DNA of 64,000 nt. Origin: an uncultured Candidatus Actinomarina sp. Its GTDB lineage: Bacteria > Actinomycetota > Acidimicrobiia > Actinomarinales > Actinomarinaceae. The translations under genes were made by a program, and so were the position numbers. The notes beneath the pieces were generated by a model. That model was not told where the DNA came from. It did not search any database and saw only the letters and a list, made by a program, of their open reading frames with translations. How positions within the stretch are numbered: the stretch's first letter is position 1; the number at the start of each line of letters is the position of its first letter. Below, in pieces: positions 1 through 64,000 of the stretch. Where the stretch lies: positions 90,499 through 154,498 of the forward strand of contig CACAND010000001.1 of assembly GCA_902533795.1 (NCBI GenBank), written 5' to 3'.

Positions 1-78
1 TTTCTTAAATTCAGGAGTTTTAAACACATCAAACATACTTAACAATATTAAATGGATAACAAATAAACAGTAAGGACT

Positions 79-96
79 TTGTGCATTATTTCACAA
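79..96. promoter_or_regulatory. Palindromic operator TTGTGCA-TTAT-TTCACAA (Rex-like or CRP/FNR-family-like) over the -35 region of the menA-fusion promoter
   Basis: One mismatch to the Rex consensus TTGTGAA-N4-TTCACAA. A -10-like TAGTCT lies at 103-108, 7 nt before ATG 116. Confidence 0.5.
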
Positions 97-115
97 GCAT
101 ATTAGTCTTTGAACA

Positions 116-1633
116 ATGAATGATGTACTTGATAAAAAAATTGAAGATGTCTTAGATTCTGCAGACAGAATGTTTATAGCAACAAGTGTTGGTGGAAATT
201 CCTCTGGTGCATCAGTTTTCTATGCCCGTGATGGTGAGGATCTTGTATTTTTTACCTTTAACCCAACAAGAAAAGCAGAGCAAATTCGTTTGAATCCAAG
301 AGTTCACGTAGTTATATGGCCAAAAGGACAAGAAGGAATTAAAGGCCTTCAGATTGATGGTGAGTGTTACAAAATAAAAGATGAACAAGAAAAAGAAAAA
401 GCGTACGAAATGGTTTTATCTACAACTGAGGCATTCAAAGAATATATGGAAGATGACTTTTTAAAGGAAAATGACGTTGTTGGTTATTACCGCATCAAAC
501 CAACAACAATAAAATATGTAGATTTTTATCAAGAAGAACAATTTGAGTGGAGAACATACCCAGGTAATAAAACTTCAGCTGTAAAATTTACCTTTAAACT
601 AGCGTTGAAAAGAGTTGGTCTGTGGTTACGTACTGTAAGAGCCCCCTTTCTTACTGCAACTATTGCACCAATATTAATTGGTGCTTCCGTTGCCTGGAAT
701 GATCTAAAATCAGAAAATTTAAACAGTGCGTGGTCATGGAATATGTTTTGGCTTGTTCTTGGTGGGGCATGTTTGGCACAGATAGCAACGAACGCCTCAA
801 ATGATTATTTTGACCATACATCTAGTGCTGATGAAATAAATAAAGTTGCTAGTCCATTCAATGGAGGTAGTAGAGTAATTCAAGTTGGTTTAATGACTCC
901 TGGACAAGTATTAATTACAGCATTAGTAAGTATTCTTGGAACGATCGGCATAGGACTATATATTAATCAGCAGATAAGCGGTTATATATTCGGAAATACA
1001 CCTATATTATGGACGGGAATTCTTGGAACTTTTCTTGCACTAGGGTATACAGGAGATCCTGTGAGGCTTGGTTATAAAGGTTTTGGAGAAATTGCGATAG
1101 CACTCGGATTTGGTCCTGTGATGGTAATGGGAGCACACTATGTACTTACATTTCCAATGCACAATAATGATTTATCCCTATGGAACTGGGCTGAAGCATT
1201 ACTTGCTTCAATACCTATTGCACTATTAGTAATGCTTATAGTTTGGATAAATCAGTTTCAAGATGCACCCTCAGATGCAGCAGTTGGTAAAAATACCTGG
1301 GTAGTTAGAACGGCCATAAATGATGGTTGGATGAGACTTGAAAAACCATTATCTTTATACAAACAGTTTATGGTCGAAGCCTTTCTCTCTGTTGCATTAA
1401 TTGGTCTCCTAAGCTTTTTCACTGAGTTTGGAACTGTTTATGCTTTCATTGCTTTGCTGCCTTTGGCATTAGTTTGGAAAGCGTTCAAAATGGCCGATGA
1501 GTGGATGATTAAATGGAACGATCCAGATGCTGATAGGCAAAAAGTTCCTTATGAATTATTACTTGTAAACGTTTCAACTATTGGCATACACTTTTTAACT
1601 GGATTATTACTTGCTGTTGCATATCTAATTTAA
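116..1633 (+). CDS. menA: Fusion of an N-terminal pyridoxamine 5'-phosphate oxidase-like (split-barrel flavin-binding) domain and 1,4-dihydroxy-2-naphthoate polyprenyltransferase (UbiA family)
   Basis: N-terminus has TRKAEQIRLNPRV...GLQIDG (PNPOx-like). C-terminus has RAPFL, NDYFD, GGSRVIQ, YKGFGE, NQFQDAPSDAAVGKNT and many TM helices. Next to menG. Confidence 0.85.
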   Translation: MNDVLDKKIEDVLDSADRMFIATSVGGNSSGASVFYARDGEDLVFFTFNPTRKAEQIRLNPRVHVVIWPKGQEGIKGLQIDGECYKIKDEQEKEKAYEMVLSTTEAFKEYMEDDFLKENDVVGYYRIKPTTIKYVDFYQEEQFEWRTYPGNKTSAVKFTFKLALKRVGLWLRTVRAPFLTATIAPILIGASVAWNDLKSENLNSAWSWNMFWLVLGGACLAQIATNASNDYFDHTSSADEINKVASPFNGGSRVIQVGLMTPGQVLITALVSILGTIGIGLYINQQISGYIFGNTPILWTGILGTFLALGYTGDPVRLGYKGFGEIAIALGFGPVMVMGAHYVLTFPMHNNDLSLWNWAEALLASIPIALLVMLIVWINQFQDAPSDAAVGKNTWVVRTAINDGWMRLEKPLSLYKQFMVEAFLSVALIGLLSFFTEFGTVYAFIALLPLALVWKAFKMADEWMIKWNDPDADRQKVPYELLLVNVSTIGIHFLTGLLLAVAYLI

Positions 1634-2275
1634 TTGAACAAATCTGCAAACTTTTCAAACATTCACAAATTTTACGATCTTATCAATTCATTGTTAACAT
1701 TTGGATTAGATAAATCATGGCGTCGTCAAGCTGCCGCAAATCTTAAACCTGGAAATGTACTCGATCTTGGTAGTGGTACTGGAGCATCTTATGAAGATCT
1801 TAAAAGATTTGATGTTGTTGCTCTTGATCCTGATAAAAATATGCTGTCGTTAAATAAATTTGAAAACAAAGTAGTAGGTATGAGCGAAAATCTACCATTT
1901 GACAATAACTACTTTGACAATATTTTTTGTTGTTTCGTATTAAGAAATGTTGACAATATTGAAAAGACTTTTAATGAAGTTTCAAGAGTTTTAAAAAAAG
2001 ATGGAAAATTTATATTGCTAGATATGTCAAGACCTCGTAATAATATTTTGAAACAAGTTCATAAAATCGGAACTTACATCGTTTTGCATTTGATTGGACT
2101 AATAACATTTAATTTGAAAGAATATAGATTTTTACACTTTTCTTTGGATAAGCTTCCCCCTCCTGAAGAATTATTAGTTGGTATAAATTTAGAAAAAAAG
2201 ATGTTAAAAAGAATTGGTCTTTTTGGATTTGTTTACTTAGGAGTTTTTGAAAATCAGAGTTTAATTACTGATTAG
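1634..2275 (+). CDS. menG: Demethylmenaquinone methyltransferase (UbiE/MenG family)
   Basis: YDLINSLLTFGLDKSWR, SAM motif VLDLGSGTG, LRNV, RVLKKDG. Confidence 0.85.
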   Translation: MNKSANFSNIHKFYDLINSLLTFGLDKSWRRQAAANLKPGNVLDLGSGTGASYEDLKRFDVVALDPDKNMLSLNKFENKVVGMSENLPFDNNYFDNIFCCFVLRNVDNIEKTFNEVSRVLKKDGKFILLDMSRPRNNILKQVHKIGTYIVLHLIGLITFNLKEYRFLHFSLDKLPPPEELLVGINLEKKMLKRIGLFGFVYLGVFENQSLITD

Positions 2276-2867
2276 CAAGCTGAATAAGAAGAGCTCCAAC
2301 CATATCCTCTGGTAGATTTCCTGTTCTTCTGGCAAGCACATTTAGATCTTTATCTAAAAAAACCCAATAAGGAAATGCGTTAAGCCCATAAGCTTCTCCA
2401 ATTTCACGATCTAAATCATAAATTTGAGTTTCACTCCACCCCTCGCGTTGTAACCATTCTTGAGGTGGATAATTATCTCTACCTCTATCAATAGATGTAG
2501 CTACTGCAATAACATCAATTCCAGGAGGAACTCCATTGGAATCAATAAATCGTTGAACTACTGGAACTTCTCTTTGACAATGAGGACACCAATGAGCTAA
2601 AAACAGCAATGCTTTGGAGTTTCCATTTTTTTCTAATTGAAAAATCTCTGAATTTTGATCTGGTGCAGAAAATGTTGGTGCTGCGAGTCCAAGTGCTACA
2701 TTGTCATCATTTTCTCCAGCATATTGAGGAAGAAAATCTCCAACAACACTGATTTCACCTTCAGGAAGTCCAGCGGCTACTGGTTCAGAACTTAAAGTAA
2801 CACCAATTGCAATAGCAAGGCCTAGAACAAGAACAACAGCTCCAGCGATAATGAAATTTTTATTCAA
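2265..2867 (-). CDS. Membrane-anchored TlpA/thioredoxin-like thiol-disulfide oxidoreductase
   Basis: N-terminal TM helix, HWCPHC motif, cis-Pro loop AFPY. Overlaps the dsbB-like gene. Confidence 0.85.
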   Translation of the reverse strand: MNKNFIIAGAVVLVLGLAIAIGVTLSSEPVAAGLPEGEISVVGDFLPQYAGENDDNVALGLAAPTFSAPDQNSEIFQLEKNGNSKALLFLAHWCPHCQREVPVVQRFIDSNGVPPGIDVIAVATSIDRGRDNYPPQEWLQREGWSETQIYDLDREIGEAYGLNAFPYWVFLDKDLNVLARRTGNLPEDMVGALLIQLANQ

Positions 2868-3387
2868 CTAATTCCTTTCTTGCAAAATCATAGTACAGCA
2901 AAGATACAAATATCGTTAAAAATCCTGTTCCAGCCATTACGGGGATACTTATAAATCCAAAAATATCAACATATTTTAAATCACAGGGAACATCTACAGC
3001 GCAGGTTCCACCGCCTCCCCCACCATTCTGTAAAAAAATGTGATAAATGCTAACAGCTACACCAATTATACTTATATATCCAACTCTAAAAAATGGTCGC
3101 TTCACAAGTGATATGAGTAATGCAATTGCAATTGGATACATTAGGTATCTCTGATACCAACAAAATCTACATGGTATAAAACCGACTACTTCTGAATAGA
3201 CGATGCTTCCAATTGAAGAAAAGATAGCAACAGAAATTGCAAAATTTAGAAACTGGTCAGTAACAATTTTTGTAAAGGTCTTTTTAGAAAAATAAAGATA
3301 AAGTATTGCTGCAGATGATACCCACGCCACAAACGTAAGGAATCCAAAAAAAGTATTTAGTAAAATTGTAAGATTCATTAAATCCAT
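2860..3387 (-). CDS. Disulfide bond formation protein, DsbB/BdbC family
   Basis: PCRFCWYQRYLMYP, second Cys pair CAVDVPC, FGFISIP, 4-5 TM helices. Confidence 0.9.
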   Translation of the reverse strand: MDLMNLTILLNTFFGFLTFVAWVSSAAILYLYFSKKTFTKIVTDQFLNFAISVAIFSSIGSIVYSEVVGFIPCRFCWYQRYLMYPIAIALLISLVKRPFFRVGYISIIGVAVSIYHIFLQNGGGGGGTCAVDVPCDLKYVDIFGFISIPVMAGTGFLTIFVSLLYYDFARKELVE

Positions 3388-3404
3388 ATAGAAATTTTAC
3401 CCCA

Positions 3405-3439
3405 CAAAAAATGATAGGCGACATTCGTCGCCTATCATT
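3405..3439 (-). terminator. Intrinsic terminator of the rhodopsin gene
   Basis: Perfect 13-bp stem aatgataggcgac/gtcgcctatcatt (3410-3439), 4-nt loop, U-tract on the minus strand. Confidence 0.85.
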
Positions 3440-3458
3440 AAAATTTTATTCGAAAAAG

Positions 3459-4121
3459 TTACGAAACTTTTTCTCCTGACTGAACTCGAGCCATTTGTAG
3501 TACTAATACACCAAGACCGACTTTGTTAATTATGTCAGCAATTGTGTATAGAACTTCACGAATAGCATCGAAGTCTCCAACTACAGGTGCAATATATCCT
3601 AACGGATAGATTATCCAACCTACAAGGATTAAGTTCTTAATGTTTTCAAAAGCTACTGCTTGATCACCTTTAAGACCTTCTCCTTCAGCTTGAAGATTTC
3701 TCATTAGCCAGACGTAAGTTGCCATAGCAATTACAAATCCTGTCCAATATTCGTTGCTTCCTGCTGCTGATGTTTCTCCGTAGTATCCTGCACCAATCAT
3801 TACTGTTGCTGCAATTCCCCAGTTACGGACTGCCTCATTATATGCGGCACCCTTTCTTGTAACGGCTAGGACCTCTACGAACATCAAAGGAACAGTTAAG
3901 ACCCAGTCAACGTATCTTAACCCTGTATCATATGATCCACTTTCCCAAGATGCTCCCATCTTCTGATAGTGATACCATGCAATACCACAGACAAGTGCAG
4001 AAATATATACACCACGTCTATGTTCTGGTTTTACCTCTCTTGATGAAGCAAGTAAAAATACTGTTCCTGCAAGCATTCCTACAGTTGCTACCATAAAGAG
4101 ACGATATGTTAGTTCTTCCAT
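3459..4121 (-). CDS. Proton-pumping microbial rhodopsin (marine actinobacterial clade, MACR-like), DTE motif
   Basis: 7 TM helices. Helix C RYVDWVLTVPLMFVE (D, T, E, with Leu at the tuning position), helix B His (WYHY), retinal Lys in DIINKVG. SD AAGGAG upstream. Confidence 0.97.
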   Translation of the reverse strand: MEELTYRLFMVATVGMLAGTVFLLASSREVKPEHRRGVYISALVCGIAWYHYQKMGASWESGSYDTGLRYVDWVLTVPLMFVEVLAVTRKGAAYNEAVRNWGIAATVMIGAGYYGETSAAGSNEYWTGFVIAMATYVWLMRNLQAEGEGLKGDQAVAFENIKNLILVGWIIYPLGYIAPVVGDFDAIREVLYTIADIINKVGLGVLVLQMARVQSGEKVS

Positions 4122-4146
4122 TTAGAAGTACTCCTTTTTTTATTTA

Positions 4147-4176
4147 TTGTGAAACGTTCACATCACAAATGTACCA
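4147..4176 (-). promoter_or_regulatory. Rhodopsin promoter: extended -10 (TGgTACATT) and operator-like palindrome TGTGAA-N3-TTCACA at the predicted +1
   Basis: Extended -10 at 4168-4176 (minus strand), palindrome at 4148-4162. Confidence 0.45.
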
Positions 4177-4250
4177 TCCTTGTGCAATAATTTAAAATTT
4201 AAAAAAATTTTTTAGATTATTTTTGTAACTTTATTTGTAAAAAATAGTAG

Positions 4251-5726
4251 TTATGCTTTTACTTCTTGATTCCATTTTTCTAAATAAGGTTTTAGATTAA
4301 ATTTAGTGGCTGTTGATTTTGATGTCATATAACGAATTTTCCCATATATTGGCCTTTCTGGGCCCCAAGCTCTGTCATATCTTCCCAGAATCCAAAATAC
4401 ACCAGAATAAGAATTTGGGTCTCTTCCATCAAGAGCAAAACGATCATTTAGTTCAATTAAATAAGAAAGTGCAATTTGTGGGTTGGGAGTCCATTCAAGA
4501 ATTTTTTTTCCCCACAACATTCTCAAATAATTATGTATCCTTCCTTCAATTCTGAGTTGATTTTGTGCAGCATTCCAAATTTCATCATGAGTTTCTCCAT
4601 TTGTAAGCTCTGATAAATCATAGACATATTCTCTTTTATCTTTTTCATGTTCGTCTAATGTTTTTATTGCCCACTCAGGAAGAGACTGATATTGATCATA
4701 ATTAGCACGCTTTACACATGTATGATATCCAAGTTCTCGCCAAGTAATTAATTCATCAAAGAAACTTTCAAGATTTGATGAGCCACCCCACCAACCCTCT
4801 CTTCTACCAACAAAATTAGGATCAATATTTTCTACCGACCATGATTCATTGCTTATAATTTTTTCAAATACTTCAAAAGTTGAGATGTGTCCAAAATGAA
4901 AATACGGAGATAGTTGACTACTAGCATCCTCTGATGGATGACTTCTTCTCTTGGCATAATCATTGAAACCTTTTTTTGTAAAATAATCTAATCGTGATTT
5001 TGCTGCATCATAGCCACCAACTATTTCACTAATTTCGACGGATTTATCAACACTTAAGTTGTCTAAAAATTTCTGAATGTTTATTTCATTAAAATCTTCT
5101 AATTTATATTTTTGTGTCAAGGATTTCAATATTTTTGGATCAAATTGAATATTTAAATAATCCAAAGGGTTCTCAACAGGAAATTCAACTAAAAAGTCTT
5201 CAATATTTTTATGCATGAACCTTCTAAAATCATGGGCTCGAACATATTCTTTTTCTGCAATCCTAATTGGTAATATCCCATTTGAATCTACAAGTTCATA
5301 GGTTGTTTTAATATTACCTTTTGCTTCAGCGGTCATTTGAGGGACGAAATAGGTTGGGTAATCATCAGTTATCACAACAGCTGCATCCTTGGCTAAATCA
5401 AATAACAATTTATCTCCAACTCCTTTGGATTCCTCGACATATGGAAAATAAAAAGCTTTAGAATCTTTAATTTGTTTTTGAATATCCCTCATACCCTCAA
5501 TTGCAAATTTATGAAATCTAATACTTGCCATTGGATAATCAATTGCAATTGGTTCAAAGATAAGAAGGGGTTTTGATAATTTATTTGCCCATTCAATTGC
5601 GCGCTGAAGTGAAAAATTATAATTTACTCTTCTGAATGCAATCATCCAATATAAAACATAAGGAGCCTCCATATTTGGTTGCTCATCATTTAATGTAGTT
5701 ATTCTCGTAATTGGAACTTCAAGCAT
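4251..5726 (-). CDS. phr: Class II CPD DNA photolyase
   Basis: VLYWM, SQLSPYFHFGHIS, RMLWGKKILEW, DGRDPNSY, RPIYGKIRYM. Confidence 0.93.
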   Translation of the reverse strand: MLEVPITRITTLNDEQPNMEAPYVLYWMIAFRRVNYNFSLQRAIEWANKLSKPLLIFEPIAIDYPMASIRFHKFAIEGMRDIQKQIKDSKAFYFPYVEESKGVGDKLLFDLAKDAAVVITDDYPTYFVPQMTAEAKGNIKTTYELVDSNGILPIRIAEKEYVRAHDFRRFMHKNIEDFLVEFPVENPLDYLNIQFDPKILKSLTQKYKLEDFNEINIQKFLDNLSVDKSVEISEIVGGYDAAKSRLDYFTKKGFNDYAKRRSHPSEDASSQLSPYFHFGHISTFEVFEKIISNESWSVENIDPNFVGRREGWWGGSSNLESFFDELITWRELGYHTCVKRANYDQYQSLPEWAIKTLDEHEKDKREYVYDLSELTNGETHDEIWNAAQNQLRIEGRIHNYLRMLWGKKILEWTPNPQIALSYLIELNDRFALDGRDPNSYSGVFWILGRYDRAWGPERPIYGKIRYMTSKSTATKFNLKPYLEKWNQEVKA

Positions 5727-5789
5727 AGAAATATTATAAGATTGAATTCATTTTTAAATTAAATAATATATGGTTAAAATTACCTCTAT

Positions 5790-6965
5790 ATGGGAGCGAT
5801 TGATATTAAATCAGCTGGGAAAATATACCCAAATGGCACTAGAGCTTTAGAAGATGTAAGTATAACAATTAATGACGGTGAATTTGTAGTTCTTGTGGGT
5901 CCTTCAGGCTGTGGAAAAACTACATTACTTAGAATGGTTGCTGGCTTAGAAGACATAACAGAAGGTGAAATTGCAATTGGGGACAAAACAGTAAACGAAG
6001 TTGCCCCTAAAGATCGAGACATCGCAATGGTTTTCCAGAATTATGCTTTGTATCCTCATATGTCAGTTTATGACAATATGGCTTTTTCTTTAAAGCTTAG
6101 AAAATTGCCAAAAGATGAAATTGAACAAAAAGTTAAAGATGCTGCAAAAACTTTAGAAATAAGTGAACTTTTAGAAAGGAAGCCAAAAGCTTTATCTGGT
6201 GGCCAAAGACAAAGAGTAGCAATGGGAAGAGCAATTGTAAGAAACCCCCAGGCATTCTTAATGGACGAGCCTCTCTCTAATTTAGATGCAAAATTAAGAG
6301 TTCAAATGAGAGCTGAGCTAGGGCAACTCCACACTCAACTACAAACAACAACCTTATATGTTACTCATGATCAAGTTGAAGCAATGACAATGGGTGATAG
6401 AGTTGCAGTAATTAGAAAAGGTGAGCTGCAACAAATAGATACACCCCGGGAAATTTATTCAAATCCAAAAAATATATTTGTAGCAGGATTTATTGGAAGT
6501 CCGTCAATGAATTTTGTATACGCAAAAATAAAATCAAAAGACGAAGTAATGGAATTAACTTTTGGAGACAATCAAATTACATATAAAGATGAAAAAAAAG
6601 ACAAACTACAGTCATTTGAAAATAAAGAGATAATCCTTGGAATTAGGCCTGAAGCTTTTGAAGATGGTTATTTTGCAAATGAAGCTGACTATTCTGAAAG
6701 TATAAAAGTTAAAGTATCTTTACTAGAACAACTTGGATCAGACTCATATATTCACTTTTATAAAGATATAAAACCTGTTCAAACTGAAGCTATTGAAGAA
6801 ATATTAGCTGATGAGGGGGAAGATATCACTGTACTTGGAGATAATACAAAATTTATAGCTAGGATAAATCCAAACTCTACTGTTGCTGAAGGTGAAGAAG
6901 TTGAACTTAGGATTAATCCCTCAAAGCTTCATTTTTTTGATCCTGAATCTGGAGATGTAATCTAA
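5790..6965 (+). CDS. Sugar ABC transporter ATP-binding protein (MalK/MsiK/UgpC family)
   Basis: Walker A GPSGCGKT, LSGGQRQRVAMGRA, DEPLSNLDAKLR, C-terminal TOBE-like region. Confidence 0.95.
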   Translation: MGAIDIKSAGKIYPNGTRALEDVSITINDGEFVVLVGPSGCGKTTLLRMVAGLEDITEGEIAIGDKTVNEVAPKDRDIAMVFQNYALYPHMSVYDNMAFSLKLRKLPKDEIEQKVKDAAKTLEISELLERKPKALSGGQRQRVAMGRAIVRNPQAFLMDEPLSNLDAKLRVQMRAELGQLHTQLQTTTLYVTHDQVEAMTMGDRVAVIRKGELQQIDTPREIYSNPKNIFVAGFIGSPSMNFVYAKIKSKDEVMELTFGDNQITYKDEKKDKLQSFENKEIILGIRPEAFEDGYFANEADYSESIKVKVSLLEQLGSDSYIHFYKDIKPVQTEAIEEILADEGEDITVLGDNTKFIARINPNSTVAEGEEVELRINPSKLHFFDPESGDVI

Positions 6966-6998
6966 ATTATTAAATTAATAAAATTATATATTAATTAC

Positions 6999-7892
6999 TC
7001 AACTCCATAAATGTGCAGCTCCTCTTACTCCACTAGAAGAGCCATGCTTTGCTCTAACTATTGGTGTTAGAAAATAATTTGACGCTATATAAGGAATTAT
7101 TCGTTTTGGAATTTCTTCATAAATAGCATCAACTTCGGACATTCCACCGCCACATACAATAACATCAGGATCCAATATATTAACAAAAGTGCTGAATGAT
7201 CTTGCTATTCTTTCAAAGTAAATATCCATTACTTTTTCAGCATTGGAATCTCCCTCTTTAAATAAAGAAATGATATCTCTTGAGCTTTTCTTCAAATTTG
7301 TAACAAAATTATAATGATTTTCTAAGCCTGGACCAGAAATAAACACCTCAATAGCACCAACTCTTCCACAATGTCGTTTTACACTTTTTTCATACTCATC
7401 CATTGGTCCAGGAATCGGATTTTGTCCCCACTCTCCGGTTAATCTGTTTGGTCCAATAACTATTTCTTTGTCAAGCGAATATCCTGCACCAACACCTGTT
7501 CCAAGTATTACAGCAAATACACTTTTATATTCGGATCCTGCTCCATCAATTGCTTCTGATAAGGCTAAACAATCAGCATCATTTGCAATTTTTATCTCGT
7601 AACCTAATTTATTTTCTAAATCCTTTTTTACTGATTGGTTTTCAAGAGCTTTTGTGTTAGATACTTGAACTAAATTTGTTTGAGGATGGATTGAACCAGG
7701 CATTCCAATACCAACTGTAAAACTAGAACTACCATTTGAAATTTTTTTTATTAAACTAACGACCTCTAAAATAATATTTTCGTAATTATCTTTTGGTGAT
7801 TGGACACGGATTCTATTTAGTTCTTTCCCACTTTTTGGATCAATGGCAATGGCTTCGATTTTTGTTCCACCCCAATCAATACCAATTTTCAT
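6999..7892 (-). CDS. ROK-family sugar kinase (Mak/fructokinase-like)
   Basis: IGIDWGGTKIE, NDADCLALSEA, GTGVG, HGSSSGVRGAA. Confidence 0.9.
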   Translation of the reverse strand: MKIGIDWGGTKIEAIAIDPKSGKELNRIRVQSPKDNYENIILEVVSLIKKISNGSSSFTVGIGMPGSIHPQTNLVQVSNTKALENQSVKKDLENKLGYEIKIANDADCLALSEAIDGAGSEYKSVFAVILGTGVGAGYSLDKEIVIGPNRLTGEWGQNPIPGPMDEYEKSVKRHCGRVGAIEVFISGPGLENHYNFVTNLKKSSRDIISLFKEGDSNAEKVMDIYFERIARSFSTFVNILDPDVIVCGGGMSEVDAIYEEIPKRIIPYIASNYFLTPIVRAKHGSSSGVRGAAHLWS

Positions 7893-7893
7893 T

Positions 7894-8478
7894 TTATCTA
7901 CTCAATTCAAAATATAGACTATATTTACTAATGTTAGTACTTCCATTTTTATCAATAATATTTTTTTCTATCTGCCAAAAGTAAGGAGCATCCGGATATT
8001 CTTCTGCGTAATCAGTTGCAACACCTGTGAGAATTTTATCTCCATTTTTTAAATTGATTACAAAATATCTAAGATAATAGAAATATTTAATACACTCATC
8101 TATTTGTGCTTGTTTCTCAAAAGATCCCTTGATATTATTTTTAAAATTATTATCTTCATTAAGTTGAATAAGAAACTCTCCTGGCCCAAATTCATGCCAT
8201 ACTGGTCCAATGCAAAGGGTCGAATCAGAATTATAATCTTCACGAAATTTCATATCGAATATGATTTCATAATTTTTTATATTGTTTTTACTTTTTGGAA
8301 AACTCTGAACATTAATTGTTACCTGATCCCTAATTAGTTCTTTTCTTACATCTATAACTAGTTTTGTATCTATATTTTTATTTCCATCATTTGAAAAAAT
8401 TTCATATTCATATGATTTAGTAGTAGTGCAGGTTGAAATAAATAAAGTAAGAATTAAAAAGTAAAAACTAAACTTCAA
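7894..8478 (-). CDS. Hypothetical secreted protein or lipoprotein in the sugar-uptake operon
   Basis: Signal-like N-terminus ending FISTC. Coupled to both neighbours. Confidence 0.65.
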   Translation of the reverse strand: MKFSFYFLILTLFISTCTTTKSYEYEIFSNDGNKNIDTKLVIDVRKELIRDQVTINVQSFPKSKNNIKNYEIIFDMKFREDYNSDSTLCIGPVWHEFGPGEFLIQLNEDNNFKNNIKGSFEKQAQIDECIKYFYYLRYFVINLKNGDKILTGVATDYAEEYPDAPYFWQIEKNIIDKNGSTNISKYSLYFELSR

Positions 8479-9374
8479 CCCTTAACTGCTCCTCCAATTA
8501 ATCCTTTTATAAAAAATCTTTGCAAGCTAAAAAATACAATTAAAGGAACAATCATTGATATTACTGCGCCAGATGTTCTTAAATGCCATGCTTCACCATA
8601 ATTACCAACAGTTAATTGAGCCACATGAGATGTGATAACCATATTTCGTGGATTTATTCCTAAAAAAACATTGGCAACAAGGAAATCATTGTATACCCAC
8701 AAAAACTGAAAAGTTGCGAATGCTGCAATGCCGGCAATCGATAAGGGTAGTGCTAGGCGAAAAAATGTAGTCAGGTGTGATGCTCCATCCATTTTAGCTG
8801 ATTCAATAACACTTCTTGGAAGACTCATCATAAAATCTCGAAGTAAAAATGTTGCAAGTGGTAATCCAAATCCAGTATGTGCAAACCACACAGCAACAAA
8901 CGTTCCATTTATGTTCAATTCAGGAATAAGAGGAATTCCAAAAAGTATGGCTCCACTTTTCATAAGTTTGAGCAAGGGAATTAATGACATTTGTAAAGGA
9001 ACAATCATCATTGCTACTACAAAAAGAAATGCAATATCTTTACCCCGAAAATCAATGAATGCAAATGCGTATGCGGCAAATGCAGCAATCGTAATTGGAA
9101 TAATGGTAGATGGAATAGTCACTGCAAAAGAATTAAAAAATGATCTACTTAAATTTTCTGCAAATAGTATTTCTGAATAATTTTGTAATGTAAGTTCGTC
9201 TAAAATTGTTCCACTCGAAATTGAATTCCACCAAGCGTATCTTTTTACAGCTTGTTCGTCTCTGAAGGAACTGAGAACAAAACCAATATATGGGATCATC
9301 CATGTTAAGGAAATAGTAATGAGAATTATTTTTGTTACTGGTTTGTCATACCATTTTTGATTATCTAAGTTCAT
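8475..9374 (-). CDS. Carbohydrate ABC permease (AglG/MalG-like)
   Basis: EAA-like loop ESAKMDGAS, FQFLWVYND, TM helices. Confidence 0.92.
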   Translation of the reverse strand: MNLDNQKWYDKPVTKIILITISLTWMIPYIGFVLSSFRDEQAVKRYAWWNSISSGTILDELTLQNYSEILFAENLSRSFFNSFAVTIPSTIIPITIAAFAAYAFAFIDFRGKDIAFLFVVAMMIVPLQMSLIPLLKLMKSGAILFGIPLIPELNINGTFVAVWFAHTGFGLPLATFLLRDFMMSLPRSVIESAKMDGASHLTTFFRLALPLSIAGIAAFATFQFLWVYNDFLVANVFLGINPRNMVITSHVAQLTVGNYGEAWHLRTSGAVISMIVPLIVFFSLQRFFIKGLIGGAVKG

Positions 9375-10612
9375 ATCGTATTTTCAGCCTTATTTCTAAA
9401 TACGTTCAGTAATATTATTGGAATCACACAAATAAAAATTATGACCGCAACTGCCGCTGATCTTCCTTGATTTAAAAATTTAAAATATTCGTCAAGCATT
9501 TTGACAGCTAATAAATTTGACTCAAAGTCACCCCTTGTTGTAACAAAAACGATATCAAATGCTTTTAAAACAGATATTGTAAGATAAGTAGCTACAACAA
9601 TTATGGTTGATCTAATATATGGCATTACTACAGATAGAAAAATTCTTCCTTCTGAAGCTCCATCAATCCTTCCAGCTTCTACAATTTCTTCAGGAATTGC
9701 TTTAATAGCAGCTGAAAATACAACCATTGCAAAACCTGTAAACATCCAAACCATGATTATCATCAACAAGATTGTGTTGAGTGGTAGGTTTGATAATAGA
9801 TTTAAAAAGGTATTTCCAGGATCAAGATTTTCAAACAATGGGAAATTCTGTAAATCTCTTTGTTGAAGCCAGCCAACAGGTACCTCACAACCGTCCGATG
9901 TGTACCCAATTTTTTCTCCATTGTCTGTAAATGTATTATTTCCACATTTTGATCCATCATCTGCAAACCCTCTACTTACTCTTAATCCGTTGATAAGACC
10001 TATTTGAGTTAAAGGAGGAGGTCGATATTCATAAATAAATTTATACATTGCACTTGAGCCAACTGCAGATATAGCCATGGGCATAAATATTATTGATTTA
10101 AAAAAGGCCTCCCCTCTTTTTAGTCTGTCTGATAAATAAGCTACAACTAGACCAAATAGAATAACTAAAAGTACAACTCCAACTAACCAAAAAATTTGAT
10201 TTCTGATAGTTATTAACATCGATGGATCAGTTATCGACCATCTGTAATTTTCAAAACCTATAAAATTTTCACCCCTATTGTCAAAAAAACTTAAATATAT
10301 TGTTCTTATTGCTGGATAAAAAAGAAATAAACTAAGTAAAAATATTGCTGGGCCGACAAACATTGCCCCAAACAAAGCCTCTTGGTATTGGTTAGGTGCA
10401 TAACTAATTAATTTATTCATACCTAGATAAAGTATGAATATAAATGAGGACCCAACAAGTATGGCAAGAGTTATTAATAACCAACGATCTGCAGTTTTAC
10501 TAAGCTCTCTAAAAAGAATAGCTTGAGTCATAAACCAAATTAAAGGAAATAAAGCAAATGCAATTATTCTTATACCTGTTGAAAAGAGTCTATTTTTTAA
10601 ATTATTTTCCAT
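9371..10612 (-). CDS. Carbohydrate ABC permease (AglF/MalF-like)
   Basis: FMPMAIS, EAGRIDGAS, LKAFDIV. Confidence 0.92.
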   Translation of the reverse strand: MENNLKNRLFSTGIRIIAFALFPLIWFMTQAILFRELSKTADRWLLITLAILVGSSFIFILYLGMNKLISYAPNQYQEALFGAMFVGPAIFLLSLFLFYPAIRTIYLSFFDNRGENFIGFENYRWSITDPSMLITIRNQIFWLVGVVLLVILFGLVVAYLSDRLKRGEAFFKSIIFMPMAISAVGSSAMYKFIYEYRPPPLTQIGLINGLRVSRGFADDGSKCGNNTFTDNGEKIGYTSDGCEVPVGWLQQRDLQNFPLFENLDPGNTFLNLLSNLPLNTILLMIIMVWMFTGFAMVVFSAAIKAIPEEIVEAGRIDGASEGRIFLSVVMPYIRSTIIVVATYLTISVLKAFDIVFVTTRGDFESNLLAVKMLDEYFKFLNQGRSAAVAVIIFICVIPIILLNVFRNKAENTI

Positions 10613-10659
10613 GAAATTTTAGAATACCAGACTTTCCTTCATCAAACATTTTTGAATTT

Positions 10660-10695
10660 TAATAAAATATAGCCACTCTTGCGAGTGGCTATATT
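10660..10695 (-). terminator. Hairpin/terminator between the substrate-binding gene and the permeases
   Basis: 13-bp stem aatatagccactc/gagtggctatatt (10666-10695), 4-nt loop, U-rich tail on the minus strand. Confidence 0.8.
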
Positions 10696-10714
10696 CAAAT
10701 TTTTCACGCCTTGT

Positions 10715-12025
10715 TTACGGCCATGAATTTTCGATGTTGTCTAATGCAGTATCAATGTAGCTTGGTCCATTTACGGCCAATTCTGTCATTTCAACCCAGA
10801 AACTTCCTGCACCAACGGCTGGTGGCATATTATCAGATCCATCAAATCTGAATGAGTTTGCAGCTAGTGCATCACTCAAAACAGCAGCTTGTGCTTGAAC
10901 AACAGGGCTCCAATACAATGAAGTATCAAATCCTGTATGTGCACTAATTCTTGTTGAACCTGCATCATTAACATTTGTAGCAATTGCTGTAAAGTAATCA
11001 GGTGAAAGCATGTATTCAACTACTGCTTTCGTAGCATCTCTATCATTAAAGACGCCCCACATATCTCCAGCACCAAGTGCTGCAGGTGGAAGTCCTGATT
11101 CTATTGCTGGGAATGGGAACGATGTGGTTTCAGTTCCTAATCCTTCTTTTGCTTCTTCAGGCCAGAATCCTGGAATGAAAGATGCTTGTCTATGCATGAA
11201 ACAACCTGGGTTGCCATTAGCATCTCTCTCAAACATTGGATCTTGAGCATTTCCGAAGAAGGTAGATACAATTGCATCTGTTCCTCCAACTACGTATCCA
11301 TCAGTATGCATTATTTGGCTAAGCAAAGTTGCTGCATTTTTTACTATTGGATCGTTGAATGGAATATCATGATTTACCCACTGGTCATATGAAGCTGTTC
11401 CTTCACCTGTTCGAAGCATAATATCTTCCATCCAGTCAGTTGCAAGCCAACCTGTAGCACCATTAGAGTACATTCCAAAACAGAATGGAGTCATTCCTTC
11501 TGCAAGAATTTGGTCAGCAAGAGCAATCATTTCATCCCATGTAGCTGGAATAGCGTAACCTCTCTTTTCGAATTCAGCAGGTTGGTACCAAACGATACTC
11601 TTTAGGTTTACAGCATGAGCGCCACCATAAGCAACACCATCTACTTCACCTAGACCTACTAAATATGATGAGAAATTTGTCCTGTAAGCATCCATGTCCA
11701 CATCTAGATCCGCCATTGGAATCAAGAAACCTCTTTCAGCTGCATCTCTAACAGCTCCAGGTTGTGGCCATAATGCTATATCAGGTGGATTACCAGCTTC
11801 CATTTGAGCCTGAACTTCAGATTCAAAGTTTTCTGAACCGACATAAGTAACAATTATTCCAGTTTCTTCCTCGAATGCATCAAATGATGCTTGAATTGCT
11901 TTACCATCAGGTCCGTCTGTAGCTGGAGCACCAAACATAAGAACTTCTTCACCTTCGAGGCCACCACCACAAGCTATTGCGACCATTGAAAGGATTAGAA
12001 GCAGTCCAAAAATAGACTTTCTCAT
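10715..12025 (-). CDS. Alpha-glucoside ABC substrate-binding lipoprotein (AglE-like)
   Basis: Lipobox AIAC, PPDIALWPQPG, KSIVWY, ATGWLATDWMED, CFMHRQASF, FRFDGSDNMP. Confidence 0.9.
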   Translation of the reverse strand: MRKSIFGLLLILSMVAIACGGGLEGEEVLMFGAPATDGPDGKAIQASFDAFEEETGIIVTYVGSENFESEVQAQMEAGNPPDIALWPQPGAVRDAAERGFLIPMADLDVDMDAYRTNFSSYLVGLGEVDGVAYGGAHAVNLKSIVWYQPAEFEKRGYAIPATWDEMIALADQILAEGMTPFCFGMYSNGATGWLATDWMEDIMLRTGEGTASYDQWVNHDIPFNDPIVKNAATLLSQIMHTDGYVVGGTDAIVSTFFGNAQDPMFERDANGNPGCFMHRQASFIPGFWPEEAKEGLGTETTSFPFPAIESGLPPAALGAGDMWGVFNDRDATKAVVEYMLSPDYFTAIATNVNDAGSTRISAHTGFDTSLYWSPVVQAQAAVLSDALAANSFRFDGSDNMPPAVGAGSFWVEMTELAVNGPSYIDTALDNIENSWP

Positions 12026-12175
12026 TATTTTTCTCCCTTTTTATACGTACGTATGCTAAAAATCGGATAATTTTTAGCTACAAGTTAGAATATTGAATTT
12101 ATTGTTATTTTCTAGCTTATTAACAAAACTTTTTGAATCTAAGTTGATTTTTTTATTGAGATTATGTAAGAAAAG

Positions 12176-12259
12176 TGCCCGAGGGGGGACTCGAACCCCC
12201 ACATCCTTTCGAATAACGGATTTTAAGTCCGTCGCGTCTACCAATTCCGCCACCCGGGC
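12176..12259 (-). tRNA. tRNA-Leu(TAA), long variable arm, CCA not encoded
   Basis: GCCCGGG/CTCGGGC acceptor stem, anticodon arm ACGGA-CTTAAAA-TCCGT, GGTTCGAGTCC T-arm. Confidence 0.96.
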
Positions 12260-12266
12260 TACCAAA

Positions 12267-13163
12267 TTAAAAATATTTTAGGATGAGTCCTTCCAAAATA
12301 TCACTTTTTGAAACTTTTAGTTGATTAATTTCATATTTTTTTAGTAAATTTATTACTAGAAAAAGCCCAGAAGTTATTGTTGCTGCCCGTTTTGGATCAA
12401 GACTTGGATAAGAATTAATAATTTGAGGAATTGTTTGTAATTTTAGATTTTCATAAAGATTATGTATTGATTCGTAAGATATATCGATTCTATCAATTTC
12501 ATCCTCATTGTATTTAGTTTGATTTAGATACATTGAACCAATCGAAGTGAAAGTGCCTGAAACACCTATGAAATTTCTATCTGAAAAATCACTGGTATAA
12601 AATATTTCATCGAAAAATTGAATTGCATTATCTTCGTCAACTAATGAGATGGGGTTTTGATTTAAGAAATTTTCATTCATCATTACCACTCCTATTTCTT
12701 TTGAATCAACATTTACTCTTTTATCAATGTCGTAAATTAACTCGGTGCTTTGGCCGCCAATATCAACAATTAAATAGTTTTCTAAATCTTCAAATGAAGA
12801 TTGCACACCTAACCCTGTAAGATAGCCCTCCTCTTCTCCAGAAATTACTTTCAAATCTAACTTAAATTTGCTTTTCACATCATCAATAATTTCATCAGAA
12901 TTTCTAGAATTTCTAAATGCTGCTGTTCCAATACAAAGAACTTCTTCAACTTTATTATTCTCAATAATTTTCAAGTATTTTCTTAAAACTTTATAAAATC
13001 TTTTTTTTGAGTCATCACCAATTTCTTTTGCTTGTATTAAATTTTCACTTAATTTAGTAACTTCATGTTGTTTTAAAAGATTCTGCAATCTTCCATTTTC
13101 AACATTTGAAATAAGCAATCTAGTAGAGTTTGAGCCACAATCAATTGCTGCAACTCTTACCAT
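12267..13163 (-). CDS. ppx: Ppx/GppA exopolyphosphatase
   Basis: AAIDCGSNSTRLL, ISGEEEG, DIGGQSTE. Conserved actinobacterial eno operon position. Confidence 0.9.
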   Translation of the reverse strand: MVRVAAIDCGSNSTRLLISNVENGRLQNLLKQHEVTKLSENLIQAKEIGDDSKKRFYKVLRKYLKIIENNKVEEVLCIGTAAFRNSRNSDEIIDDVKSKFKLDLKVISGEEEGYLTGLGVQSSFEDLENYLIVDIGGQSTELIYDIDKRVNVDSKEIGVVMMNENFLNQNPISLVDEDNAIQFFDEIFYTSDFSDRNFIGVSGTFTSIGSMYLNQTKYNEDEIDRIDISYESIHNLYENLKLQTIPQIINSYPSLDPKRAATITSGLFLVINLLKKYEINQLKVSKSDILEGLILKYF

Positions 13164-13687
13164 TCAATTCGCCATTTATCATTCTTAGAACCATTAATTA
13201 TGCAGGGTTCATTACAATTGCATCCACCTACGCTTTCAAGAACAATCTTTCCTATAACATTTTTTCCACTAACTAATTCGTCTGCAAGATGTGAATGTAA
13301 ACATTTTATTGACTTTGTTGTCCCTCCAACTCCGCCAATAGGGGAAATTGTATTCAAAAGACTTTTATATTTTTTATTTCTTTCATTTTCATAAGATTTT
13401 TGCCTTTTACGCCATAATTTATTTAATTTTTTATTACTTTCTAATTGCTTATCGAGATCTTTTACCATTCCATTTGACTCTAATGTACTGACTTTTTTCA
13501 CATACATTGGGCACGTAAGCCAATACATAGTTGGAAATGGTGTCCCATCATCTAAGTTTTTTGGAACATCTACAACAATTGGTAAGTCAAAATGGCATTT
13601 TGCAACTATATCTATACTGCTTCGAATTTTTCTATCTAACTGAATTTCTACAGTTTGTTTTTCATTAGTCACTGTTTGTACCGACAA
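13157..13687 (-). CDS. DUF501 family protein (start uncertain)
   Basis: GTPFPTMYWLTCP, GGVGG, KCLHSH. Between divIC and ppx. Confidence 0.88.
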   Translation of the reverse strand: MSVQTVTNEKQTVEIQLDRKIRSSIDIVAKCHFDLPIVVDVPKNLDDGTPFPTMYWLTCPMYVKKVSTLESNGMVKDLDKQLESNKKLNKLWRKRQKSYENERNKKYKSLLNTISPIGGVGGTTKSIKCLHSHLADELVSGKNVIGKIVLESVGGCNCNEPCIINGSKNDKWRIEW

Positions 13688-14042
13688 TAAACTCTACAAC
13701 AAACTCCAAGAGACCTTTACTTCTTTCACGTTGAAGAGTTTCTTCAAGAGGAGTAACAGGCTCTGGAACTTTAAATCGGTATATGTTTTCCCCAGGCAAT
13801 CCATACCCGTGTTGGCGTAAAATAATATCCAATTTATCTGGATCTTCAAGATCCTCTATCTTTTCTTGAATAAAGTTGATTTCACTTCTAAGTTCATCGG
13901 CTTTTTGTATACGGCTCTCGAGTTGTGATTCTAAAGATTGATAATCTTTAAAACTCAATTCCCATGTATCAAAAATAAAGAATACAAAAATAAATGATGT
14001 AATTAAAAATATAACTTTAGAAAATAAATTTTGTCTCAACAT
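13665..14042 (-). CDS. Septum formation initiator (FtsB/DivIC family)
   Basis: Single TM then coiled coil, GYGLPGE motif, downstream of eno. Confidence 0.75.
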   Translation of the reverse strand: MLRQNLFSKVIFLITSFIFVFFIFDTWELSFKDYQSLESQLESRIQKADELRSEINFIQEKIEDLEDPDKLDIILRQHGYGLPGENIYRFKVPEPVTPLEETLQRERSKGLLEFVVEFIVGTNSD

Positions 14043-14044
14043 AT

Positions 14045-15313
14045 TTATTTCCCCCAATTGCCTGTATTGAACGAATCAAAACCAACTACCTCACCTATAC
14101 GAAGTAGCTCATTATATTTTGCAGTTCTTTCAGATCGTGCTGGAGCACCTGTCTTAATTTGACCACTTGATGTACCTACACATAGATGACTTATAAAAGT
14201 ATCTTCTGTTTCTCCTGATCGATGTGATACTAAAGAGCTATAGTTATTTTTTTCTGCAAGCTTCATGGTTTCTATAGTTTCAGTAACACTTCCTACCTGA
14301 TTAACCTTTACAAGAATTGAATTTGCACATCTATCATCAATTCCTCTTTGAAGAATCTTTTCCTGAGTCACAAATAAGTCATCTCCTACAAGTTGAATTT
14401 TTTCTCCAAGTTTATCAGTAAGATACTTCCATCCTTCCCAGTCATCTTCACCTAATCCATCTTCGATGGAGAGGATCGGATAATTCTCAGTTAGGTTAAC
14501 CAAATAATCAGCCATCTCAATATTGGTTAGCTTTTCACCTTCAATGTTGTAATAGTTATTTTCATAGAATTCTGAGGATGCAACATCTAATGCAAGTGAA
14601 ATATTTTCACCTGGTGCATAACCCGCTTCTGAAATAGAAAGCATTATTTCATCTAAAATTTCGATTGAAGATTTAAAATCTGGAGCAAAACCTCCCTCGT
14701 CGCCAACATTTGTTGCTAGTTTTTTTCCTTTTAATCTTTTTTTTAAAACGTGATAGGTTTCAACACCTGCTCTAAGTGACCTGTCAAAAGTATCAAATCC
14801 ATATGGAACAATCATAAATTCTTGTATGTCAACAGAATTGTCCGCATGAGCGCCACCATTAAGAATGTTCATAAAGGGTATTGGCAAGGATGGGGCATTG
14901 TAAATATTTGGAAAGAGTTCAAATGGTTGTTTTTTTTGTAAGTTTGCATTTGCTTTAAAAGCAGCCATTGAGGCTCCTAAGATTGCATTTGCACCCAAAT
15001 TATTTTTATTTTCTGTTCCATCTAATTGAATCAACTTCTTATCAATAGCTTCTTGGTCGGTAATATCTAGCCCTATCAACTCTTTAGCAATTATTGTTTC
15101 AACATTTTCAATTGCTTGATTTACGCCTTTTCCACTGTAAGCATCATCGTTATCTCTTAGTTCATGGGCTTCAAGTGCGCCTGTAGATGCCCCTGATGGA
15201 ACTGCTGCGCGTCCGAAAATTTCGTCATTTAAGTATATTTCAACTTCAATTGTTGGATTTGCTCTGGAATCTAATATATGTCGAGCTTTTATAGTTTTTA
15301 TTTTATTATTCAT
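14045..15313 (-). CDS. eno: Enolase
   Basis: VPSGASTG, GDEGGFAP, QLVGDDLFVT, SHRSGETED. Confidence 0.98.
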   Translation of the reverse strand: MNNKIKTIKARHILDSRANPTIEVEIYLNDEIFGRAAVPSGASTGALEAHELRDNDDAYSGKGVNQAIENVETIIAKELIGLDITDQEAIDKKLIQLDGTENKNNLGANAILGASMAAFKANANLQKKQPFELFPNIYNAPSLPIPFMNILNGGAHADNSVDIQEFMIVPYGFDTFDRSLRAGVETYHVLKKRLKGKKLATNVGDEGGFAPDFKSSIEILDEIMLSISEAGYAPGENISLALDVASSEFYENNYYNIEGEKLTNIEMADYLVNLTENYPILSIEDGLGEDDWEGWKYLTDKLGEKIQLVGDDLFVTQEKILQRGIDDRCANSILVKVNQVGSVTETIETMKLAEKNNYSSLVSHRSGETEDTFISHLCVGTSSGQIKTGAPARSERTAKYNELLRIGEVVGFDSFNTGNWGK

Positions 15314-15350
15314 AACCCTGTTATTAAAAATCTAACAGAAAAAATGATCT

Positions 15351-16091
15351 TTACGAATCTATTTGATTTTTCTTTGCCAGAGACCAAAGCTCATTTATAT
15401 CTGAATTTTCATCTAGATTGTCCTCAACATATTTTGCACGACCAATGAAGGTTTGGATTGACTTTTTTAACTGAATTTCTGGATCAGCTTCTAAAAATCT
15501 TGATACGTTAATCAAGGAAAAATAAACATCACCTAGTTCAGATTTTTTTTCTTCAAGAGTTTTGGCTTCTTTTAATTCATTAATTTCTGAAATTAAGTCA
15601 TCTAAAGCTTCATCATAATTTTTATAACTTAAATTAATTGTTTTTGCTTTTCGTTGAACCTTGAAAGCAGTATTCACTGGAGGTAAATTAGGATTAATAT
15701 CATCAAAAATTGAATTGTTATTCTCTTTTTTTATTTCTTCCCATTGCTTCTCAACTTCATCAGATGATTTCAAGTTTTTGTTTTCAAATACATGAGGGTG
15801 TCTTTTTATCAATTTTTTTTGTAATGAATTTATAACTTCAATAATGGAGAAATAATTTTTCTCTGATGCTATTTCGGCATGAAGTAATATCTGTAGAAGC
15901 AAATCTCCTAGTTCATCTTTAAATTCATCAAAGGTTTTTTTTGAATCATCTAGTCTCGCTAAAACATCTAGTAGTTCATATGATTCCTCTATCAAATGCT
16001 TTGCAAGGCTTTCATGAGTTTGTTCTTTATCCCATGGACAATCTTTTCTTAGTTGAGAGACAATATCTAATAAATTATCAAATTCATTCAT
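15351..16091 (-). CDS. mazG: MazG nucleoside triphosphate pyrophosphohydrolase
   Basis: CPWDKEQTHESL, EESYE, ELGDLLLQ, RHPHVF. Confidence 0.93.
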   Translation of the reverse strand: MNEFDNLLDIVSQLRKDCPWDKEQTHESLAKHLIEESYELLDVLARLDDSKKTFDEFKDELGDLLLQILLHAEIASEKNYFSIIEVINSLQKKLIKRHPHVFENKNLKSSDEVEKQWEEIKKENNNSIFDDINPNLPPVNTAFKVQRKAKTINLSYKNYDEALDDLISEINELKEAKTLEEKKSELGDVYFSLINVSRFLEADPEIQLKKSIQTFIGRAKYVEDNLDENSDINELWSLAKKNQIDS

Positions 16092-17088
16092 GCGAATTTA
16101 CATTTACATTTGCTAAGTTTTCTTTATTTAGCCATGAAATAGTTTTTGATATGAATTCATCAACTGTTGTATATTCAAGACCTAATTCTCTATTTGCTTT
16201 TGACCCATCATAAAGATGTCCATGAGTCAAAACTTTAATTGTTTCACCACAAATAATTCCTCCAAGAGAAGAAAATTTACCAAAGATATCAAAAACAGGA
16301 CCCAGGCCACTAAGAAAACTTTTTGGAATATATACTGGAGAGCCTTTCCAAGTTGTAAGATTTTTTAAATGTTCAATTAAAGTTTCAACATTTAATCGAA
16401 AACTATTTAAAACATATTTTTCATTATTTTTGCCTTTAATTAATCCTAGGTAATGACCTTCTGTACAGTCCTCAATATCAACTACGGAAACAGAACTTTT
16501 TATAAGAGGAGGAAATTTTTTATTTAGGGTAGATATCAATAATTTTGCTGTTCCAGATATTCTTCCGGGTCCTTGAACTGATGAGGGATTAATAGATACA
16601 AATTCAAAGTTTTTATTGAATGCAAAAGCTACTTGCTCTGCAAGAAATTTTGATTCTTCATAATCACTTAAAAATGAGCCTCTATGATCTGATTTCTCAT
16701 TTCCAATTTTTCCTTTTTGCTCACCAAGTGTTACTGCCGAAGAAGTGTAAATAAATTTTTTTATTTGTAAATTATTTCCAAGTTCTAAGATTTTCTTTGT
16801 ACCCTCAATATTTGTTTTATGCATTGAAGAGGGATCTTTTTGACATTTTTGATTTGCTCCAGCTACATGAAATATTGCATCAATCGATTTACCCTTAAGT
16901 TGGGAATAAATATTTTCACTAAAGAGATCTCCGTTTACAACCTCAGCTTTATTGGTTCTAATAAAATCCTCGTTTTTAGTATTTCTTGACAAAGCAAAAA
17001 CATTATGACCTTGATTTATCAATTTAAGGAAAATGGGCTTACCAACAACTCCGGTAGATCCCGTTATGAAAATATTTTTAAATTTCAT
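16084..17088 (-). CDS. NAD-dependent epimerase/dehydratase (extended SDR, dihydroflavonol reductase-like)
   Basis: ITGSTGVVG, YTSSAVT, YEESK. Confidence 0.85.
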   Translation of the reverse strand: MKFKNIFITGSTGVVGKPIFLKLINQGHNVFALSRNTKNEDFIRTNKAEVVNGDLFSENIYSQLKGKSIDAIFHVAGANQKCQKDPSSMHKTNIEGTKKILELGNNLQIKKFIYTSSAVTLGEQKGKIGNEKSDHRGSFLSDYEESKFLAEQVAFAFNKNFEFVSINPSSVQGPGRISGTAKLLISTLNKKFPPLIKSSVSVVDIEDCTEGHYLGLIKGKNNEKYVLNSFRLNVETLIEHLKNLTTWKGSPVYIPKSFLSGLGPVFDIFGKFSSLGGIICGETIKVLTHGHLYDGSKANRELGLEYTTVDEFISKTISWLNKENLANVNVNSHE

Positions 17089-17626
17089 TCTTTGATTGAA
17101 AATAAGATATTACATATTGGTATGCAGAGATGTATGAAAATATGAGCGCATGCATGACGAATAATTCTGCAATAGTCAGGCTAAATATCGTAAATGATAA
17201 ATCTATCATTACAAAACCTATAGCCCAAAATTGTAGACTAGCTTTTGCTTTTCCAAATCTACTTGGAGGAATCATTATTCCGTCATTTCCTGCCAAACCA
17301 CGAAGGCCCATAATCATGAATTCTCTAGCAATTAGTAATACAGTTATCCAAATACTTACTCTGCCAATAATGGAGAATCCGGCAAATACGAAGGTTACAA
17401 AAATTTTATCAGCAATAGTATCTAAAAATGCGCCTAACTTACTACTTACATCCCACTTTCTTGCAAGATAACCATCAAAATAATCTGACCATGCTGCAAT
17501 AAAAGCAAGTATTGCAGGATATAACATTAATCCTGTATCAGAGCCATCATCTAGTATTAGAAATAATAAAACTGGAGAAGATAAAAGCCTAAACCATGCG
17601 AGTAAATCAGGTAATTTATTTTTCAT
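17078..17626 (-). CDS. pgsA: CDP-diacylglycerol--glycerol-3-phosphate phosphatidyltransferase
   Basis: DYFDGYLARK...GAFLDTIADK motif. Confidence 0.88.
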   Translation of the reverse strand: MKNKLPDLLAWFRLLSSPVLLFLILDDGSDTGLMLYPAILAFIAAWSDYFDGYLARKWDVSSKLGAFLDTIADKIFVTFVFAGFSIIGRVSIWITVLLIAREFMIMGLRGLAGNDGIMIPPSRFGKAKASLQFWAIGFVMIDLSFTIFSLTIAELFVMHALIFSYISAYQYVISYFQSKNEI

Positions 17627-18222
17627 CAGACCACATCAATAATTCTTCTTTCAGATGCTTTCTTAATTGCAAATTTAATGTCCTTAAAAAATAAGTCAAT
17701 TATCTCCATGCTGTCCTCAATTATAAACTCAACTTCCTCGGTCTGATCATTATTAAATTTCGACAATACATAATCTGCCGGATCTTGACTTGTAGGCGGT
17801 CTTCCCAAACCAATTTTTAATCTCCAATAATCATTAGTTCCAAGAGCACTGTCTAAAGACTTAATGCCATTATGTCCTCCATCTGAAATACCTTTTTTTA
17901 AACGAAATCTACCAAATGCTAAATCAATATCATCGTGTATTACCAAAAGATTAAAGTCCTTAATGTTTTGGTCTATTAAAAAGGATTTGAGGCCCTGTCC
18001 TGAATTATTCATAGACGTCATTGGAATAACTAATAATATTTCGTGATTCATGATTTCAAACTTTCCAAATTGGAACTGGCCTGAATTATCTAAATCTATT
18101 TTTAAGTTATTTTTTTGACTGTACGAAAAAAGAATATCTGCACCAATGTTATGACGAGTATTGATATATTTTGGTTGAGGATTCCAAAGACCAACTAAAA
18201 TAGTTTTTGGTTTATTCTCCAC
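17626..18222 (-). CDS. pth: Peptidyl-tRNA hydrolase (start moved to GTG 18222)
   Basis: TRHNIG, MNNSG, HDDIDL, GGHNGIKS, DYVL. Follows rplY. Confidence 0.93.
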   Translation of the reverse strand: MENKPKTILVGLWNPQPKYINTRHNIGADILFSYSQKNNLKIDLDNSGQFQFGKFEIMNHEILLVIPMTSMNNSGQGLKSFLIDQNIKDFNLLVIHDDIDLAFGRFRLKKGISDGGHNGIKSLDSALGTNDYWRLKIGLGRPPTSQDPADYVLSKFNNDQTEEVEFIIEDSMEIIDLFFKDIKFAIKKASERRIIDVV

Positions 18223-18904
18223 TTTCCTCTGCTGATTCAGTATCTTCTGAAGCATCTTCACCAGATTCCTCATCTCCTTCACCAGCCTCTTCATCGCCTT
18301 CTTCTCCTTCAAGGTCTTCATCCAAGACCTCTTCCTCTTCAACAACAGCTCTTGGAATAGTTATTGTCACAAGAATAGATTCATCATCTTCAGAAGTAAG
18401 TTCTACACCGTCAGGCAAGTCTATATCTGCTGCAGTAACATTATCACCAACATTTAATTCTGATATGTCAATGTCTATAGATGAGGGAATGCTTGTAGGA
18501 AGTGCAGTAATTGATATTGTGTTGTTAACAGTTTGCACAACCCCACCCTCTTCTTTTACACCTAGAGGCGTGCCAAGAAAGTTAACTTGAACATCAGCTT
18601 CAACAGTTTGTGACAGATCAATTCTTATTAAATCAACATGTACGATTTCATCTTTGAATGCGTGACGTTGAATTTCTCTTGCTAAAGCTGGGATGCTGTC
18701 TTTACCAACATTTACATTTAATATTACGTTAGAGCCAGCTTCTGTCTTTAATGCATTATTAAATTCTCTTGCATTTATCAGTAATGACTCTGGTTCTGAA
18801 CCTAAGCCATACATAACAGCAGGTATGAAGCCTGTTGATCGTAATCTTCTCGATTCAGCTGATCCTGTTTTGTCTCTATTTGTAGCTTCTAATGTAATTT
18901 CCAT
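18212..18904 (-). CDS. rplY: 50S ribosomal protein L25/Ctc with acidic C-terminal tail
   Basis: SRRLRSTGFIPAVMYG, HVDL, GVKEEGG. Confidence 0.93.
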   Translation of the reverse strand: MEITLEATNRDKTGSAESRRLRSTGFIPAVMYGLGSEPESLLINAREFNNALKTEAGSNVILNVNVGKDSIPALAREIQRHAFKDEIVHVDLIRIDLSQTVEADVQVNFLGTPLGVKEEGGVVQTVNNTISITALPTSIPSSIDIDISELNVGDNVTAADIDLPDGVELTSEDDESILVTITIPRAVVEEEEVLDEDLEGEEGDEEAGEGDEESGEDASEDTESAEESGE

Positions 18905-18961
18905 ATTTTCCTTACGAAGTATATAGATTATTAGGTTTTAATAATTAATTAAAGTCTTTAT

Positions 18962-19762
18962 TTATCCTTTTTCATTTACTTTCTTTGCTGATGAAACAGC
19001 GTAAGCAAGTGTAATAAGAGCAAATATTCCACCGACTATTAATCCAGGTAAAATCACATTAAAAACCCATCCTTCAATTAAAATTCCTCTGATAGCCTCT
19101 ATAACGTAAGTAGTCGGGTTAAATGCTGCTGCAGTAGACAACCATCCTTTTAACGCTTCTCTAGGAACAAAAGTTGGAGCTATAAACAAAGCTGGAAAAA
19201 AGAAAAAAGAAGCAGCCTGAGCCCCTTGAGATGATCCTGATTTTACACTCGCAGCAACAGAGTAGCCTGCAAATCCAAGTCCCCACAAAAAACCAAAACC
19301 AAGCACAGCTAAGTAGCCACTAAAGCCTGTTGCGGGATCTGCCCCAATGAAACTTCCTATAAGAAGAATTAAACTTGCTTGAATTAATACTCTGATTGCA
19401 CCTATGACCATGGGAGCAAGTATTATTGACCATTTTGATATTGGCATTCCCTGATATCTCTTAAAAACTCCCGATTCAATATCTTCAATAATATAGAAAC
19501 CCGATGCAGAGCCACTTAAAGATGCAGAAACAATTGATACGGGAAGGATGAAGTTTACAAAATTTCCTTGAGCAAAATCCAAAGAAGTTCCTACAGCGCT
19601 TGCTCCAAATACTCTTCCTAAAGCCCCGTCATATATAAAAAGAAAGAATGCAGAAATAATTAAATTTGGAAGCTCACTTAGAGGACGCCTAACGACTCTT
19701 AGAAGTAATCTTTTTGTTAATATTCCCAATTGGGTAAAAAATGGAGCTTGGTGATCAGACAT
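18962..19762 (-). CDS. ABC-2 type exporter permease (DrrB-like)
   Basis: 6 TM helices, NPTTYVIEAIR. Adjacent to an ATPase gene. Confidence 0.85.
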   Translation of the reverse strand: MSDHQAPFFTQLGILTKRLLLRVVRRPLSELPNLIISAFFLFIYDGALGRVFGASAVGTSLDFAQGNFVNFILPVSIVSASLSGSASGFYIIEDIESGVFKRYQGMPISKWSIILAPMVIGAIRVLIQASLILLIGSFIGADPATGFSGYLAVLGFGFLWGLGFAGYSVAASVKSGSSQGAQAASFFFFPALFIAPTFVPREALKGWLSTAAAFNPTTYVIEAIRGILIEGWVFNVILPGLIVGGIFALITLAYAVSSAKKVNEKG

Positions 19763-20764
19763 TTATCTTCTAATTCTCCTTCCTCTTTTTTCATAGTTAG
19801 ATTTTTTACTTTGTTTTTTTTCTGATTGATTATCATTTTCCATGCTGAATCCTGTGACTTTTAGAAATACATCATCCAAAGTAGGCTTATTAGCCGAAAC
19901 AGATTTAACATTTAACTTATTTTCTGTAAATGTTTTCATAAATATTGGGATATGCTCTGCCCCATTCTCAACAGTTATACGAAGCTGCTTCTGATTAACT
20001 TTTGCATTATCAATTAATCTTTTTGCCACTTCCACATTTTCTTCTTTTTCGAAATCAAAAGTTACGACGTCGCCACCTACACTTGCTTTGAGCTCATCAG
20101 ATGTTCCCTCTGTGGCCACTACACCTTTGTCTATTATCAATAACCTATCGGAAAGTTCATCTGCCTCTTCAAGATATTGTGTTGTTAGGATGACAGTGAC
20201 TCCATTATTGTTTAGTCTTTTAATTTCATCCCAAATTACTCTTCTTGATGCTGGATCAAGACCCGTTGTGGGTTCGTCTAAAAATAATACTTCAGGTTCA
20301 TTTACAAGACTAAGACCTAAATCGAGTCTTCTTTTCATTCCCCCAGAGTATGTTTTGACTCTTCTATCTGCTGATTCTGTTAACCCTACTAGTTGAAGAA
20401 GCTCTTCAGTTCTTAAATTTGATTCTTTTTTGTTCAGACCCCAAAGCCTTCCAGTGGTATAAAGCAATTCTCTTGCTGTTAGTAATAAATCAATGCCAGT
20501 ATCTTGTAAAGCTACACCTATCTTTGTTCTTACTTCTTTATCTTGTTTCTCAACATCTAAACCCATAATTGAAGCAGTCCCTTTACTGATGCCCAATAAA
20601 GTTGTAAGCATTAAAATTGTTGTACTTTTTCCAGCTCCATTTGGACCTAGAATACTAAATACCTCACCTTGTTCGACTGAAAACGAGACGCCTTTGACAG
20701 CTTCTACTGATTCTTTTTTTGAAGTAAAAGTTTTATGAAGATCATTAGCTTCGACAGCTTTCAA
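19763..20764 (-). CDS. ABC exporter ATP-binding protein (DrrA-like)
   Basis: GPNGAGKST, YSGGMKRRLDL, DEPTTGLDP, TTQYLEEAD. Confidence 0.92.
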   Translation of the reverse strand: MKAVEANDLHKTFTSKKESVEAVKGVSFSVEQGEVFSILGPNGAGKSTTILMLTTLLGISKGTASIMGLDVEKQDKEVRTKIGVALQDTGIDLLLTARELLYTTGRLWGLNKKESNLRTEELLQLVGLTESADRRVKTYSGGMKRRLDLGLSLVNEPEVLFLDEPTTGLDPASRRVIWDEIKRLNNNGVTVILTTQYLEEADELSDRLLIIDKGVVATEGTSDELKASVGGDVVTFDFEKEENVEVAKRLIDNAKVNQKQLRITVENGAEHIPIFMKTFTENKLNVKSVSANKPTLDDVFLKVTGFSMENDNQSEKKQSKKSNYEKRGRRIRR

Positions 20765-20819
20765 CTTTTAACTTTCATAGAATTCATTATATGAAATAAT
20801 ACTTAAGTCTGCTATTAAT

Positions 20820-20892
20820 GGCCGCGTAGCTCAGGGGATAGAGCACAGGTTTCCTAAACCTGGTGTCGCAGGTTCGAATCCTGCCGTGGCCG
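20820..20892 (+). tRNA. tRNA-Arg(CCT), CCA not encoded
   Basis: GGCCGCG/CGTGGCC acceptor stem, anticodon arm CAGGT-TTCCTAA-ACCTG, GGTTCGAATCC T-arm. Confidence 0.96.
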
Positions 20893-20900
20893 CAAGAAAG

Positions 20901-21098
20901 CTACTTTAGATTTTCTGCTGAACTTTTACCGTTATTTTCAACAATTTCAAATTCAAGTTCTTGACCTTCATCAAGATCTTCCATTCCTGAATCTTTTACT
21001 GCTGAAATGTGTACGAAGACATCTTTATCGCCTTCTTCAGGTTCAATAAAACCATAACCTTTAGTTTTGTTAAACCATTTAACTTTACCTTTTGGCAT
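20901..21098 (-). CDS. cspA: Cold-shock protein
   Basis: [13 protein letters not shown] (RNP1), DVFVHISA (RNP2). Confidence 0.95.
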
Positions 21099-21169
21099 TT
21101 GCTTCCTTTTCTTATCTATCTTTACGACACAGTAACAGTAACGTTGTTATTTTTTTAGTGTGATTATTT

Positions 21170-23263
21170 TTAAAAAATACTTTTTTGAGAACCTGAATTC
21201 AAATAATTTTGTGCATATATGCCTGCTAGAGATACTGACTTTATTTCAAGCCAAGTAAATGGGTTAGGGACTTCATTTCTAACATAACGTAAGAAAGTTT
21301 CAATGGCCTGTTTATGGCCTTTACCATCAGAAAATACTTTACTTTTATCGTCTGAACCAATTAAATATCTCATGAGTTGAAAATCTTCAACAATAAAGGA
21401 ATTATCACTTCCATGAATCTCCAATCTTTCTTTAGATAAATTGTTATTGGTATCTGAAAAGTATTGAACAGCAGCATGTGCACCATTTGCATAATTTATA
21501 TTGATAAAAACTTGGTTATCGTGAGCCTCATCTAATTCTTTATCAATTGGAGAATGAGAAGATATGTTCTGTGGTAATGAATCAAAAAAATAAGTTCCGA
21601 GATCAATAGCATGGATAGCTTCACCTACAATTCTTCCTCCTCCAATTTCCTTAATGTTTGTCCAGTGGTCTCTTTCAAGTTTTGGGACACTAAATCTAAA
21701 ATTTAATGCGTTGGCTGGTGAACCATTTAATTTTTCTTTTATAAACTGAGATGCGTTGCTGAATCTTCTATTAAAACCAAGAAAAATTTTGGGATCTTCC
21801 GCGTTGTACATTGCTTCTTCAATTCTGGTTATATCGTCAACTTTTAAGGCAAGTGGTTTCTCTACATAAACAGCTTTGCCAGAGTTTATTGATTTGATCA
21901 CTAAATCGGCATGATTGAAATGTTGGGTCAAAACAAATACAGCATCTATTTCATCAGATTCAAATATCTCATCTTCAGTTTGGTATTTGTTTTTAATTTT
22001 GAAGTTTTTTGCTAATGCTTCAGAACTTAATCCACCTGATGAGGCAACCCCTAAGATCTGACAAGATTTTTTTAAATCTTTCAAAATAGGAATTATTGTT
22101 GTAGATGCAAAATTTCCTGCACCAATTAGCCCAATTTTTATTTTTTTATTATTTTCAGGGATGAGTTCATTTTTCTCAAATTGAATTTTCGGTTGAGTTT
22201 TAATATCATATCTGAGCAAAACTGACAGGGGTTTTTCTTCAGAATTAAATGAACTGTAAATATCTGGAGATTCTGTAAATTCAACTTCCTTCGTAATTAA
22301 ATCTTGAATACTGATTTGATCCTGTGACAAGAGTTTTAAAAATGCTTCGAAATTTCTATTTTCTGTCCACCTAACATACTCTATAGGGTAATCATTGCCA
22401 AGGACCTCATACTGCTTATCATATCTTCCAGGCCCATAGGACTTTGATACAACAAGCTCAAGTTCTTTGTAATAAAACTCATTTCTAGAAATATTTAATG
22501 GAATATCGCCCACAACTACAATTTTTGCCTTATTCCTCGCAATTTTTGTTGCGGCCTCGATTGGTTCGTTACTGTCTGAAGCAGCAGTAATAATTACCGA
22601 ATCTACTTCATCAATTGGTAAATCATTAATTGAGGCAAAATAGTTTTTATTATCTCCTCTCCTCAGTTGGTCAGGATCTATACCAAAAACTTCTGACCCT
22701 TGTGCTTCACCTAGCCTGCAAACTAATTGACCAACAATACCCAAGCCTACAACTACAATTCTTGAACCTAATGATGTTTCTGACAAGCGCAAACCATGTA
22801 AAGCGATACTTCCTAAAACTGTATAAGCTGCTTCTTTATCGCTCGTTGCAGAAGGTATTCTTGAACATAAGTTTTGATTTACAACAACATATTCTGCATG
22901 ATTGCCATTCGATACAACCATGTCGCCTACATGGAAATTTTTTACACCTTCGCCAATTTCAACAACTTTTCCACATGAACTATAGCCAAGCTGAATTGGA
23001 AGAATATTTTTGGGAAATACAGCATTCCATACAGCCCTAACACCCTCTTTTTCAAGGAGCTCAAGTCCTTTTTCAATATTTGATGAATTTTGTATTTTTT
23101 TTGCTACAGACTTATTTGCAGACTCAATTGTTGCAGTCTCAGTTCCTGTTGAAACAACTGAATAATGATTTTGAATTAATACCTCACCAGGTCCCGGCTT
23201 TGGTACAGGAGTTTCCCATAAGATTGGTTCAGGATTATTTTTTTCAACAACTAACTGTTTCAT
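21170..23263 (-). CDS. Bi-domain oxidoreductase (MDR/ADH-like plus Gfo/Idh/MocA)
   Basis: STGTE, LGYSSCG, GLGIVG, SYGPGRYD, IGAGNFA, VEKPLA, GFNRRF. Confidence 0.88.
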   Translation of the reverse strand: MKQLVVEKNNPEPILWETPVPKPGPGEVLIQNHYSVVSTGTETATIESANKSVAKKIQNSSNIEKGLELLEKEGVRAVWNAVFPKNILPIQLGYSSCGKVVEIGEGVKNFHVGDMVVSNGNHAEYVVVNQNLCSRIPSATSDKEAAYTVLGSIALHGLRLSETSLGSRIVVVGLGIVGQLVCRLGEAQGSEVFGIDPDQLRRGDNKNYFASINDLPIDEVDSVIITAASDSNEPIEAATKIARNKAKIVVVGDIPLNISRNEFYYKELELVVSKSYGPGRYDKQYEVLGNDYPIEYVRWTENRNFEAFLKLLSQDQISIQDLITKEVEFTESPDIYSSFNSEEKPLSVLLRYDIKTQPKIQFEKNELIPENNKKIKIGLIGAGNFASTTIIPILKDLKKSCQILGVASSGGLSSEALAKNFKIKNKYQTEDEIFESDEIDAVFVLTQHFNHADLVIKSINSGKAVYVEKPLALKVDDITRIEEAMYNAEDPKIFLGFNRRFSNASQFIKEKLNGSPANALNFRFSVPKLERDHWTNIKEIGGGRIVGEAIHAIDLGTYFFDSLPQNISSHSPIDKELDEAHDNQVFININYANGAHAAVQYFSDTNNNLSKERLEIHGSDNSFIVEDFQLMRYLIGSDDKSKVFSDGKGHKQAIETFLRYVRNEVPNPFTWLEIKSVSLAGIYAQNYLNSGSQKSIF

Positions 23264-23288
23264 TTAACCTCTCAAGAATTAATGATAA

Positions 23289-23945
23289 CTATATTATCTC
23301 GCTTATTAGGGGTGAGGTTAGATTTAATAATTCACCTGAAGGTGTTTCTATTTTCAATGATCCATCATCATTTATATCTTTAGCCCAACCCCTTCCGTCT
23401 GGGTATTCAACAAGCTTTCCTAAAGTAGTAAGTTTTAATTTATAATTTTCAAGACTGAAGTCTTCTTTTGTTATATAGTCCATTACTTTTTTTGCCCATT
23501 CTTCAGCATCAAGAAAAATTTGCTGTTCATCTTGTTTTTCTTCATACAAGCTTCCTGCGCCTGGGATTAGAGGATTGTTCCAAAAATAATTAATTCCTAA
23601 ACCTATACAAATCAAATCATTGTTTTCTTCTACAAGCACTCCTCCAACCTTATCTTCATTTAAAGTTATATCGTTTGGCCACTTTAATTTTAGGTCTTCA
23701 ATTTGATGTAGGGAAACAAATGAATAACCTGCTAATAAAGGGACCAGAGTCTTTTTAAAATTAACAATTTCTTTGTTAAAAGCTAATGAAGCAGCCAAAC
23801 TTTGATCTGCATTTTCCCATTTATTTTTATTTGTACCCCGACCTGCGGTTTGAGCTTTACTAACAATAAGCAAAGGTTCATCTTTAAACTCATTTATTGC
23901 ATAATCTTGAGTATTTTCAATTTCATCAAAAAAAATAGACTTCAT
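23289..23945 (-). CDS. birA: Biotin--protein ligase without a DNA-binding domain
   Basis: QTAGRG, LKWPNDI, KVGGVLVE. Confidence 0.9.
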   Translation of the reverse strand: MKSIFFDEIENTQDYAINEFKDEPLLIVSKAQTAGRGTNKNKWENADQSLAASLAFNKEIVNFKKTLVPLLAGYSFVSLHQIEDLKLKWPNDITLNEDKVGGVLVEENNDLICIGLGINYFWNNPLIPGAGSLYEEKQDEQQIFLDAEEWAKKVMDYITKEDFSLENYKLKLTTLGKLVEYPDGRGWAKDINDDGSLKIETPSGELLNLTSPLISEII

Positions 23946-24004
23946 AGTGTTACTTCTTTACATATACATAGGTCAAATATATAGGTTTAATAATAATAAG
24001 AAAG

Positions 24005-25498
24005 TTGGGCATGTCGGAAGAAAATTTAGCTAGCTTACGTAATGAGAAAGCAAAAAAAATTCAGCATCCTAAAGGCAAATTAACTGCATATGAAAGGATT
24101 CATCTTCTATTAGATGAGGGTTCATTTTCTGAAATTGATGAAAATGTTGTATCAGAAGAAAATCCCGAGGGCGAAGCGGTAGTAACAGGATCTGGAACAA
24201 TTCATGGGAGACCTGTTTTTGTTTTCTCAGAAGACTTTTCTGTAATGGGTGGAAGCCTTGGGGAAATAGTTGCAAAAAAAATTCTAAGAATAATGGATTT
24301 AGCTCTTGAAGCAAAGGCTCCAGTAATTGGAATCAAAGATTCAGGTGGTGCAAGAATTCAAGAAGGTATTTCATCTCTATACGGTTATGCTCAGATTTTC
24401 AGAAAAAATGTCGAAGCATCTGGAAAAATTCCTCAAATATCTGTAATTGTTGGTCCGTCAGCTGGCGGAGCCGTTTACAGTCCAGCCTTAACGGATTTTA
24501 TTTTTCAGGTAAAAGATATAGGACAACTATACGTAACTGGTCCTAATGTTGTAAAAACAGTGACCGGAGAAGAAGTAAGTTATGAAGAACTTGGAGGTGT
24601 CGAAGCACATGGGACCCAATCCGGAGTAAGTCATCAGGTATGTGAAACAGAAGAACAAGCTTTTGAAGAAGTAAGATACCTTCTTAGTTTTTTTCCACAG
24701 TCATCAGACCAAAAGCCCCCAACTTTCATAACTGAAGATGACCCATTAAGAAATGTAGACTCTTTAGAAACCTTAATTCCAGAACACAGAAACCAACCGT
24801 ACGATATGAATGAAGTAATTAATTCTATTGTTGATGATGGAGAACAGTACCCAGTACATGCAAACTATGCACTAAATATCATTACTTCATTTGTAAGAAT
24901 AAATGGAAATACTATTGGCGTCATTGCAAATCAACCTATGGAGCTTGCAGGAGTATTAGATATTAATTCATCTATAAAGGCCTCAAGATTTGTTAGATTC
25001 TGTGATGCATTTAATATTCCTCTTTTAACACTCGTTGATGTACCAGGATTCTTGCCTGGTGTTGAGCAAGAACATGGAGGAATTATTAGAAGCGGGGCAA
25101 AACTTCTTTATGCTTATTCAGAAGCCACTGTTCCAAGAGTTTGTGTAGTTATACGTAAAGCATATGGAGGTGCTTACATTGTTATGGATTCGATGGGTTT
25201 AGGGGCAGATAAACTTTTTGCCTGGCCTACTGCAGAGATTGCTGTAATGGGTGCTGAGGGTGCTGTAGATGTCATTCATAGAAAAGAATTAAAAGACAGT
25301 AATAACCCTGAAGAGCTTAAGAAGAAATTTGTTCATGAATACAATGAGAAATTTAGCAATCCTGACAGTGCAGCAAAACTTGGATTAGTAGATAAAATAA
25401 TAAAACCCAATGAAACAAGAAAAATTGTTAGTGAAGCATTCAAAGAATTAGTTAATAAAACAAACGTAGGAGATAAACATGGAAACATTCCCCTCTAA
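24005..25498 (+). CDS. Acyl-CoA carboxylase carboxyltransferase subunit (PccB/AccD type)
   Basis: SGGARIQEG, GGAVYSPA, DVPGFLPG, RKAYGGAY, KHGNIPL. Confidence 0.93.
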   Translation: MGMSEENLASLRNEKAKKIQHPKGKLTAYERIHLLLDEGSFSEIDENVVSEENPEGEAVVTGSGTIHGRPVFVFSEDFSVMGGSLGEIVAKKILRIMDLALEAKAPVIGIKDSGGARIQEGISSLYGYAQIFRKNVEASGKIPQISVIVGPSAGGAVYSPALTDFIFQVKDIGQLYVTGPNVVKTVTGEEVSYEELGGVEAHGTQSGVSHQVCETEEQAFEEVRYLLSFFPQSSDQKPPTFITEDDPLRNVDSLETLIPEHRNQPYDMNEVINSIVDDGEQYPVHANYALNIITSFVRINGNTIGVIANQPMELAGVLDINSSIKASRFVRFCDAFNIPLLTLVDVPGFLPGVEQEHGGIIRSGAKLLYAYSEATVPRVCVVIRKAYGGAYIVMDSMGLGADKLFAWPTAEIAVMGAEGAVDVIHRKELKDSNNPEELKKKFVHEYNEKFSNPDSAAKLGLVDKIIKPNETRKIVSEAFKELVNKTNVGDKHGNIPL

Positions 25499-26018
25499 AA
25501 ATATATCTATTTCTTGGGTTGAAAAAGGCTCTTTGCTTAGAAACCTATCATTATCTTTTGGCTTTGCAATATTAACTGCTTTAAGTGCACAAATAAGATT
25601 TGAGCTTCCATTTACTCCTGTTCCAATAACAGCTCAGACATTTGTAGTTATTTTGTCAGGCTTGCTTCTTGGAAGTAAATTTGGTTCATTAAGTATGATT
25701 TTTTATTTATTTACAGGTCTTGCAGGTTTTCCTTTTTTCTCAGGCAGTGTTGCTGGATTAGCTATTTTAAAAAGTCCAACAATTGGTTATATTATTGGTT
25801 TCTTTATTGCTGCCCAAATAATAGGAAGTATGTCGCAAAAACCAACAATAGGTATAGCAGCAGGAACACTCGCAATATATACGTGTGGTGTAATTGGTTT
25901 AATGATTACATTAAATATATCGCCAATTGAAGCAATTGGAATTGGTGTTTATCCATTTATTATTGGAGATCTGATTAAAGCAAGTCTGGCAATAGGAATT
26001 GCACAAAAATTAAAATAA
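25479..26018 (+). CDS. bioY: Biotin transporter BioY
   Basis: PFTPVPITAQT, PTIGYIIGF, PFIIGDLIK. Confidence 0.92.
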   Translation: METFPSKNISISWVEKGSLLRNLSLSFGFAILTALSAQIRFELPFTPVPITAQTFVVILSGLLLGSKFGSLSMIFYLFTGLAGFPFFSGSVAGLAILKSPTIGYIIGFFIAAQIIGSMSQKPTIGIAAGTLAIYTCGVIGLMITLNISPIEAIGIGVYPFIIGDLIKASLAIGIAQKLK

Positions 26019-26025
26019 ATTATTT

Positions 26026-27714
26026 ATGACAAAAAAAAGAGTACTAATTGCTAATCGTGGTGAAATTGCACTAAGAATTATCCGATCAGTAAAAGAAATG
26101 GACATGCATGCGATTGCTGTTTACTCAGATATTGATAGTGACTCTTTGCATGTAAAACGAGCTGATGAATCATTTTATTTAGGCGGATCTCTTCCAGCTG
26201 ACAGTTATAGGAACTTAAAAAATTTGATGAAGGCTGTTGTAGAAACAAAAGCAGATATGGTTCATCCAGGATATGGCTTTTTGGCAGAAAATGCAGATTT
26301 TGCAAAAGCAGTTCAAAAAAAAGATGTAATTTGGATTGGACCCAACCCAGAAACAATAAAATCAATGGGAGACAAAATAGAATCTAGAAAATTAATCTCA
26401 AAGGTTGGTTTAATGCCTGTTCCAGGACAATTGAAACCATCACGAACTAAAAGAGAAGCCTTGAAAGATGCAAATAGTTTTGGCTATCCAGTTGCCCTGA
26501 AAGCTGCTCACGGAGGTGGTGGGAAGGGGTTAAGAATTGTCAGCAATGAAAAAGAATTAAATGAAAATTTTGAAATTGTAAAACGTGAAAGTGAAGCATA
26601 TTTTGGATCAGATCAAATTTACGTCGAAAAGTTTATAAAACCAGCAAGACATGTAGAGACACAAATATTAAGTGATAAGTACGGAAATCATATCTATTTA
26701 GGTGAAAGAGATTGTTCTCTACAGAGAAGGAATCAAAAACTTATCGAAGAAAGTCCTCCTATATGGTTGTCTGACTTCGGCCGAGAGGAATTAAAAAAAG
26801 CAACGATTAAGATTGCTGAGTCATCAAATTATATTAACGCAGGAACTGTAGAATTTTTAGCTGATAATGACGAAAATTTTTATTTTTTAGAAATGAATAC
26901 AAGATTACAAGTTGAGCATACTGTTACAGAAATGAGATATGGTATTGATCTGGTCAAAGAGCAAATTAAAGTGGCGCTTGGTAATTCTTTAGAAGATTTC
27001 AAAACTGAAGCTAGGGGTCACAGCATAGAATTTAGAATAAATGCAGAAGATCCGACCAATAATTTTATGCCAACTCCAGGAACCATTACTGAATATAGAG
27101 AACCTATGGGGAACGGTGTAAGAGTCGATGGTTGGGTAAAGACTGGTACATCAATATCACATTTTTATGACAATCTAATTTCAAAATTAGTTGTATGGGG
27201 AGTTTCTAGAGAAGAAGCAATTTCAAAAGGTAAGAGATGTTTAGATGAATATATAATTGGAGGGATACCAACAACAATATCTCTGCTTTCCGATGTTATA
27301 TCTACTAAAGAATTCAAAGAAAGCCAGATTCATGTTAAATTTTTGGAAGAAAATTTTGAAATTAAAGATGTTTCTGAAGATGAGATATTTACTGATAGAC
27401 CAAGCAAGGTCAATATATCTCTTAACGATAATGACAGTCCATCATTAGCTCCACAAAGACCAAAGAAAATCGGTATGGATCTAACTGGAAATATAAGAAA
27501 TCCTGGAATCATAAAAGCAGATATGCAAGGAACAATTATGGACACCATGACAAAGAAAGGTAAAAAGGTTAAAAAAGGTGATTCATTGTTCGTTCTTGAA
27601 GCTATGAAAATGGAAAATGTAGTAACTGCCCCTATTGGTGGTGTTATCAAAGAATTCAATATAAAAAAAGGACAGCCTGTAAATAAGGGCGATATATTGG
27701 TTGAAATAGGATAG
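26026..27714 (+). CDS. Biotin carboxylase/biotin carboxyl carrier fusion (acyl-CoA carboxylase alpha)
   Basis: ANRGEIA, HPGYGFLAEN, EMNTRLQVEH, biotinylation site EAMKM. Confidence 0.95.
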   Translation: MTKKRVLIANRGEIALRIIRSVKEMDMHAIAVYSDIDSDSLHVKRADESFYLGGSLPADSYRNLKNLMKAVVETKADMVHPGYGFLAENADFAKAVQKKDVIWIGPNPETIKSMGDKIESRKLISKVGLMPVPGQLKPSRTKREALKDANSFGYPVALKAAHGGGGKGLRIVSNEKELNENFEIVKRESEAYFGSDQIYVEKFIKPARHVETQILSDKYGNHIYLGERDCSLQRRNQKLIEESPPIWLSDFGREELKKATIKIAESSNYINAGTVEFLADNDENFYFLEMNTRLQVEHTVTEMRYGIDLVKEQIKVALGNSLEDFKTEARGHSIEFRINAEDPTNNFMPTPGTITEYREPMGNGVRVDGWVKTGTSISHFYDNLISKLVVWGVSREEAISKGKRCLDEYIIGGIPTTISLLSDVISTKEFKESQIHVKFLEENFEIKDVSEDEIFTDRPSKVNISLNDNDSPSLAPQRPKKIGMDLTGNIRNPGIIKADMQGTIMDTMTKKGKKVKKGDSLFVLEAMKMENVVTAPIGGVIKEFNIKKGQPVNKGDILVEIG

Positions 27715-27716
27715 AT

Positions 27717-28094
27717 ATGAGTATTTATGGAATTGGAGTAGACCAAGTTGATCTTAAAAGGGTAAAAAGATTGTTAAATAAGTCTGAAGATAAATTCTTA
27801 AAAAGATGTTTTACTGAACAAGAAATTAAGTATGCTAAAAGATTTTCAGATCCATCAAAAAGATTAGGAGCAAGATTCGCAGCAAAAGAAGCGGTAATGA
27901 AATCTCTAGGAAAAGGATGGAGAGAAATAAGTTGGAAAGATATAGAAGTTACGGGCGGAGGTAAGCCAACAATTAATACTTTTGGTAGAGCGTCAGCTAC
28001 TGTAAAGGAAAAGAATATAACAAATATTCATATATCACTATCACATGAAAATGAAAATGCAATTGCATTTGCCATCTCCGAAAAAGAGAATTAA
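27717..28094 (+). CDS. acpS: Holo-ACP synthase
   Basis: GIGVD, RFAAKEAVMKSLG, ISLSH. Confidence 0.93.
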   Translation: MSIYGIGVDQVDLKRVKRLLNKSEDKFLKRCFTEQEIKYAKRFSDPSKRLGARFAAKEAVMKSLGKGWREISWKDIEVTGGGKPTINTFGRASATVKEKNITNIHISLSHENENAIAFAISEKEN

Positions 28095-28096
28095 TT

Positions 28097-29002
28097 ATGC
28101 GGTGGGTGGGAATGTTTCCAGGTCAAGGCTCTCAAGAAATAGGAATGGGTAATGAGCTTCTTGAAAAGTATGATGAACTATTAATAAATACTTTCGAAGA
28201 AACGTTGGGATGGAGCCTAAAAGATATCATAAATTCTGAAGAGCCTGAGCTCATTAAAAAAACAAATATTGCTCAACCTTACATATTCTCAGTCTCTTAT
28301 TGTTACGGAATTGAAACAATAAATAATTTAGGCAATCCAGCTGCACTAATTGGACATTCTCTTGGTGAATATACAGCTTTATGCCTATCAGGATATTTAG
28401 ATTTTAAAGATACATTAAAAGTTATTGCAGTAAGAGGGGAAGAGATGCAGAAAGCAGTAGAAAACTCTAATACAACAATGGCAGCTGTTTTAACAAGTGA
28501 CCTGGAAACAACAATTGAAGAAATAGAAAAATTAAATAATCAAGGAATAAAAATATGGATATCAAATTTTAATGATCCTTCACAAATAGTTATTAGTTCA
28601 TACATTGATGATATGAACTACCTAAAGTCAAACCCCAAAGCACTTGGTGCAAAAAGAGTAATTCCGCTCGAAGTAGCAGGTGCATTTCATACTGAAATTG
28701 TAAGCTCTGCAAAAAAACCACTTGAAGATACTTTAAATGAAATTGATATCTCCAAAGGAAACATCCCTGTTTATATGAACGTTGATGCAAAAAAGGTTGA
28801 AGTATCAACTTTGAAAGAAAATCTTGTGAATCAAATAGATAGTTCTGTCTTATTTAACCAACAAATTGAGTATGTAAACAAGGATATAGATCCAGATTTG
28901 TGGTGTCATATTGGGCCCGGAAATGTAACTGCTGGAATGGTCAGAAAGTCTATATCATATAAGGATTTAAAGGTAATAAACTCTTTAGAATCATCAAAGT
29001 AA
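28097..29002 (+). CDS. fabD: Malonyl-CoA:ACP transacylase
   Basis: FPGQGSQ, GHSLGEY, GAFH. Confidence 0.95.
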   Translation: MRWVGMFPGQGSQEIGMGNELLEKYDELLINTFEETLGWSLKDIINSEEPELIKKTNIAQPYIFSVSYCYGIETINNLGNPAALIGHSLGEYTALCLSGYLDFKDTLKVIAVRGEEMQKAVENSNTTMAAVLTSDLETTIEEIEKLNNQGIKIWISNFNDPSQIVISSYIDDMNYLKSNPKALGAKRVIPLEVAGAFHTEIVSSAKKPLEDTLNEIDISKGNIPVYMNVDAKKVEVSTLKENLVNQIDSSVLFNQQIEYVNKDIDPDLWCHIGPGNVTAGMVRKSISYKDLKVINSLESSK

Positions 29003-29011
29003 GGGGAAATT

Positions 29012-30106
29012 TTGAAATCAGCAATAACAGGTTGGGGTAAATGTACGCCCGATAACATTATGACTAATGATGATTTGTCAAAATTTGTTGATACTTCTGA
29101 TGAATGGATTCAACAAAGAACAGGGGTAAAAGAACGAAGATTTAGCCATGTAAACACATCAGATATGGCAGAAATTGCCGGTAAACATGCAATAGCCTGT
29201 GCTGGTTTAAATCCAGAAGATATTGATGTTGTAATCTTGGCTACATGTACTCCTGACAGTATTGTTCCCTCTGCAGCAGCACACGTTCAAAAAAAACTTG
29301 GTGCTGTAAATGCCTCAGTTTATGACGTAAATGCGGCTTGTGCAGGTTTTCTATATGCACTTGAACAAGGAAAAGCATTCGTTGAAAGTAATCTTTATAA
29401 AAGAGCTTTGGTAATAGGGGCAGAGCATATTACTTGGTTACTTGATTGGTCTGATAGAAATACCGCGGTGCTTTTTGGTGATGGTGCAGGTGCAGTAGTT
29501 ATTGAAGAAAGTAAAAGTGAATCAGATGGTGAAATTTATTCGTTCTCAAATGGCCTAAGTTCAGACAATTTAGAAATCTTAGAAATTCCTAATTTTGGTT
29601 CAGCAATGGATCGATTTAAAACTGATGAAGCAGCTAGAGTACGGTGGACTTTTGATGGACAGGAAATATTTAAATCTGGTGTTAGAGCTATGGCACAAGC
29701 GTCTGCAGAAGCTATTGAAAAATCAGGATTATCAAAAGACGATGTAGACATTTTTATTCCACATCAAGCAAATATCAGGATCGTTGAAGCACTTGAAAAA
29801 AAACTTGGACTTCCTAATGCAACTACAATCAAAAAAGTTCATCGATACGGAAATACCTCGGCAGCATCAATACCAACAGCATTTGTAGATGCTCTTGAGG
29901 AAGGTGAGATAAAAGGTGGAGAAATTGCAGTATTTACGGCCGTCGGCGCTGGTCTTGCTTGGGGAGCTTGTGCGGTTCGACTAGGAGATCGTGTAACTCC
30001 AATAAATAAATCAGATGCAAAACTTCCAGATTTTGATGGAACTGCAACCGACACAATTAAAAAAGCAATCGAGTATCAAGTTCCAGACAAATTAGACAAA
30101 ATATGA
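29012..30106 (+). CDS. fabH: Beta-ketoacyl-ACP synthase III
   Basis: NAACAGF, FGDGAGA, PHQANIRI, GNTSAAS. Confidence 0.95.
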   Translation: MKSAITGWGKCTPDNIMTNDDLSKFVDTSDEWIQQRTGVKERRFSHVNTSDMAEIAGKHAIACAGLNPEDIDVVILATCTPDSIVPSAAAHVQKKLGAVNASVYDVNAACAGFLYALEQGKAFVESNLYKRALVIGAEHITWLLDWSDRNTAVLFGDGAGAVVIEESKSESDGEIYSFSNGLSSDNLEILEIPNFGSAMDRFKTDEAARVRWTFDGQEIFKSGVRAMAQASAEAIEKSGLSKDDVDIFIPHQANIRIVEALEKKLGLPNATTIKKVHRYGNTSAASIPTAFVDALEEGEIKGGEIAVFTAVGAGLAWGACAVRLGDRVTPINKSDAKLPDFDGTATDTIKKAIEYQVPDKLDKI

Positions 30107-30831
30107 AAACAGTTTTTGTAACAGGTGCTTCAAGAGGTATTGGAAAATCTATAGCTTTAGAGCTTGGAAAAAATTATCAAGTTGCTGTAGGTTTCTCAAA
30201 TTCTCAAGATAAGGCTGACGAAGTTGTAGAAGAAATAAAAAAATTAGGTGGAGAAAGTCTTTCTGTTCAATTAAATATTGAAGATAGAAATTCAGTTGAT
30301 AAGGCATTTAATTTAATTGAAGAAGCATATAAACATGTCGACATTTTGGTAAACAATGCAGGAATTACAAAAGACAATATTTTACCAAGAATGAAGGATG
30401 ATGAGTGGAATGATGTTATTCAAACAAACCTAACTGGAAATTTCTATACATCTCAAAGAGCCATAAAAAAGATGATTAAAAATAAATGGGGAAGGTTAAT
30501 TTTTATATCCTCGGTTGTAGGCATATCTGGTAATCAAGGCCAGGCAAATTATGCTGCATCAAAGGCAGGTTTGATAGGATTATCAAAATCAATTAGTAAA
30601 GAAGTAGGCAGCAGAAATATTACGTCTAATGTCGTAGCCCCAGGTTATATAGAAACAGACATGACATCATTTATTGATGATGAAAATAAAGAAAATATTA
30701 TAGAACAACTTTCAATAAAACGCATGGGTATGCCAGAAGATATTGCAAACATGGTATCTTTTTTATGCAAAGATGAGTCAGAATATATAACAGGACAAGT
30801 AATACCTATTGATGGTGGTCTAACAACTTAG
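30103..30831 (+). CDS. fabG: 3-oxoacyl-ACP reductase
   Basis: TGASRGIG, NNAGIT, YAASKAG. Confidence 0.95.
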   Translation: MKTVFVTGASRGIGKSIALELGKNYQVAVGFSNSQDKADEVVEEIKKLGGESLSVQLNIEDRNSVDKAFNLIEEAYKHVDILVNNAGITKDNILPRMKDDEWNDVIQTNLTGNFYTSQRAIKKMIKNKWGRLIFISSVVGISGNQGQANYAASKAGLIGLSKSISKEVGSRNITSNVVAPGYIETDMTSFIDDENKENIIEQLSIKRMGMPEDIANMVSFLCKDESEYITGQVIPIDGGLTT

Positions 30832-30842
30832 TGGGAGTAATT

Positions 30843-31082
30843 ATGGAAGTAAATGAAGTTTTTGAAAAGGTTAAAGGTCTTTTTGAAGAAGAATTAGGTA
30901 TTGAATCTGAAAAAATAACTATGGAAGCAAAACTAGAAGAAGATCTCGAAATCGACTCATTAGGAATTGTTGAAGTAGTAATGGCATTTGAAGATGAGTT
31001 TGAGATAGAAATAGATGATGAAGAACTCACAGATGTTGGAACAGTTGGTCAAGCTGTAAACTTGCTGCACTCAAAACTTTAA
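30843..31082 (+). CDS. acpP: Acyl carrier protein
   Basis: DLEIDSL phosphopantetheine site, acidic. SD GGAG before ATG 30843. Confidence 0.95.
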   Translation: MEVNEVFEKVKGLFEEELGIESEKITMEAKLEEDLEIDSLGIVEVVMAFEDEFEIEIDDEELTDVGTVGQAVNLLHSKL

Positions 31083-31085
31083 GCC

Positions 31086-32324
31086 ATGACTAAACAACGT
31101 GTAGTTGTAACAGGTTTAGGAACAATAAATCCACTCGGAAATAATGTAATAACTACATGGAAAAATCTAATAAATGGAGTTTCAGGCGTTGATAATATTA
31201 CTTTATTTGATGCATCAGATTTGCCTGTGACGTTTGCAGGAGAAGTAAAAGATTTTGATCCAAATGATTACATGGGAAAACAAAATGCAAGAAAGTTAGA
31301 TCGATCTGGTCAATTATCTATTTTTGCAGCAGAGGAAGCTTTAAGAGATGCTGGATTTGACATTGACCAACCATTAGGAGAAGAATTTGGAATAGTATTT
31401 GGAACTGGGATAGGAGGAATTGGAGCTACTGAAGATGCAGTTCGAATATATGATGAAAGAGGTTCAAATAGAATAAGTCCACTTGCAATTACACAATTAA
31501 TGCCTAATTCAAGTACAGGTCAAGTTGCAATAAAGTATGGAATACAAGGCCCATCGTTAACAATTACAACTGCTTGCGCAGCATCGGCGAATGCAATTGG
31601 TGAAGCAAAAAAAATGATTGAGCAAAATATAGTTGATAAGGTCCTTGTTGGAGGTACTGAATCAGGAACGACCTCAATGACAATTGGAGCCTTTGCACAA
31701 ATAAAAGCACTATCCAAACAAAATGAAGAGCCTCAAAGAGCCTGTAAGCCTTTTGATAAAAATAGAGATGGATTCGTGATGGCTGAAGGCTCTACAGTAT
31801 TGATACTTGAAAGTGAAAAGTCTGCTAATGAAAGAAATGGAAAAATTTATGGTTTTGTTGAAGGTTATGGATCTTCCACAGATGCTTATCATATTACCGC
31901 ACCATCAGAAGGTGGAGTTGGTGCTTTACGAGCGATGGAGCAAGCAATTACTAATGCAGATATAAATGTAGAAGAGATTGACTATATTAATGCTCATGGA
32001 ACCTCAACTATAGCTAATGATGTTAATGAAACATTAGCAATTAAGTCTCTTATGAAAGACTATGCATATAAAGTTAATATTTCTTCTACTAAATCTATGA
32101 CTGGACATTTGCTTGGTGGAGGTGGAGCTTTTGAGGCTATGGCATCACTGTTATCTCTAAAAAATAATCAAATACCACCAACAATTAATTTAAATGATCC
32201 CGATGAAGAGTGTGATTTAAACTATACAGCAAACAATTCAATAGAAAAAAACATTGAGTATGTAATGTCTAATTCATTTGGGTTTGGTGGACACAATGCT
32301 GTGTTAGTGTTTAGCAAGCAATAA
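31086..32324 (+). CDS. fabF: Beta-ketoacyl-ACP synthase II
   Basis: TACAAS, DAYHITAP, NAHGTST, TGHLLG, NSFGFGGHN. Confidence 0.96.
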   Translation: MTKQRVVVTGLGTINPLGNNVITTWKNLINGVSGVDNITLFDASDLPVTFAGEVKDFDPNDYMGKQNARKLDRSGQLSIFAAEEALRDAGFDIDQPLGEEFGIVFGTGIGGIGATEDAVRIYDERGSNRISPLAITQLMPNSSTGQVAIKYGIQGPSLTITTACAASANAIGEAKKMIEQNIVDKVLVGGTESGTTSMTIGAFAQIKALSKQNEEPQRACKPFDKNRDGFVMAEGSTVLILESEKSANERNGKIYGFVEGYGSSTDAYHITAPSEGGVGALRAMEQAITNADINVEEIDYINAHGTSTIANDVNETLAIKSLMKDYAYKVNISSTKSMTGHLLGGGGAFEAMASLLSLKNNQIPPTINLNDPDEECDLNYTANNSIEKNIEYVMSNSFGFGGHNAVLVFSKQ

Positions 32325-32328
32325 TAAA

Positions 32329-33108
32329 TTAATTACCTAGCATACTTCCACCAATTGCATGAGCTCCACCATCTACATGGATTATCTCACCAGTTATGGC
32401 TTCTGAGTAATCAGATAACAAAAAATTTATGGCTTTAGCGACTGGTTGAGAATTTTTTGTATCCCATCCTAAAGGTGCTTTATCATTCCATTCTGAATTC
32501 ATTGTAGAAAAACCAGGAATATTTTTAGCAGCTGTTGTAGCTAAGGGTCCAGAAGCAACAGCATTTACTCTTATGTTATTTTTTCCAACATAAAAAGCCA
32601 AGTATCTCACAATAGATTGCAATGAAGATTTCGCAACACCTTGCCAATCATATCCTGGCCAAGCTTGAGAATTATCAAAATCTACAGCAACAATTGAGGA
32701 CCCTTCGTTCAACACTGATAAAAATTCATTTGTAATCGTTTTTAAAGAAAAAGCAGATACTTCAAAAGATTTTGTTGCATCTTCAACTTTTGTATTTAAA
32801 AAGTTACCACCCATTGCCTCTGTTGGTGAAAAAGCTATTGCATGTAGAATTCCATCAATTTTTCCATAATTATCTTTTACAAATTTGGCTACATCTTGAA
32901 CTTGTTCAGTGTCTTGAATATCCATTTCTAATACTTCAATTTCACCATCAAGACGTTTTACAGCCCTCTGAGTTATGCGAAATCCATCTCCAAATCCTGT
33001 GGCGATAATGCTTGCTCCATTTTCTAATGCAATTTTTGCAGCAGAGAAGGCAATGCTTTTGTCAGTAAGTATGCCGGTGATTAAAAAAGTTTTATCTTTT
33101 AAATTCAT
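32329..33108 (-). CDS. fabI: Enoyl-ACP reductase (InhA-like)
   Basis: ITGILTDKSIAF, AWPGYDWQGVAK, TGEIIHVDGG. Confidence 0.92.
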   Translation of the reverse strand: MNLKDKTFLITGILTDKSIAFSAAKIALENGASIIATGFGDGFRITQRAVKRLDGEIEVLEMDIQDTEQVQDVAKFVKDNYGKIDGILHAIAFSPTEAMGGNFLNTKVEDATKSFEVSAFSLKTITNEFLSVLNEGSSIVAVDFDNSQAWPGYDWQGVAKSSLQSIVRYLAFYVGKNNIRVNAVASGPLATTAAKNIPGFSTMNSEWNDKAPLGWDTKNSQPVAKAINFLLSDYSEAITGEIIHVDGGAHAIGGSMLGN

Positions 33109-33150
33109 AATTTAATGTTACTTATTGAAAAATTACTTAGAATATATTTT

Positions 33151-33546
33151 TTAATCTTCGGTGTTTGGTGTGTAACTCTCACTACCAGTTGATGGTCTTA
33201 ATTGTCTTCCAGTATAAAGAGCAAGTGCAATTTCAGTAACACCAAAAATCAAAAATCCATTAAAGTTTGTAAATACTGCAAATCCAATTAATAATAATCC
33301 GCCAACATAACGTACTATATTTATTTGTCTAGCATTTTCTTCCTCGCCACCAAGCAAAACAATTAAAAGTGCAGCGAATGTCACGCCGACACCATTAGCC
33401 CTTGCCAAAGTTGCTTCAGTAGAAGATAAGACTGCATCAGGATTAAGTAGAAATAGTTTATAAACTTGTTCTGGAACAATAAACCCAACAACAGATAAAG
33501 CTAGATAAAGAATTGGATCAACTTTATTTATTATTTTATAACTCAT
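33151..33546 (-). CDS. Hypothetical small membrane protein
   Basis: About 4 hydrophobic segments. TATAAT 7 nt before ATG. Confidence 0.7.
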   Translation of the reverse strand: MSYKIINKVDPILYLALSVVGFIVPEQVYKLFLLNPDAVLSSTEATLARANGVGVTFAALLIVLLGGEEENARQINIVRYVGGLLLIGFAVFTNFNGFLIFGVTEIALALYTGRQLRPSTGSESYTPNTED

Positions 33547-33592
33547 AAATGCAATTATATCCTAAGAAAATTTTGTTTGTAATCAATAAAAA

Positions 33593-36238
33593 CTAAGATA
33601 TTTCTGCTTGTGCAGCAGCTAATTTAGCAGTTGGGATTCTAAATGGGGAGCAAGAAATATAATCAATATCTAAAGTGTTTAAAAATTTGATTGATTTTGG
33701 ATCACCCGCATGTTCACCACAAACACCAATTTTTATATCTTTATTTATTTTTTTTCCATCAGCTGCTGAAGAAGCAACTAATTTTCCGACAGTATTTTCG
33801 TCAATTGAAACAAAAGGATCAACATCAAAAATATTTTTATCTACATATTCGTTTAAGAATTTAGATGCGTCATCTCGTGATAAACCAAGGGTTGTTTGAG
33901 TTAAATCATTTGTTCCATATGAAAAGAAATCGGCATATTCTCCAATTTTTGATGAATTCAAGGCGGCACTTGGTAGCTCGATCATAGTTCCTATCTGGTA
34001 ATCAAAATTGAAATCTGTTTCTTTCTTCAAGCTTTCAATTTTTTTGGTGATGATCTTTTTCATTTTTGTAAATTCATTTGCATTCATTATTAAAGGAATC
34101 ATTATTTCAGGTTTAATTAATATCTTTTCTTTTTGTTGAATTTCATAACTAGCTTTAAAAATTGCCTCAACTTGCATTTCATAAATTTCTGGATAACTTA
34201 AACCTAAACGCACACCTCGATGTCCTAACATTGGGTTACTTTCGCTAATCTTCGACAAAACTTCAGTAACATATGCCGACGAAACTCTTAAAGAACTAGC
34301 TAACTCAGAAATTTCAATATCACTTTTTGGTAAGAATTCATGCATTGGTGGATCAAGTAGCCTAACAGTTATTGGTTTGTCTTTTAAAAGCTTAAATATT
34401 TCAACAAAATCATTTATTTGAAAATCAATAATTTTATCTAATGCTCTTTTTCTGCCTTGCTTATTGTTAGCCATAATCATCTCTCTCATAGGAAGTATTC
34501 TTTCACCTTCAAAAAACATATGTTCTGTTCTGCATAAACCAATTCCATCAGCACCAAACTCTAAAGACTTAGCTGTGTCATTCATTGTTTCTGCATTGGC
34601 TCTAATTGAAAGTTTTTTAAAATCATCGCACCATGCCATCAAAGTATTAAATTCATCAGTTAATTTTGCAGACTCTAACTCGACTTCCCCAAGAAAAATC
34701 TCACCCGTAGATCCGTCTAATGAAATTAAATCACCTTCTTCAATAGTTATTTGACCATTAGATATTTTTCTTTCACCTTTATCAATTTTGAGATTTTCTG
34801 CTCCAACTATACAAGGTTTGCCCATTCCTCTTGCAACAACAGCAGCATGGCTTGTCATGCCACCTTTTGTTGTCAATATTCCTACTGATGTAAACATTCC
34901 ACTTATGTCCTCTGGGCTTGTTTCATCTCTAACTAAAATGACTTTCTTTCCCCTTGCCGCTTCGATCTCCGCTTTTTCTGGGTCAAAAACTATTTCACCT
35001 ACAGCAGCTCCAGGTGAGGCATTTAAACCTTTTTCAAACAATTTTTTACTAGCTGAGTCAACAAACTGTGGGTGTAGAACTGAAGTAATCTGATCTGCAT
35101 TAATCATATTGATTGCTTCTTTTTTGCTTAGTATTTTTTCATTATGCATATCAACCGCAATCTTTACACTCGCTTGGGCTGTTCTTTTTGCATTTCTAGT
35201 TTGAAGAATGAATAATTCTCCATCTTCAATCGTAAACTCAATATCTTGTGCATCTTTATAGTGAGTTTCTAATTTATCTCCAATAGATTTTATCTCGTTA
35301 AATAGAACCGGGTTTTCTTCCTCGAGAGAAGGTTGAGTGTTCTTTTCATGTTTTCCTATCGGATATGGTGTCCTTGTTCCTGCAACAACATCTTCTCCTT
35401 GAGCATTCATTAAATACTCCCCATACAATTTGTTTTTTCCTGTAGATGGAAACCTTGTAAAGGCAACACCCGTTCCTGAAGATTCATTTAAATTTCCAAA
35501 AACCATAGATTGAATAGTTGTTCCAGTACCCCAATTGTTAGGTATATTATTTATTTTTCGATAAGTAACAGCTCGTTTGTTTAGCCAGCTTTTAAATACT
35601 GCCTCAATTGCCCCTTTGAGTTGAATAATAGGATCTTGTGGAAAAGGATTTCCATAAAACCTTTCAACAGTGGTTTTAAAAGCATCAATGATCCAACTCA
35701 ATTGTTCAGAATCAAAATCGTTATCTTTTTCGACTCCATCGATCCTTTTTTTATTATCAATAATTGCTTCAAACCTGTCCATTTCAATTTCTAGAACAAC
35801 ATTTCCATACATTTGAATTAAACGACGATACGAATCAAGAGCAAATCTTTCATCATTAAAATTAGATGCTAAAGCATCTACATTATTGTCATTAATTCCA
35901 ATATTTAAAATAGAATCCATCATTCCAGGCATTGATACTTTTCCTCCCGATCTAACAGATAATAAGAGAGGTGTTTTATCGTCATTAAATTTCTTTTTTG
36001 TTATTTTTTCTAAGTCAGAAAGTGCTGTTTCTAATTCTTTATCAAATTTATCTGGAAAAGATTTGTTCTCTATGAAATAATTACAAACCTCTGTTGTTAC
36101 TGTAAACCCAGGAGGGACATTAATTCCAAGGGTTGACATCTCTGCTAAATTTGCCCCTTTACCTCCAAGTAAATCCAACATAGATTTATCACCTTCAGTT
36201 TTGGTGGAGGAAAATTGGTAAATGAGTTTTTTATTCAT
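33593..36238 (-). CDS. ppdK: Pyruvate, phosphate dikinase
   Basis: GGKGANLAEM, SMPGMMD, GGMTSHAAVVARG, GLCRTEHMF, GVCGEH. Confidence 0.98.
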   Translation of the reverse strand: MNKKLIYQFSSTKTEGDKSMLDLLGGKGANLAEMSTLGINVPPGFTVTTEVCNYFIENKSFPDKFDKELETALSDLEKITKKKFNDDKTPLLLSVRSGGKVSMPGMMDSILNIGINDNNVDALASNFNDERFALDSYRRLIQMYGNVVLEIEMDRFEAIIDNKKRIDGVEKDNDFDSEQLSWIIDAFKTTVERFYGNPFPQDPIIQLKGAIEAVFKSWLNKRAVTYRKINNIPNNWGTGTTIQSMVFGNLNESSGTGVAFTRFPSTGKNKLYGEYLMNAQGEDVVAGTRTPYPIGKHEKNTQPSLEEENPVLFNEIKSIGDKLETHYKDAQDIEFTIEDGELFILQTRNAKRTAQASVKIAVDMHNEKILSKKEAINMINADQITSVLHPQFVDSASKKLFEKGLNASPGAAVGEIVFDPEKAEIEAARGKKVILVRDETSPEDISGMFTSVGILTTKGGMTSHAAVVARGMGKPCIVGAENLKIDKGERKISNGQITIEEGDLISLDGSTGEIFLGEVELESAKLTDEFNTLMAWCDDFKKLSIRANAETMNDTAKSLEFGADGIGLCRTEHMFFEGERILPMREMIMANNKQGRKRALDKIIDFQINDFVEIFKLLKDKPITVRLLDPPMHEFLPKSDIEISELASSLRVSSAYVTEVLSKISESNPMLGHRGVRLGLSYPEIYEMQVEAIFKASYEIQQKEKILIKPEIMIPLIMNANEFTKMKKIITKKIESLKKETDFNFDYQIGTMIELPSAALNSSKIGEYADFFSYGTNDLTQTTLGLSRDDASKFLNEYVDKNIFDVDPFVSIDENTVGKLVASSAADGKKINKDIKIGVCGEHAGDPKSIKFLNTLDIDYISCSPFRIPTAKLAAAQAEIS

Positions 36239-36265
36239 GAGGTTTGATATTCTTATCTTAATATA

Positions 36266-37309
36266 GTGATGAAAAATATATTAATCGTTGGTACAGGAAC
36301 AATTGGGGAACCACTAATTGGTCTTCTTGCACAGCATAAAGAAAAACTGGGAATTGACAACATCTCGTTTTTTAAAAGAACTCCACTTTCAGATGAAAAA
36401 GGGAAAGTAGAAGCTTTGATTAGAAAAGGTGCAAAGCTTGTTGCTAATTCAGACGCAAAAAATGATTTTGAATCTATGGGTTTTGATGTTGAAGATTTAG
36501 AGAAAAGCTACGAAGAAAACCAAGTAATTATTGACTGCACTCCATCTGGCAACAAAAACTGGGATGAAATTTATTCAAATTTAGATAAAGATAAACGTTT
36601 TTTAGCTCAGGGTTCCGAACACGGGTTTGGTCCATTTTTTGCATGGGGTATAAATAACAATGTCTTAACAAATGATCAAAACAAATATCTAATAGCCTCA
36701 TGTAATACTCATAATATTGCCTCTATCCTTAAAACTTTCGTTCTTGACACAGACAAAAATTTGAATGAAGGTCGTTTTGTATGCTTAAGAAGAGCAAATG
36801 ATGTTTCTCAGAATGATTCATTCTCACCCTCCCCAACAATTACAAAACATGATAATCAAGAATTTGGGACTCATCATGCACGAGATGTCTTTGAATTATT
36901 TAAACAGGAAGGAAAAGAATTAAATTTATTTTCTTCAGCTATAAAGTTACCAACTCAATACATGCATACCTTATGGTTTAATCTATCTTTTGAGAAAAAC
37001 ACTGAACTAAAAGAAGTATTAAATTCTTTAGAAAATAGTGAATTTTTGATGTCTACCGAGAAATTATCTTCAAATAAGGTATTTTCCTTTGGGCGGGATC
37101 ATGGTTATCACGGTAGATTACTTTCCCATGGAATTATTGCAAAAGATTCACTTCACGTAAAGGAAAATAATCTAACAGGATATTGCTTTACCCCACAAGA
37201 TGGAAATGCATTATTATCTTCTGTTGCAGCATCTGTAAATTATTTTTATGAAGAGAGTTGGATTGAAAAAATGACTGTTTTTAATAAGTACATATTTAAG
37301 AATATTTAG
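36266..37309 (+). CDS. Type II (archaeal-type) glyceraldehyde-3-phosphate dehydrogenase-like protein
   Basis: GTGTIG, IDCTP, AQGSE, catalytic SCNTH, RRAND, THHARDV, KLPTQYMH follow the order of archaeal GAPDH motifs. Confidence 0.72.
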   Translation: MMKNILIVGTGTIGEPLIGLLAQHKEKLGIDNISFFKRTPLSDEKGKVEALIRKGAKLVANSDAKNDFESMGFDVEDLEKSYEENQVIIDCTPSGNKNWDEIYSNLDKDKRFLAQGSEHGFGPFFAWGINNNVLTNDQNKYLIASCNTHNIASILKTFVLDTDKNLNEGRFVCLRRANDVSQNDSFSPSPTITKHDNQEFGTHHARDVFELFKQEGKELNLFSSAIKLPTQYMHTLWFNLSFEKNTELKEVLNSLENSEFLMSTEKLSSNKVFSFGRDHGYHGRLLSHGIIAKDSLHVKENNLTGYCFTPQDGNALLSSVAASVNYFYEESWIEKMTVFNKYIFKNI

Positions 37310-37313
37310 AATA

Positions 37314-37829
37314 ATGGAAGAAACAATATGGTCTGGAATGGGAATAATACTTTTTGTAGTTGCAATAATTTGGCTAATTGTAACTTTGAGCAGAAAAATT
37401 AATAAAGCACTAAAAAAATCTGCAGAAATATTAAATTTCCAAACTGATATTCCAAGAAATATATTAAGAAAGAAAAAAATCTTTGGTGAACTAGACGGTT
37501 ATAAATGTGAAGTTGAAGTTTATACAAGAAGTCATGGCAGATCTTCTACAACCTATGTTTCTTTCTATGCTTATTTTCCTAATAGCTTAGATATGGGTAT
37601 AAAAATAAATTGGAAAGGTGAAATTGATGGTGACGATGAGCATCTAACAGACTTATTTGTTCAAAGAAATGATCGAATAGTTGAAGAAGCTCAAAAAACT
37701 TTGAGAAAATTGAGGATATCCGATACTGTTGTAAATTCCAGAAAAATATTATTTATAAAGTATTACAAACCTGATGAAATTGTTAAAACTATGAAAGATG
37801 TAGTGAGCTTGGCAAAAAGTCTAAAATAG
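37314..37829 (+). CDS. Hypothetical protein with an N-terminal membrane anchor
   Basis: 171-aa ORF directly downstream of the GAPDH-like gene, one TM. Confidence 0.65.
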   Translation: MEETIWSGMGIILFVVAIIWLIVTLSRKINKALKKSAEILNFQTDIPRNILRKKKIFGELDGYKCEVEVYTRSHGRSSTTYVSFYAYFPNSLDMGIKINWKGEIDGDDEHLTDLFVQRNDRIVEEAQKTLRKLRISDTVVNSRKILFIKYYKPDEIVKTMKDVVSLAKSLK

Positions 37830-37833
37830 ATAA

Positions 37834-38397
37834 TTAAATTTTAAGAATTTGTTCAAGTTTGTCGTATGCACGATTTTCAATGTTTTTAATTTTGGTTAAA
37901 AGTTCAGAATCATATTTTTTTGTTTCTTTCCAAACTGGAACCATGCCGTTCCATACTCCCTCACCTTTTAGTTTAGAATAGAAAGCTGCTCCAATGTGCA
38001 TAGCAATTAATACATAACTAAGTAATGCAGAGAATTCATGTAATGCGACAGCGAAATCAATCCCTCCAATTCCTAAATTAAATAAAGCTGCAATCAAAAG
38101 GCCTGTGGTTGGCAACATTATCAAAACAGAGTAGATGAGTCTATGCATAGCCTTCGCAAGAAATAAATGGCCTGGCCTTACCTCTTGGGTCGCCCCAAGA
38201 AGTGTTGGTGCATCTTTCATAAAGAAATACCTTATTAAAACAATAATCAAGAAAATTATTGCAAATGTTATTTCAAGATTAAGTAGTGAGGGATCTTCAA
38301 GCTCACTCAAGTCGTCAACTTGCTTAAATATGCCATAAGAATACAACAAAGTAAACGTCCAGTGAATAATTTTTGAAGTTTTACTATGTGACATCAT
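37834..38397 (-). CDS. Cytochrome b561/YceJ-like diheme membrane protein
   Basis: KIIHW, AMHRLIY, LHE...MHIGAA His pattern over 4 TM helices. Confidence 0.78.
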   Translation of the reverse strand: MMSHSKTSKIIHWTFTLLYSYGIFKQVDDLSELEDPSLLNLEITFAIIFLIIVLIRYFFMKDAPTLLGATQEVRPGHLFLAKAMHRLIYSVLIMLPTTGLLIAALFNLGIGGIDFAVALHEFSALLSYVLIAMHIGAAFYSKLKGEGVWNGMVPVWKETKKYDSELLTKIKNIENRAYDKLEQILKI

Positions 38398-38442
38398 AAA
38401 ATACTTTAAATTTTTTTGGGATTATTTGTTGTTAAGTTTTTG

Positions 38443-39774
38443 TTAAACAAGTTCAAATGACTTAATAATATTTTCTAAGCCCTCTTTTGCATCTGCAAAC
38501 AACATCTTTGCATTATCGTTAATAAATAAAGGGTTTGCAATCCCTGCATAGCCTGGCGACATTGACCTTTTAAGAACTACGACTTGTTTAGCTAAATCTA
38601 CATCTAAAATTGGCATTCCATAAATTGGAGATTCTTCATCAGTTCTAGCTAGCGGATTAACTACATCATTTGCACCTAAAACTAATACAACATCTGTTGA
38701 GGAAAACTCAGAATTTATATCTTCTAAGGTAAACATATCTTCATAGTCAATATCTACTTCAGCTAAAAGTACATTCATATGTCCTGGCATTCTTCCTGCA
38801 ACTGGATGAATAGCAAATTTCACTTCAATATTTTTATCTTTTAACGTATTTGTTAATTCTTTTACTGCTGCCTGCGCTTGAGCTACCGCCATTCCGTATC
38901 CAGGAACAATGACTACAGATTCTGCATAACTCAACTGTATTGCAACATCTTCTGGTGAAGTGCTTATTGGATCTTTTGCGTACTCATTGTTAATATTTGT
39001 TGTTCCAAAACCACCTTTAAGAACATCTAGAAGTGTTCGGTTCATTGCAGCACACATAAGTAGTGTAAGAATAATTCCAGAAGCACCTACTAAAGCTCCA
39101 GCCACGATCAAAATAATGCTATTTACAATAAACCCTGCTGACATAGCGGCAATTCCAGATAGCGAGTTTAAGAATGCTATGACAACTGGCATATCTGCTC
39201 CACCAATAACAGCAACTCGTATGACTCCAGCAATTAATGCAACCAAGATAATGAATTCATTTAGAAAGGTGTCCATTTCTAAAACTGCTGGAATTATTAG
39301 AATCGTAGGTAGAAATACTGAAAATATGTTGCCTAATTTTGTACTGAAGTTATTTAATTTGCCACGGAGTTTCAATACAGCAATAAGACTTCCCGAAAAA
39401 GTGAATATTCCAATAGCCATCGAGAAGATTGCTACGAAAACATCAGAAATTGGTAAGGAAGTATTAGATAACTCAACATATGCAATTGCACCAGATGCTC
39501 CTCCCCCAAAGCCATTAAATAATCCAACCAATTCAGGCATCTGTGTCATCTGAACTCGTTTTGATATTAAAACTCCAAGAAGTCCAGAAACAACAATTGT
39601 GATGTAAAAAGCAGAATCATATTTAGAAAAATCAAAATTAAAAGCACTAAATACAGCTAGTGCCATGGCCAGCATCGCAAAAGAATTTGCTCTATGTGCA
39701 GTTGACGGTCTTCCAAAGAGTTTTAAAGCAAATATAAATAAAACAGCAGAGATCAATAATATTGTTTCAATCAT
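38443..39774 (-). CDS. pntB: NAD(P) transhydrogenase beta subunit
   Basis: MTQMPELV, GGADMPVV, PGYGMAVAQAQ, HPVAGRMPGHMNVLLAE. Confidence 0.97.
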   Translation of the reverse strand: MIETILLISAVLFIFALKLFGRPSTAHRANSFAMLAMALAVFSAFNFDFSKYDSAFYITIVVSGLLGVLISKRVQMTQMPELVGLFNGFGGGASGAIAYVELSNTSLPISDVFVAIFSMAIGIFTFSGSLIAVLKLRGKLNNFSTKLGNIFSVFLPTILIIPAVLEMDTFLNEFIILVALIAGVIRVAVIGGADMPVVIAFLNSLSGIAAMSAGFIVNSIILIVAGALVGASGIILTLLMCAAMNRTLLDVLKGGFGTTNINNEYAKDPISTSPEDVAIQLSYAESVVIVPGYGMAVAQAQAAVKELTNTLKDKNIEVKFAIHPVAGRMPGHMNVLLAEVDIDYEDMFTLEDINSEFSSTDVVLVLGANDVVNPLARTDEESPIYGMPILDVDLAKQVVVLKRSMSPGYAGIANPLFINDNAKMLFADAKEGLENIIKSFELV

Positions 39775-40054
39775 TTTTCTTGAACATTCCTAATATTCGA
39801 CCAGTAACTGAAAACCCACCAACAATGTTGAGAGTTGCAAATGCAATGGCAATTAATACAATAATTTGAAGTATTTGAGAGTCTCCTACTTCTGGATATA
39901 TAAGAATTGCTGCAATTAATGTAATTCCAGAAATAGCATTTGAACCAGACATTAGAGGAGTATGTAATGTCTGAGGAATTTTAGAAATAAGTTCGTATCC
40001 AATGAAGCTTGCTAGAAAAGTTATTAACAATGTAAGTAAAAAAGTTGTTTCCAT
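39767..40054 (-). CDS. pntAB: NAD(P) transhydrogenase alpha subunit, membrane part
   Basis: LHTPLMSGSNAISG, NIVGGFSVTGRIL. Confidence 0.95.
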   Translation of the reverse strand: METTFLLTLLITFLASFIGYELISKIPQTLHTPLMSGSNAISGITLIAAILIYPEVGDSQILQIIVLIAIAFATLNIVGGFSVTGRILGMFKKND

Positions 40055-41067
40055 TATGAACTCATTTCTACAAAAATCTCATCATCACTATTTTCTATAA
40101 ATAATTCTATTAAATTTCTGACATTCTCTGAATACAATTTTGTAGCCGCATGTTTTACAGTGTTTAGAATATCTGTTTCACCAACTATCTTTACATTATT
40201 AATTTGAACAACTTTGTTTACCTCTGTCCCTTCACAGTTTCCGCCTGTTCCAGCTGCTAAGTCAATAATCACAGAATTTTCTCTCATATTTTTAATGGTT
40301 GATTTTTCAATTAATACAGGTGCTTTTTTTCCAGGTATTTGAGCAAATGTTAAAACAATATCACTATCGAGAACTTGTTTCTTTAATGCTTCTTGAATTT
40401 TCTGATTTTCTTCTTCTGAGACCTCTTGCGCGTATACGCTATCTTGAGCTTCTGTATTTGCTTCTACAAATTTAGCACCTAAAGATTCAACTTGATCCTT
40501 AGCTTCTTTTCTAATATCAAAAGCCCAAACTCTGGCACCAAGTCTTTTTGCAGTTGCAATCGCTTGAAGGCCTGCAACTCCAACTCCAAGAATTAACACT
40601 TTGGTCGGTTGGATGTTTCCTGCAGCAGTTGTCATCATTGGTACTACGTCGGATGTCTCTTTTGCTGCTCTCAAAACTGAAGCATATCCAAGCAAGTTGG
40701 CTTGGGAAGAGAGAGCATCTAAATTTTGAGCTCTTGAAATTCTAGGAAGTTTAAAGAAACTTAGTACTTTGATATCAGGCCTTAAGTTTTTAATTTCTTC
40801 AATCTTTTCAAAATCAAATATTCCAATGAGCACTGCTCCTTTTTTAAGATCCTTTATTGTTTTACTTTCAATATTTTCTACACAAGCAACAATATCTAAA
40901 TCACTTATTTTAGAAATAATTTTCACATTTTCTTGATTAGATTCTTTGTAGTTTAGAGAATTAAATATATCTTTTTCTAAATACACATCAGATAGATATT
41001 TCTCGAAAGATTCGGGGTGTATTGGAGCCCTATATCCATAGACATCTGTTAAAAATCCAATATTCAT
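40054..41067 (-). CDS. pntAA: NAD(P) transhydrogenase alpha subunit, NAD-binding part
   Basis: PRISRAQNLDALSSQ, GVGVAGLQAIATAKRLGA, IPGKKAP. Confidence 0.93.
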   Translation of the reverse strand: MNIGFLTDVYGYRAPIHPESFEKYLSDVYLEKDIFNSLNYKESNQENVKIISKISDLDIVACVENIESKTIKDLKKGAVLIGIFDFEKIEEIKNLRPDIKVLSFFKLPRISRAQNLDALSSQANLLGYASVLRAAKETSDVVPMMTTAAGNIQPTKVLILGVGVAGLQAIATAKRLGARVWAFDIRKEAKDQVESLGAKFVEANTEAQDSVYAQEVSEEENQKIQEALKKQVLDSDIVLTFAQIPGKKAPVLIEKSTIKNMRENSVIIDLAAGTGGNCEGTEVNKVVQINNVKIVGETDILNTVKHAATKLYSENVRNLIELFIENSDDEIFVEMSS

Positions 41068-41115
41068 TATTTTATTTTATTCCTATTAAGAGTTATATAT
41101 AAATAAAATTAAAGG

Positions 41116-42156
41116 ATGGGAATTGCTGTATTTGCTGATAAATTTTCTGGAACTCTTTCCTCTAATGAGGTCATTAATGAAGTTAATAAAATATTTAAAT
41201 ATAACAATATAAAAGCTTCTTTTTTCCCTGTTACGGATGGGGGCGAAGGTTCAACTGAAATATTTAAACAATATGGTTTTAAAACAAATGAAAATCTTAT
41301 GCTGCAAGATTTTACTGGTAAGTGGATCCCTATCGAAACTTTGACAATTAACAAACATATTTATCTTGAAACATCGCAATTAATTGGTATAAACAATTCT
41401 GAAATTAATACTTTAGATCTAAATTCATCCTGCATCGCAAAAATAATTGATAATGTAGATGTTTTATCTATGGGTGGATCAAAAACAAATGATGCAGGTA
41501 TTGGGCTGCTTAGCAAAATGGGTATTGATTTTTTAAAAAATGATGAAATAATTAAGGATCCAAAACCAAGAGATTTTGAATTAATTAATAACGTCAATGT
41601 AAATGAAGATTTTAAAACACTTAATAAAAAAATTCTTATTGATACGACCATTCCATTGTTGGGAGAAAAAAATGCTTTTAAGATATTTGGTCCTCAAAAA
41701 GGACTTAAAAAAAGTGAAATAAAAAGTATAGAAAAAAATATTGAAAGAATTTTTGACTTACTTGAAAAAGAGCTTGAGGTAAAAATTAATCCTTACAAAG
41801 AAGGAACTGGTGCCTCTGGTGGCCTTAGCTTTGCACTCAGCGAAGTATTGGGTTGCGAAATAGTATCTGGTTCTGATTTCTTTCTAAATGAAACGAAAGT
41901 AAACAAAAAAATAAAAAAATTTGAAAATCTGATCCTGTGTGAAGGTAAGTTTGATTTTTCATCAATGAATGGAAAAGTTTTAGGTGAAATCTTAAAATTA
42001 CATACCGGAAGCGCTTATTTCTTAGGTGGAAAGTTTGATTACAATGATGAGAGTGTTTTTAAAGATGTTTTTGAATTAGGAAACAAGGGTATGAAAGACT
42101 CTAAAAAAGAATTAAGAAATGCTACTTATAAATTGGCTAAAAAAATGAAGAGTTAG
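41116..42156 (+). CDS. Glycerate kinase (GlxK/GarK family)
   Basis: DKFSGTL, DGGEGS, GGSKTNDAG, FGPQKG, EGKFD. Confidence 0.85.
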   Translation: MGIAVFADKFSGTLSSNEVINEVNKIFKYNNIKASFFPVTDGGEGSTEIFKQYGFKTNENLMLQDFTGKWIPIETLTINKHIYLETSQLIGINNSEINTLDLNSSCIAKIIDNVDVLSMGGSKTNDAGIGLLSKMGIDFLKNDEIIKDPKPRDFELINNVNVNEDFKTLNKKILIDTTIPLLGEKNAFKIFGPQKGLKKSEIKSIEKNIERIFDLLEKELEVKINPYKEGTGASGGLSFALSEVLGCEIVSGSDFFLNETKVNKKIKKFENLILCEGKFDFSSMNGKVLGEILKLHTGSAYFLGGKFDYNDESVFKDVFELGNKGMKDSKKELRNATYKLAKKMKS

Positions 42157-42157
42157 T

Positions 42158-42406
42158 ATGAGTATTGTCTCTCCTTGTATTAATGTTTGTGTCAGTGATC
42201 CAGAAACTGATTTATGTTATGGATGCTCAAGAACCACAAAAGAAATTAAAGAATGGTCAAAATACAGTGATCAGGAGCAATTAGAAGTAATCAGAATAAG
42301 TCGAAGCAGAATGGATGGATGGCAACAAAAATCTTTTGATAAAGCTTACAAAGAAAAAGTAGAAACTGGTACAAGTCCAATAAAAAAACAAAAACTCCAG
42401 GATTAA
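42158..42406 (+). CDS. DUF1289 Cys-rich protein
   Basis: SPCINVC...[14 protein letters not shown]. Confidence 0.85.
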
Positions 42407-44112
42407 AAATTCGGTTGTTCTAATCCAAGGCTTAGATAAACCATATTTAATAAATCTTTAAAAGCCTGATCGAAGTAATAATCAACTGTAGAATCTTGAT
42501 CTAATCCGTACCACCAAAACCAATCTGAACCTTCAGCAAGTAATATATATTCATAAGCTTGATCAAGTTGTTCTTGCGAAAAATTTCCAGATTTCTTGGC
42601 TTCTTCAAAATCTGATCTTGTTCTGTATAGATTGTCCCAAGCTTGATTTTCATCAGATTCGCCAATCCAGGTTGCGTAGTTTGGTTGGAACCATGAGGCT
42701 GGATAAAGTTGGTCAATAGTATCTAAATTATTTCCATACAGTTCAAGATATTCAGAGGGAGTAATTGTTTCTAGCCATTCATATTTGGTAAGTACTGAAT
42801 ACATTCCGTTCAGAAAATCAATTCCATCATTTGAATAGTATTCCCAAAAGTTTTCTCCATCAGCAATGATTGATACGATGGGTACGAAATCTAGGTCAGA
42901 TGTTTTTTCACGTAATTTTAGAATTGTATTTTCAAATTCATCAATTGAAAGATCTGTTCTTTTTTCTGAATAACCAAACATCTTGTCAGATAAATAATTG
43001 TCTCTAAAAAATATAGGAACTGTCTCACCATTAGGAAGGATTGTATCCCATGGTCTGTAAAGTAGCTCTGGTTTGGACGCAACTCCCCCAACCCATCGCT
43101 GGATTCTTACGTCTAATGATTTCTCAAGAGGGTTTTGCCCAGTTGCTATCCACGAAATTCCTTCATCATTAAAGTAAGGTAAAATTTCTTGCGCAACAGC
43201 ACCCTCGGCTGGCCACATTCCATTAGGGTAAAAGCCAAAATTTTCAAAAAAGACATCTTTTCCTTTTCTAACATGTGCTTTTGCATCATCCTCAAAACTG
43301 AAGGTGTTGTCAGGAAAATTTGATGTGATATCGCCTATTTTTCCTAAATTTGTATTGTGAATCAACGGAAGAATAGGATGGGCATACGGTGTTGTGATTA
43401 ATTCAATATTGTTATTTCTATATGCTTTGAGATGTTCTGGAAGGACTTTATCAATTATTTCTTTATGGACTTCTAAAATTATTTGCTTATCCTCTTCAGA
43501 AAAATTATTTTCTTTTTTAACAATTGAAATTAATGGCTCAGATGCCAAATAGCTTGGGTCGGTCCATCCTAAATTAAAGAGAACTTGAAGATCTATATAA
43601 TCTTGTGTGTTCCATTGATCTGGATTTTGTCTGAGATTTCTAAGTTCAACATAACGAGGATATGTATTAATAATTCTTGAATTAATATCAAAAAATCTAT
43701 CTCTAAGAAACTTTTTTTCATTGTCATTTAGTTCGTCACCTTTTATCTCGGTATGAACCCAGTAAGTATCTTTTAATCCACCTGATAGTTCATTTAATTG
43801 CTTCATTAACGTTGGTGTTAAATTAAAAGTAACCCTCAGATCCTCATACTTTTGAACCATCTCAACCATATCAAGATAATCTTTTGTTGCATGTAGCCTA
43901 ACCCAGGGTTTCGAAAAATTTCCATCAATATCTTTTGGATAATATGGCTGATGTTGATGCCATAATAACATTACATATAATTCTGGTTCTTCTAAAGGTG
44001 TTTCAACAATTGGCGCAACCGTAGTTGTTGTCTCTTCCTCTAAAACTTCGATATTAGAATTTTGTGAACAAAAAGTAACAAACGTTAATAAAAATATTGC
44101 GTACTTTTTCAT
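42403..44112 (-). CDS. Glycoside hydrolase family 57 (amylopullulanase-like), probably exported or a lipoprotein
   Basis: [20 protein letters not shown], nucleophile WPAE, acid/base [12 protein letters not shown], signal-like N-terminus with Cys. Confidence 0.9.
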
Positions 44113-44139
44113 TTAGCAATTATAAATAATTTCTAAGAG

Positions 44140-45516
44140 TTATAAAGGCCTTAATTTTGCAGTGAAGTGTCTTAGCTGTTTTGGTTGCTCAATTATTTCA
44201 TATCCTTTGAGTTTTTCTTTATTTTCAGCTAATTTTTCAAGAACCTCAGCAACATAATCAAAATGACTTTGTGTATAAGTTCTCCTAGGTGCAGCAAGCC
44301 TGACTAGTTCATGAGTAGAAGGTTCGTCTGGCTTTCCATTTTCACCAGCTACTCCAAAAGCAAGAGTACCTAGTTCAACTGTTCTTACTCCACCAATAAG
44401 ATATATCTCACATGCAACTGAATGCCCCGGGTACTCATGAGAGGGAATATGAGGTACAAATGTTTTTGCATCAATATACAATGCATGTCCACCTGCTGGC
44501 TGGACTATAGGGATACCAAAACTTAGAGCCTTTTCTCCTAAGTATGAAATAGATCTTGCTCTATATTCAAGATAGTTTTTATCTGTTATTTCTTTTAGGC
44601 CTTGAGCCAATGCATCCAGATCTCTACCTGCCAGTCCCCCATAAGTTGGAAATCCCTCAGTTAAAATCAGTAAGTTTCTTGCCTGTTCAGCTAAATCATC
44701 ATCATTGAAGGCTAAAATTCCTCCAATGTTTCCAAAACCATCCTTTTTGAGACTGATTGTGCAGCCATCTGCAAGTCTAAATGCCTCCTTTGTAATATCT
44801 CTTATTTCAACATCTTTGTATTCATCTTCCCTTTGTGAAACAAACCATGCATTTTCAGCAAAACGACAAGCGTCAAGTAAAAACATTTTATTATATTTAC
44901 CACAAAGCTCTTTTACTTTTTTTAGATTTTCCATAGAAACTGGTTGTCCTCCACCTGTATTGTTTGTTATGGTCATAAGTACAAATGGAATTTTTTCATT
45001 TTTCTCTTTAAGTATTTTTTCAAGTTTATCAAGGTCTATATTCCCTTTAAATGGAGATGGCGATAATAAATCTAATCCCTCCTTGCAGAGCAGGTCTAGT
45101 GCTTCTGCTTTAACAAATTCAAAATTTGCTCTTGTTGTATCAAAATGACTGTTGCTGGGAATAATATCTCCTTCTTTAACAGTTATCGTTGCTAAAATTT
45201 TCTCGCTTGCTCTTCCTTGATGAGTGGGAATTATATGCTTATAACCTGTAAGATCTGAGACTACATCATGAAATCTCTGCCAAGAATGGGAGCCAGCATA
45301 TGACTCATCTCCACGCATGATCGCTGCCCATTGTTCAGAAGACATTGAACCGGTTCCTGAATCAGTCAGTAAGTCTACAGTTACTTCCTGTGATTTGAGA
45401 CCAAAAACATTCCAATGTTCACGTTTTAAATATCCTTCTCTTTCTTCAGGTGTCGTTATAGGGAGAGATTCAACAGATTTTATTTTAAATGGTTCAATTA
45501 TTGTCTTGAACTTCAT
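44140..45516 (-). CDS. tnaA: Tryptophanase (start moved to ATG 45516)
   Basis: EPFKIKSVE, DLLTDSGT, HQGR, PLP Lys in SLKKDG. LRHFTA has the TnaA His, whereas tyrosine phenol-lyase has RFFTA. Confidence 0.88.
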   Translation of the reverse strand: MKFKTIIEPFKIKSVESLPITTPEEREGYLKREHWNVFGLKSQEVTVDLLTDSGTGSMSSEQWAAIMRGDESYAGSHSWQRFHDVVSDLTGYKHIIPTHQGRASEKILATITVKEGDIIPSNSHFDTTRANFEFVKAEALDLLCKEGLDLLSPSPFKGNIDLDKLEKILKEKNEKIPFVLMTITNNTGGGQPVSMENLKKVKELCGKYNKMFLLDACRFAENAWFVSQREDEYKDVEIRDITKEAFRLADGCTISLKKDGFGNIGGILAFNDDDLAEQARNLLILTEGFPTYGGLAGRDLDALAQGLKEITDKNYLEYRARSISYLGEKALSFGIPIVQPAGGHALYIDAKTFVPHIPSHEYPGHSVACEIYLIGGVRTVELGTLAFGVAGENGKPDEPSTHELVRLAAPRRTYTQSHFDYVAEVLEKLAENKEKLKGYEIIEQPKQLRHFTAKLRPL

Positions 45517-45558
45517 ACAGGGATTGTAACTGACTTTAATCACGATATCATTATCTTT

Positions 45559-46050
45559 ATGGTTGAAATACATCAAAATATTGCAAATATTTATGAAGAA
45601 AACATTGATGAGCTTGAAGCTTTTGAGTGTGAGGATCAATTTTCTGATACACAAAGTTTTTGTGATCATTATGGTTTTAAAATTGAAGATTCATGTAACG
45701 CAATATTATTAAAATCTAAAAAACCTGACGAATTCTTTGCTTTATTTTGTGTACTGGGCTCCAACAGATTGGATGTAAATCACAAAGTAAAAAGTTTGTT
45801 AAATGCAAAAAAAATTAGTTTCGCATCTAAAGAAGAAGCTGAATCAATAACGAATCAGATATATGGTGGAATAAGTCCCCTCGGACTACCAAGCGAAATC
45901 AATGTATTTATTGATAAGAATGTTATGGAAAGGGAGAAAGTCTTTATTGGTGGTGGAAATAGAGTTAGTAAGTTCTTTCTAAAGCCAGAGATACTAAAAA
46001 GCTTGACAAATGCAACAGTAGAAGACTTAACTCAATCCATCTCTACATAA
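45559..46050 (+). CDS. YbaK/ProX-like aminoacyl-tRNA deacylase
   Basis: ISFASKEEAE, GGISPLGLP, IGGGNR. Confidence 0.85.
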   Translation: MVEIHQNIANIYEENIDELEAFECEDQFSDTQSFCDHYGFKIEDSCNAILLKSKKPDEFFALFCVLGSNRLDVNHKVKSLLNAKKISFASKEEAESITNQIYGGISPLGLPSEINVFIDKNVMEREKVFIGGGNRVSKFFLKPEILKSLTNATVEDLTQSIST

Positions 46051-46464
46051 ACTTGCAGCCTGTGGTGAAAACGCCTTTCCATTTAAGCCTGGAAATCTGC
46101 CAGCCTGTAGATAATACTTAAGAAATGTTCTCACATTTTTAAAGTCTTCATTAGAAATTTCTTGAGGGGTTGTTAAGACATTTAATGGATTTGGTAAATT
46201 TCTTTCTAAAAATGATTGTTGATCACTGTCTAGTTTTTCAATATATTCAGAAAGGAGAGATATTGTAATCTCATAATCTTCAATAGTATTAGTACAGTTT
46301 TCATACTCGTTTACGGAAAGAGGGCTTACGTCTACTTCATAATCAGTCCTGTACTGAAAAATTAAGACAATTATTAAAAATAATAAAACGGTGTAGAAAA
46401 AGATTTTAATTGGAAAAAAAATAACTTTTCTAATAGGCCATAATATTGCTTTAATTATCCTCAC
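46027..46464 (-). CDS. Hypothetical membrane-anchored protein
   Basis: N-terminal TM. Directly downstream of the amidinotransferase gene. Confidence 0.6.
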   Translation of the reverse strand: MRIIKAILWPIRKVIFFPIKIFFYTVLLFLIIVLIFQYRTDYEVDVSPLSVNEYENCTNTIEDYEITISLLSEYIEKLDSDQQSFLERNLPNPLNVLTTPQEISNEDFKNVRTFLKYYLQAGRFPGLNGKAFSPQAASLCRDGLS

Positions 46465-46468
46465 AAAT

Positions 46469-47269
46469 TTATTGTAATGTAATCACAAGACACTGACAGG
46501 CTCCTCCGGATTTCATAAATTCTGAAACATTTGAAATTTCAATATTACAACCTAATTGTGCAACAGTTTCGATAATTTCAATGTTTTCAGAGGGAAATAT
46601 AACTGATTCATTAATTACTACAGCATTGCATGCAAGTTGATTCGCATCATCCTCATGGATTGGAATCAAATTAAATAAATCGGAAAATTCAGAAAGGGAT
46701 TGATCTTCAAATGCAGGAGGGTAAAAAATAGCATCATTGTTTTTTGTAGGAAGCTGTTGGAAACAGGTATCAAGGTGATAGAATTTTTCATCAACTAACT
46801 TTGCAATTTTTGGAATCAATTGAAAATGATCAGCTATCAACAAAAGCGCTTCTTTATCACTTCTAATTCCATATGAGCCTATTAAGTATTCCCCATAAAC
46901 AAAAGCATCGCCGCGTCCTTCAAATTTATGTTCAGATGGAATTCGAGCAACATCATACCCATTCTTGCGAAACCAATTCTCATAGATAACTTCCTCGCCC
47001 TGTCTTTCTTGATATTTGAAATTAGATATAAGAACAGATTTATCTTTTATTATTCCAGAATTAGCGGTGAATACGAGATCTGGATAAACCGTATTCCCAG
47101 GAATTACATTTACTTCAGCACCACATTTTTCTATAGTAGATTTGAGTCCTCCCCATTGATCTTTCGCTAACTCTAAATTGATCTCTACACCCTCAGTCAT
47201 CCAAGGATTAATTGAATATTCAATTCGAAAATATTCTGGAGAACTCATTAAAACGGAAGTGTTTTGCAT
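46469..47269 (-). CDS. Amidinotransferase/DDAH family (pentein fold)
   Basis: YSINPWM, PDLVFTAN, FEGRGD, YHLDT, KSGGACQC. Confidence 0.9.
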   Translation of the reverse strand: MQNTSVLMSSPEYFRIEYSINPWMTEGVEINLELAKDQWGGLKSTIEKCGAEVNVIPGNTVYPDLVFTANSGIIKDKSVLISNFKYQERQGEEVIYENWFRKNGYDVARIPSEHKFEGRGDAFVYGEYLIGSYGIRSDKEALLLIADHFQLIPKIAKLVDEKFYHLDTCFQQLPTKNNDAIFYPPAFEDQSLSEFSDLFNLIPIHEDDANQLACNAVVINESVIFPSENIEIIETVAQLGCNIEISNVSEFMKSGGACQCLVITLQ

Positions 47270-47313
47270 GTTTATATTTTACATTTTTATACATTAAATG
47301 TATATTTTCATAC

Positions 47314-47829
47314 ATGGATAACATTATATTTTCAAAAATTGATGAAACAAATATTGAAGGCTGTTTTAATTTAAATGAAGATAATGTTCCAGAAGTAGGG
47401 TCAACATCTATTGAAGAATTTAATAATTTGGTTCAAAATTCAGATTTCAATCTATGTGCTACTTTCGATGAAAAGATAGTAGGTTTTTTAATCTGTTTCC
47501 AAGATACTTCTAAAACAAAATCTTTCATGTACAAAATAAAACATAAGAATTTTAATGAATTCAAAAATAGAATAAACAATTTTATGTACATTGATAGGAT
47601 TGCAATTGATGTTAATTACAGAAATAATGGGCTTGCAACAATATTCTATGAGCATTTATTAGAACACTGTCTAGAAGTAGATGTTGAAAATCTTACCGCA
47701 GAAATCAATTTACTACCAACTGAAAATGAACCATCTCTAAAATTTCATGAGAAATTACAATTTATTCAAATTGATACGAAAAAATATAATGATGAATATG
47801 AGGTTTCCTTACAAAAGAGGATTCTTTAA
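47314..47829 (+). CDS. GNAT acetyltransferase (start moved to ATG 47314)
   Basis: YIDRIAI, YRNNGLA, NEPSLKFH. Confidence 0.85.
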   Translation: MDNIIFSKIDETNIEGCFNLNEDNVPEVGSTSIEEFNNLVQNSDFNLCATFDEKIVGFLICFQDTSKTKSFMYKIKHKNFNEFKNRINNFMYIDRIAIDVNYRNNGLATIFYEHLLEHCLEVDVENLTAEINLLPTENEPSLKFHEKLQFIQIDTKKYNDEYEVSLQKRIL

Positions 47830-47849
47830 GTAGTAAGATATTTATATTA

Positions 47850-48131
47850 ATGAAGTTTAACTTACCAAGAAGACAGCGAAAAAGCTTTGAGTCAGTATCT
47901 GGAAAATCTTTAGATAGCAATTTAAATAAAAAAGAAGCGTTAGAAATTTTTGAAAATGTAAAAAAAAGTTATTCCTCAGCTCCAAATTCTTTTGGTTCTA
48001 AAACAGGAAAAAAAGAAGAGGTCTTAGAAATGCTTCTAATAATTAGCGATCAAATCGCTTCAGAGTATAAAGATTGTGAAGTTGCCTTAAAACAAGGTGT
48101 TCCAGAAATTACAAAGGTCAAAGAGAAATGA
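47850..48131 (+). CDS. Hypothetical protein
   Basis: 93-aa ORF overlapping the start of the next gene (ATGA). Confidence 0.55.
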   Translation: MKFNLPRRQRKSFESVSGKSLDSNLNKKEALEIFENVKKSYSSAPNSFGSKTGKKEEVLEMLLIISDQIASEYKDCEVALKQGVPEITKVKEK

Positions 48132-49114
48132 TGAAACTAATAATTGATGCAGATACTGGCTCAGATGATGCAGTTGCACTATTAATGGCATATCGTAATT
48201 TGCCTTCAGATCAAATACTAGGGGTGACTGTTGTTGCAGGAAATGTTCCACTTGATCAGGGCCTAATCAATACAAGTTATGTAAATGAACTGTGTGAAAT
48301 AGATATTCCAATATTTAAGGGTGCCGATAAACCAATGAAGAGGAACTATAAAGAGGTTTATAATTCTGATGAGTCTACAGCTATTGCCCTTAGTTATGGA
48401 AATGACTCTACATCAGCCCAAAACGTTCATGGAATAGATGGATTAGGTGACATAGGTATAAAACCTAAAAATCACAAAATCGAAACTGAATCTGCTCAAG
48501 ATTTTTATAAGAAAGTACTTGAGGAGGAAGATGAAATAGAAATTGTAACACTAGGACCATTGACAAATATTGCTGGCTTAATACAAAACAATGAAGAAAA
48601 ATTGGAGAAAATAAAGCACTGCTACATAATGGGTGGCAGCTCAAATGCCCTAGGAAATATTACAAAGTTTGCTGAATACAATTTTTGGGTTGATCCCGAA
48701 GCAGCAGATATTGTTTTAAATTCAGGAATTCCTATAACTGTGATTGGCTGGGACCCTTCACTTTATGATGCAATGATTGATACAGAAAAAATCCAAGAAA
48801 TTGATGCTATCGGTACAAAGTTCTCAAAATTTACCAACGATATTCAAGTTGTTTTAAGAGAAATGATGAAAGACATATTTGGAAGCGACAGTTATGATTT
48901 ACCAGACCCCCTTGCAATGTCTGTTTACTTAGATAATGAAATCATAAGTCAATCCGTTGAAGTTAATGTAAGAGTTGATACTAGAGATGGAATGACTAGA
49001 GGAGGTTGTATTCTTGATTTTCTGAACTTGGAACCTGAAGCTCCAAAAATCAGAGTCGTACAAAGATGTCATGGAGATAAGTTCTATAGTCTATTAAAAA
49101 ATAGCCTTGCTTAA
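48128..49114 (+). CDS. Nucleoside hydrolase (IU-NH family)
   Basis: DADTGSDDA, HGIDGLG, LGPLTN, AEYNFWVDPEAA. Confidence 0.93.
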   Translation: MMKLIIDADTGSDDAVALLMAYRNLPSDQILGVTVVAGNVPLDQGLINTSYVNELCEIDIPIFKGADKPMKRNYKEVYNSDESTAIALSYGNDSTSAQNVHGIDGLGDIGIKPKNHKIETESAQDFYKKVLEEEDEIEIVTLGPLTNIAGLIQNNEEKLEKIKHCYIMGGSSNALGNITKFAEYNFWVDPEAADIVLNSGIPITVIGWDPSLYDAMIDTEKIQEIDAIGTKFSKFTNDIQVVLREMMKDIFGSDSYDLPDPLAMSVYLDNEIISQSVEVNVRVDTRDGMTRGGCILDFLNLEPEAPKIRVVQRCHGDKFYSLLKNSLA

Positions 49115-49728
49115 TGGTTGCAAGTGACTCAGTAATCGAATTAATTATTCTACAAGTTAGTGTTGCATTCAGCCCTGGATTAATAATTGCCTTGATTGTA
49201 AATGAATCAGTCCAAAAAAGTAGAAGAAATGGACTTGAGGTTGCTACAGGAGCAGCAACAGGAGCAATCTTTATAACAATAATTACAGCGAGCGTCGTTA
49301 CTTTTATCTTTAATTTAATCCCACAAATTTTAACAATGATCTACATTGTTGGAATTATCTATATTGTGTACAAAGGAATTGTCACTATAAAAGCTGAAAT
49401 AAAAATAGATGATACAAATATTAATGCAGGATCCTTTAACGCAGGAATGCAACTTAATTTAATAAACCCTAAGATGTGGGTATTTTATCTTTCTGTCTTG
49501 CCCATATTCGCTACAGAAAATGAGAATGTTTTTGTGCAACTTATTATTCTTGGAGCTATAACGATATTTGTTAATCTGATTGCCGATATTAGTTATGCAT
49601 ATATGAGTAGTTATTTTTTTGAAGATTCTTCAGTAAAAACAAAAAAAGTAATCAATGCAGTAAGCGGTTTTTGTTTAATTCTGATAGGTATTTATTTATT
49701 TTTTAGTAGATTTCTTGGATTCCTTTGA
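49114..49728 (+). CDS. LysE/RhtB family translocator
   Basis: SPG motif, NLINPK, about 6 TM helices. Confidence 0.85.
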
Positions 49729-50640
49729 ATCATCATCTTTAAATAATTCAGCAACTGCACCAATACTTCCAAGAGTTGCAGAAAGATCAGCAGGTAAGAA
49801 AATTTTAGTAGCTTTGCCGTTTGCAACTTTTTCGAGAGATTCAAGATATTTAATTGCGATCAAGTCATTTGTTGGATCACCCTTGTGAATAGCGTCAAAA
49901 ACTTTTTGTATAGCTTCTGATTCACCATCAGCAATGGCAATTTTTTCATATTTTTGAGCATCGGCTACTGCTTTGAGTGCTTCTGCTTCACCCTCAGCAC
50001 TTAAAATTTGGGACTGTCTTTCGCCTTCCGCAGTCAAGATAGCTGCTCTCTTTTCACCCTCAGCTTCTGTAACAGCTGCTCTTCGATCTCTTTCAGCTTT
50101 CATGACTTTATTCATTGCATCCTGAACGTCTTGTGGTGGGTCAATTCTTTGAATCTCAACACGAACTACTCTTGTACCCCATTTATCAGTTGCTTCATCA
50201 AGAATGAGTTTTAAAGATGTATTAATTGTTTCTCGAGAAGTAAGTGCTGCATCAAGCTCTAGGTCACCAATAACATTTCTCAAATTGGTTTGTGCAAGTT
50301 TTGTTGCAGCAGTTATAAAGTCACCTACGTTATAAACTAATTTTTTTGGATCAGTCGGTTCATAATAAATGACTGCATCAACTGTAATTGTAACGTTGTC
50401 TTTAGTGATTACTTCTTGTGGTGGAACATCTATAACTTGTTCACGCATGTCTACAACAATTAATCTCTCTATACCAGGAATCACTATATTTAAACCTGAA
50501 GTTGCTTCACGATTGTATTTACCAAATCTTTCAATTAAGCCTTTTTCAAATGGCCTTAAAATTCTAAATATTCTAAAAGCTACAAATACTAAAAGACCAA
50601 ATAGTATTACGCTTCTTACGAGTGAAAAGATAAATTCCAT
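49696..50640 (-). CDS. SPFH/band 7 (stomatin-like) membrane protein
   Basis: [28 protein letters not shown] repeats. Confidence 0.93.
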
Positions 50641-50680
50641 AGTATTAGTTTATTATTGATAAAGTTATACGTTGATTTGT

Positions 50681-51049
50681 TTAACTATTTGTTTCTTCTG
50701 ACTCTTTTTCTTCTTGTTCATACCTACTTAAAGCAAGCATAAACATGATGAATAGAATCAATGAACCTGCAAAATATGTAAGAGGTATGATTCTGATCTC
50801 AAGTGCATTTAAACCGTCGATTGATGCAGGAGCAGGGCCTCTTGGTGCATAAAGAAGAAAAAGGAAAGAATTAATAACTAGCCAACCAAAAGTAGCAGCA
50901 CCAACAACTAAAAATCCAAGCCTTCTACCAAGATTTGTTGCATTCAAGACAAAAGTTGAGCCAAAAAAAGAAAGTATGAAAAATATAAATAGAACTATTC
51001 CGGTAAAAGTAAGGTTGGACGATAAAAGTGTCCTCATTATTTCACGCAT
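50681..51049 (-). CDS. Small 3-TM protein, last gene of the Rieske/cytochrome b operon
   Basis: Hydrophobic. Overlaps the stop of the diheme cytochrome c gene. Confidence 0.7.
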   Translation of the reverse strand: MREIMRTLLSSNLTFTGIVLFIFFILSFFGSTFVLNATNLGRRLGFLVVGAATFGWLVINSFLFLLYAPRGPAPASIDGLNALEIRIIPLTYFAGSLILFIMFMLALSRYEQEEKESEETNS

Positions 51050-52466
51050 CAGGTGTCATTCCTCTCAAATAATCTATTACTAATTCTATATCTGACTGTG
51101 GAAGCACTGCACCAAAACCAGGCATTTTTCCACCACCTACTCCATTCACTCCATACCCTTTACCGTTTACGGAACCATTAATGATAAAGTCAATAAAATC
51201 ATCACGTTCTTTAAATTGAATGTTTACTCTTCCTCCCCTTAAAGCAGGCCCCAAGCCACCTGAGCCAATTTGTTTAGTGTAAGCAGCACCAGCAGAATAA
51301 CCTGCAGTATGACATCTTGCACAATATGCATTAAATATACCTACGGCTCTAATTGCTTTATCGTAATCTCCGTCGAAAGTTGAATCAGCTATATCTTGGA
51401 AATCGATAAGCCACAGCTTTTGTTGGTATGCATTTTCTAAAAATGCTAAACCTGTTTCAGCTTCATCCATAAACTTGTCATATCCATCAGTAAGTATTCC
51501 AAGATTAATAACTTTTGTTTCAAGTTCAGACAAGAAACCTCTAACTATAGAAGCATCTTTCCTTCCAGGAATCGATTCCTCCTCGTCTGGATTAAGATTT
51601 AATACTGGAGTTCCTAACATTTCAGTTATCGTTTCACTGTATGCTGAGAGATCAGTTTCAACACTGTCATACAATCCATCTTCATCAGTATCAATACCGC
51701 TTTGTCTAGAAATTAACGCTGAGACGACCTCAACTGCTTCAATTGCGATTGGTAATCTAATTGGTGCCATTTCTATATCGTTTATTAACTCATTTTGTTT
51801 GGCTATTTCACTCTCAACTTGTAAATCGGAATTTTCTATTCTTAATAATGATGAATTTATATTTCCCTCAATTTCAAGCAATTCTTCATTTTGAGGAATT
51901 TGAAAGGAGTGTAAATACTCAATCAAATCACTTAATTGGCCGTCGTTCATAGGTCCACCACCTTTAAGACCCCAAGCTGGCATTGGTGAATTTGCTCTTC
52001 CATAGATAAGCCAATATAAAACTTCATCATCATCGTATCTGTAAAATACATCATTAATAGCAGGGGCTACCCAAGTAACACTTACCCCACTTCTTTTTTC
52101 AACATACGATGCAGCACCACCACTTCCATCTGCACCATGGCAGTTACCACACCCAAATTCTTCATATAAATGTTGCCCTCTTTCTACAGAAACATCATCA
52201 AATTCCTCTACAAAGCTTTCTTGTCTAGCTGGTTCACCTAAATAATATAAAGGAATCATAATTGTTAAAAGAGAAGCTAAAACAACAGCAACTGACAAAA
52301 TCTTATCTAGCTGAGTTGTCTCAAGCTGGTCATCAGGTAAATATTTTTGAAGATTTCTTGGTACTTTTTTAATCTTTCCTGCACCTCGAAATCCGACAGC
52401 AGAAAAGTATGCAATTGCGCCGATAACAGCTAAAGCAATAAGTGTTATAAAAAGTGAACTATTCAT
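51042..52466 (-). CDS. Membrane-anchored diheme cytochrome c
   Basis: CGNCH with SPMPAW, CARCH with KMPGF, two N-terminal TM helices. Confidence 0.9.
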   Translation of the reverse strand: MNSSLFITLIALAVIGAIAYFSAVGFRGAGKIKKVPRNLQKYLPDDQLETTQLDKILSVAVVLASLLTIMIPLYYLGEPARQESFVEEFDDVSVERGQHLYEEFGCGNCHGADGSGGAASYVEKRSGVSVTWVAPAINDVFYRYDDDEVLYWLIYGRANSPMPAWGLKGGGPMNDGQLSDLIEYLHSFQIPQNEELLEIEGNINSSLLRIENSDLQVESEIAKQNELINDIEMAPIRLPIAIEAVEVVSALISRQSGIDTDEDGLYDSVETDLSAYSETITEMLGTPVLNLNPDEEESIPGRKDASIVRGFLSELETKVINLGILTDGYDKFMDEAETGLAFLENAYQQKLWLIDFQDIADSTFDGDYDKAIRAVGIFNAYCARCHTAGYSAGAAYTKQIGSGGLGPALRGGRVNIQFKERDDFIDFIINGSVNGKGYGVNGVGGGKMPGFGAVLPQSDIELVIDYLRGMTPDA

Positions 52467-52468
52467 TA

Positions 52469-53347
52469 TTATTCCTCAGGTGCGGCAATAGTAATACATG
52501 AAATACCTTGGGGATATTTAACTGACATTCCAGCAGCACGTGGAGATTCTATGATAGAACCCGTATCAATAATAAATTTTCCAGATGAGTTTACATTCAC
52601 TATGAATCTATCAAGATTACGAGGTGCTGGTCCAGCGTAGTATTCACCAACCATATTATATTTTGATCCGTGACAAGGACATTCAAACCCTTGAGAGGTA
52701 TTACACCAAGGGACTCTGCAACCAAGGTGTACACACCTTTGATAAACAGCAACAAGTCCATCAGCAACTGTTCCACTATCAGAAAATTGTGAGTTTCCTG
52801 ATTGTTCGAATGGTAATACATAAGCTCTAGCAGCTGGGATGAAAGCAGGAATCACAGATCCATCAGATTGAAAAATTTGGTCTTTTAAATCTTGAACTCT
52901 TCCTGCGTCAATCTTAGAACCAAAACCTCCAGAGACTTTAGGATAGAAAAATCCCAGCCAGGAAATTAATTGAATTCCGGCGAAAGCGCCGAAAGTAATT
53001 CCTAATGCTTTTCCCAGGAATTGTCTACGAGTCATTCCAGCTTCTTCTTCTGATATTTCTTCGTAAATAATTTCTTCTTTTACTTTTATTGATCCATCTG
53101 TTTGAATATCATCTTTTTCTTCAATATCTTCAGATAAATTTTCTTCTTCATTTTCAGGTTCATCAGGAGCTAAAAAGTTTGTTTGTGATTTATCTACTTT
53201 TAGTGCTCTCTTATCTAAATTTTTCTTCCAATTCAGCCTTTTATTTACAGCTTTAGGCGTTCTACCAGTGACTACTGCAATGATTCCAATGACGCCAAAT
53301 AAACCGATAAAAGCAATTGCAATAAATGAAAGTTGTACCAGGCTCAT
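52469..53347 (-). CDS. Rieske iron-sulfur subunit of a menaquinol:cytochrome c reductase
   Basis: CVHLGC and CPCHGSKY boxes, internal Tat motif TRRQFL, extra N-terminal TM. Confidence 0.95.
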   Translation of the reverse strand: MSLVQLSFIAIAFIGLFGVIGIIAVVTGRTPKAVNKRLNWKKNLDKRALKVDKSQTNFLAPDEPENEEENLSEDIEEKDDIQTDGSIKVKEEIIYEEISEEEAGMTRRQFLGKALGITFGAFAGIQLISWLGFFYPKVSGGFGSKIDAGRVQDLKDQIFQSDGSVIPAFIPAARAYVLPFEQSGNSQFSDSGTVADGLVAVYQRCVHLGCRVPWCNTSQGFECPCHGSKYNMVGEYYAGPAPRNLDRFIVNVNSSGKFIIDTGSIIESPRAAGMSVKYPQGISCITIAAPEE

Positions 53348-54099
53348 TCGAAATGGACCCAGTCAAGTAAGTCATCAAACCAAACACCATCAATCCAAGG
53401 ATATGTCCAGTTCCAACCTGGGCCTCTAAATAATATACCAATTAAACTCAATGTTCCCGCTCCTGCCAGAAAAAATGTCCAAAGCATAATTGCATATTTT
53501 CTTTTTGACGGTTTATTATCCTTATTTCTATCTATATATGGAATAGCCATAAATGCTGCCACACCAATAATTAAAGGAATCATAACTCCAGCAATCTGTG
53601 GATCCCAGTATGAAAGTAATTCTTGTAAACCAAGGAAATACCATGGTGCTTTTGCAGGGTTTGGAGTAATGTTTGGATTTGCTTCTTCAAGTAATGGGGC
53701 CTGCAAAATTGCGCTAATAAAAATAAGAAAAGCTGTCATAGCCATCAAAGATATAAATTCTGGAAGCATTAAATGTGGCCAGGTGTTTACTTTATCTACT
53801 GGCTCAGAAGTAGGTTTTTGTATCGGTTTGGCTTTTACAACTGTCAATAGTCTCTGTGTAACTCTTGTTTCTGGAGCAAAATCAACTTCAGCTGGTATAT
53901 CAGCTTTTACAGCTGCTGCTGGTGCTGGTGCTTCTTTGACTTCAATTGGTTTTACATCTATAACTTCTGGTTCTTTTGAAATAGTTGTAGGCTCTGCCTC
54001 ACCCTTCATTTCAGCTAATGCTTGCTCTACAGATATACCTAAAGCTTTTGCTCTTGCCTCAGCTGTTTTTATTAATAAATGTTCTGGAATATCAACCAT
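53344..54099 (-). CDS. Cytochrome b C-terminal subunit (subunit IV/PetD-like) with an N-terminal extension (start moved to ATG 54099)
   Basis: TWPHL, APLLEEANP, TPNPAKAPWYF (PEWY-equivalent), PYIDR. Confidence 0.88.
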   Translation of the reverse strand: MVDIPEHLLIKTAEARAKALGISVEQALAEMKGEAEPTTISKEPEVIDVKPIEVKEAPAPAAAVKADIPAEVDFAPETRVTQRLLTVVKAKPIQKPTSEPVDKVNTWPHLMLPEFISLMAMTAFLIFISAILQAPLLEEANPNITPNPAKAPWYFLGLQELLSYWDPQIAGVMIPLIIGVAAFMAIPYIDRNKDNKPSKRKYAIMLWTFFLAGAGTLSLIGILFRGPGWNWTYPWIDGVWFDDLLDWVHFE

Positions 54100-54110
54100 A
54101 TATATAAAAA

Positions 54111-54890
54111 CTAGAGGGGACCAGAGATCCCTCCATCCTTTCTGACTCTCCAAAAATGGATCGCCATAAATATAACGATTATGAACGGGAGAAATAAAAC
54201 ATGTAAAACATAGAAACGGAGCAAAGTAGCTTCTGTTGCTTCTAATCCTGCAAATAAGGCAAATTTTACCTGAGCGCCAATTACAGGTGTGTAGCTAGCC
54301 ATGTTTCCTCCAACGGTAACCGCCCAAATAGCTAACTGGTCCCATGGAAGAAGATACCCAGTAAAAGATAAAAGCAAGGTTAATAAAAGCAAGATAACCC
54401 CAATTACCCAGTTAAACTCTCTTGGTGCTTTATATGCTCCATGATAAAACACTCTTGACATGTGAAGGAAGACTACGATGACCATTATATGTGCAGCCCA
54501 CCTGTGCATATTTCGTACTAATGAGCCAAAAGCTATTGAAGTTTGTAGAGATTGAATATCAACATAAGCCATTTCAGTTGGTCTAAAATAAAACATTAAC
54601 CATATTCCTGTAATTGTAAGAACAATAAATGTAAAAAAGCTTAAACCTCCAAGACATAATGTGTAAGACAATCTCACAGCATGTCTTTTAACCTTTACTG
54701 GGTGAAGATGGTACAAAACATTGTTCATAACAACATATGATCTGTTTCTTGGGCTGTCGGAATATCCTTTTCTGAATGGTGATCCTGGACGAAAGATACT
54801 TCCCCATAATGAGCTTTCCTTCAGTGAGTCCCCTAGACCTGCACTTATATCTTTTACACGATCTCTAAACTTTATTTTTTCATTCTTCAT
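54111..54890 (-). CDS. Cytochrome b6-like N-terminal subunit (PetB-like)
   Basis: CLGG, RNMHRWAAH...LHMSRV, PREFNW, GYLLPWDQ, LH-x14-H, GISGPL C-terminus. Confidence 0.95.
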   Translation of the reverse strand: MKNEKIKFRDRVKDISAGLGDSLKESSLWGSIFRPGSPFRKGYSDSPRNRSYVVMNNVLYHLHPVKVKRHAVRLSYTLCLGGLSFFTFIVLTITGIWLMFYFRPTEMAYVDIQSLQTSIAFGSLVRNMHRWAAHIMVIVVFLHMSRVFYHGAYKAPREFNWVIGVILLLLTLLLSFTGYLLPWDQLAIWAVTVGGNMASYTPVIGAQVKFALFAGLEATEATLLRFYVLHVLFLPFIIVIFMAIHFWRVRKDGGISGPL

Positions 54891-55340
54891 TTAAAGTCTT
54901 CCATATATATATCCATGTCTATCATTTCTTTCTCCAGAGTCTTCATCCCATGGAGCTTCATAGACACCGTTATTAATTGCTGCATCTGCCAACGATCCTG
55001 CAAATTTACCCAAAGAAATTACTCCTGTTGGACATCTATCAACACATAATGCACATCTAGTACATGCATCTTCGTCAACAACAAAAAATCCTGATTCATT
55101 TTCTTCCATACTTGGTGCTTCAACATTGATAGAGTCTTCAATAGCATCTGTTGACAAGTAGTGAATACATTTCCATGGACATATATCAACACAACCTTCG
55201 CATAAAATACATTCTGCTTCATCTATGTGTAGAAATTGTTTCGGTCTTACTCTTGATGAAATCTTTTCAGCATCAACCATGGCAAGGTTGTATTGTTTTT
55301 CAAATTCAGGCATCTCAATAAGTACTTCTGATTTAGCCAT
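54891..55340 (-). CDS. 2x[4Fe-4S] ferredoxin
   Basis: CILCEGCVDICP and CTRCALCVDRCP. Confidence 0.9.
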   Translation of the reverse strand: MAKSEVLIEMPEFEKQYNLAMVDAEKISSRVRPKQFLHIDEAECILCEGCVDICPWKCIHYLSTDAIEDSINVEAPSMEENESGFFVVDEDACTRCALCVDRCPTGVISLGKFAGSLADAAINNGVYEAPWDEDSGERNDRHGYIYGRL

Positions 55341-55926
55341 CAGCACCTACCTTTACTACTTCTTTTCCATAATCAGAAATTCTTGTTTTACCTCTCTCTT
55401 TTGCTTCATTGATATCCTGAATTAAATATCCAACAACAAAAGCGGTTACTAATGCACCTGTAGAAATTCCAAGTTGAATAATATCTTTAAGTGCTCCAAG
55501 ACTGAGACCAATTTCATTACCAAGAAAAAGAATAGGCGGAAAGTTTATAAATTCTCTTTGATTAGTCCATTCAAGAGGTCCCTGAGAAAGGTTAAGCCAT
55601 TCAGATGGTAAAACTCCAAAAATTAGTGCGAATTGGATCCAGCTTAAGAAAGCAAGATATGTTGCTCTTGCCCATGTCATCTCTGTATCTTCCCAAGCTA
55701 ACATTGCCATTCCAATCAAAAGAAGTTGCCCAGCTCCAAATGCTATTAGTTGGCCAATAGTTTGCATTAACCATCCTCGAGGCATCCAATTAAAGTAATC
55801 AATTACTTCCCCCTCTGGAAAACCAGCAAAATGTGCAATAATGACCCCGATAGTGACACCACCGATTCCAGCAAATATTAAAGCTACGCCGATTTTGTAT
55901 CGATTAGTAAATATAAAATTTAACAA
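55333..55926 (-). CDS. Uncharacterised 4-TM protein, first gene of the cytochrome b operon
   Basis: Hydrophobic segments. Overlaps the ferredoxin start. Confidence 0.75.
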   Translation of the reverse strand: MLNFIFTNRYKIGVALIFAGIGGVTIGVIIAHFAGFPEGEVIDYFNWMPRGWLMQTIGQLIAFGAGQLLLIGMAMLAWEDTEMTWARATYLAFLSWIQFALIFGVLPSEWLNLSQGPLEWTNQREFINFPPILFLGNEIGLSLGALKDIIQLGISTGALVTAFVVGYLIQDINEAKERGKTRISDYGKEVVKVGADG

Positions 55927-56095
55927 GTTTCCCTCTACACGTCATTAACTCAAAACTTTCAATACCTATTGTATCAAGAATTGGGTACATAATATAAATT
56001 TTATAACGGTACTTTTTTAAGAAATTACATATTTTATTGACGTATTTTTTACAGATTAATAGTAAAGTCAAATTGAGAACTTACTATTTAAACAA

Positions 56096-57499
56096 ATGAA
56101 AATAAAAATTTTTCCAAAAAATGAACAAGAATTTTCAAAATTTTTTATTGTTGTTATGCCCTTTTTATTATTACTTTTTGGAGGTATATCACTATTAAAA
56201 GAAGCTTATTTTCTTTTTGTGAATATTCTTCCCCAAAATATTGTATTTAATTACGGTTTTCTAGATATATTAAATAATCATATAACTTATAGCCTTTTGC
56301 TATCATTCTTAATCGTATTTTTAACTTCATATCTTTTACCAAAAACTCTTGGCAGGAGGTTGGTTATATTTCCAATTTTCTTCCTAACCTCACTAGGTGT
56401 AATAGGTTTAGAGTCTTTAGATTTATTATTAGGGTTTTTGTTTCCCAATAACTTTTTTTCTTTTGGTAATACAAGTTATACAATGCTCTTCAAAATTTTA
56501 ATTTTGTTTGCTTTTGTAAGTCTTTTATCAATAAATATTCTTGCCAAAAAAGAGGCTTCCATGTTTATAAGTGCGCAATATTTATATGGAGCAGCTTTAT
56601 TTTATGCTCTTTCATTAGTTATTTATCGTGGAAATTTTTCTGTATTTAGTGATAATTTTTTTATTAACTCTATGTATGTATCTACACATATATATGTTGG
56701 ATATTCTTTTGTATTTTTAGCATTGCTTCATTTTATGACTACAAAGGGAATCAACGGAACATTATATAGTAAAACTTTAGGATCAATTAGTTTTTGGGGA
56801 TATCTATTTTTATTGCCATGGACTAACTTTAAATTTTATTTTGGTTCAGTTTTGCCTAATTGGATTGAAAACATTTCACTTTATTTATCATTAAGCTTGG
56901 CTCTACCACTGCTTGCAGTCACAGTTAATTTTTTTAGAACTGTAACAACTAGAGATGAAGAAAATAAAATAATTTATGGCCTTGTTAGTTTTTCGTTTGG
57001 AATTTTCCTAGTAACTAATCTCTTTCAAATTGTTTCATCATTATCAAACATTATCCCCATACTTAGTCTTACAAGTTTTGAAATTGCAATAAGATATGGC
57101 TACGTTTTTAGTTCTATATTGATATCTATTGCTTTTATTTATTATCTCATTCCAAAGATCTTTGGTAGAGAAGTAAAATATACAAGACTTGAGTCTCTTA
57201 CTGCCTATACTTTGAAAATTGTTGTATCTGGCACATTATTCTCTAATGCTTTAATAGGTATAATTTCTGGGTATTCGTGGAATGCTGGTGCAAATGCAGG
57301 AAATCCAACAATATATGGTGAAGGTTTTGCGTTGTTATGGTCGCTAATAAGTACTCCTTTATCAGTAAATTTGTTTTTATCAGTTTTGCTCCTTTTACCA
57401 TTTTTTCTATTCTTTATATCTGTGATAAAAGCCATAGTAAATGGAGAAATCACAGAGGCTGAAACAATAGAGCTTACAGAAGAAGAGCTTCCAGTATGA
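56096..57499 (+). CDS. Degenerate cbb3-type oxidase subunit I (CcoN)-like membrane protein lacking the heme/CuB histidines
   Basis: About 12 TM helices. Retains LYSKTLGSISFW, LPNW, VNFFRT, YYLIPKIFGRE. Followed by a CcoO-like gene. Confidence 0.65.
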   Translation: MKIKIFPKNEQEFSKFFIVVMPFLLLLFGGISLLKEAYFLFVNILPQNIVFNYGFLDILNNHITYSLLLSFLIVFLTSYLLPKTLGRRLVIFPIFFLTSLGVIGLESLDLLLGFLFPNNFFSFGNTSYTMLFKILILFAFVSLLSINILAKKEASMFISAQYLYGAALFYALSLVIYRGNFSVFSDNFFINSMYVSTHIYVGYSFVFLALLHFMTTKGINGTLYSKTLGSISFWGYLFLLPWTNFKFYFGSVLPNWIENISLYLSLSLALPLLAVTVNFFRTVTTRDEENKIIYGLVSFSFGIFLVTNLFQIVSSLSNIIPILSLTSFEIAIRYGYVFSSILISIAFIYYLIPKIFGREVKYTRLESLTAYTLKIVVSGTLFSNALIGIISGYSWNAGANAGNPTIYGEGFALLWSLISTPLSVNLFLSVLLLLPFFLFFISVIKAIVNGEITEAETIELTEEELPV

Positions 57500-57716
57500 G
57501 TGAACTCTTAAGTAAAGTCGCAGAAATATTAAATGCTCCAGAATCGTTGGTACAACGATCTGCAGAGGCTAGAGCGGAAGCATCAGGTAAAAGTGTTGAT
57601 GAGGTTTTACAATCTTGGGCAGGTGGTGAAAGTGTAGCTGCTGTCGAAAAGAGTGTGGAAGAACCAGCACCTGTGGAAGAACCAGCACCTGTGGAAGAAC
57701 CAGCACCTGTGGAAGA
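57496..57716 (+). repeat. 221-bp perfect direct repeat, copy 1
   Basis: Identical by base comparison to 58289-58509. Starts exactly at the ATG. Confidence 0.95.
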
Positions 57717-58296
57717 ACTCACAACTAAAGATGAATCTTCGATTGATGTTCAAGAAGATGATGATGAAGAAATTGTTCAACTTTTAATAGAAGAAGAACT
57801 TATAGAAGCTAAAAAAGAGAGTTCATTTGCAGTCTTAATGGGAGTAATTGGAGTTGTAGTATTCACATATTTATTTGCTTTTTCAATTCCAAAACAACAA
57901 AGCGAAGATCTCGTATTGGAATCTTTAAATAATTCCGTACGCGTAAGTGAAGAAATTCTTGAAGGTGCAACAGTTTATAATCAACTTAATTGTCAATCAT
58001 GTCATACACAGAATGTGAGGGTGCTAATACCTGATTCACAAAACGGAAAAGTTTTAAAGAATAGGTTTGCAAATAAAAATTTAATTCTTAATACTGGATT
58101 ACTAAGGTTAGCTCCAGATTTATCTACTCTTGCATCCAGAGAGCCAACAAATGATGGGGACTGGCTTAAAAAATATTTGACCGATCCATCATCAGTAAAA
58201 GAAGAGATTCCGCATCCATCAATAAATTTCTTAAATGAACAAGATTTAGATTATTTGATAACTTATTTATTATCTTTAGGAAGTACAAATGAGTGA
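57496..58296 (+). CDS. CcoO-like monoheme cytochrome c with an N-terminal repeat module
   Basis: GATVY...CQSCHTQNVR, RLAPDLS, WLKKYLTDP...P, DYLITYLLSLG match the CcoO pattern. Confidence 0.75.
   Translation: MSELLSKVAEILNAPESLVQRSAEARAEASGKSVDEVLQSWAGGESVAAVEKSVEEPAPVEEPAPVEEPAPVEELTTKDESSIDVQEDDDEEIVQLLIEEELIEAKKESSFAVLMGVIGVVVFTYLFAFSIPKQQSEDLVLESLNNSVRVSEEILEGATVYNQLNCQSCHTQNVRVLIPDSQNGKVLKNRFANKNLILNTGLLRLAPDLSTLASREPTNDGDWLKKYLTDPSSVKEEIPHPSINFLNEQDLDYLITYLLSLGSTNE
57655..57716 (+). repeat. 18-bp tandem repeat gtggaagaaccagcacct, 3 units plus a partial unit (VEEPAP)
   Basis: Direct reading. Confidence 0.95.
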
Positions 58297-58509
58297 ACTC
58301 TTAAGTAAAGTCGCAGAAATATTAAATGCTCCAGAATCGTTGGTACAACGATCTGCAGAGGCTAGAGCGGAAGCATCAGGTAAAAGTGTTGATGAGGTTT
58401 TACAATCTTGGGCAGGTGGTGAAAGTGTAGCTGCTGTCGAAAAGAGTGTGGAAGAACCAGCACCTGTGGAAGAACCAGCACCTGTGGAAGAACCAGCACC
58501 TGTGGAAGA
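58289..58509 (+). repeat. 221-bp perfect direct repeat, copy 2 (tandem array at 58448-58509)
   Basis: Identical to 57496-57716, offset 793 bp. Confidence 0.95.
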
Positions 58510-59242
58510 GATTGAAAAAAAAGAAGATAAAAATGAAATTGTTTCGGAAGAAAAAGAAAAACCACAGACATTATCTTCTTCAAGAAATACCAAAAAAATA
58601 ACTCAAAAAATAGCTTTTGCTAATAAAACATTAAATATCAAAGTTAATGCAGAAACTACTTTGCCTAGATGGTTAAATGTAAGTTTTGTCCTTATTCCTT
58701 TATTTATAGTAATTGGAATCATAAACACATCATCGACTCAAGAATGTGGTGAAAACGGCATTCTTGATATAGATAGAAAATCTCAATTGACAATTAATTG
58801 TGATGGTTCTGCTTTTGAAGGCAAGGGTGTTGGCTCAGCAAGTTCTATAAATTATATTGCTCTTGGACAACAAATATATTCTGGAGCAGCTGCTTGTGCA
58901 GGTTGCCACGGTGTGAATGGAGGTGGTGGTGTTGGACCAGCATTTACTGGGGGTGAGCTCTACACAACATTCCCAACTTGTAGTGATCATGCACTTTGGA
59001 TTGAGCTAGGATCAGCAGGATGGCAAGCTGATGTTGGGCCAGCTTATGGTGCCGAAGATAAAGTTTCTATTGGAGGAATGCCAGGTTTTGCTGGAAAACT
59101 TACCGAAGATGAACTTTATGCAGTAGTTGTATTTGAAAGGGTTGTCTTCGGTGGTGGGGATACAAATGAAGTATTAGAAGATTGTGGTCTTCTAGAAACT
59201 GAAGAAGAAGTAACTGCTGAAGCAGTAGAAACATCAAGTTAA
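58289..59242 (+). CDS. Membrane-anchored monoheme cytochrome c with an N-terminal repeat module
   Basis: CAGCH, GGVGPAF, GGMPGF (Met ligand), one TM. Confidence 0.88.
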   Translation: MSELLSKVAEILNAPESLVQRSAEARAEASGKSVDEVLQSWAGGESVAAVEKSVEEPAPVEEPAPVEEPAPVEEIEKKEDKNEIVSEEKEKPQTLSSSRNTKKITQKIAFANKTLNIKVNAETTLPRWLNVSFVLIPLFIVIGIINTSSTQECGENGILDIDRKSQLTINCDGSAFEGKGVGSASSINYIALGQQIYSGAAACAGCHGVNGGGGVGPAFTGGELYTTFPTCSDHALWIELGSAGWQADVGPAYGAEDKVSIGGMPGFAGKLTEDELYAVVVFERVVFGGGDTNEVLEDCGLLETEEEVTAEAVETSS

Positions 59243-59371
59243 ATAAACAAATAAATTCAAGTTGATTGTTTAAATAATCAAACTACTATTTTTTTTATGT
59301 TGCCAGCAATATATATTCATGTATTTTTGATCGCATTTAGTATTGTTCTTTTCTATGTAATTTTATAAAAT

Positions 59372-59812
59372 ATGGCCAAAAAAAAGAAAGAGAAAAGAGC
59401 CGTAGGTTGGAAAGAACACGTTGCTCTTCCTGATTTAAAGATTAAAAGTGTAATAGCAAAAATTGATACTGGTGCAAATGTTGCAACTATAGATGCTGCA
59501 AACATAAAATTTATTACTAAGAATGATATTAAGTACGTAAAGTTCACTGTTAAAAAAAGAAACAATACAATTAGAAAAACCTCTGCACCTCTTGCAGGAT
59601 TTAAAAGAATAAAAAGCTCTAATGGTGATGTTGAAAAAAGACCGTACATAAAAACTGATATCCTGATGGATGGTATTACAAAAAATATTGAACTTACTCT
59701 TACCGATAGAGGACCTATGGATTACACGATGTTGATTGGAAGAAAAGCCTTAGGGAGAAGATGGGTAGTTAATCCATCCATAGGTTTTTTGACAAAGCCT
59801 TCAGGAGAATAA
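59372..59812 (+). CDS. RimK-associated retropepsin-like protein
   Basis: [26 protein letters not shown]...MLIGR. Confidence 0.88.
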
Positions 59813-59814
59813 AA

Positions 59815-60717
59815 ATGAAGATTGGAATTTTATCACAAGATATTAGATTGTATTCTACAAAACGTCTTTACGAAACTGCTCTTGAAAGAGGTCATGATAC
59901 TGAAGTAGTAAGTTATTTAAGGTGTTACATGAATATTGCTAAGGCAAAACCTAGAATATTTTCTGCTGGTAGAGAACTAAGCTTTGATTCCGTGATACCA
60001 AGAATTGCTGCGACTTGGACGTTTTATGGTGCTGCTGTTGTTCGTCAATTTGAATTAATGGGGTCAGTATCGGCAAATTCGTCGGCTGGAATAAGTAGAT
60101 CTAGAGATAAATTAAGAGCTCTACAGCTTATTGGAAATACAGGAGTGGAAATGCCGGTAACTGGATATGTTCATTTTTCAAGAGATGTCGAATCTGTTTT
60201 AAAAAGTGTTGGAGAGCCCCCTTTTGTTATTAAATTACTCGAAGGAACTCAAGGAAGAGGTGTCGTGCTAACAGAAACAATGGATGCAGCTATAAGTGTT
60301 ATTGAAACAATGAAGAAGATAGATGCAAATATTTTAGTTCAAGAATTTATAAGTGAAGCAAATGGTGAAGACATAAGAGCAATTGTCGTTGGAGATAAAG
60401 TGGTTGCATCAATGAAAAGAATCGCAAAACCTGGTGAGTTCCGATCAAATGTTCACTTAGGAGGAAGAGCTGAAAATTACAATATTTCAAAAGAAGAGGA
60501 AGAAAGTGCTGTCAAGGCTGCACAAATTTTAAAACTTGATGTCGCCGGTGTAGATCTAGTTCAATCTGACAGAGGCCCTTTAGTGTTAGAAGTAAATTCT
60601 TCTCCTGGATTAGAGGGTATTGAATCTGCATCAGATATTGATGTTGCAAAAGAGATCATATCTTTTCTAGAAAAAAAAGTGGAAAATACGGATAAGTCAA
60701 AACCTATCGATATTTAA
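59815..60717 (+). CDS. rimK: RimK-family ATP-grasp alpha-L-glutamate ligase
   Basis: [43 protein letters not shown]. Confidence 0.93.
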
Positions 60718-60931
60718 TGAAATTTCTAAAAATTACGTACTGGCTTAATATTCCTTCATCCAAAACTTTTTTACCATATAAAACTACTGGGACTCTTAAT
60801 AAAAATTCTTGATAGCCTTCTTCAACATCAACTTTTTTAATAGTAAAAAAGTAATTTAAAAAACTGAGATTTTTTAAACCTTTTTCACACAATTCACAAT
60901 TTTCAGTAACGACAACACGTAATGTGGGCAT
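60704..60931 (-). CDS. Glutaredoxin-like protein (DUF836-like)
   Basis: CELC motif, RVPVV. Start ATG 60931 chosen. Confidence 0.65.
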
Positions 60932-61024
60932 ATCTCTAATATAGTCAAATGAGGCCATGGACTTTAATATTTATTGTTTTATTAGCCGTAATAATTTTTG
61001 TCTCAGGGGCGATTGTCTTAAATA

Positions 61025-61828
61025 TTATTTCTTAATATCTATTTTTTCACCATCAACGATACCTATTATCTCTGAGGCATTCTTATTTTTGGCAAAAATT
61101 GAAATCATACCCCATGAATCAGTAATTAATCCAACTTGATTTACCCCATCACTTTGATATGTTTCAGACCAAGTCATCTTAATTTCCTGATTTTGTATGT
61201 TAACACTTAAAACATCTCCAATATTTTTTCCAAGATCAGCTAGTTCATCCGGTGAAATGTTAGTTTGACAATTACCGTAATGATCTATCCACAAGATTTC
61301 GCCTTTTACCTCATCTTCTTTTTTTTCTGTCAAGGGAATCAAATATTGCTGAAGATTCATTAGATCAACTTCCTCACCACAATCTTTTATATCAAGCTGA
61401 TTTGAGGCAATACCAGCAGCAAAGGGCGAAAATATGTCTCTGGCATGAAACGTGTTCCCATCACTAGGGATAATCCAGTTTTCATTTTCAAGGAGATATG
61501 CTTTTTTGGCTCCCCCTACAGTTGCGCATGCAAGATTTAATAATCCATTATCGGGTCCTATCATTACTCCCCAATCAGTTTCTATAGCAACAGGTTTTCT
61601 ATCTGTCCCGACACCTGGATCTACAACTGCTAAAAGAACACCTTGTGGAATGTATTGAATAGCTCTCATGAGTAAGAGGCTTCCGTATTTAATATTTTGT
61701 GGTGGAATCCCATGTGAAATATCATTGACTTTGATAGAAGGGTCAATTCTATTAATAACACCCTTAACAATACCGACTGAGCCATCTGAAATTCCAAAAT
61801 CTGATGCAAATGATAAAATTTTTGTCAT
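61025..61828 (-). CDS. SAM hydroxide adenosyltransferase (DUF62, chlorinase/fluorinase superfamily)
   Basis: SDFG, VVDPGVGTDR, GPDNGLL, TFHARDIF, IDHYGN. Confidence 0.9.
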   Translation of the reverse strand: MTKILSFASDFGISDGSVGIVKGVINRIDPSIKVNDISHGIPPQNIKYGSLLLMRAIQYIPQGVLLAVVDPGVGTDRKPVAIETDWGVMIGPDNGLLNLACATVGGAKKAYLLENENWIIPSDGNTFHARDIFSPFAAGIASNQLDIKDCGEEVDLMNLQQYLIPLTEKKEDEVKGEILWIDHYGNCQTNISPDELADLGKNIGDVLSVNIQNQEIKMTWSETYQSDGVNQVGLITDSWGMISIFAKNKNASEIIGIVDGEKIDIKK

Positions 61829-61919
61829 TATTTAATTATAAGTAATCTACTGAACTTAATAAATGGTTATATTTTTAACGATGTTGATTTAAGTAGTGTA
61901 TTCTAAAAATATATCAAGA

Positions 61920-62879
61920 ATGAAAAAAACATTAATAATTATATTATTAGTTGTAATTTTGGGGGGATACTTCTTCGCTGGTTACAATGTGTACAGCCAA
62001 GCTGCTTTAGTTGAGTGTTCAGTACCTGAAGTAGATAAAAATAATAGACCTGACAATTTTTCTCTTTCTGATAAAGATGTTTTGTGGGATCCATCAGAAT
62101 ATTTTGTCAGAAGTTATGAAGTAGTAAATATTGAAATACCAAATGAAAATATTACATTAGGTTCATGGTGGATAGATGCGCAGAATAACAATGGGCCAAC
62201 AATTTTGGTTCTACATGGATTAGGAAGTAGTAAATATTCTCCTGATATGTTGCTAACTGCTGGAATATTGTTCCAAAACGGATTTAATGTTCTTGCTATT
62301 GATTTCAGAGATCATGGTGATAGCACATGCGAAGACGGGTTTCATTCGGCGGGACAAAAAGAATCTGATGATGTTGTTGCCGCTTTGAATTGGATTATAA
62401 ATGAAAAAGATATTACGCCAAACAATATTGGAATTTATGGATCGTCTTTGGGTGCACTAGTTGGATTATTGACTCCTGCTAAATCAAATAATTTTTCTGC
62501 TTTAGCTGTTTTAGATGCTCCATTTGATTTTGAAACTTTAGTAAAAGAGGAACTAATTTATCAAGATTTTACTGAATTGCTCTGGATGCCACTTTATCAT
62601 TATGTTTTAATCTTTGAGGGCGTCAATTTATTAGCAGACAATCCAGCAGATTCTTTAAAAGCCAGTAACAATCAGCCAATTCTAATATTTAATGGTATGA
62701 ATAATGATAGAGTGCTCTCGCATCACACAGATGATTTAATAGAATCAGCCAATAGTATTGGTATAGAAATAGAAGTTAATCGTTATAAAGAACTCGGACA
62801 CACACGTGTCCTTTATGATTATCCAGAAGAATTCGCTGAAAAATTAATTCAATTTTTTACAAAAAATTTATCTCAATGA
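61920..62879 (+). CDS. Membrane-anchored alpha/beta hydrolase
   Basis: LHGLGS, DFRDHGDS, GSSLG nucleophile, C-terminal GH. Start ATG 61920. Confidence 0.88.
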   Translation: MKKTLIIILLVVILGGYFFAGYNVYSQAALVECSVPEVDKNNRPDNFSLSDKDVLWDPSEYFVRSYEVVNIEIPNENITLGSWWIDAQNNNGPTILVLHGLGSSKYSPDMLLTAGILFQNGFNVLAIDFRDHGDSTCEDGFHSAGQKESDDVVAALNWIINEKDITPNNIGIYGSSLGALVGLLTPAKSNNFSALAVLDAPFDFETLVKEELIYQDFTELLWMPLYHYVLIFEGVNLLADNPADSLKASNNQPILIFNGMNNDRVLSHHTDDLIESANSIGIEIEVNRYKELGHTRVLYDYPEEFAEKLIQFFTKNLSQ

Positions 62880-64000
62880 AAAAGTTATTTTATTTTATAA
62901 TTTCAATTTTTATAGTTTTGATGTTTGGTGCTGGGTGGTACTTTTCAGGATTGATTTATAGTGTTGGTTTAAATCCAGAATTTACTGACTCAGGAAGTGT
63001 TGGAACCGCAGAAGATAGAGTAAAAATTGATTCAATAAATTCTTCAAGCTTAACCTTTGATATTCAAGAAGAACAATGGGGTTATCTCTATGAAAATGGT
63101 GTGTATGGAATTATTGGCCAAAATGGAGATGCAGTTGTTGGTAAAATTTTATCCGTTAATGAAAATTTGGTTACACGAGAACTTATACAAATTAGTGGAA
63201 CTTTGGTCGAAGGAGACCTTATAAGAGATTCTGCATTAATTGTGAAAGACGAAGATACGAATAAATATAAAATTTTAGGTTCTAACAGCTGGTCAGGTCA
63301 GGTCTCAGAGGGCGTGTATACTCCAAAATCAGTCGCTGATTTAGATTTTGAAACTGTAACATACACATCTGAACTTGGAGATTTTCCTGCGTATTTAACA
63401 AATGATGGGGATAAAGGAATTGTAATTTTTGTTCATGGATTTAGGGGTGATTACAAAAGAGAGGTCTTCGCAATGGTACGTGGTGCAGAGTTTGCTGAAA
63501 ATGGATACAGATCAATGATTATTTCTTATAGAAATGACAGAGGACTACCTCAAGATCCTTCAGGAATTTTTCAATATGGTGTAACAGAATGGAAAGATCT
63601 TGATTCAGCGATAGAAAAAGCTAGAACGCTAACTGACAACATTGTTTTATTTTGCATAAGTGGCGGTGGAGGTCCTTGTTCTTCTTGGTTAGGAAATGCA
63701 GAGAATCAAAACCAAGTATCAGGTGTAATTTATGAAGCCCCAGTAATAAGTTTTTGGGAAAGTGTAGAAATTAATGGAGAGTCAAGATTTCCATGGGTTC
63801 CTTCTTCACTATTTAGTTATTTCAAGATATTTACTGAAATCAGATATGGCGTAGATTTTGATTCCATGGACTTTAGATATGACTTAATTGATTCTCAAAT
63901 TCCAGCTTTATTATTTCATGGTGATGATGATGAATGGGTTCCCGTCTCAATGTCTGATTTTATTGCATCTAGTAGAGACTACAAATACACATACAAAAGA
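62876..64000 (+). CDS. Second alpha/beta hydrolase, truncated by the window end (not in the ORF track)
   Basis: Hand translation from ATG 62876: MKKLFYFIISIFIVLMFGAGWYFSG..., FVHGFRG, ISYRND, LFCISGGG, LFHGDDDEWVP. Confidence 0.8.
   Translation, partial: MKKLFYFIISIFIVLMFGAGWYFSGLIYSVGLNPEFTDSGSVGTAEDRVKIDSINSSSLTFDIQEEQWGYLYENGVYGIIGQNGDAVVGKILSVNENLVTRELIQISGTLVEGDLIRDSALIVKDEDTNKYKILGSNSWSGQVSEGVYTPKSVADLDFETVTYTSELGDFPAYLTNDGDKGIVIFVHGFRGDYKREVFAMVRGAEFAENGYRSMIISYRNDRGLPQDPSGIFQYGVTEWKDLDSAIEKARTLTDNIVLFCISGGGGPCSSWLGNAENQNQVSGVIYEAPVISFWESVEINGESRFPWVPSSLFSYFKIFTEIRYGVDFDSMDFRYDLIDSQIPALLFHGDDDEWVPVSMSDFIASSRDYKYTYKR

Follow-up and report, generated by a model that had tools for sequence, protein, structure and literature searches.

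The locus examined here raises the question of what a cbb3-type oxidase operon is for when its subunit I homologue appears unable to hold a metal and the operon beside it encodes a complex III. It lies in a 64,000-nucleotide stretch (the window) of an uncultured Candidatus Actinomarina genome, on GenBank contig CACAND010000001.1. An earlier reading of the letters alone (the sequence-only reading) had described ten proteins in two divergent operons 169 bp apart, and all of these ORFs were found in the ORF list at those positions (Table 1). Our literature search yielded no description of the locus, in keeping with that reading's view that it is not an already characterised complex.

Table 1. Features of the locus, in window coordinates
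Feature	Coordinates	Strand	Evidence
p1, small membrane subunit, ~3 TM, 122 aa, end of complex III operon	50681..51049	-	ORF, hydrophobic segments
p2, membrane-anchored diheme cytochrome c (QcrC-like), 474 aa	51042..52466	-	two CxxCH, Pfam
p3, Rieske 2Fe-2S subunit, extra N-terminal helix, internal RRQF twin-arginine-like motif	52469..53347	-	Pfam Rieske 1.5e-7
p4, subunit IV (PetD-like), 251 aa	53344..54099	-	Cytochrom_B_C 6.2e-7; start inferred from relatives
p5, cytochrome b6-type subunit	54111..54890	-	Cytochrome_B 3.5e-44
p6, cytoplasmic 2x[4Fe-4S] ferredoxin-like subunit	54891..55346	-	two CxxCxxCxxxCP motifs, without hydrophobic segment
p7, 4-TM membrane protein, first gene of left operon	55333..55926	-	four hydrophobic segments
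Divergent intergenic region, 169 bp	55927..56095	.	gap between operons
p8, CcoN-like heme-copper oxidase subunit I homologue predicted to lack metal ligands (pseudo-CcoN)	56096..57499	+	COX1 42.6 bits
p9, CcoO-like cytochrome c with one heme motif; one TM, acidic linker, type B module at 57496-57645	57496..58296	+	one CxxCH
p10, further class I cytochrome c with one heme motif; one TM, linker, type B module at 58289-58438	58289..59242	+	Cytochrom_C 32.4 bits
239-nt direct repeat encoding module and linker of p9/p10	57496..57734; copy two 58289-58527	+	97% identical

This genome has a single complex III, encoded by the left operon, with p5 as its one cytochrome b match; the complex III core is present across the class, and the locus is not an extra respiratory system. 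Cytochrome b is split here into b6 and subunit IV, and the operon also encodes a cytochrome c with two hemes, a cytoplasmic 2x[4Fe-4S] protein, and a pair of small membrane proteins. Residues H129, H143, H230, H245, and C79 (in YTLCLGG) of p5 are invariant among 44 sequences, and the cysteine would correspond to the heme ci-binding residue of b6f. The Rieske boxes of p3 are CVHLGC and CPCHGS, and among NCBIfam models it matches that of the b6-f iron-sulfur subunit best (71.4 bits); p2 matches Cytochrome_CBB3 (3.4e-15) and Cytochrom_C (2.5e-12) in Pfam and, weakly, the QcrC model NF050122 (23.4 bits). The ORF list gives p4 as 53344-54153, beginning at TTG 54153; its true start is most likely the ATG at 54099, which matches relatives, and with this start the overlap with the cytochrome b6 gene disappears. 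The KAPWYFLGLQE stretch of p4 is invariant. Family searches assigned no family to p1, which occupies the same position across the class at 50 to 86% identity; p7, syntenic in 35/35 further loci, has no Pfam or NCBIfam family, and the protein atlas yields hypothetical Actinomycetota clusters only. The only small di-cluster ferredoxin in a motif scan was p6 (mean column identity, 68%), which is present in 178/201 genomes of the class. It was not found in G203 or G075, where the rest of the locus is present, so some lineages can do without the ferredoxin subunit. A promoter scan of the intergenic region gave 23 sites, not above chance given that shuffled sequence averaged 34.2.

Firmicutes b6c-type reductases (such as Bacillus QcrABC) and cyanobacterial b6f complexes have a split cytochrome b, a Rieske protein, and the heme ci cysteine. 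The locus shares with them the b6-subunit IV split (a feature noted in the available portion of PMC3578206), four histidine ligands, a cysteine at the heme ci position, and a b6f-type Rieske protein; unlike them, it encodes a diheme cytochrome c separately, adds two small membrane proteins and a ferredoxin-like gene directly upstream of b6, gives b6 a long conserved basic N terminus, and equips subunit IV with a docking-type module. It also recalls Geobacter ExtOPQ, in that p5 scores 293.1 bits against the ExtP model, above its cut-off of 290, and subunit IV weakly matches ExtQ, whereas the Ext cluster has no pseudo-oxidase partner and, as excerpted in PMC5877670, combines multiheme cytochromes and a porin without a ferredoxin gene. 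Actinobacterial QcrCAB (bcc), going by partial accounts of its obligate bcc-aa3 supercomplex, resembles the locus in phylum, in its diheme cytochrome c, in needing no soluble cytochrome c, and in having an A-type oxidase as acceptor; in contrast, the locus has a split rather than a long cytochrome b and the order b6-IV-Rieske-c rather than qcrCAB, and the QcrB, QcrA, and QcrC models score 122, 38, and 23 bits against it, far below their cut-offs of 500, 275, and 200. We infer that the left operon encodes a b6c-type Rieske/cytochrome b complex acting as the sole menaquinol:cytochrome c oxidoreductase, and that this complex III acquired three further subunits, two of them small membrane proteins and the third a cytoplasmic 2x[4Fe-4S] protein. 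An intact caa3 oxidase is encoded outside the locus, in one A-type operon whose CtaC carries a fused cytochrome c domain, which answers the sequence-only reading's question about a terminal oxidase elsewhere; no cytochrome bd was found in the genome.

The right operon resembles cbb3-type (C-family) CcoNOP of P. stutzeri (3mk7/5djq): p8 corresponds to CcoN and p9 to CcoO, and a third cytochrome c gene then follows. Entry 6xkw, a match in the structure list, is a solved bc1-cbb3 supercomplex. The COX1 match of p8 lies above the cut-off of 34.8, and p8 aligns with P. stutzeri CcoN (3mk7_A) at an E value of 1.7e-7; p9 scores 28.6 bits for FixO, slightly below the cut-off of 29.6, and 27 bits for Cytochrom_C. 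Unlike in CcoNOP, the six histidine ligands and the cross-linked tyrosine position are missing from p8, the third subunit has one heme motif rather than two, and both cytochromes carry a cytoplasmic module. There are 3 histidines among the 467 residues of p8; H257/H258 of 3mk7_A align with K246/F247, H345 with a gap, and H347 with R333, while H198 of p8 aligns with H207 and is not conserved among relatives. None of the six ligand positions is conserved across the p8 family. Histidine is absent at all four sites in 84 of 151 ligand-site rows (150 representatives plus the window protein) and present at all four in 25, and the tree places all 36 Acidimicrobiia p8 ORFs among ligand-less rows. Judged from these alignments, p8 is without ligands for heme b, heme b3, and CuB, and, being unable to bind them, could not reduce oxygen. 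The earlier description of a cofactor-less cbb3-like operon therefore holds for CcoN but not for the cytochromes, both of which retain a CxxCH heme motif; that of p10 is kept in 43/43 homologues examined.

It is highly improbable that p8 holds redox cofactors through other residues and works as an atypical oxidase or NO reductase. Some heme-copper oxidase families do use methionine, lysine, or aspartate as ligands (according to the part of PMC11214002 available), but in the p8 family none of the six positions has a conserved residue of any type, and Met, Lys, Tyr, Cys, and His are nowhere invariant in the family alignment. What is invariant there, or nearly so, is G, P, W, T, and L plus two loop or tail glutamates. 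The former oxidase subunit might instead conduct protons or ions, as the sequence-only reading also suggested for ions, and so serve complex III as a gated leak or coupling site. This idea can appeal to the 12-helix oxidase fold, which ordinarily contains a proton pathway, and to the conservation of p8 under selection; however, no conserved charged or polar residue was found in the membrane segments of the family, and H243, Y251, and E323 of 3mk7_A, which we take to be functional positions, are replaced by S, L, and F, leaving a conduit quite unlikely. That p8 is a decaying pseudogene or neutral relic is scarcely credible. It evolves faster than its neighbors and is interrupted in one genus genome (G009), but tblastn shows that break to be a single frameshift between otherwise intact halves, and decay is contradicted by an open frame in 21/24 genus genomes (48 to 99% identity) and in at least ten families of the class, by library homologues forming 457 distinct 50%-identity clusters at E values up to 1e-30, and by dN/dS far below 1. 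The estimates, only rough because dS is saturated, are 0.07 to 0.08 for p8 and 0.125 to 0.15 for p9, both faster than the bc genes at 0.03 to 0.05. RNA-library contigs gave thin coverage of p8, which is no proof of transcription. Since p8 lacks ligands yet is under purifying selection, the scaffold role that had been proposed for it is reasonable, and the pattern suggests a dead oxidase kept as a scaffold and not as an enzyme.

The two operons had been expected to be linked in relatives, and largely they are: all ten genes are visible in 7/8 genus loci, the eighth having an assembly gap of Ns, and the two gene sets are adjacent and divergent in 38/40 non-genus Acidimicrobiia loci, with separations of 3.6 and 4.4 kb in G029 and G034. 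Pseudo-CcoN is absent from 113/201 genomes of the class, most of which retain the complex III core. In 13/36 ORFs p8 is fused to its CcoO-like partner domain; one further ORF (L026) is fused instead to a cupredoxin-like tail.

A parallel exists in Verrucomicrobiota, where ACIII operons are followed by "cbb3" genes in methanotrophs and Opitutaceae (available text of PMC8498564, which also cites a Flavobacterium ACIII-aa3 supercomplex). As in our locus, a quinol:cytochrome c oxidoreductase adjoins a CcoN/CcoO/cytochrome c triad, with ligand-less CcoN there too; the oxidoreductase is unrelated (ACIII), the genes are codirectional in one operon, and the cytoplasmic module and ferredoxin subunit are lacking. 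The triad sits between ACIII and COX2 in 10/10 Verrucomicrobiota loci compared with the reference locus, and this context is common to 6/6 ligand-complete and 4/4 ligand-less or partial CcoN copies. The third gene of the triad is 28% identical to p10 over 95 aa. At least six changes of ligand state are required on the tree, and Verrucomicrobiota lost the same CcoN ligands independently, inside ACIII-cbb3 operons. Three such genomes each have two intact A-type COX1 genes, and the portions of the literature available treat the ACIII-linked "cbb3" genes as working oxidases.

Subunit IV, both cytochromes, and another membrane protein each bear a module of ~35 residues at their cytoplasmic end, and in this lineage KorA carries it as well. 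This genome thus has five carriers, and the module comes in two subtypes: type A on p4 (53977-54105) and type B on p9 and p10. Its presence on these three proteins bears out the earlier observation of an N-terminal module common to subunits of both operons; it was also found on two proteins outside the window. Genomes outside the genus usually have four carriers, and the module's distribution tracks pseudo-CcoN at the family level. It matched no known domain, and, as a predicted helical unit on flexible acidic linkers, it is most likely a docking domain. KorA is a 2-oxoacid:ferredoxin oxidoreductase (TIGR03710, 649 bits; cut-off, 482.75), in a genome with no OGDH E1 above cut-off. The KorA-module fusion was verified in two genomes, G000 and G095, the latter with the module at both ends; G030, G047, and G078 showed no such fusion, which therefore cannot account for the class-wide ferredoxin subunit.

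These data also bear on whether p8 to p10 are a self-standing periplasmic redox or sensing module that adjoins complex III for coregulation only; they might anchor cytochromes for some other enzyme of the periplasm, scavenge peroxide or NO at the c hemes, or act as an assembly factor. The c hemes are intact, the operons lie apart in G029 and G034, and most of the class runs its complex III core without the triad; nevertheless, the triad adjoins a quinol:cytochrome c oxidoreductase in two phyla, with unrelated enzymes (Rieske/b6 and ACIII), and the module is common to subunit IV and both cytochromes, so we consider independence unlikely. The sequence-only reading's proposal that the ten proteins return electrons from menaquinol to cytoplasmic ferredoxin, by cyclic or pmf-driven reverse flow in a cell energised by rhodopsin, is very unlikely. 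It draws on a ferredoxin-like subunit at the n-side of a b6-type complex and on the rhodopsin gene, located in the window at ~3489-4100, but KorA, a producer of reduced ferredoxin, shares subunit IV's module and so points in the opposite direction; moreover, the ferredoxin subunit is found across the class, and no ferredoxin-consuming partner was identified.

We favor, at a probability of roughly 55%, the explanation that a noncatalytic cbb3 relic anchors c-type cytochromes to complex III, whose ferredoxin subunit may take electrons from KorAB. The right operon would descend from a cbb3-type oxidase formerly coupled to complex III, with selection preserving p8 as a membrane scaffold of 12 helices that holds two membrane-anchored c-type cytochromes. 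Beside complex III, this scaffolded pair could act as an electron relay or buffer linking the diheme cytochrome c to the caa3 oxidase, tether the two complexes together, or both; a relay is perhaps needless because p2 is already diheme and CtaC has its own cytochrome c domain. The faster evolution of p8 and p9 relative to the bc genes, the separated operons of G029 and G034, and the 113 genomes without pseudo-CcoN fit less well with this anchoring. Support was not obtained for the sequence-only reading's inference of a single supercomplex made of all ten proteins. More speculatively, KorAB may be tethered to the complex through the module on KorA and reduce p6, which would feed electrons into the n-side of cytochrome b6. 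If true, the path from KorAB through p6 would amount to a ferredoxin:menaquinone reductase activity.

The ten ORFs of the locus form two divergent sets around a 169-bp gap, in a window whose G+C content is ~30 to 37%, and the ORFs and their family matches, listed in the table below, agree with the layout first described from the sequence alone, with one correction: subunit IV likely begins at the ATG and not at the TTG, because its relatives begin with M-x-E-I-P-E. In the complex III operon, which is transcribed from p7 to p1, cytochrome b is divided into a b6 part and subunit IV, encoded by adjoining ORFs that match PF00033 and PF00032. All of 44 sequences retain the four histidines of p5 (H129, H143, H230, and H245) that serve as ligands of two b hemes, with spacings of 14 and 15 residues that we take to be those of the b-type helices B and D; they also all retain C79, in YTLCLGG, which is presumably the equivalent of the b6f heme ci cysteine in YCLGG, making it a candidate heme ci site. 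Actinobacterial QcrCAB has a long, unsplit QcrB and the gene order qcrCAB, whereas this locus has a split cytochrome b and another order, and it scores below the cut-offs of the QcrCAB models (NF050120, 122.2 of 500 bits; NF050121, 38.2 of 275; NF050122, 23.4 of 200). A protein atlas search with p7 returned only hypothetical Actinomycetota clusters, and a promoter and terminator scan of positions 50400 to 59500 did not exceed chance, with 23 promoter-like sites where shuffled sequence averaged 34.2. Parts of both operons are covered, thinly over p8, by contigs from four marine RNA libraries (three studies); such contigs cannot show transcription, strand, or level.

Features of the locus and of related loci (window coordinates unless a contig, C, or fetched locus, L, is named; G numbers are genomes, G000 being the organism's own assembly)
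Feature	Position	Strand	Description
p7		minus	197 aa, four hydrophobic segments; no family
p6		minus	151 aa, two CxxCxxCxxxCP motifs, no hydrophobic segment
p5		minus	Cytochrome b6 type; PF00033, 3.5e-44; NCBIfam ExtP model, 293.1 bits against cut-off 290
p4		minus	Subunit IV; PF00032; module carrier
p4 start, ATG (likely)	54099	minus	
p4 start, TTG	54153	minus	
p3		minus	Rieske, CVHLGC and CPCHGS boxes; PF00355, 1.5e-7; top NCBIfam match b6f iron-sulfur subunit
p2		minus	474 aa, two CxxCH motifs
p1		minus	122 aa, ~three hydrophobic segments
Gap between operons	55927-56095		169 bp
p8		plus	Ligand-less CcoN homologue; PF00115, 42.6 bits against cut-off 34.8
p9		plus	CcoO-like; FixO, 28.6 bits, just below cut-off 29.6; one CxxCH; module carrier
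p10		plus	Class I cytochrome c; one CxxCH, against two in diheme CcoP; module carrier
RNA-library contig X1 over p8	between 56188 and 57405		
RNA-library contig X5 over p8	56433-57032		
p9/p10 direct repeat	57496-57734 and 58289-58527		239 nt, 97% identical DNA
Bacterial rhodopsin	~3489-4100 (G000:C1:93987-94598)	minus	PF01036, 107 bits; ~47 kb upstream of the locus
Extra membrane protein	C4:63555-64673 (L046:856-1971)		372 aa, polytopic; just after cta operon and CtaG; no family; module type B
KorA, G000	contig 12, L045:249-2177		2-Oxoacid:ferredoxin oxidoreductase alpha subunit; POR_N, 5.6e-50; module in C-terminal tail
KorA, G095	L098:872-3583	minus	903 aa; TIGR03710, 649 bits against cut-off 482.75
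NuoH genes, G000	contig 7, 4588-5607 and 27081-28016		Each followed by a NuoI-like di-cluster frame
p8 ORF with cupredoxin-like tail, G034	L026:7090-9219		
p8 with frameshift, G009	L023:7968-9363		Frameshift near 8617-8621
Three ORFs, G029	L027:9446-12454		339, 542, and 177 aa

p8 is homologous to CcoN: it passes the PF00115 cut-off and matches P. stutzeri CcoN (3mk7_A) at E 1.7e-7, scoring only 32.4 of 583 bits against TIGR00780. The ligands tested, in 3mk7_A numbering, were H60 and H347, which we take to bind heme b, H345, presumably the heme b3 ligand, and H207, H257, and H258 of CuB; Y251 we take to be the cross-linked active-site tyrosine. p8 contains three histidines, and in the HMMER alignment (E 1.7e-7) only H207 meets one, H198, with H257 aligned to K246, H258 to F247, H347 to R333, and H345 to a gap; Y251 aligns with L240, so that the tyrosine is absent. 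MAFFT, in which the canonical rows carry H at the ligand columns, places N/S/K/F/I/Y at the six positions of p8. The CuB numbering is that of a section of PMC3578206. No ligand position is conserved in the p8 family: H198 and H62 vary even inside the genus, an alignment of 49 members holds no invariant His, Met, Lys, Cys, or Tyr, and in high-G+C relatives belonging to other families of the class there are 5 to 7 histidines, none at a ligand column. A profile search of 1.84 billion representatives returned 2488 proteins at E ≤1e-3 and 457 at E ≤1e-30; at four ligand sites, the best 150 representatives together with p8 (151 rows) comprise 84 with no histidine, 25 with all four, and 42 mixed. A close p8 homologue in NCBI is a hypothetical protein of Candidatus Actinomarina and others stand under Acidimicrobiia bacterium; p8-type genes are also found in sources as "cbb3-type cytochrome oxidase subunit 1."

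Thirteen of 36 clean p8 ORFs run on into a CcoO-like domain with CxxCH; we conclude from this fusion that the two proteins, p8 and p9, work jointly. In L066, L067, and L077 the fusions were discarded as apparent only, there being a stop codon inside each. One p8 ORF, in G034, ends in a cupredoxin-like tail, assigned from a C..H..M motif alone, that replaces the CcoO cytochrome, and this exchange, copper protein for cytochrome, suggests that the role of p8 is to anchor an electron carrier.

The p8 frame is open in 21 of 24 genus genomes, at 48 to 99% identity. Against two relatives ~80% identical, dN/dS was 0.07 to 0.08 for p8, 0.125 to 0.15 for p9, 0.06 for p10, and 0.03 to 0.05 for the bc genes, rough values in that dS is saturated. 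We considered whether p8 of G009, a single-contig genome, was a real pseudogene and dropped the idea when tblastn found a single frameshift with both halves intact; the frameshift could be a sequencing artefact or have arisen very recently. All ten genes occur in the same order in seven of eight genus loci with flanks, and in the eighth (G002) an assembly run of Ns lies where p9 would be, for which reason loss of p9 was not accepted there.

Outside the genus, a strong CcoN-like match was obtained in 44 genomes, from which 40 loci were fetched, the four others being cut by contig ends. The synteny check proposed with the sequence-only reading had a clear outcome, as the operons are linked in 38 of these 40 loci, with the p8 homologue divergent from and adjoining p7 and p6; in the exceptions, G029 and G034, distances of 3.6 and 4.4 kb separate the CcoN-like gene from those of complex III. 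Between the CcoN-CcoO fusion and the complex III genes of G029 are three ORFs, the 177-aa one with a WCGPC thioredoxin-type motif, that resemble genes for cytochrome c maturation. Two of the 40 loci (L086 of G203 and L088 of G075) yielded no p6, which is missing between p7 and cytochrome b6, although within the reach of the contigs both operons are otherwise complete. Among 201 genomes drawn from the class, the CcoN-like profile matches 88 (by family, 42 of 47 in f1, 20 of 20 in f2, 5 of 8 in f10, 8 of 9 in f12, and 6 of 6 in f15, with no match in f3, f4, f5, f8, or f11) and the ferredoxin subunit profile 178. Five genomes without a CcoN-like gene retain the order p6-p5-p4-p3-p2-p1; the core of complex III, ferredoxin subunit included, therefore spans the class, and the dead oxidase belongs to a large sub-group.

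The second ligand-less group among the representatives is from Verrucomicrobiota, with record titles naming Terrimicrobiaceae, Spartobacteria, and Chthoniobacter. The reference locus, L034, encodes ActB-like, ActC (NrfD), and ActD (PF11821, 5.3e-61) proteins of ACIII, a quinol:cytochrome c oxidoreductase unrelated to the Rieske/cytochrome b complex, then a cytochrome c and an ActF-like protein, and continues with a 205-aa ORF, a ligand-less CcoN, a FixO-type cytochrome, a third cytochrome c, and COX2. This order is repeated, as far as contigs reach, in all 10 further loci compared (11 of the 16 found with a single-protein query, five short loci being left out), and each of three genomes with a ligand-less copy also has two intact A-type subunit I genes. 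In a 151-genome draw of the phylum, the 30 best loci comprised 18 with six histidines, seven with at most two, four with doubtful ORFs, and L120, which is the ligand-less reference genome itself; L122, L124, L127, and L130, with ORFs apparently in wrong frames, and L104 and L126, with no ORF passing the overlap filter, were excluded from counts and tree. Ten loci with flanks, six of them ligand-complete and four with ligand-less or partial copies, all lie in the same ACIII operon. In L034, the ten loci compared with it, and these ten (L131 to L140), the ACIII operon runs into the CcoN/CcoO/cytochrome c triad in an order that is unchanged with or without the six histidines. In a FastTree phylogeny of 195 rows, many of skewed composition and with support that is local only, every Acidimicrobiia row falls among ligand-less rows, and the verrucomicrobial ligand-less rows are nested among ligand-complete ones, with at least six state changes. 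Our reading of these patterns is that in working cbb3 oxidases encoded next to a quinol:cytochrome c oxidoreductase the catalytic centre disappeared on more than one occasion, with the gene set itself retained.

The sequence-only reading had cast the locus as a candidate undescribed respiratory system and had asked whether an intact terminal oxidase is encoded elsewhere. The assembly (979,545 bases in 13 contigs, 90.3% complete) has one cytochrome b by PF00033, which is p5, and two PF00115 genes, p8 at 44.9 bits and, on contig 4, an intact subunit I gene at 522.4 bits, whose operon also encodes subunit II with a C-terminal CxxCH domain, subunits III and IV, and a Caa3_CtaG assembly factor; no cytochrome bd was found in the assembly. 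The locus is therefore the only complex III of the cell, not an extra system, and it has a working caa3-type oxidase at its disposal. The two NuoH genes on contig 7, each with its NuoI-like frame, point to two sets of complex I-type genes in this genome of <1 Mb, and the window also carries a bacterial rhodopsin gene.

Subunits of both operons share a cytoplasmic module of ~35 residues, and a profile of its N-terminal form found five carriers (E ≤4.1e-11) in a six-frame translation of the genome: subunit IV, p9, p10, an extra membrane protein, and KorA. Type A, with the pattern IPEHLL.RSAEARAKALG.PVEQVLAEM.G, occurs on subunit IV and KorA. The cytochromes and the extra membrane protein carry type B, which has one more helix at the N-terminus and ends in W.GGE; the linkers of every copy are acidic, proline-rich repeats. 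The module and linker of p9 and p10 form a direct repeat within otherwise unrelated genes, which suggests gene conversion; the Ns in the G002 assembly fall at this repeat. The module is built as a short two-helix unit between flexible linkers, and by analogy recalls the peripheral-subunit-binding domains of 2-oxoacid dehydrogenases. It matched no Pfam family even at E 10, and a PDB profile search gave no solved structure as a match, its only returns being designed helical repeats and a single weak stretch of a dehydrogenase. Searched in the protein atlas, the extra membrane protein gave only hypothetical Actinomycetota clusters; we dropped the idea that it belongs to the cta operon, its homologues in G030 and G047 (387 and 429 aa) being located elsewhere.

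KorA of G000 has a C-terminal type A module, long acidic linkers, and an N-terminus cut by the contig, and adjoins KorB (TIGR02177, 255.4 bits, just below 261.9). In G095, KorA bears a type A module at each end, and KorB comes next. Module-bearing frames of 770 to 920 aa occur in six further genus genomes of 26, KorA identity having been checked in G000 and G095. Non-genus genomes differ in their carriers: there are four each in G030 and G047 (subunit IV, two cytochromes, and the extra membrane protein's homologue), two in G078, and none in G036; in G027 the sole occurrence is a partial module on subunit IV. The module is present in 97 of the 201 genomes of the class (f1, 47 of 47; f2, 20 of 20; f10, 6 of 8; f12, 9 of 9; f15, 6 of 6; f23, 1 of 1; f25, 2 of 2; weakly in f5, 2 of 7), with none in f3, f4, f7, f8, or f11 of this draw. 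At the family level it tracks the dead oxidase; the genomes are kin, so this correspondence does not count as a statistical test. G096 and G140, the f25 genomes, have two carriers each and match neither the ligand-less CcoN nor the ferredoxin subunit profile.

The ferredoxin subunit p6 has a mean column identity of 68% in 41 sequences, an invariant PKQF.HI before the first cluster, and a conserved GY.YG.R tail; its names in sources are generic only, and its nearest solved relatives are polyferredoxin domains and NuoI. The cytoplasmic side of cytochrome b6 (p5) presents a long, basic, nearly invariant extension at the N-terminus and an invariant C-terminus, both plausible docking surfaces. No 2-oxoglutarate dehydrogenase (OGDH) E1 over cut-off was found in the genome, so that 2-oxoglutarate oxidation probably goes through KorAB. 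A one-motif scan of the 90% complete assembly found no other small di-cluster ferredoxin, its other matches being two NuoI genes, an SdhB-like frame, and a 726-aa frame; since p6 is the sole small di-cluster ferredoxin found and KorA shares the module, p6 is a candidate acceptor of KorAB electrons, on the basis of one lineage.

The ten-gene observation thus stands and extends well beyond the window, and comparative genomics in two phyla makes it well supported that the two operons are functionally tied. How they would work together, with the former oxidase as scaffold or relay, the module as a docking unit, and a path from KorAB to ferredoxin, we infer from sequence. In its fullest form, to which we give a probability of about one in five, the module would dock complex III, the dead-oxidase cytochrome scaffold, the further membrane protein, and (in Actinomarina) KorAB of the tricarboxylic acid cycle as a respiratory megacomplex, and bound p6 would give the b6-type complex true ferredoxin:quinone reductase activity via heme ci.

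A literature search, with the supplements of PMC11214002 outside its scope, turned up no account of this locus or its module, and none of a heme-copper oxidase family lacking its ligands. According to a passage of PMC11214002, conservation of the active-site histidines is complete in every family except one, and a study of the sister order of Actinomarinales (PMC12008989) has standard complexes only. In sections of PMC8498564 and PMC6688271, ACIII genes adjoin cbb3 genes in verrucomicrobial methanotrophs and are treated as encoding an oxidase; cbb3-type oxidases are given for several metagenome-assembled genomes in a section of PMC8357290 that includes an Acidithrix relative, and parts of all three papers count cbb3 genes as a sign of high-affinity respiration. 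That inference is wrong for the p8 family in Acidimicrobiia and for part of Verrucomicrobiota, and mislabelled cbb3 genes affect the oxygen niches read from metagenomes.

Candidatus Actinomarina is an abundant surface-ocean group. A conserved, metal-ligand-free oxidase homologue tied to a quinol:cytochrome c oxidoreductase would show a second, structural use of such proteins in supercomplexes and, if the reading is true, would be the first case of a heme-copper oxidase retained as a pseudoenzyme for structure alone, a state that arose at least twice. The class-wide ferredoxin subunit and the module shared with KorA offer a testable model for the entry of reduced ferredoxin to a b6-type complex, and, if this is borne out, the locus would provide a tractable natural case of electron entry from ferredoxin to b6f, a long-debated route.

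Follow-up and report, generated by a model that had tools for sequence, protein, structure and literature searches.

In this work we ask why three respiratory subunits, encoded in two operons of an uncultured Candidatus Actinomarina sp., should begin with the same short module, and what that module may do. Both operons lie in a stretch of 64,000 nucleotides (the window); one encodes a b6-type bc complex and the other a divergent haem-copper oxidase. Actinobacteria lack small soluble cytochromes c and rely on physical bc-oxidase supercomplexes (PMC8361435), and what holds these supercomplexes together, and how soluble dehydrogenases couple to them, is an active question (PMC13456599).

A module common to two respiratory operons

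The three proteins are subunit IV of the bc complex (ORF 53344-54099, minus strand), a CcoO-like protein (57496-58296, plus strand) and the cytochrome c that follows it (58289-59242, plus strand). Residues D3 to G33 of subunit IV (54093-54001, minus strand) form an ungapped alignment with N13 to G43 in both oxidase-type proteins and, counted letter by letter, 14 of the 31 positions are identical, as the first-pass annotation had reported. The similarity stayed significant after composition correction: BLASTP with compositional adjustment matched subunit IV to the CcoO-like protein at an E-value of 4e-5, and class-restricted profiles, run on all 17,248 ORFs from a six-frame translation of the 0.98-Mb genome, found the other class in both directions. 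The best non-self matches of the profile made from the oxidase-type copies only were KorA (E 2.7e-6) and subunit IV (E 3.2e-3), the following match being at E 1.2, while the profile made from subunit IV and KorA only retrieved both oxidase proteins, at E 2e-5, and, at E 2.6e-3, a 372-aa membrane protein, the following match being at E 2.4. Subunit IV most likely starts at the ATG at 54099 (MVDIPEH...) and not at the TTG at 54153, because its relatives begin at that Met.

In each of the three proteins a stretch rich in Glu, Pro, Ala and Val links the module to the first predicted membrane helix (Table 1), so the order of module, Pro/Ala/Glu-rich linker and membrane helix that had been described was borne out by composition and by helix prediction. 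Since the TIGR01156 PetD model matches subunit IV only from residue 106, and the CcoO models match the CcoO-like protein from about residue 150, the module is an extension beyond the family models, in agreement with the earlier remark that PetD and CcoO normally have none. Subunit IV is a PetD protein, with PF00032 at 30 bits against a cut-off of 20.7 and three membrane helices after the extension. We use the name CcoO-like because the FixO and ccoO scores of its bearer fall below the cut-offs, PF02433 just under its 29.6 bits and the ccoO models far under theirs.

Table 1. Module-bearing genes of the window and the operons in which they lie
Feature	Position	Strand	Evidence and remarks
Class A module, subunit IV residues 1-33 (MVDIPEH...EMKG)	54001..54099	-	Two-helix form without leading helix; relatives share the start Met
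Linker of subunit IV, residues 34-80, Ala/Pro/Glu/Val-rich	53860..54000	-	Block identity 0.48-0.54, against 0.76-0.88 in the module (only 5 sequences)
Subunit IV core: conserved pre-membrane segment and three predicted membrane helices (114-132, 169-187, 206-224)	53344..53859	-	Pfam PF00032, E 6.2e-7
Class B module, CcoO-like monohaem subunit, residues 1-44, three predicted helices	57496..57627	+	AlphaFold2
Acidic linker of CcoO-like protein; perfect 18-nt repeat, 3.6 copies (VEEPAP), at 57654-57718	57628..57825	+	Block identity 0.32-0.65, 35 orthologues
Membrane anchor (helix 111-129) and haem c domain of CcoO-like protein	57826..58296	+	FixO PF02433, 28.6 bits; Cytochrom_C, 27 bits
Class B module, membrane-anchored cytochrome c, residues 1-44; identical to the copy at 57496	58289..58420	+	
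Linker of cytochrome c; same 18-nt repeat at 58447-58509	58421..58672	+	
Membrane anchor (helix 129-147) and cytochrome c domain	58673..59242	+	PF00034, PF13442
Divergent haem-copper oxidase subunit I (CcoN-like); first gene of the operon with the two class B modules	56096..57499	+	COX1 PF00115, E 4.9e-11; TIGR00780 ccoN, E 4.7e-8, far under cut-off
Cytochrome b6-type subunit	54111..54890	-	PF00033, E 3.5e-44; NCBIfam ExtP, 293.1 bits against cut-off 290
Ferredoxin-like subunit of bc operon, two [4Fe-4S] motifs	54891..55346	-	Fer4 families; NuoI-like, E 2.2e-14
197-aa membrane protein without known family, first gene of bc operon	55333..55926	-	Similar-sized predicted membrane protein gene at this position in relative G030
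Rieske subunit	52469..53347	-	Family profile matches
Dihaem cytochrome c subunit	51042..52466	-	Family profile match
Small three-helix membrane subunit, last gene of bc operon, module-free here	50681..51049	-	Shared LG[KR]RL[GS]F region

The two plus-strand copies lie in a 239-nt DNA repeat (57496-57734 and 58289-58527) that is 97% identical throughout and 100% identical over its first 210 nt. An assembly artefact as the origin of this repeat was ruled out by the same paired arrangement in 37 locus pairs from many assemblies. An RNA element behind the shared 5' ends was also ruled out: positions 50000-60000 contain no Rfam family, the median dN/dS is 0.11 (719 pairs, 45 distinct sequences) and the protein is kept from 33% to about 70% GC. 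Contigs from three RNA libraries span module-coding parts, although contigs of this kind cannot prove transcription.

Carriers, subtypes and conservation

No Pfam model (to E 10) or NCBIfam model exists for the module, and no description of it was found in the literature searched. It is a previously undescribed family of a helical domain of about 35-47 residues that, according to structure prediction, should fold independently. The family, with the signature G-[MIV]-P-E-x-L-[VL]-x-R-S-A-x-A-[RK]-A-x-A-x-G-x-[ST]-V-[DE]-[DE]-V-L-x-x-[WM]-x-G, comprises 457 cluster representatives and at least 4269 protein clusters, currently unnamed, and in the samples its distribution is restricted to part of the class Acidimicrobiia. 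The module is conserved in orthologues, being present in all 24 other sampled genomes of the genus and in families with 60-70% GC.

The profile search showed that the module is common to more redox proteins than the three first noticed. The 0.98-Mb genome holds five carriers, all of them energy-metabolism proteins, the two further ones being the 372-aa membrane protein, encoded beside an aa3 oxidase operon, and KorA, in its C-terminal tail. KorA is a subunit of 2-oxoglutarate:ferredoxin oxidoreductase. The 372-aa carrier belongs to no family, and the best 120 of its 483 relatives offered no informative name. In a relative (P0161) the full-length KorA of 896 aa bears one module per end, and KorA proteins of 838-902 aa make up 13 of the 120 proteins among the matches listed; in the samples, KorA modules are found only inside the genus, in some of its genomes and not in all. 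Streamlined genomes would seldom retain some 250 extra residues without use. Two other apparent carriers were left out, since P0186 (Aconitase_C) and P0044 (zinc ribbon), both from short contigs, appear to be chimeric gene calls.

Many carriers have more than one module: 2 to 7 copies were counted in 59 of the 150 listed representatives, which indicates multivalency, and in high-GC relatives (P0001, P0011) the homologues of the small last bc subunit have 3 to 7 class A modules. Outside this genome the carriers are proteins of a similar sort. Among the 150 listed, the 48 representatives of at least 200 aa, which are related sequences and not independent ones, include 6 with PF00032, 13 with cytochrome c families and 2 with FixO, and 27 without a family having a single matched stretch. 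One could imagine that the module is an assembly or quality-control handle by which a chaperone, an insertase adaptor or a protease recognises unassembled redox subunits, with no role in the mature complexes. The extreme N-terminal position in many carriers would suit such a handle, as would the fact that all carriers belong to cofactor-bearing complexes; arrays of up to seven copies, internal and C-terminal KorA positions and subtypes that follow the complexes are hard to explain in this way, and we consider it very unlikely.

Two subtypes can be told apart. Class A consists of two helices, the last of which carries Met, Leu or Ile at the subtype position. This form marks the b6-type bc complex, on subunit IV and, in other families, on the small last subunit, and in some Actinomarina it is also found on KorA, at both ends. 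In class B a further helix comes first and the subtype position is taken by Trp; this form marks the oxidase side, namely the CcoO-like subunit, the membrane cytochrome c and the 372-aa protein beside the aa3 operon. Trp occupies the subtype position in 48/48 cytochrome c, 29/29 CcoO-like and 27/27 372-aa-protein modules, Met or Leu in 42/47 subunit IV modules and Met or Ile in 26/26 KorA modules, all counted on related sequences. The subtypes thus appear to follow the complexes.

Judged from sequence comparison, the module is under purifying selection, and the linkers are not conserved. Besides the dN/dS given above, across 35 orthologues the module block RSAEARAEAS has an identity of 0.94, against 0.32-0.51 in the linker and 0.84 in the haem motif. 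Arg is found at position 18 in 93% of the instances and Arg or Lys at position 23 in 99%, the Gly of the turn is kept in 88% and the Ser/Thr two positions further on in 60%. The mean net charge is -2.6 in the last helix and -1.5 in the module core, and the flanking linkers are strongly acidic. Could the module have no specific partner, the folded cap and its charged linker serving as a spacer, a solubility aid or an entropic brush on the cytoplasmic face, with conservation that reflects folding only? The linkers are indeed long, charged, repetitive and variable in length, and the small and apolar residues conserved in helix 2, which occupy one arc, could be explained by intramolecular packing alone in the class B model. 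A brush, however, needs no conserved folded unit; Arg 18 and Arg/Lys 23 are polar and yet nearly invariant, the two subtypes are kept apart by carrier across families, and modules have been gained at both KorA ends. We give this explanation little credit.

Predicted fold and likeness to known domains

One single-sequence AlphaFold2 model of class B predicts a compact unit of three helices (residues 3-12, 16-30 and 34-42), residues 1-40 having a pLDDT of about 90, and behind it a linker that is disordered, with a pLDDT of 53-65. This model has no significant match in the structures searched. The best Foldseek match in the PDB has an E-value of 1.9 and the leading matches are designed toroids; the VIA fold search returned nothing at Z 5 or above. 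A sequence-profile search of the PDB yielded designed repeat proteins and, locally, part of a dehydrogenase, but nothing else.

The architecture had been said to recall the peripheral-subunit-binding domain (PSBD), which in the E2 chains of 2-oxoacid dehydrogenases docks other enzymes. Like the module, the PSBD is a helical unit of about 35-45 residues between extended Ala/Pro/Glu-rich linkers. The flexible Ala/Pro-rich linkers that flank the module bear on whether it works like a PSBD, and not on membership, and homology to this domain is not supported: Pfam PF02817 (E3_binding) finds only the E2 protein of the genome (C1:57109-57210), missing all five module sites, and when the modules were compared with nine PSBDs of the clade, hhalign gave a probability of 2.3% over 15 columns. 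There is thus no sequence relationship, the inter-helix spacing differs, and the carriers are membrane respiratory subunits and KorA, with arrays of up to seven, and not E2 cores.

The first-pass annotation had also compared the helix-G-x-S-helix pattern with ribbon-helix-helix (RHH) proteins. RHH units always form dimers and would lend themselves to oligomerisation, and PutA is a respiratory enzyme that bears an N-terminal RHH unit. The likeness of pattern holds, since in the module, as in RHH_1 and PutA, a Pro, a helix, a G-x-[ST] turn and a second helix follow in the same register, with helices predicted on both sides of the turn. Membership is not supported. The AlphaFold2 model has no predicted beta-strand and hence no predicted beta-ribbon; class B is predicted to be helical at residues 3-12, where RHH proteins have a strand, and in class A the Pro is preceded by just 4 residues. 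Pfam PF01402 (RHH_1) has no matches in the genome, and its sole match in relative G030 is not at a module site. Against 13 RHH domains hhalign gave a probability of 5% (E 0.0079, 28 columns), the control of PSBD against RHH giving 1.4%, and the module is acidic.

These comparisons bear on the idea that the module is a nucleic-acid-binding fold, of RHH, helix-turn-helix or ANTAR type, which ties DNA or RNA to the membrane or regulates expression, as the RHH unit of PutA does. Besides the RHH register over 28 columns, it can draw on the summed Pfam helix-turn-helix scores of tandem arrays and on ANTAR domains, the best natural fold matches (NasR, Z 4.2, rmsd 2.5, 48 aligned; EutV, 3.5; Rv1626, 3.4; AmiR, 3.0). 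The fold matches all lie below Z 5 and short of what the search tool treats as meaningful, the PutA RHH domain reaches only Z 2.5 and not a single helix-turn-helix stretch passes on its own; the would-be DNA-reading helix is the acidic last one, in an acidic core between strongly acidic linkers. Together with the results on RHH membership, this makes nucleic-acid binding scarcely credible.

A possible role in joining respiratory complexes

Our best explanation, to which we give slightly less than an even chance, is that the module is a tethered cytoplasmic docking or oligomerisation domain that would co-localise respiratory complexes and, in some Actinomarina, KorAB. The earlier proposal of a docking tag keeps the parts that concern the domain itself: a discrete, portable and conserved module on linkers, purifying selection and the further redox carriers all fit it, while PSBD homology and RHH membership are not supported. 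The known topology of PetD and CcoO would place the module in the cytoplasm. There, long extended linkers, acidic or Ala/Pro-rich, would hold the modules, which may pair with each other. The apolar face of a class A hairpin would stay uncovered unless a partner packed against it. Otherwise the modules may all attach to a single common site. In both cases the bc complex, the terminal oxidases and KorAB would be cross-linked through these tethers into a single membrane neighbourhood. Several points tell against this reading: the arc of conserved helix 2 residues need not be an exposed patch, no fold match of the single model is significant, and the modules of KorA and subunit IV did not co-vary, with a likeness of 0.66 within and 0.67 between genomes (6 same-genome comparisons, 5 genomes).

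The nature of the partner may be different from what pairing implies. Modules could bind a common partner that is not itself a module, such as the ferredoxin-like subunit, which the first-pass annotation had already suggested, another cytoplasm-facing part of the bc complex or a hub protein, the class A module of KorA then docking KorAB at the bc complex. KorAB reduces ferredoxin and the bc operon encodes a ferredoxin-like subunit with two clusters; class A is found on bc subunits and KorA alike; and, because in this genome, which is 90% complete, no E1 of 2-oxoglutarate dehydrogenase exceeds its cut-off, KorAB probably carries the flux of the cycle. The oxidase subunits with class B, however, have no obvious need for ferredoxin, and the ferredoxin subunit seems independent of the full module, since the ferredoxin-b6-subunit IV-Rieske-dihaem c operon persists in two relatives (G027 and G034) with a degenerate half-module only. 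We regard a common partner as unlikely.

A more specific form of the docking hypothesis, which we put forward as a long shot, would be a cytoplasmic 'Velcro', in which A-B pairing ties the bc complex to the two oxidases and, in Actinomarina, the class A modules at the KorA ends keep KorAB parked at the bc complex. The electrons of 2-oxoglutarate might then pass to the ferredoxin-like subunit, the bc complex and oxygen with no need for a ferredoxin that diffuses freely.

Multi-enzyme machines assembled through small portable units on linkers, sometimes as arrays, are known from dockerin-cohesin pairs and from the docking domains of polyketide synthases; these systems are extracellular or soluble, have known partner domains and differ in fold from the module. 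The N-terminus of chloroplast PetD faces the stroma, which is the n side. It is a functional and regulatory site of the b6f complex, phosphorylated by STT7 at Thr4 (PMC13287000), but it is a short peptide that is not shared with other complexes, whereas the module is predicted to be a folded unit on a 45-residue linker. A precedent for the idea of KorA with a bc-type module is the actinobacterial accessory AscF/AscG, proposed to couple the citric-acid-cycle enzyme Mqo to the mycobacterial CIII-CIV supercomplex (PMC13456599). AscF/AscG, unlike the module, is a dedicated subunit with a TPM domain and not a portable tag of many proteins, and the sequences are unrelated.

A portable tag defined by its sequence thus marks the bc complex, two oxidase-side systems and one citric-acid-cycle enzyme, in a marine actinobacterium that ranks among the most abundant and most streamlined. 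If it is a docking unit, it would provide a testable handle on supercomplex and metabolon assembly. It would also define a new domain family for annotation, and a small tag of natural origin such as this could find use in scaffolds.

Within genomes, the DNA of the two oxidase modules reaches an identity of 94% or more in 27 of the 37 locus pairs, although the species differ; this homogenisation may be no more than gene conversion between adjacent repeats. Subunit IV and a cytochrome c of G034, encoded about 14 kb apart, share nearly the same first 25 residues.

The shared module and its genomic setting

Three respiratory subunits encoded in two divergent operons start with the same module, as the first-pass annotation had claimed. 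The beginning of subunit IV aligns without gaps with those of both plus-strand carriers, the CcoO-like protein and the membrane-anchored cytochrome c, with 14 of 31 positions identical, and the similarity is still significant after composition adjustment (BLASTP E 4e-5), a check that this annotation had itself set. The two plus-strand copies form a 239-nt direct DNA repeat beginning exactly at both start codons. Profiles restricted to one subtype of the module (class A, of the bc-complex subunits and KorA, or class B, of the oxidase-side proteins) recovered the other class as top matches, well apart from noise, when the genome was searched in all six frames (17,248 ORFs). The order of elements given there was also found: each module is joined to the first membrane helix by a linker in which Glu, Pro, Ala and Val abound. 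In the oxidase proteins these linkers hold a perfect 18-nt tandem repeat encoding VEEPAP (3.5-3.6 copies), which, together with the VDEAPVET repeat of a further carrier, hints at slippage as the way in which linkers grow or shrink.

The genome comprises 0.98 Mb in 13 contigs, with 33% GC, and the ten-gene layout of the two operons is identical in a relative with 60% GC (G030). In this relative the position of the Band-7 gene is taken by a gene on the opposite strand, which from its first residues we take to encode a Rex-type repressor. Other features of the region are collected in the table. Subunit IV matches the NCBIfam model 'ExtQ' with a score under the cut-off. The CcoN-like subunit, used as query, was found in 27 of 101 genomes of the class, and all 27 are module-positive. 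The 300-aa product encoded 3' of the oxidase operon presumably is a RimK-type ATP-grasp ligase, as named from its sequence.

Features of the two operons and of related loci; positions refer to the window unless another locus is named
Feature	Position	Strand	Remarks
Both operons, transcribed divergently	50681-59242		
bc operon		minus	197-aa membrane protein; ferredoxin-like protein with two [4Fe-4S] motifs; cytochrome b6; subunit IV; Rieske protein; dihaem cytochrome c; small three-helix membrane protein
Oxidase operon		plus	very divergent haem-copper oxidase subunit I (CcoN-like); monohaem CcoO-like protein; membrane-anchored cytochrome c
Subunit IV module	54093-54001	minus	
VEEPAP-encoding repeats	57654-57718; 58447-58509		
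SPFH/Band-7 (stomatin-like) gene	49696-50640	minus	Pfam Band_7, E 2.8e-43; 40 nt 3' of the bc operon
Rieske protein	52469-53347	minus	additional N-terminal membrane helix and an acidic loop, ~70 residues long, ahead of the usual anchor
Cytochrome b6	54111-54890	minus	barely passes the NCBIfam 'ExtP' (selenite/tellurite reduction operon) cut-off, 293.1 vs 290 bits
CcoN-like subunit	56096-57499	plus	fast-evolving; identity 52-57% within the genus (many species), 22-26% between families
Two genes directly 3' of the oxidase operon	59372-60717	plus	146 aa and 300 aa
KorA locus L001 (contig C12 of the window's genome)	1-246 of L001		KorA residues 94-173 on the opposite strand; KorA frame proper from 237
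Membrane cytochrome c of relative G034 (locus L128)	3183-4082 of L128	minus	
Subunit IV of relative G034 (locus L128)	17818-18660 of L128	plus	

Structure, subtypes and further carriers

For residues 1-75 of the CcoO-like protein, AlphaFold2 run on the single sequence places helices at 3-12, 16-30 and 34-42, with a pLDDT of ~90 in the helices and 53-65 in the linker. Across the family, Pro, Leu, Arg-Ser-Ala, Ala, Arg/Lys, Ala and Gly are near-invariant, with a basic second helix (+1.7) and an acidic last one (-2.6). Plotted as a helical wheel, helix 2 has its conserved small and apolar residues in a single arc of ~200 degrees, which fits a central helix packed on two neighbours. The modules of 261 collected proteins separate cleanly by carrier, a description only, as the sequences are related. 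The Trp form with a leading helix (class B) makes up all modules from cytochromes c (48/48), CcoO-like proteins (29/29) and the 372-aa membrane protein (27/27), and the Met/Leu/Ile form (class A), mostly devoid of the leading helix, 42/47 of those from subunit IV, 7/10 from the small bc subunit and 26/26 from KorA. Because class A lacks the first helix, part of its helix 2 arc has no intramolecular partner, and we infer that the class A module would therefore require a partner helix in trans. By sequence comparison the two classes are clearly homologous, with an hhalign probability of 99.8%, in an alignment whose E-value is inflated by the inclusion of tails and second copies.

A whole-genome profile search added two carriers, KorA and the 372-aa membrane protein. 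The latter combines an N-terminal module with a linker that repeats VDEAPVET five times and with no fewer than six predicted membrane helices; its gene follows immediately on those for the aa3 oxidase and a CtaG-like protein, neighbours that were named by reading their translations. KorA is the alpha subunit of a 2-oxoacid:ferredoxin oxidoreductase (TIGR03710, E 2.4e-162), and in the window's genome its module lies within a long acidic C-terminal tail. The full-length KorA of a relative (P0161, 896 aa) bears one module at each end; the assembly of the window's genome lacks the N-terminal part and the module on it, owing to an inverted junction where the contig begins, which is most probably a chimera that arose in assembly or amplification.

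A candidate docking domain

The topology of PetD and CcoO is established, and from it, together with the soluble nature of KorA, it follows that the module should lie on the cytoplasmic side. It may be a tethered docking or oligomerisation domain, a reading that we hold tentatively and with slightly less than even confidence. Either the units would bind one another or they would have a third partner in common, for which the ferredoxin is a candidate, and on linkers of 45 to 90 residues they could, by our estimate, reach well past their own complex. That the module is multivalent and portable, comes in carrier-specific subtypes and is strongly selected in so streamlined a genome all points to a putative role in specific binding.

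Of the two structural analogies that had been drawn, the one with peripheral-subunit-binding domains (PSBD) did not hold at the level of membership: the Pfam model matches solely the E2 protein of the genome, and the profile-profile probability is 2.3%. The linker architecture is like that of PSBD proteins, though the module is not a member. The ribbon-helix-helix (RHH) analogy survives in part, since over 28 aligned columns the G-x-S turn keeps the RHH register, but no beta-strand is predicted, Pfam RHH_1 gives no match, and the hhalign probability is 5% (1.4% for a control pair); the likeness is one of pattern only. Helix-turn-helix and ANTAR domains resemble the module at levels below any threshold, and the charge pattern counts against nucleic-acid binding.

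Both halves of the docking idea have precedents of kind, not of family: a requirement for physical bc-oxidase contact has been described in actinobacteria (PMC8361435), as has an adapter joining Mqo to the mycobacterial supercomplex (PMC13456599). Related Acidimicrobiia are reported to have KOR in place of 2-oxoglutarate dehydrogenase (PMC12008989), and in this genome no 2-oxoglutarate dehydrogenase E1 was detected at cut-off. A literature search returned no description of the module, which we regard as a putative interaction domain, small and tethered, whose setting is unexplored. A metabolon, if that reading is true, would be something new in kind.

Selection, distribution and origin

The module has a median dN/dS of 0.11 (719 pairs, 45 distinct module sequences). 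Among 35 CcoO-like orthologues, identity is 0.94 in the core block, 0.84 in the haem motif block and 0.32-0.51 in the linker. Adjacent oxidase modules are at least 94% identical in DNA within a genome in 27 of 37 locus pairs, yet species differ, so these modules evolve in concert; conversion between the neighbouring genes would suffice as the cause, and a need for equal binding specificity fits as well. KorA modules are confined, among the genomes sampled, to part of the genus. The N-terminal one is very near the subunit IV module in sequence, and KorA and subunit IV modules are no more similar within genomes than between them.

A profile built from four distinct copies matched 457 cluster representatives at E <= 0.001, 221 of them at E <= 1e-10, in a search of 1.84 billion proteins; at 90% identity the clusters matched number at least 4269, all without an informative name. 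Pfam and NCBIfam hold no model for the module. The 150 representatives listed contain one copy in 91 cases and 2 to 7 in 59. Those of at least 200 aa (48 of the 150) comprise 6 subunits IV, 13 cytochromes c and 2 FixO-like proteins, and the remaining 27, for which no family gave a single matched stretch, include homologues of the window's small bc subunit with 3 to 7 modules (P0001, P0011). At two loci of relatives (L014, L056) there are three consecutive module-bearing genes, vs two in the window.

Conservation in orthologues was confirmed, with the module present in all 24 other genomes sampled from the genus. At E <= 1e-5 it is matched in 40 of 101 genomes of the class Acidimicrobiia that are at least 90% complete, and some families are all positive (13/13, 5/5, 3/3) or all negative (0/16, 0/6). 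In a sample of the phylum 7 of 301 genomes match; all 7 belong to Acidimicrobiia, and the 277 sampled from outside this class gave no match. In two 'negative' relatives (G027, G034) subunit IV still starts with a degenerate half-module, with which the membrane cytochrome c of G034 starts too, and a weakly matching genome (G038) has a related, fuller N-terminal module on cytochrome c. The sharing of an N-terminal unit between subunit IV and a cytochrome c thus probably predates the full module. The two G034 carriers, ~14 kb apart, are nearly identical over their first 25 residues, which form a degenerate module carrying a short insertion; homogenisation between carriers therefore reaches beyond adjacent genes.

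Follow-up and report, generated by a model that had tools for sequence, protein, structure and literature searches.

An intact CcoN-like protein that lacks most haem and copper ligands is encoded with c-type cytochromes beside complex III genes in Candidatus Actinomarina

In cbb3 oxidases, the core subunit CcoN carries six histidine ligands (two for haem b, one for haem b3 and three for CuB) and a cross-linked active-site Tyr, and it is encoded with, and bound to, the monohaem cytochrome CcoO. In the actinobacterial bcc-aa3 supercomplex, the soluble electron carrier is replaced by a membrane-bound dihaem cytochrome c, and we know of no CcoN-like extra subunit in this complex. The active-site histidines are conserved in all families of haem-copper oxidases but one, and the change of an active-site His to Asp in gNOR is taken as compatible with catalysis, according to the part of the article drawn on here (Murali et al. 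2024, PMC11214002). In Verrucomicrobiota, operons for alternative complex III (ACIII) and cbb3 carry genes of the quinol:cytochrome c oxidoreductase followed by those for CcoN, FixO and a cytochrome c, as described in the available part of a review (PMC8498564). A search of the literature found no published description of a CcoN-like protein without ligands.

Candidatus Actinomarina are tiny and among the most abundant actinobacteria of the marine surface. In the window analysed here (the whole stretch of 64,000 nucleotides of contig CACAND010000001.1 from an uncultured Candidatus Actinomarina sp.), we identified an intact open reading frame (56096..57499, + strand; ATG start) for a ligand-poor CcoN-like protein of 467 aa with at least 12 transmembrane (TM) helices. 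Within haem-copper oxidase subunit I, the protein falls in the CcoN branch (cbb3, C-family). Residues 15-399 match the Pfam COX1 family (PF00115) with an E-value of 4.9e-11 and 42.6 bits (cut-off 34.8), a comparison that the first-pass annotation, made from the sequence by itself, had proposed. A phmmer comparison with P. stutzeri CcoN (3mk7_A) gave an E-value of 1.7e-7, and a profile-profile alignment (hhalign) with 10 intact CcoN sequences gave a probability of 99.3% (E 2.9e-20) over 412 columns. Because of these Pfam, phmmer and profile-profile scores, homology to COX1 and CcoN is far beyond chance. The score with the CcoN equivalog model TIGR00780 is 32.4 bits, far below its cut-off of 583.15.

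The AlphaFold model, built from a 76-row alignment, has a pLDDT of 90.0 and a pTM of 0.91 (an input of 21 close homologues alone gave a pLDDT of 45 and that model was dropped). The seven top Foldseek matches are all CcoN chains, with TM scores of 0.83-0.85 (NorB, 0.78-0.80), in keeping with the CcoN-like fold expected in the first pass. Both the Pfam score and the 12-helix fold place the protein in the haem-copper oxidase subunit I superfamily, and a protein atlas search returned COX1 clusters only. Structural motifs are also retained (LYSKTLGSISFW, LPNW, YYLIPKIFGRE).

Alignments to CcoN made with phmmer and hhalign show that five of the six ligand histidines are lost, along with the cross-linked Tyr. 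The whole protein contains three histidines (H62, H198 and H212). The open frame, this count, the structural motifs and four stretches (YGFLDILNNH, residues 53-62; SMYVSTH, 192-198; LPWTNFKF, 240-247; TSFEIAIRY, 326-334) were read correctly in the first-pass annotation, but its statement that all six ligand histidines are absent was not: H198 (codon 56687..56689, +) aligns by hhalign with the CuB histidine of TM6 (GHN motif), the sole ligand position at which His is kept. This mapping is not beyond doubt, as hhalign and an ungapped extension of the phmmer alignment agree on it and MAFFT offsets H198 by two columns. The TM2 haem b histidine is replaced by N60, which is variable, and the active-site Tyr of TM7 by L240. 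K246 and F247 (codons 56831..56836, +) replace the CuB His-His pair and R333 (codon 57092..57094, +) the TM10 haem b histidine, in both phmmer and hhalign alignments; the haem b3 histidine, two residues ahead of R333, is deleted.

Among 21 Actinomarina-type sequences (down to 53% identity), H198 is the only invariant His. K246, Y194, Y200 and E258 are also invariant and R333 is at least 90% conserved. The invariance or near-invariance of H198, K246, E258 and R333 within Actinomarina hints at an intramembrane role that a plain scaffold leaves unexplained. Conservation of the charged residues K246 and R333 does not extend to other families. We checked 35 non-Actinomarina relatives for ligands (30 aligned and five fused to a cytochrome), out of 76 matches in the class. 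The column of H198 is A, S, G, V or Q in all 30 aligned Acidimicrobiia homologues, none of which has a His at any of the six ligand columns (29 of 29 if genome G245 is left out). HH and HxH are absent from the first 500 residues of all five fused forms, and no conserved substitute ligand was identified in any of the 35. Across 41 family members, the 28 columns that are at least 85% conserved include no H, M, C, K or Y within the membrane. The protein is thus predicted to be without haem b, haem b3 and CuB. Reduction of O2 or NO by the mechanism of the family would be impossible because the ligands of these three centres and the cross-linked Tyr are lost. The earlier proposal that the canonical metal sites are gone holds in this respect, for the Actinomarina protein (five of six His and the Tyr) and for the 35 relatives, all of which lack a ligand-column His.

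The gene is under strong purifying selection. For nine unsaturated pairs (dS 0.06-0.42) of 12 orthologues, dN/dS is 0.07-0.12. Of 36 genomes of the genus, with completeness of 60-90%, 31 carry the gene, and it is retained here in a streamlined, 1-Mb genome (90% complete). One copy in the genus (genome G009) is frameshifted and split over two frames; the frame is open in all other matches, and the protein keeps a length of 463-467 aa over identities of 53-93%. Contigs from RNA libraries (four runs from four studies) cover the core gene in small pieces and leave large parts uncovered: one covers 56147-56328 and 56402-56552, and another spans the junction with the following gene (57332-57565, one mismatch), with DNA carry-over possible for both. 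The split copy and the patchy RNA-library cover could be taken as signs of a decaying pseudogene or an annotation artefact. This explanation has a negligible probability and is ruled out by the low dN/dS, the constant length, the open frames and retention in a streamlined genome and in most genomes of the genus, as the first pass had supposed.

Ligand-less cores occur in 110 of 301 Acidimicrobiia genomes, in several families. Across the phylum, a tally of matches at E-values up to 1e-40 gave 24 of 201, a number that mixes intact and ligand-less forms and so does not give the range of the family. Six matches outside the class were checked: three have the full ligand set, two have none, and one, from another actinobacterial class (L136), has His at the two haem b columns only.

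The core gene is the first of a ccoN-ccoO-ccoP-like trio. Its stop codon overlaps the start codon of the second gene (ATGA, 57496-57499), which encodes a CcoO/FixO-like monohaem cytochrome c (57496..58296, +) with an N-terminal cytoplasmic module, one TM helix and a CQSCH motif. This gene overlaps by 8 nt with the third, in the position of CcoP, for a second membrane-anchored monohaem cytochrome c (58289..59242, +; CAGCH). From these overlaps, the trio is evidently translationally coupled, in agreement with the coupling of the first two genes reported previously. The CcoO-like protein scores 28.6 bits with FixO (PF02433; cut-off 29.6) and 27.0 bits with Cytochrom_C (cut-off 21.3), and the second cytochrome scores 32.4 bits with Cytochrom_C and 27.5 bits with Cytochrome_CBB3. 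The 14 CcoO-like homologues compared all share CxxCH and GPDL. The position of the axial Met is occupied by His in Actinomarina (IPHPS) and by Met (MPSY) in the fused forms and two others. The two cytochrome genes share a 5' module, identified as a direct repeat of 239 nt (57496..57734 and 58289..58527, both +; 97% identity), and the N-terminal module it encodes has no Pfam match even at E-values up to 10. A scan of 55800-59500 found 16 promoter-like sites (16.5 expected) and two terminator-like sites (1.8 expected).

In all five loci fetched from two other families, the core and the TM-plus-haem-c domain of the CcoO-like protein form a single open reading frame of 643-697 aa. A model of the Actinomarina core with the CcoO-like protein gave ipSAE values of 0.90, 0.89 and 0.90 (best of three controls, 0.00), a mark reached by 116 of 157 solved complexes and two of 215 mismatched pairs; such a model may pass via memory of solved cbb3 structures, and it is read as likeness to them rather than as binding of the present copy. 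Contact agreement is at least 94% and the pLDDT of the partner at least 82. The modelled CcoO interface is no more conserved than the rest of the protein (0.512 versus 0.495, with 2204 of 10000 permutations as high). Gene overlap, fusion and the complex model, taken as likeness, all agree with the CcoN trait of being encoded with and bound to a monohaem CcoO, and we infer that the CcoN-like protein physically binds the CcoO-like protein.

A complex III operon is encoded divergently, on the - strand. Its first gene (55333..55926) encodes a 197-aa four-helix membrane protein without a Pfam match, which is conserved in two other genomes (G059 and G009) and whose gene directly adjoins, in divergent orientation, that of the fused CcoN-CcoO in all five loci. 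It is followed by genes for a 2x[4Fe-4S] ferredoxin-like subunit (54891..55346; Pfam Fer4 families), a cytochrome b6-type cytochrome b (54111..54890; Pfam Cytochrome_B, 151 bits; NF040969, 293 bits) and a protein like subunit IV, the C-terminal part of cytochrome b (53344..54153; Pfam Cytochrom_B_C, 30 bits). The last of these probably starts at the ATG at 54099, and its product has an N-terminal module of the same kind as both cytochromes of the trio. We also identified genes for the Rieske iron-sulfur subunit (52469..53347; Pfam Rieske, 31.7 bits; NF010001, 71 bits), a dihaem cytochrome c (51042..52466; two Cytochrome_CBB3/Cytochrom_C stretches) and, at the operon end, a small membrane protein (50681..51049; identified as an open reading frame), whose position is likewise occupied in G059.

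In the window, 1.2-2.8 kb separates the core gene from the gene for the b6-type cytochrome b, which is on the opposite strand, and this layout recurs in 20 of 21 other genomes for which both coordinates are listed (families f2, f10, f12, f15, f23 and f40; the exception is G290, at 10 kb). The neighbourhood suggests that the core protein associates with complex III. The b6-type cytochrome b is present in 285 of 301 Acidimicrobiia genomes and the ligand-less core in 110; therefore, complex III works without the core. The genome that contains the window has a single PF00033 match, the only cytochrome b found. It encodes one COX2 and one true COX1 in a caa3-type operon, the sole terminal oxidase found; cytochrome bd was not identified in this 90%-complete genome.

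The explanation that we favour, with a probability of about 0.6, is that the CcoN-like protein has no catalytic role and serves at complex III as a scaffold for a cytochrome c relay. It would be an intact, selected descendant of the CcoN of a cbb3 oxidase that has kept the 12-helix fold and lost the ligands of haem b, haem b3 and CuB and the cross-linked Tyr. The ligand-less core would form a membrane platform that keeps the CcoO-like subunit with its haem c next to the only Rieske/cytochrome b6 complex of the cell, and it would probably hold the second cytochrome c there too. The c haems of the trio could then relay electrons from complex III towards the caa3 oxidase, the only terminal oxidase found. 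The first-pass annotation had suggested that the protein is kept for a structural, regulatory or ion-conducting role. The results are consistent with this, and the fusion in five of five loci and a complex model that passes its controls favour the structural option.

An ion- or proton-conducting or regulatory membrane protein, independent of electron transfer and merely encoded along with the cytochromes, is an unlikely alternative to the scaffold. With high model confidence, the fold is still that of a proton-pumping enzyme with 12 helices, and in Actinomarina K246 (TM7) and R333 (TM10) are conserved at former ligand sites, with the invariant E258 nearby. However, these three charges are not conserved in other families, and the core is linked to a cytochrome by its fusion with a haem c domain and by the overlap of stop and start codons. 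Quite improbable, in our judgement, is a redox enzyme that still binds at least one haem or metal via non-canonical ligands (e.g., H198 with a conserved Tyr or Lys) and receives electrons from the CcoO-like haem c. H198 is at a CuB position and is invariant in the 21 sequences, as are K246, Y194, Y200 and E258; both partner cytochromes retain CxxCH, the relative with only the two haem b histidines shows that partial cofactor sets exist, and the His to Asp change of gNOR is described as compatible with catalysis in the portion of PMC11214002 used here. Yet a single His is insufficient for CuB or haem in known geometry, H198 is replaced in 30 of 30 other Acidimicrobiia homologues and no candidate ligand is conserved across the family. 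Moreover, the protein has no residue at the haem b3 His position, and it has Arg in place of the second haem b His.

We give an equally low weight to a role in which the protein is no permanent subunit and instead helps the caa3 oxidase, complex III or c-type cytochromes to assemble or mature. Consistent with such a role are the location of the gene near complex III and away from the caa3 operon, and the dispensability of the core in many Acidimicrobiia families, but the covalent haem c fusion in five genomes better suits a permanent complex than a chaperone, and searches of Pfam and NCBIfam revealed no resemblance to known assembly factors.

The position after the alternative complex III genes of Verrucomicrobiota is taken by an intact CcoN in L055 and by a ligand-less one in L052 and L071; in all three, FixO and a cytochrome c come next. 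The ligand-less cores of this group are on a separate branch of the tree, and therefore represent a separate loss. Extending the scaffold explanation, we tentatively suggest that the ligand-less cbb3 module may be a fixed adaptor in a respiratory supercomplex, docked on the Rieske/b6 complex (ACIII in Verrucomicrobiota) and wiring it via two c haems to an A-type oxidase. At least twice independently in bacteria, a quinol-oxidase supercomplex would have been turned into a scaffold for electron relay when its oxidase core lost all cofactors, and the N-terminal cytoplasmic module shared by subunit IV and both cytochromes might tie the parts together. This wider proposal is possible, but doubtful.

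When genomes are used to reconstruct metabolism, a CcoN/CcoO pair is taken to mean a high-affinity cbb3 oxidase and, with it, microaerobic respiration. This reading would be wrong for Candidatus Actinomarina and for many Acidimicrobiia and Verrucomicrobiota. The warning about automatic annotation given in the first pass is justified, as JGI labels nine of 120 homologues among the matches listed 'cbb3-type cytochrome oxidase subunit 1' (NCBI names them hypothetical). For bioenergetics, the locus appears to be a case in which a respiratory catalytic core has lost its cofactors, yet is under selection with a c-type cytochrome beside a quinol:cytochrome c oxidoreductase. It may point to an undescribed subunit arrangement of complex III across a bacterial class.

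The closest known system is the cbb3 oxidase CcoN-CcoO-CcoP (P. stutzeri 3MK7/5DJQ), with which the locus shares the fold of subunit I (TM score 0.83 to 3mk7) and the gene order of core, monohaem CcoO-like protein and further cytochrome c. Periplasmic and cytoplasmic loop motifs of CcoN are kept, and the interface between core and CcoO is alike in the model. Unlike the cbb3 oxidase, the core lacks five of six ligand His and the cross-linked Tyr, the third subunit has one haem motif rather than the two of CcoP, and both cytochromes have an extra N-terminal module. Altered active sites are shared with gNOR and the divergent haem-copper oxidase families covered in the cited part of Murali et al. 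(2024, PMC11214002), whereas nearly all ligands of all three centres are lost here. The ACIII-cbb3 operons of Verrucomicrobiota differ in having ACIII instead of a Rieske/b6 complex, and in an arrangement on the same strand rather than divergent. The actinobacterial bcc-aa3 supercomplex (M. smegmatis 6HWH, C. glutamicum 7QHO) is from the same phylum, and its subunit I chains are weaker structural matches. Its cytochrome b is of the long QcrB type, in contrast to the split b6 and subunit IV found here. Chains of the bc1-cbb3 supercomplexes of P. aeruginosa (8SMR) and R. capsulatus (6XKW) are among the top structural matches (8smr_E and 6xkw_n). As in these supercomplexes, a CcoN-type core is encoded beside a Rieske/cytochrome b complex, in our case at the level of genes. 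The oxidase is active in the bc1-cbb3 supercomplexes, unlike the core described here, and complex III of Candidatus Actinomarina is of the b6 type, with a ferredoxin-like subunit and a dihaem cytochrome c.

The gene at 56096-57499 (+) encodes a 467-aa protein with only three His residues, and because its N-terminus is kept across orthologues, the start codon is called correctly. The genome is 0.98 Mb in 13 contigs and 90% complete, and NCBI names the closest protein homologues as Candidatus Actinomarina or Acidimicrobiia bacterium. The kinship with heme-copper oxidase subunit I claimed by the first-pass annotation is well founded. Pfam COX1 matches residues 15-399 with 42.6 bits (gathering score 34.8), and a Foldseek comparison with the PDB ranks seven CcoN chains of cbb3 oxidases first (TM 0.83-0.85, ~465 columns, 14-16% identity), followed by NorB and then A/B-type subunit I. 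The AlphaFold model used was built from a 76-row alignment that includes distant relatives (pLDDT 90.0, pTM 0.91); a model built from 21 close homologues reached pLDDT 45 and was set aside. Five solved CcoN chains were also matched using phmmer (E 1.7e-7 to 1.6e-5). The CcoN equivalog model gives just 32 bits against a cut-off of 583.

Ligand positions were assigned by an hhalign-type comparison of the Actinomarina family profile (21 rows) with a profile of ten intact CcoN (probability 99.3%, E 2.9e-20, 412 columns), with the canonical residues named as in the P. stutzeri enzyme. The haem b His of TM2 is replaced by N60 (N, S or D in the Actinomarina family) and that of TM10 by R333, the cross-link Tyr by L240, and the CuB His-His pair by K246 and F247; the haem b3 His coincides with a one-residue deletion. 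The TM6 CuB His aligns with H198, the sole invariant His in the family profile. A phmmer alignment to the P. stutzeri CcoN chain (3mk7_A) gives the same TM7 and TM10 mapping and, by ungapped extension, the same assignment of H198; MAFFT sets H198 two columns away from the CuB His. Complete ligand loss had been proposed for this protein. Five of the six His and the Tyr are indeed gone, but the His of SMYVSTH (H198) is the one remaining ligand. Murali et al. (2024; PMC11214002) describe the active-site His as fully conserved in all families except gNOR. No account of a CcoN without its ligands turned up in the literature covered (main texts outside subscription journals).

The family profile matches 31 of 36 same-genus genomes (60-90% complete), and a wider profile matches 33 of 35. 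One TGA was flagged in seven of the former matches; the frames are open over 467-472 aa in all seven, consistent with the TGA being the stop codon that ends the gene. In one genome (G009) the gene lies in two frames on a single contig (locus L016, 3459-4127 and 4150-4866), with the break near residue 220 and both parts otherwise well conserved. The break may stem from an error in sequencing or from a frameshift that arose very recently. Nei-Gojobori dN/dS, calculated for 12 orthologues (that of the window and 11 other loci), is 0.071-0.116 in the 9 pairs with dS of 0.06-0.42. Thus, apart from the two-frame copy in one genome, the gene is under purifying selection, as anticipated, rather than decaying as a pseudogene.

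When 1.84 billion representatives were searched with a profile, 272 proteins matched at E <=1e-3. Among the 63 that are full-length (430-540 aa), 13 have both the HH and HxH motifs, and the rest are without them. The profile of ligand-less members matches 110 of 301 Acidimicrobiia genomes (at least 80% complete, E <=1e-15, unpublished genome G245 included); a phylum-wide tally includes unpublished genome G382. By family, matches were found in 33/35 genomes of f1, 37/38 of f2, 7/11 of f10, 18/21 of f12, 7/7 of f15 and 2/3 of f23, and in none of the genomes searched of f3, f5, f7, f8, f11, f16, f17 and f20. Ligand columns were inspected in 35 of the 76 class matches outside Actinomarina, the 30 best and five fused forms. 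In all of the 30 best, the six columns are devoid of His (29/29 when L046, the locus from G245, is excluded), and Tyr is absent too; the HH or HxH motif is absent from all five fused forms. Conservation of at least 85% across 41 family members is seen in 28 columns, comprising G, P, W, L, F, T, R and one Glu of the C-terminal tail. No membrane-embedded H, M, C, K or Y is among them, in agreement with an absence of substitute ligands. H198, K246 and R333 are lost outside Actinomarina and its nearest relatives.

Two cytochrome c genes follow directly. The core gene and the first of them, which encodes 266 aa, share an ATGA stop-start overlap, and the end of this gene runs 8 nt into the start of the next, which encodes 317 aa. 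The 266-aa protein is CcoO/FixO-like (28.6 bits, cut-off 29.6; CQSCH) and the 317-aa protein is a class I cytochrome c (CAGCH). Invariant in 14 CcoO-like homologues are CxxCH, then TQ.VR, and GPDL. His stands at the canonical Met ligand site (residues about 238-242; window 58200-58230) in Actinomarina (IPHPS) and most unfused forms; some others, and all fused forms (MPSY), have Met there. The His might point to bis-His ligation and a reduced haem potential. In all five loci fetched from f10 and f12, the core is joined to the CcoO-like TM helix and haem c domain in one ORF (643-697 aa), which has a single CxxCH. Models of the core with CcoO-like residues 100-266 gave ipSAE of 0.90, 0.89 and 0.90 (best of three controls 0.00), a mark attained by 116/157 solved complexes and 2/215 mismatched pairs, although this may show likeness only, because cbb3 complexes are solved. 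Contact agreement is at least 94% and partner pLDDT at least 82. The modelled interface takes in the family-invariant loop 391-410; as a whole, its conservation does not exceed that of the remaining residues.

Both cytochrome genes begin with a 239-nt module (57496-57734 and 58289-58527; 97% identical) that encodes ~75 aa and ends in PAPVEE repeats. The two cytochrome genes of G009 (L016) have N-terminal modules that are identical to each other but unlike those of the window. Likeness within genomes and difference between them suggests gene conversion between neighbours. A ~45-aa N-terminal module (like PE.LV.RSAEARA.A.G.SV..VL..W; no Pfam match at E <=10) occurs on both cytochromes (57496-57645 and 58289-58438, both +) and on subunit IV of complex III (53344-54153, -), and also in loci L047-L051. 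In the families with fused cores, the gene downstream bears 3-4 tandem copies. The module may be a cytoplasmic docking element. In one Actinomarina genome (G021, locus L005) two tandem CcoO-like genes (8-757 and 750-1499, -) lie behind the core gene, in place of the usual pair of one CcoO-like gene and the other cytochrome c.

Divergent from the trio is a seven-gene operon for a Rieske/cytochrome b6-type complex III (50681-55926, -). Its genes encode, in order, a 197-aa membrane protein without family assignment (55333-55926, -), a 2x[4Fe-4S] protein, a b6-type cytochrome b (NF040969, 293 bits), a subunit IV-like protein, a Rieske protein, a dihaem cytochrome c and a small membrane protein. 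Complex III of this class is unusual: its b6-type cytochrome b is split and, at 293 bits, barely clears the threshold of the Geobacter ExtP model (290 bits), and it includes a 2x[4Fe-4S] subunit. Its Rieske protein has a long N-terminal extension, and its dihaem cytochrome c is 474 aa. The 197-aa protein has four helices and is 42% identical in G059; its gene adjoins the core gene divergently in every locus looked at, and it is likely an undescribed subunit. The ten-gene arrangement recurs in the high-GC genome G059 from another family, where the core is 18% identical. In 20 of 21 further genomes (those with both coordinates listed; six families) the core and cytochrome b genes are 1.5-2.8 kb from each other and in opposite orientation, the exception being G290 (10 kb). 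The b6-type cytochrome b was found in 285/301 Acidimicrobiia genomes (unpublished G245 and G214 included). Its class-wide presence makes the ligand-poor core an accessory of a subset.

The genome of the window encodes a single cytochrome b, and cytochrome bd was not found in it (90% complete). One true COX1 and a COX2 with a C-terminal cytochrome c domain were identified, indicating a caa3 operon. A paper on acid-mine MAGs (PMC8357290) names 'caa3- and cbb3-type' oxidases in several of them, in the section preceding its Bacteroidota MAG. Electrons would be unable to enter the core, and both attached c haems are retained. The core would be a membrane platform holding the two cytochromes at complex III, from which electrons would pass on towards caa3. 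This reading fits best (probability about 0.6), as the core is fused with the CcoO-like domain in some families and the genes overlap, the core gene keeps its place beside the only quinol:cytochrome c oxidoreductase, caa3 is the sole oxidase found, and there is a parallel beside alternative complex III (ACIII). We infer the binding, docking and direction of flow.

The representatives include a second ligand-less group (P0189). Its closest full-length homologues (119, at least 49% identical) fall into 92 that lack His at every ligand column, 17 that retain some ligand His and 10 that have all six and the Tyr. Source names are Verrucomicrobia and Methylomirabilota, and the JGI label is cbb3 subunit I. 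In public genomes, 72 of 80 such loci were classifiable: 42 have none of the six His, 12 are partial and 18 complete. A FastTree tree (80 rows) has a branch, locally supported at 98%, that sets 37 ligand-less Acidimicrobiia-type rows apart from every one of the 16 intact rows as well as from the Verrucomicrobiota-type group. In a quick IQ-TREE tree of 49 rows, a branch with 100% SH-aLRT unites all 13 intact rows, including three CcoN of other actinobacterial classes, with four ligand-less Verrucomicrobiota-type rows, opposite the other 32. Ligand state changes at least three times in the latter tree, and strongly supported branches require at least two changes. Both trees are unrooted with rows hand-picked from the matches, and the Actinomarina branch is long and deviant in composition, so that the case for independent losses in the two groups is moderate. 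A locus from another actinobacterial class (L136, G321:C5, 4782-6347, -) has His only at both haem b columns and lacks all binuclear-centre ligands; it may represent an intermediate state.

Three loci of the P0189 type encode ActA-like, ActB-like, NrfD/ActC and ActD (PF11821) proteins and a cytochrome c by Pfam, followed by an ORF without Pfam match in the ActF position and then by COX1, FixO and cytochrome c. Gene order is identical in two ligand-less loci (L052, L071) and an intact one (L055). A review (PMC8498564) places ACIII and cbb3 genes side by side in verrucomicrobial methanotrophs and Opitutaceae, and cites an ACIII-oxidase supercomplex.
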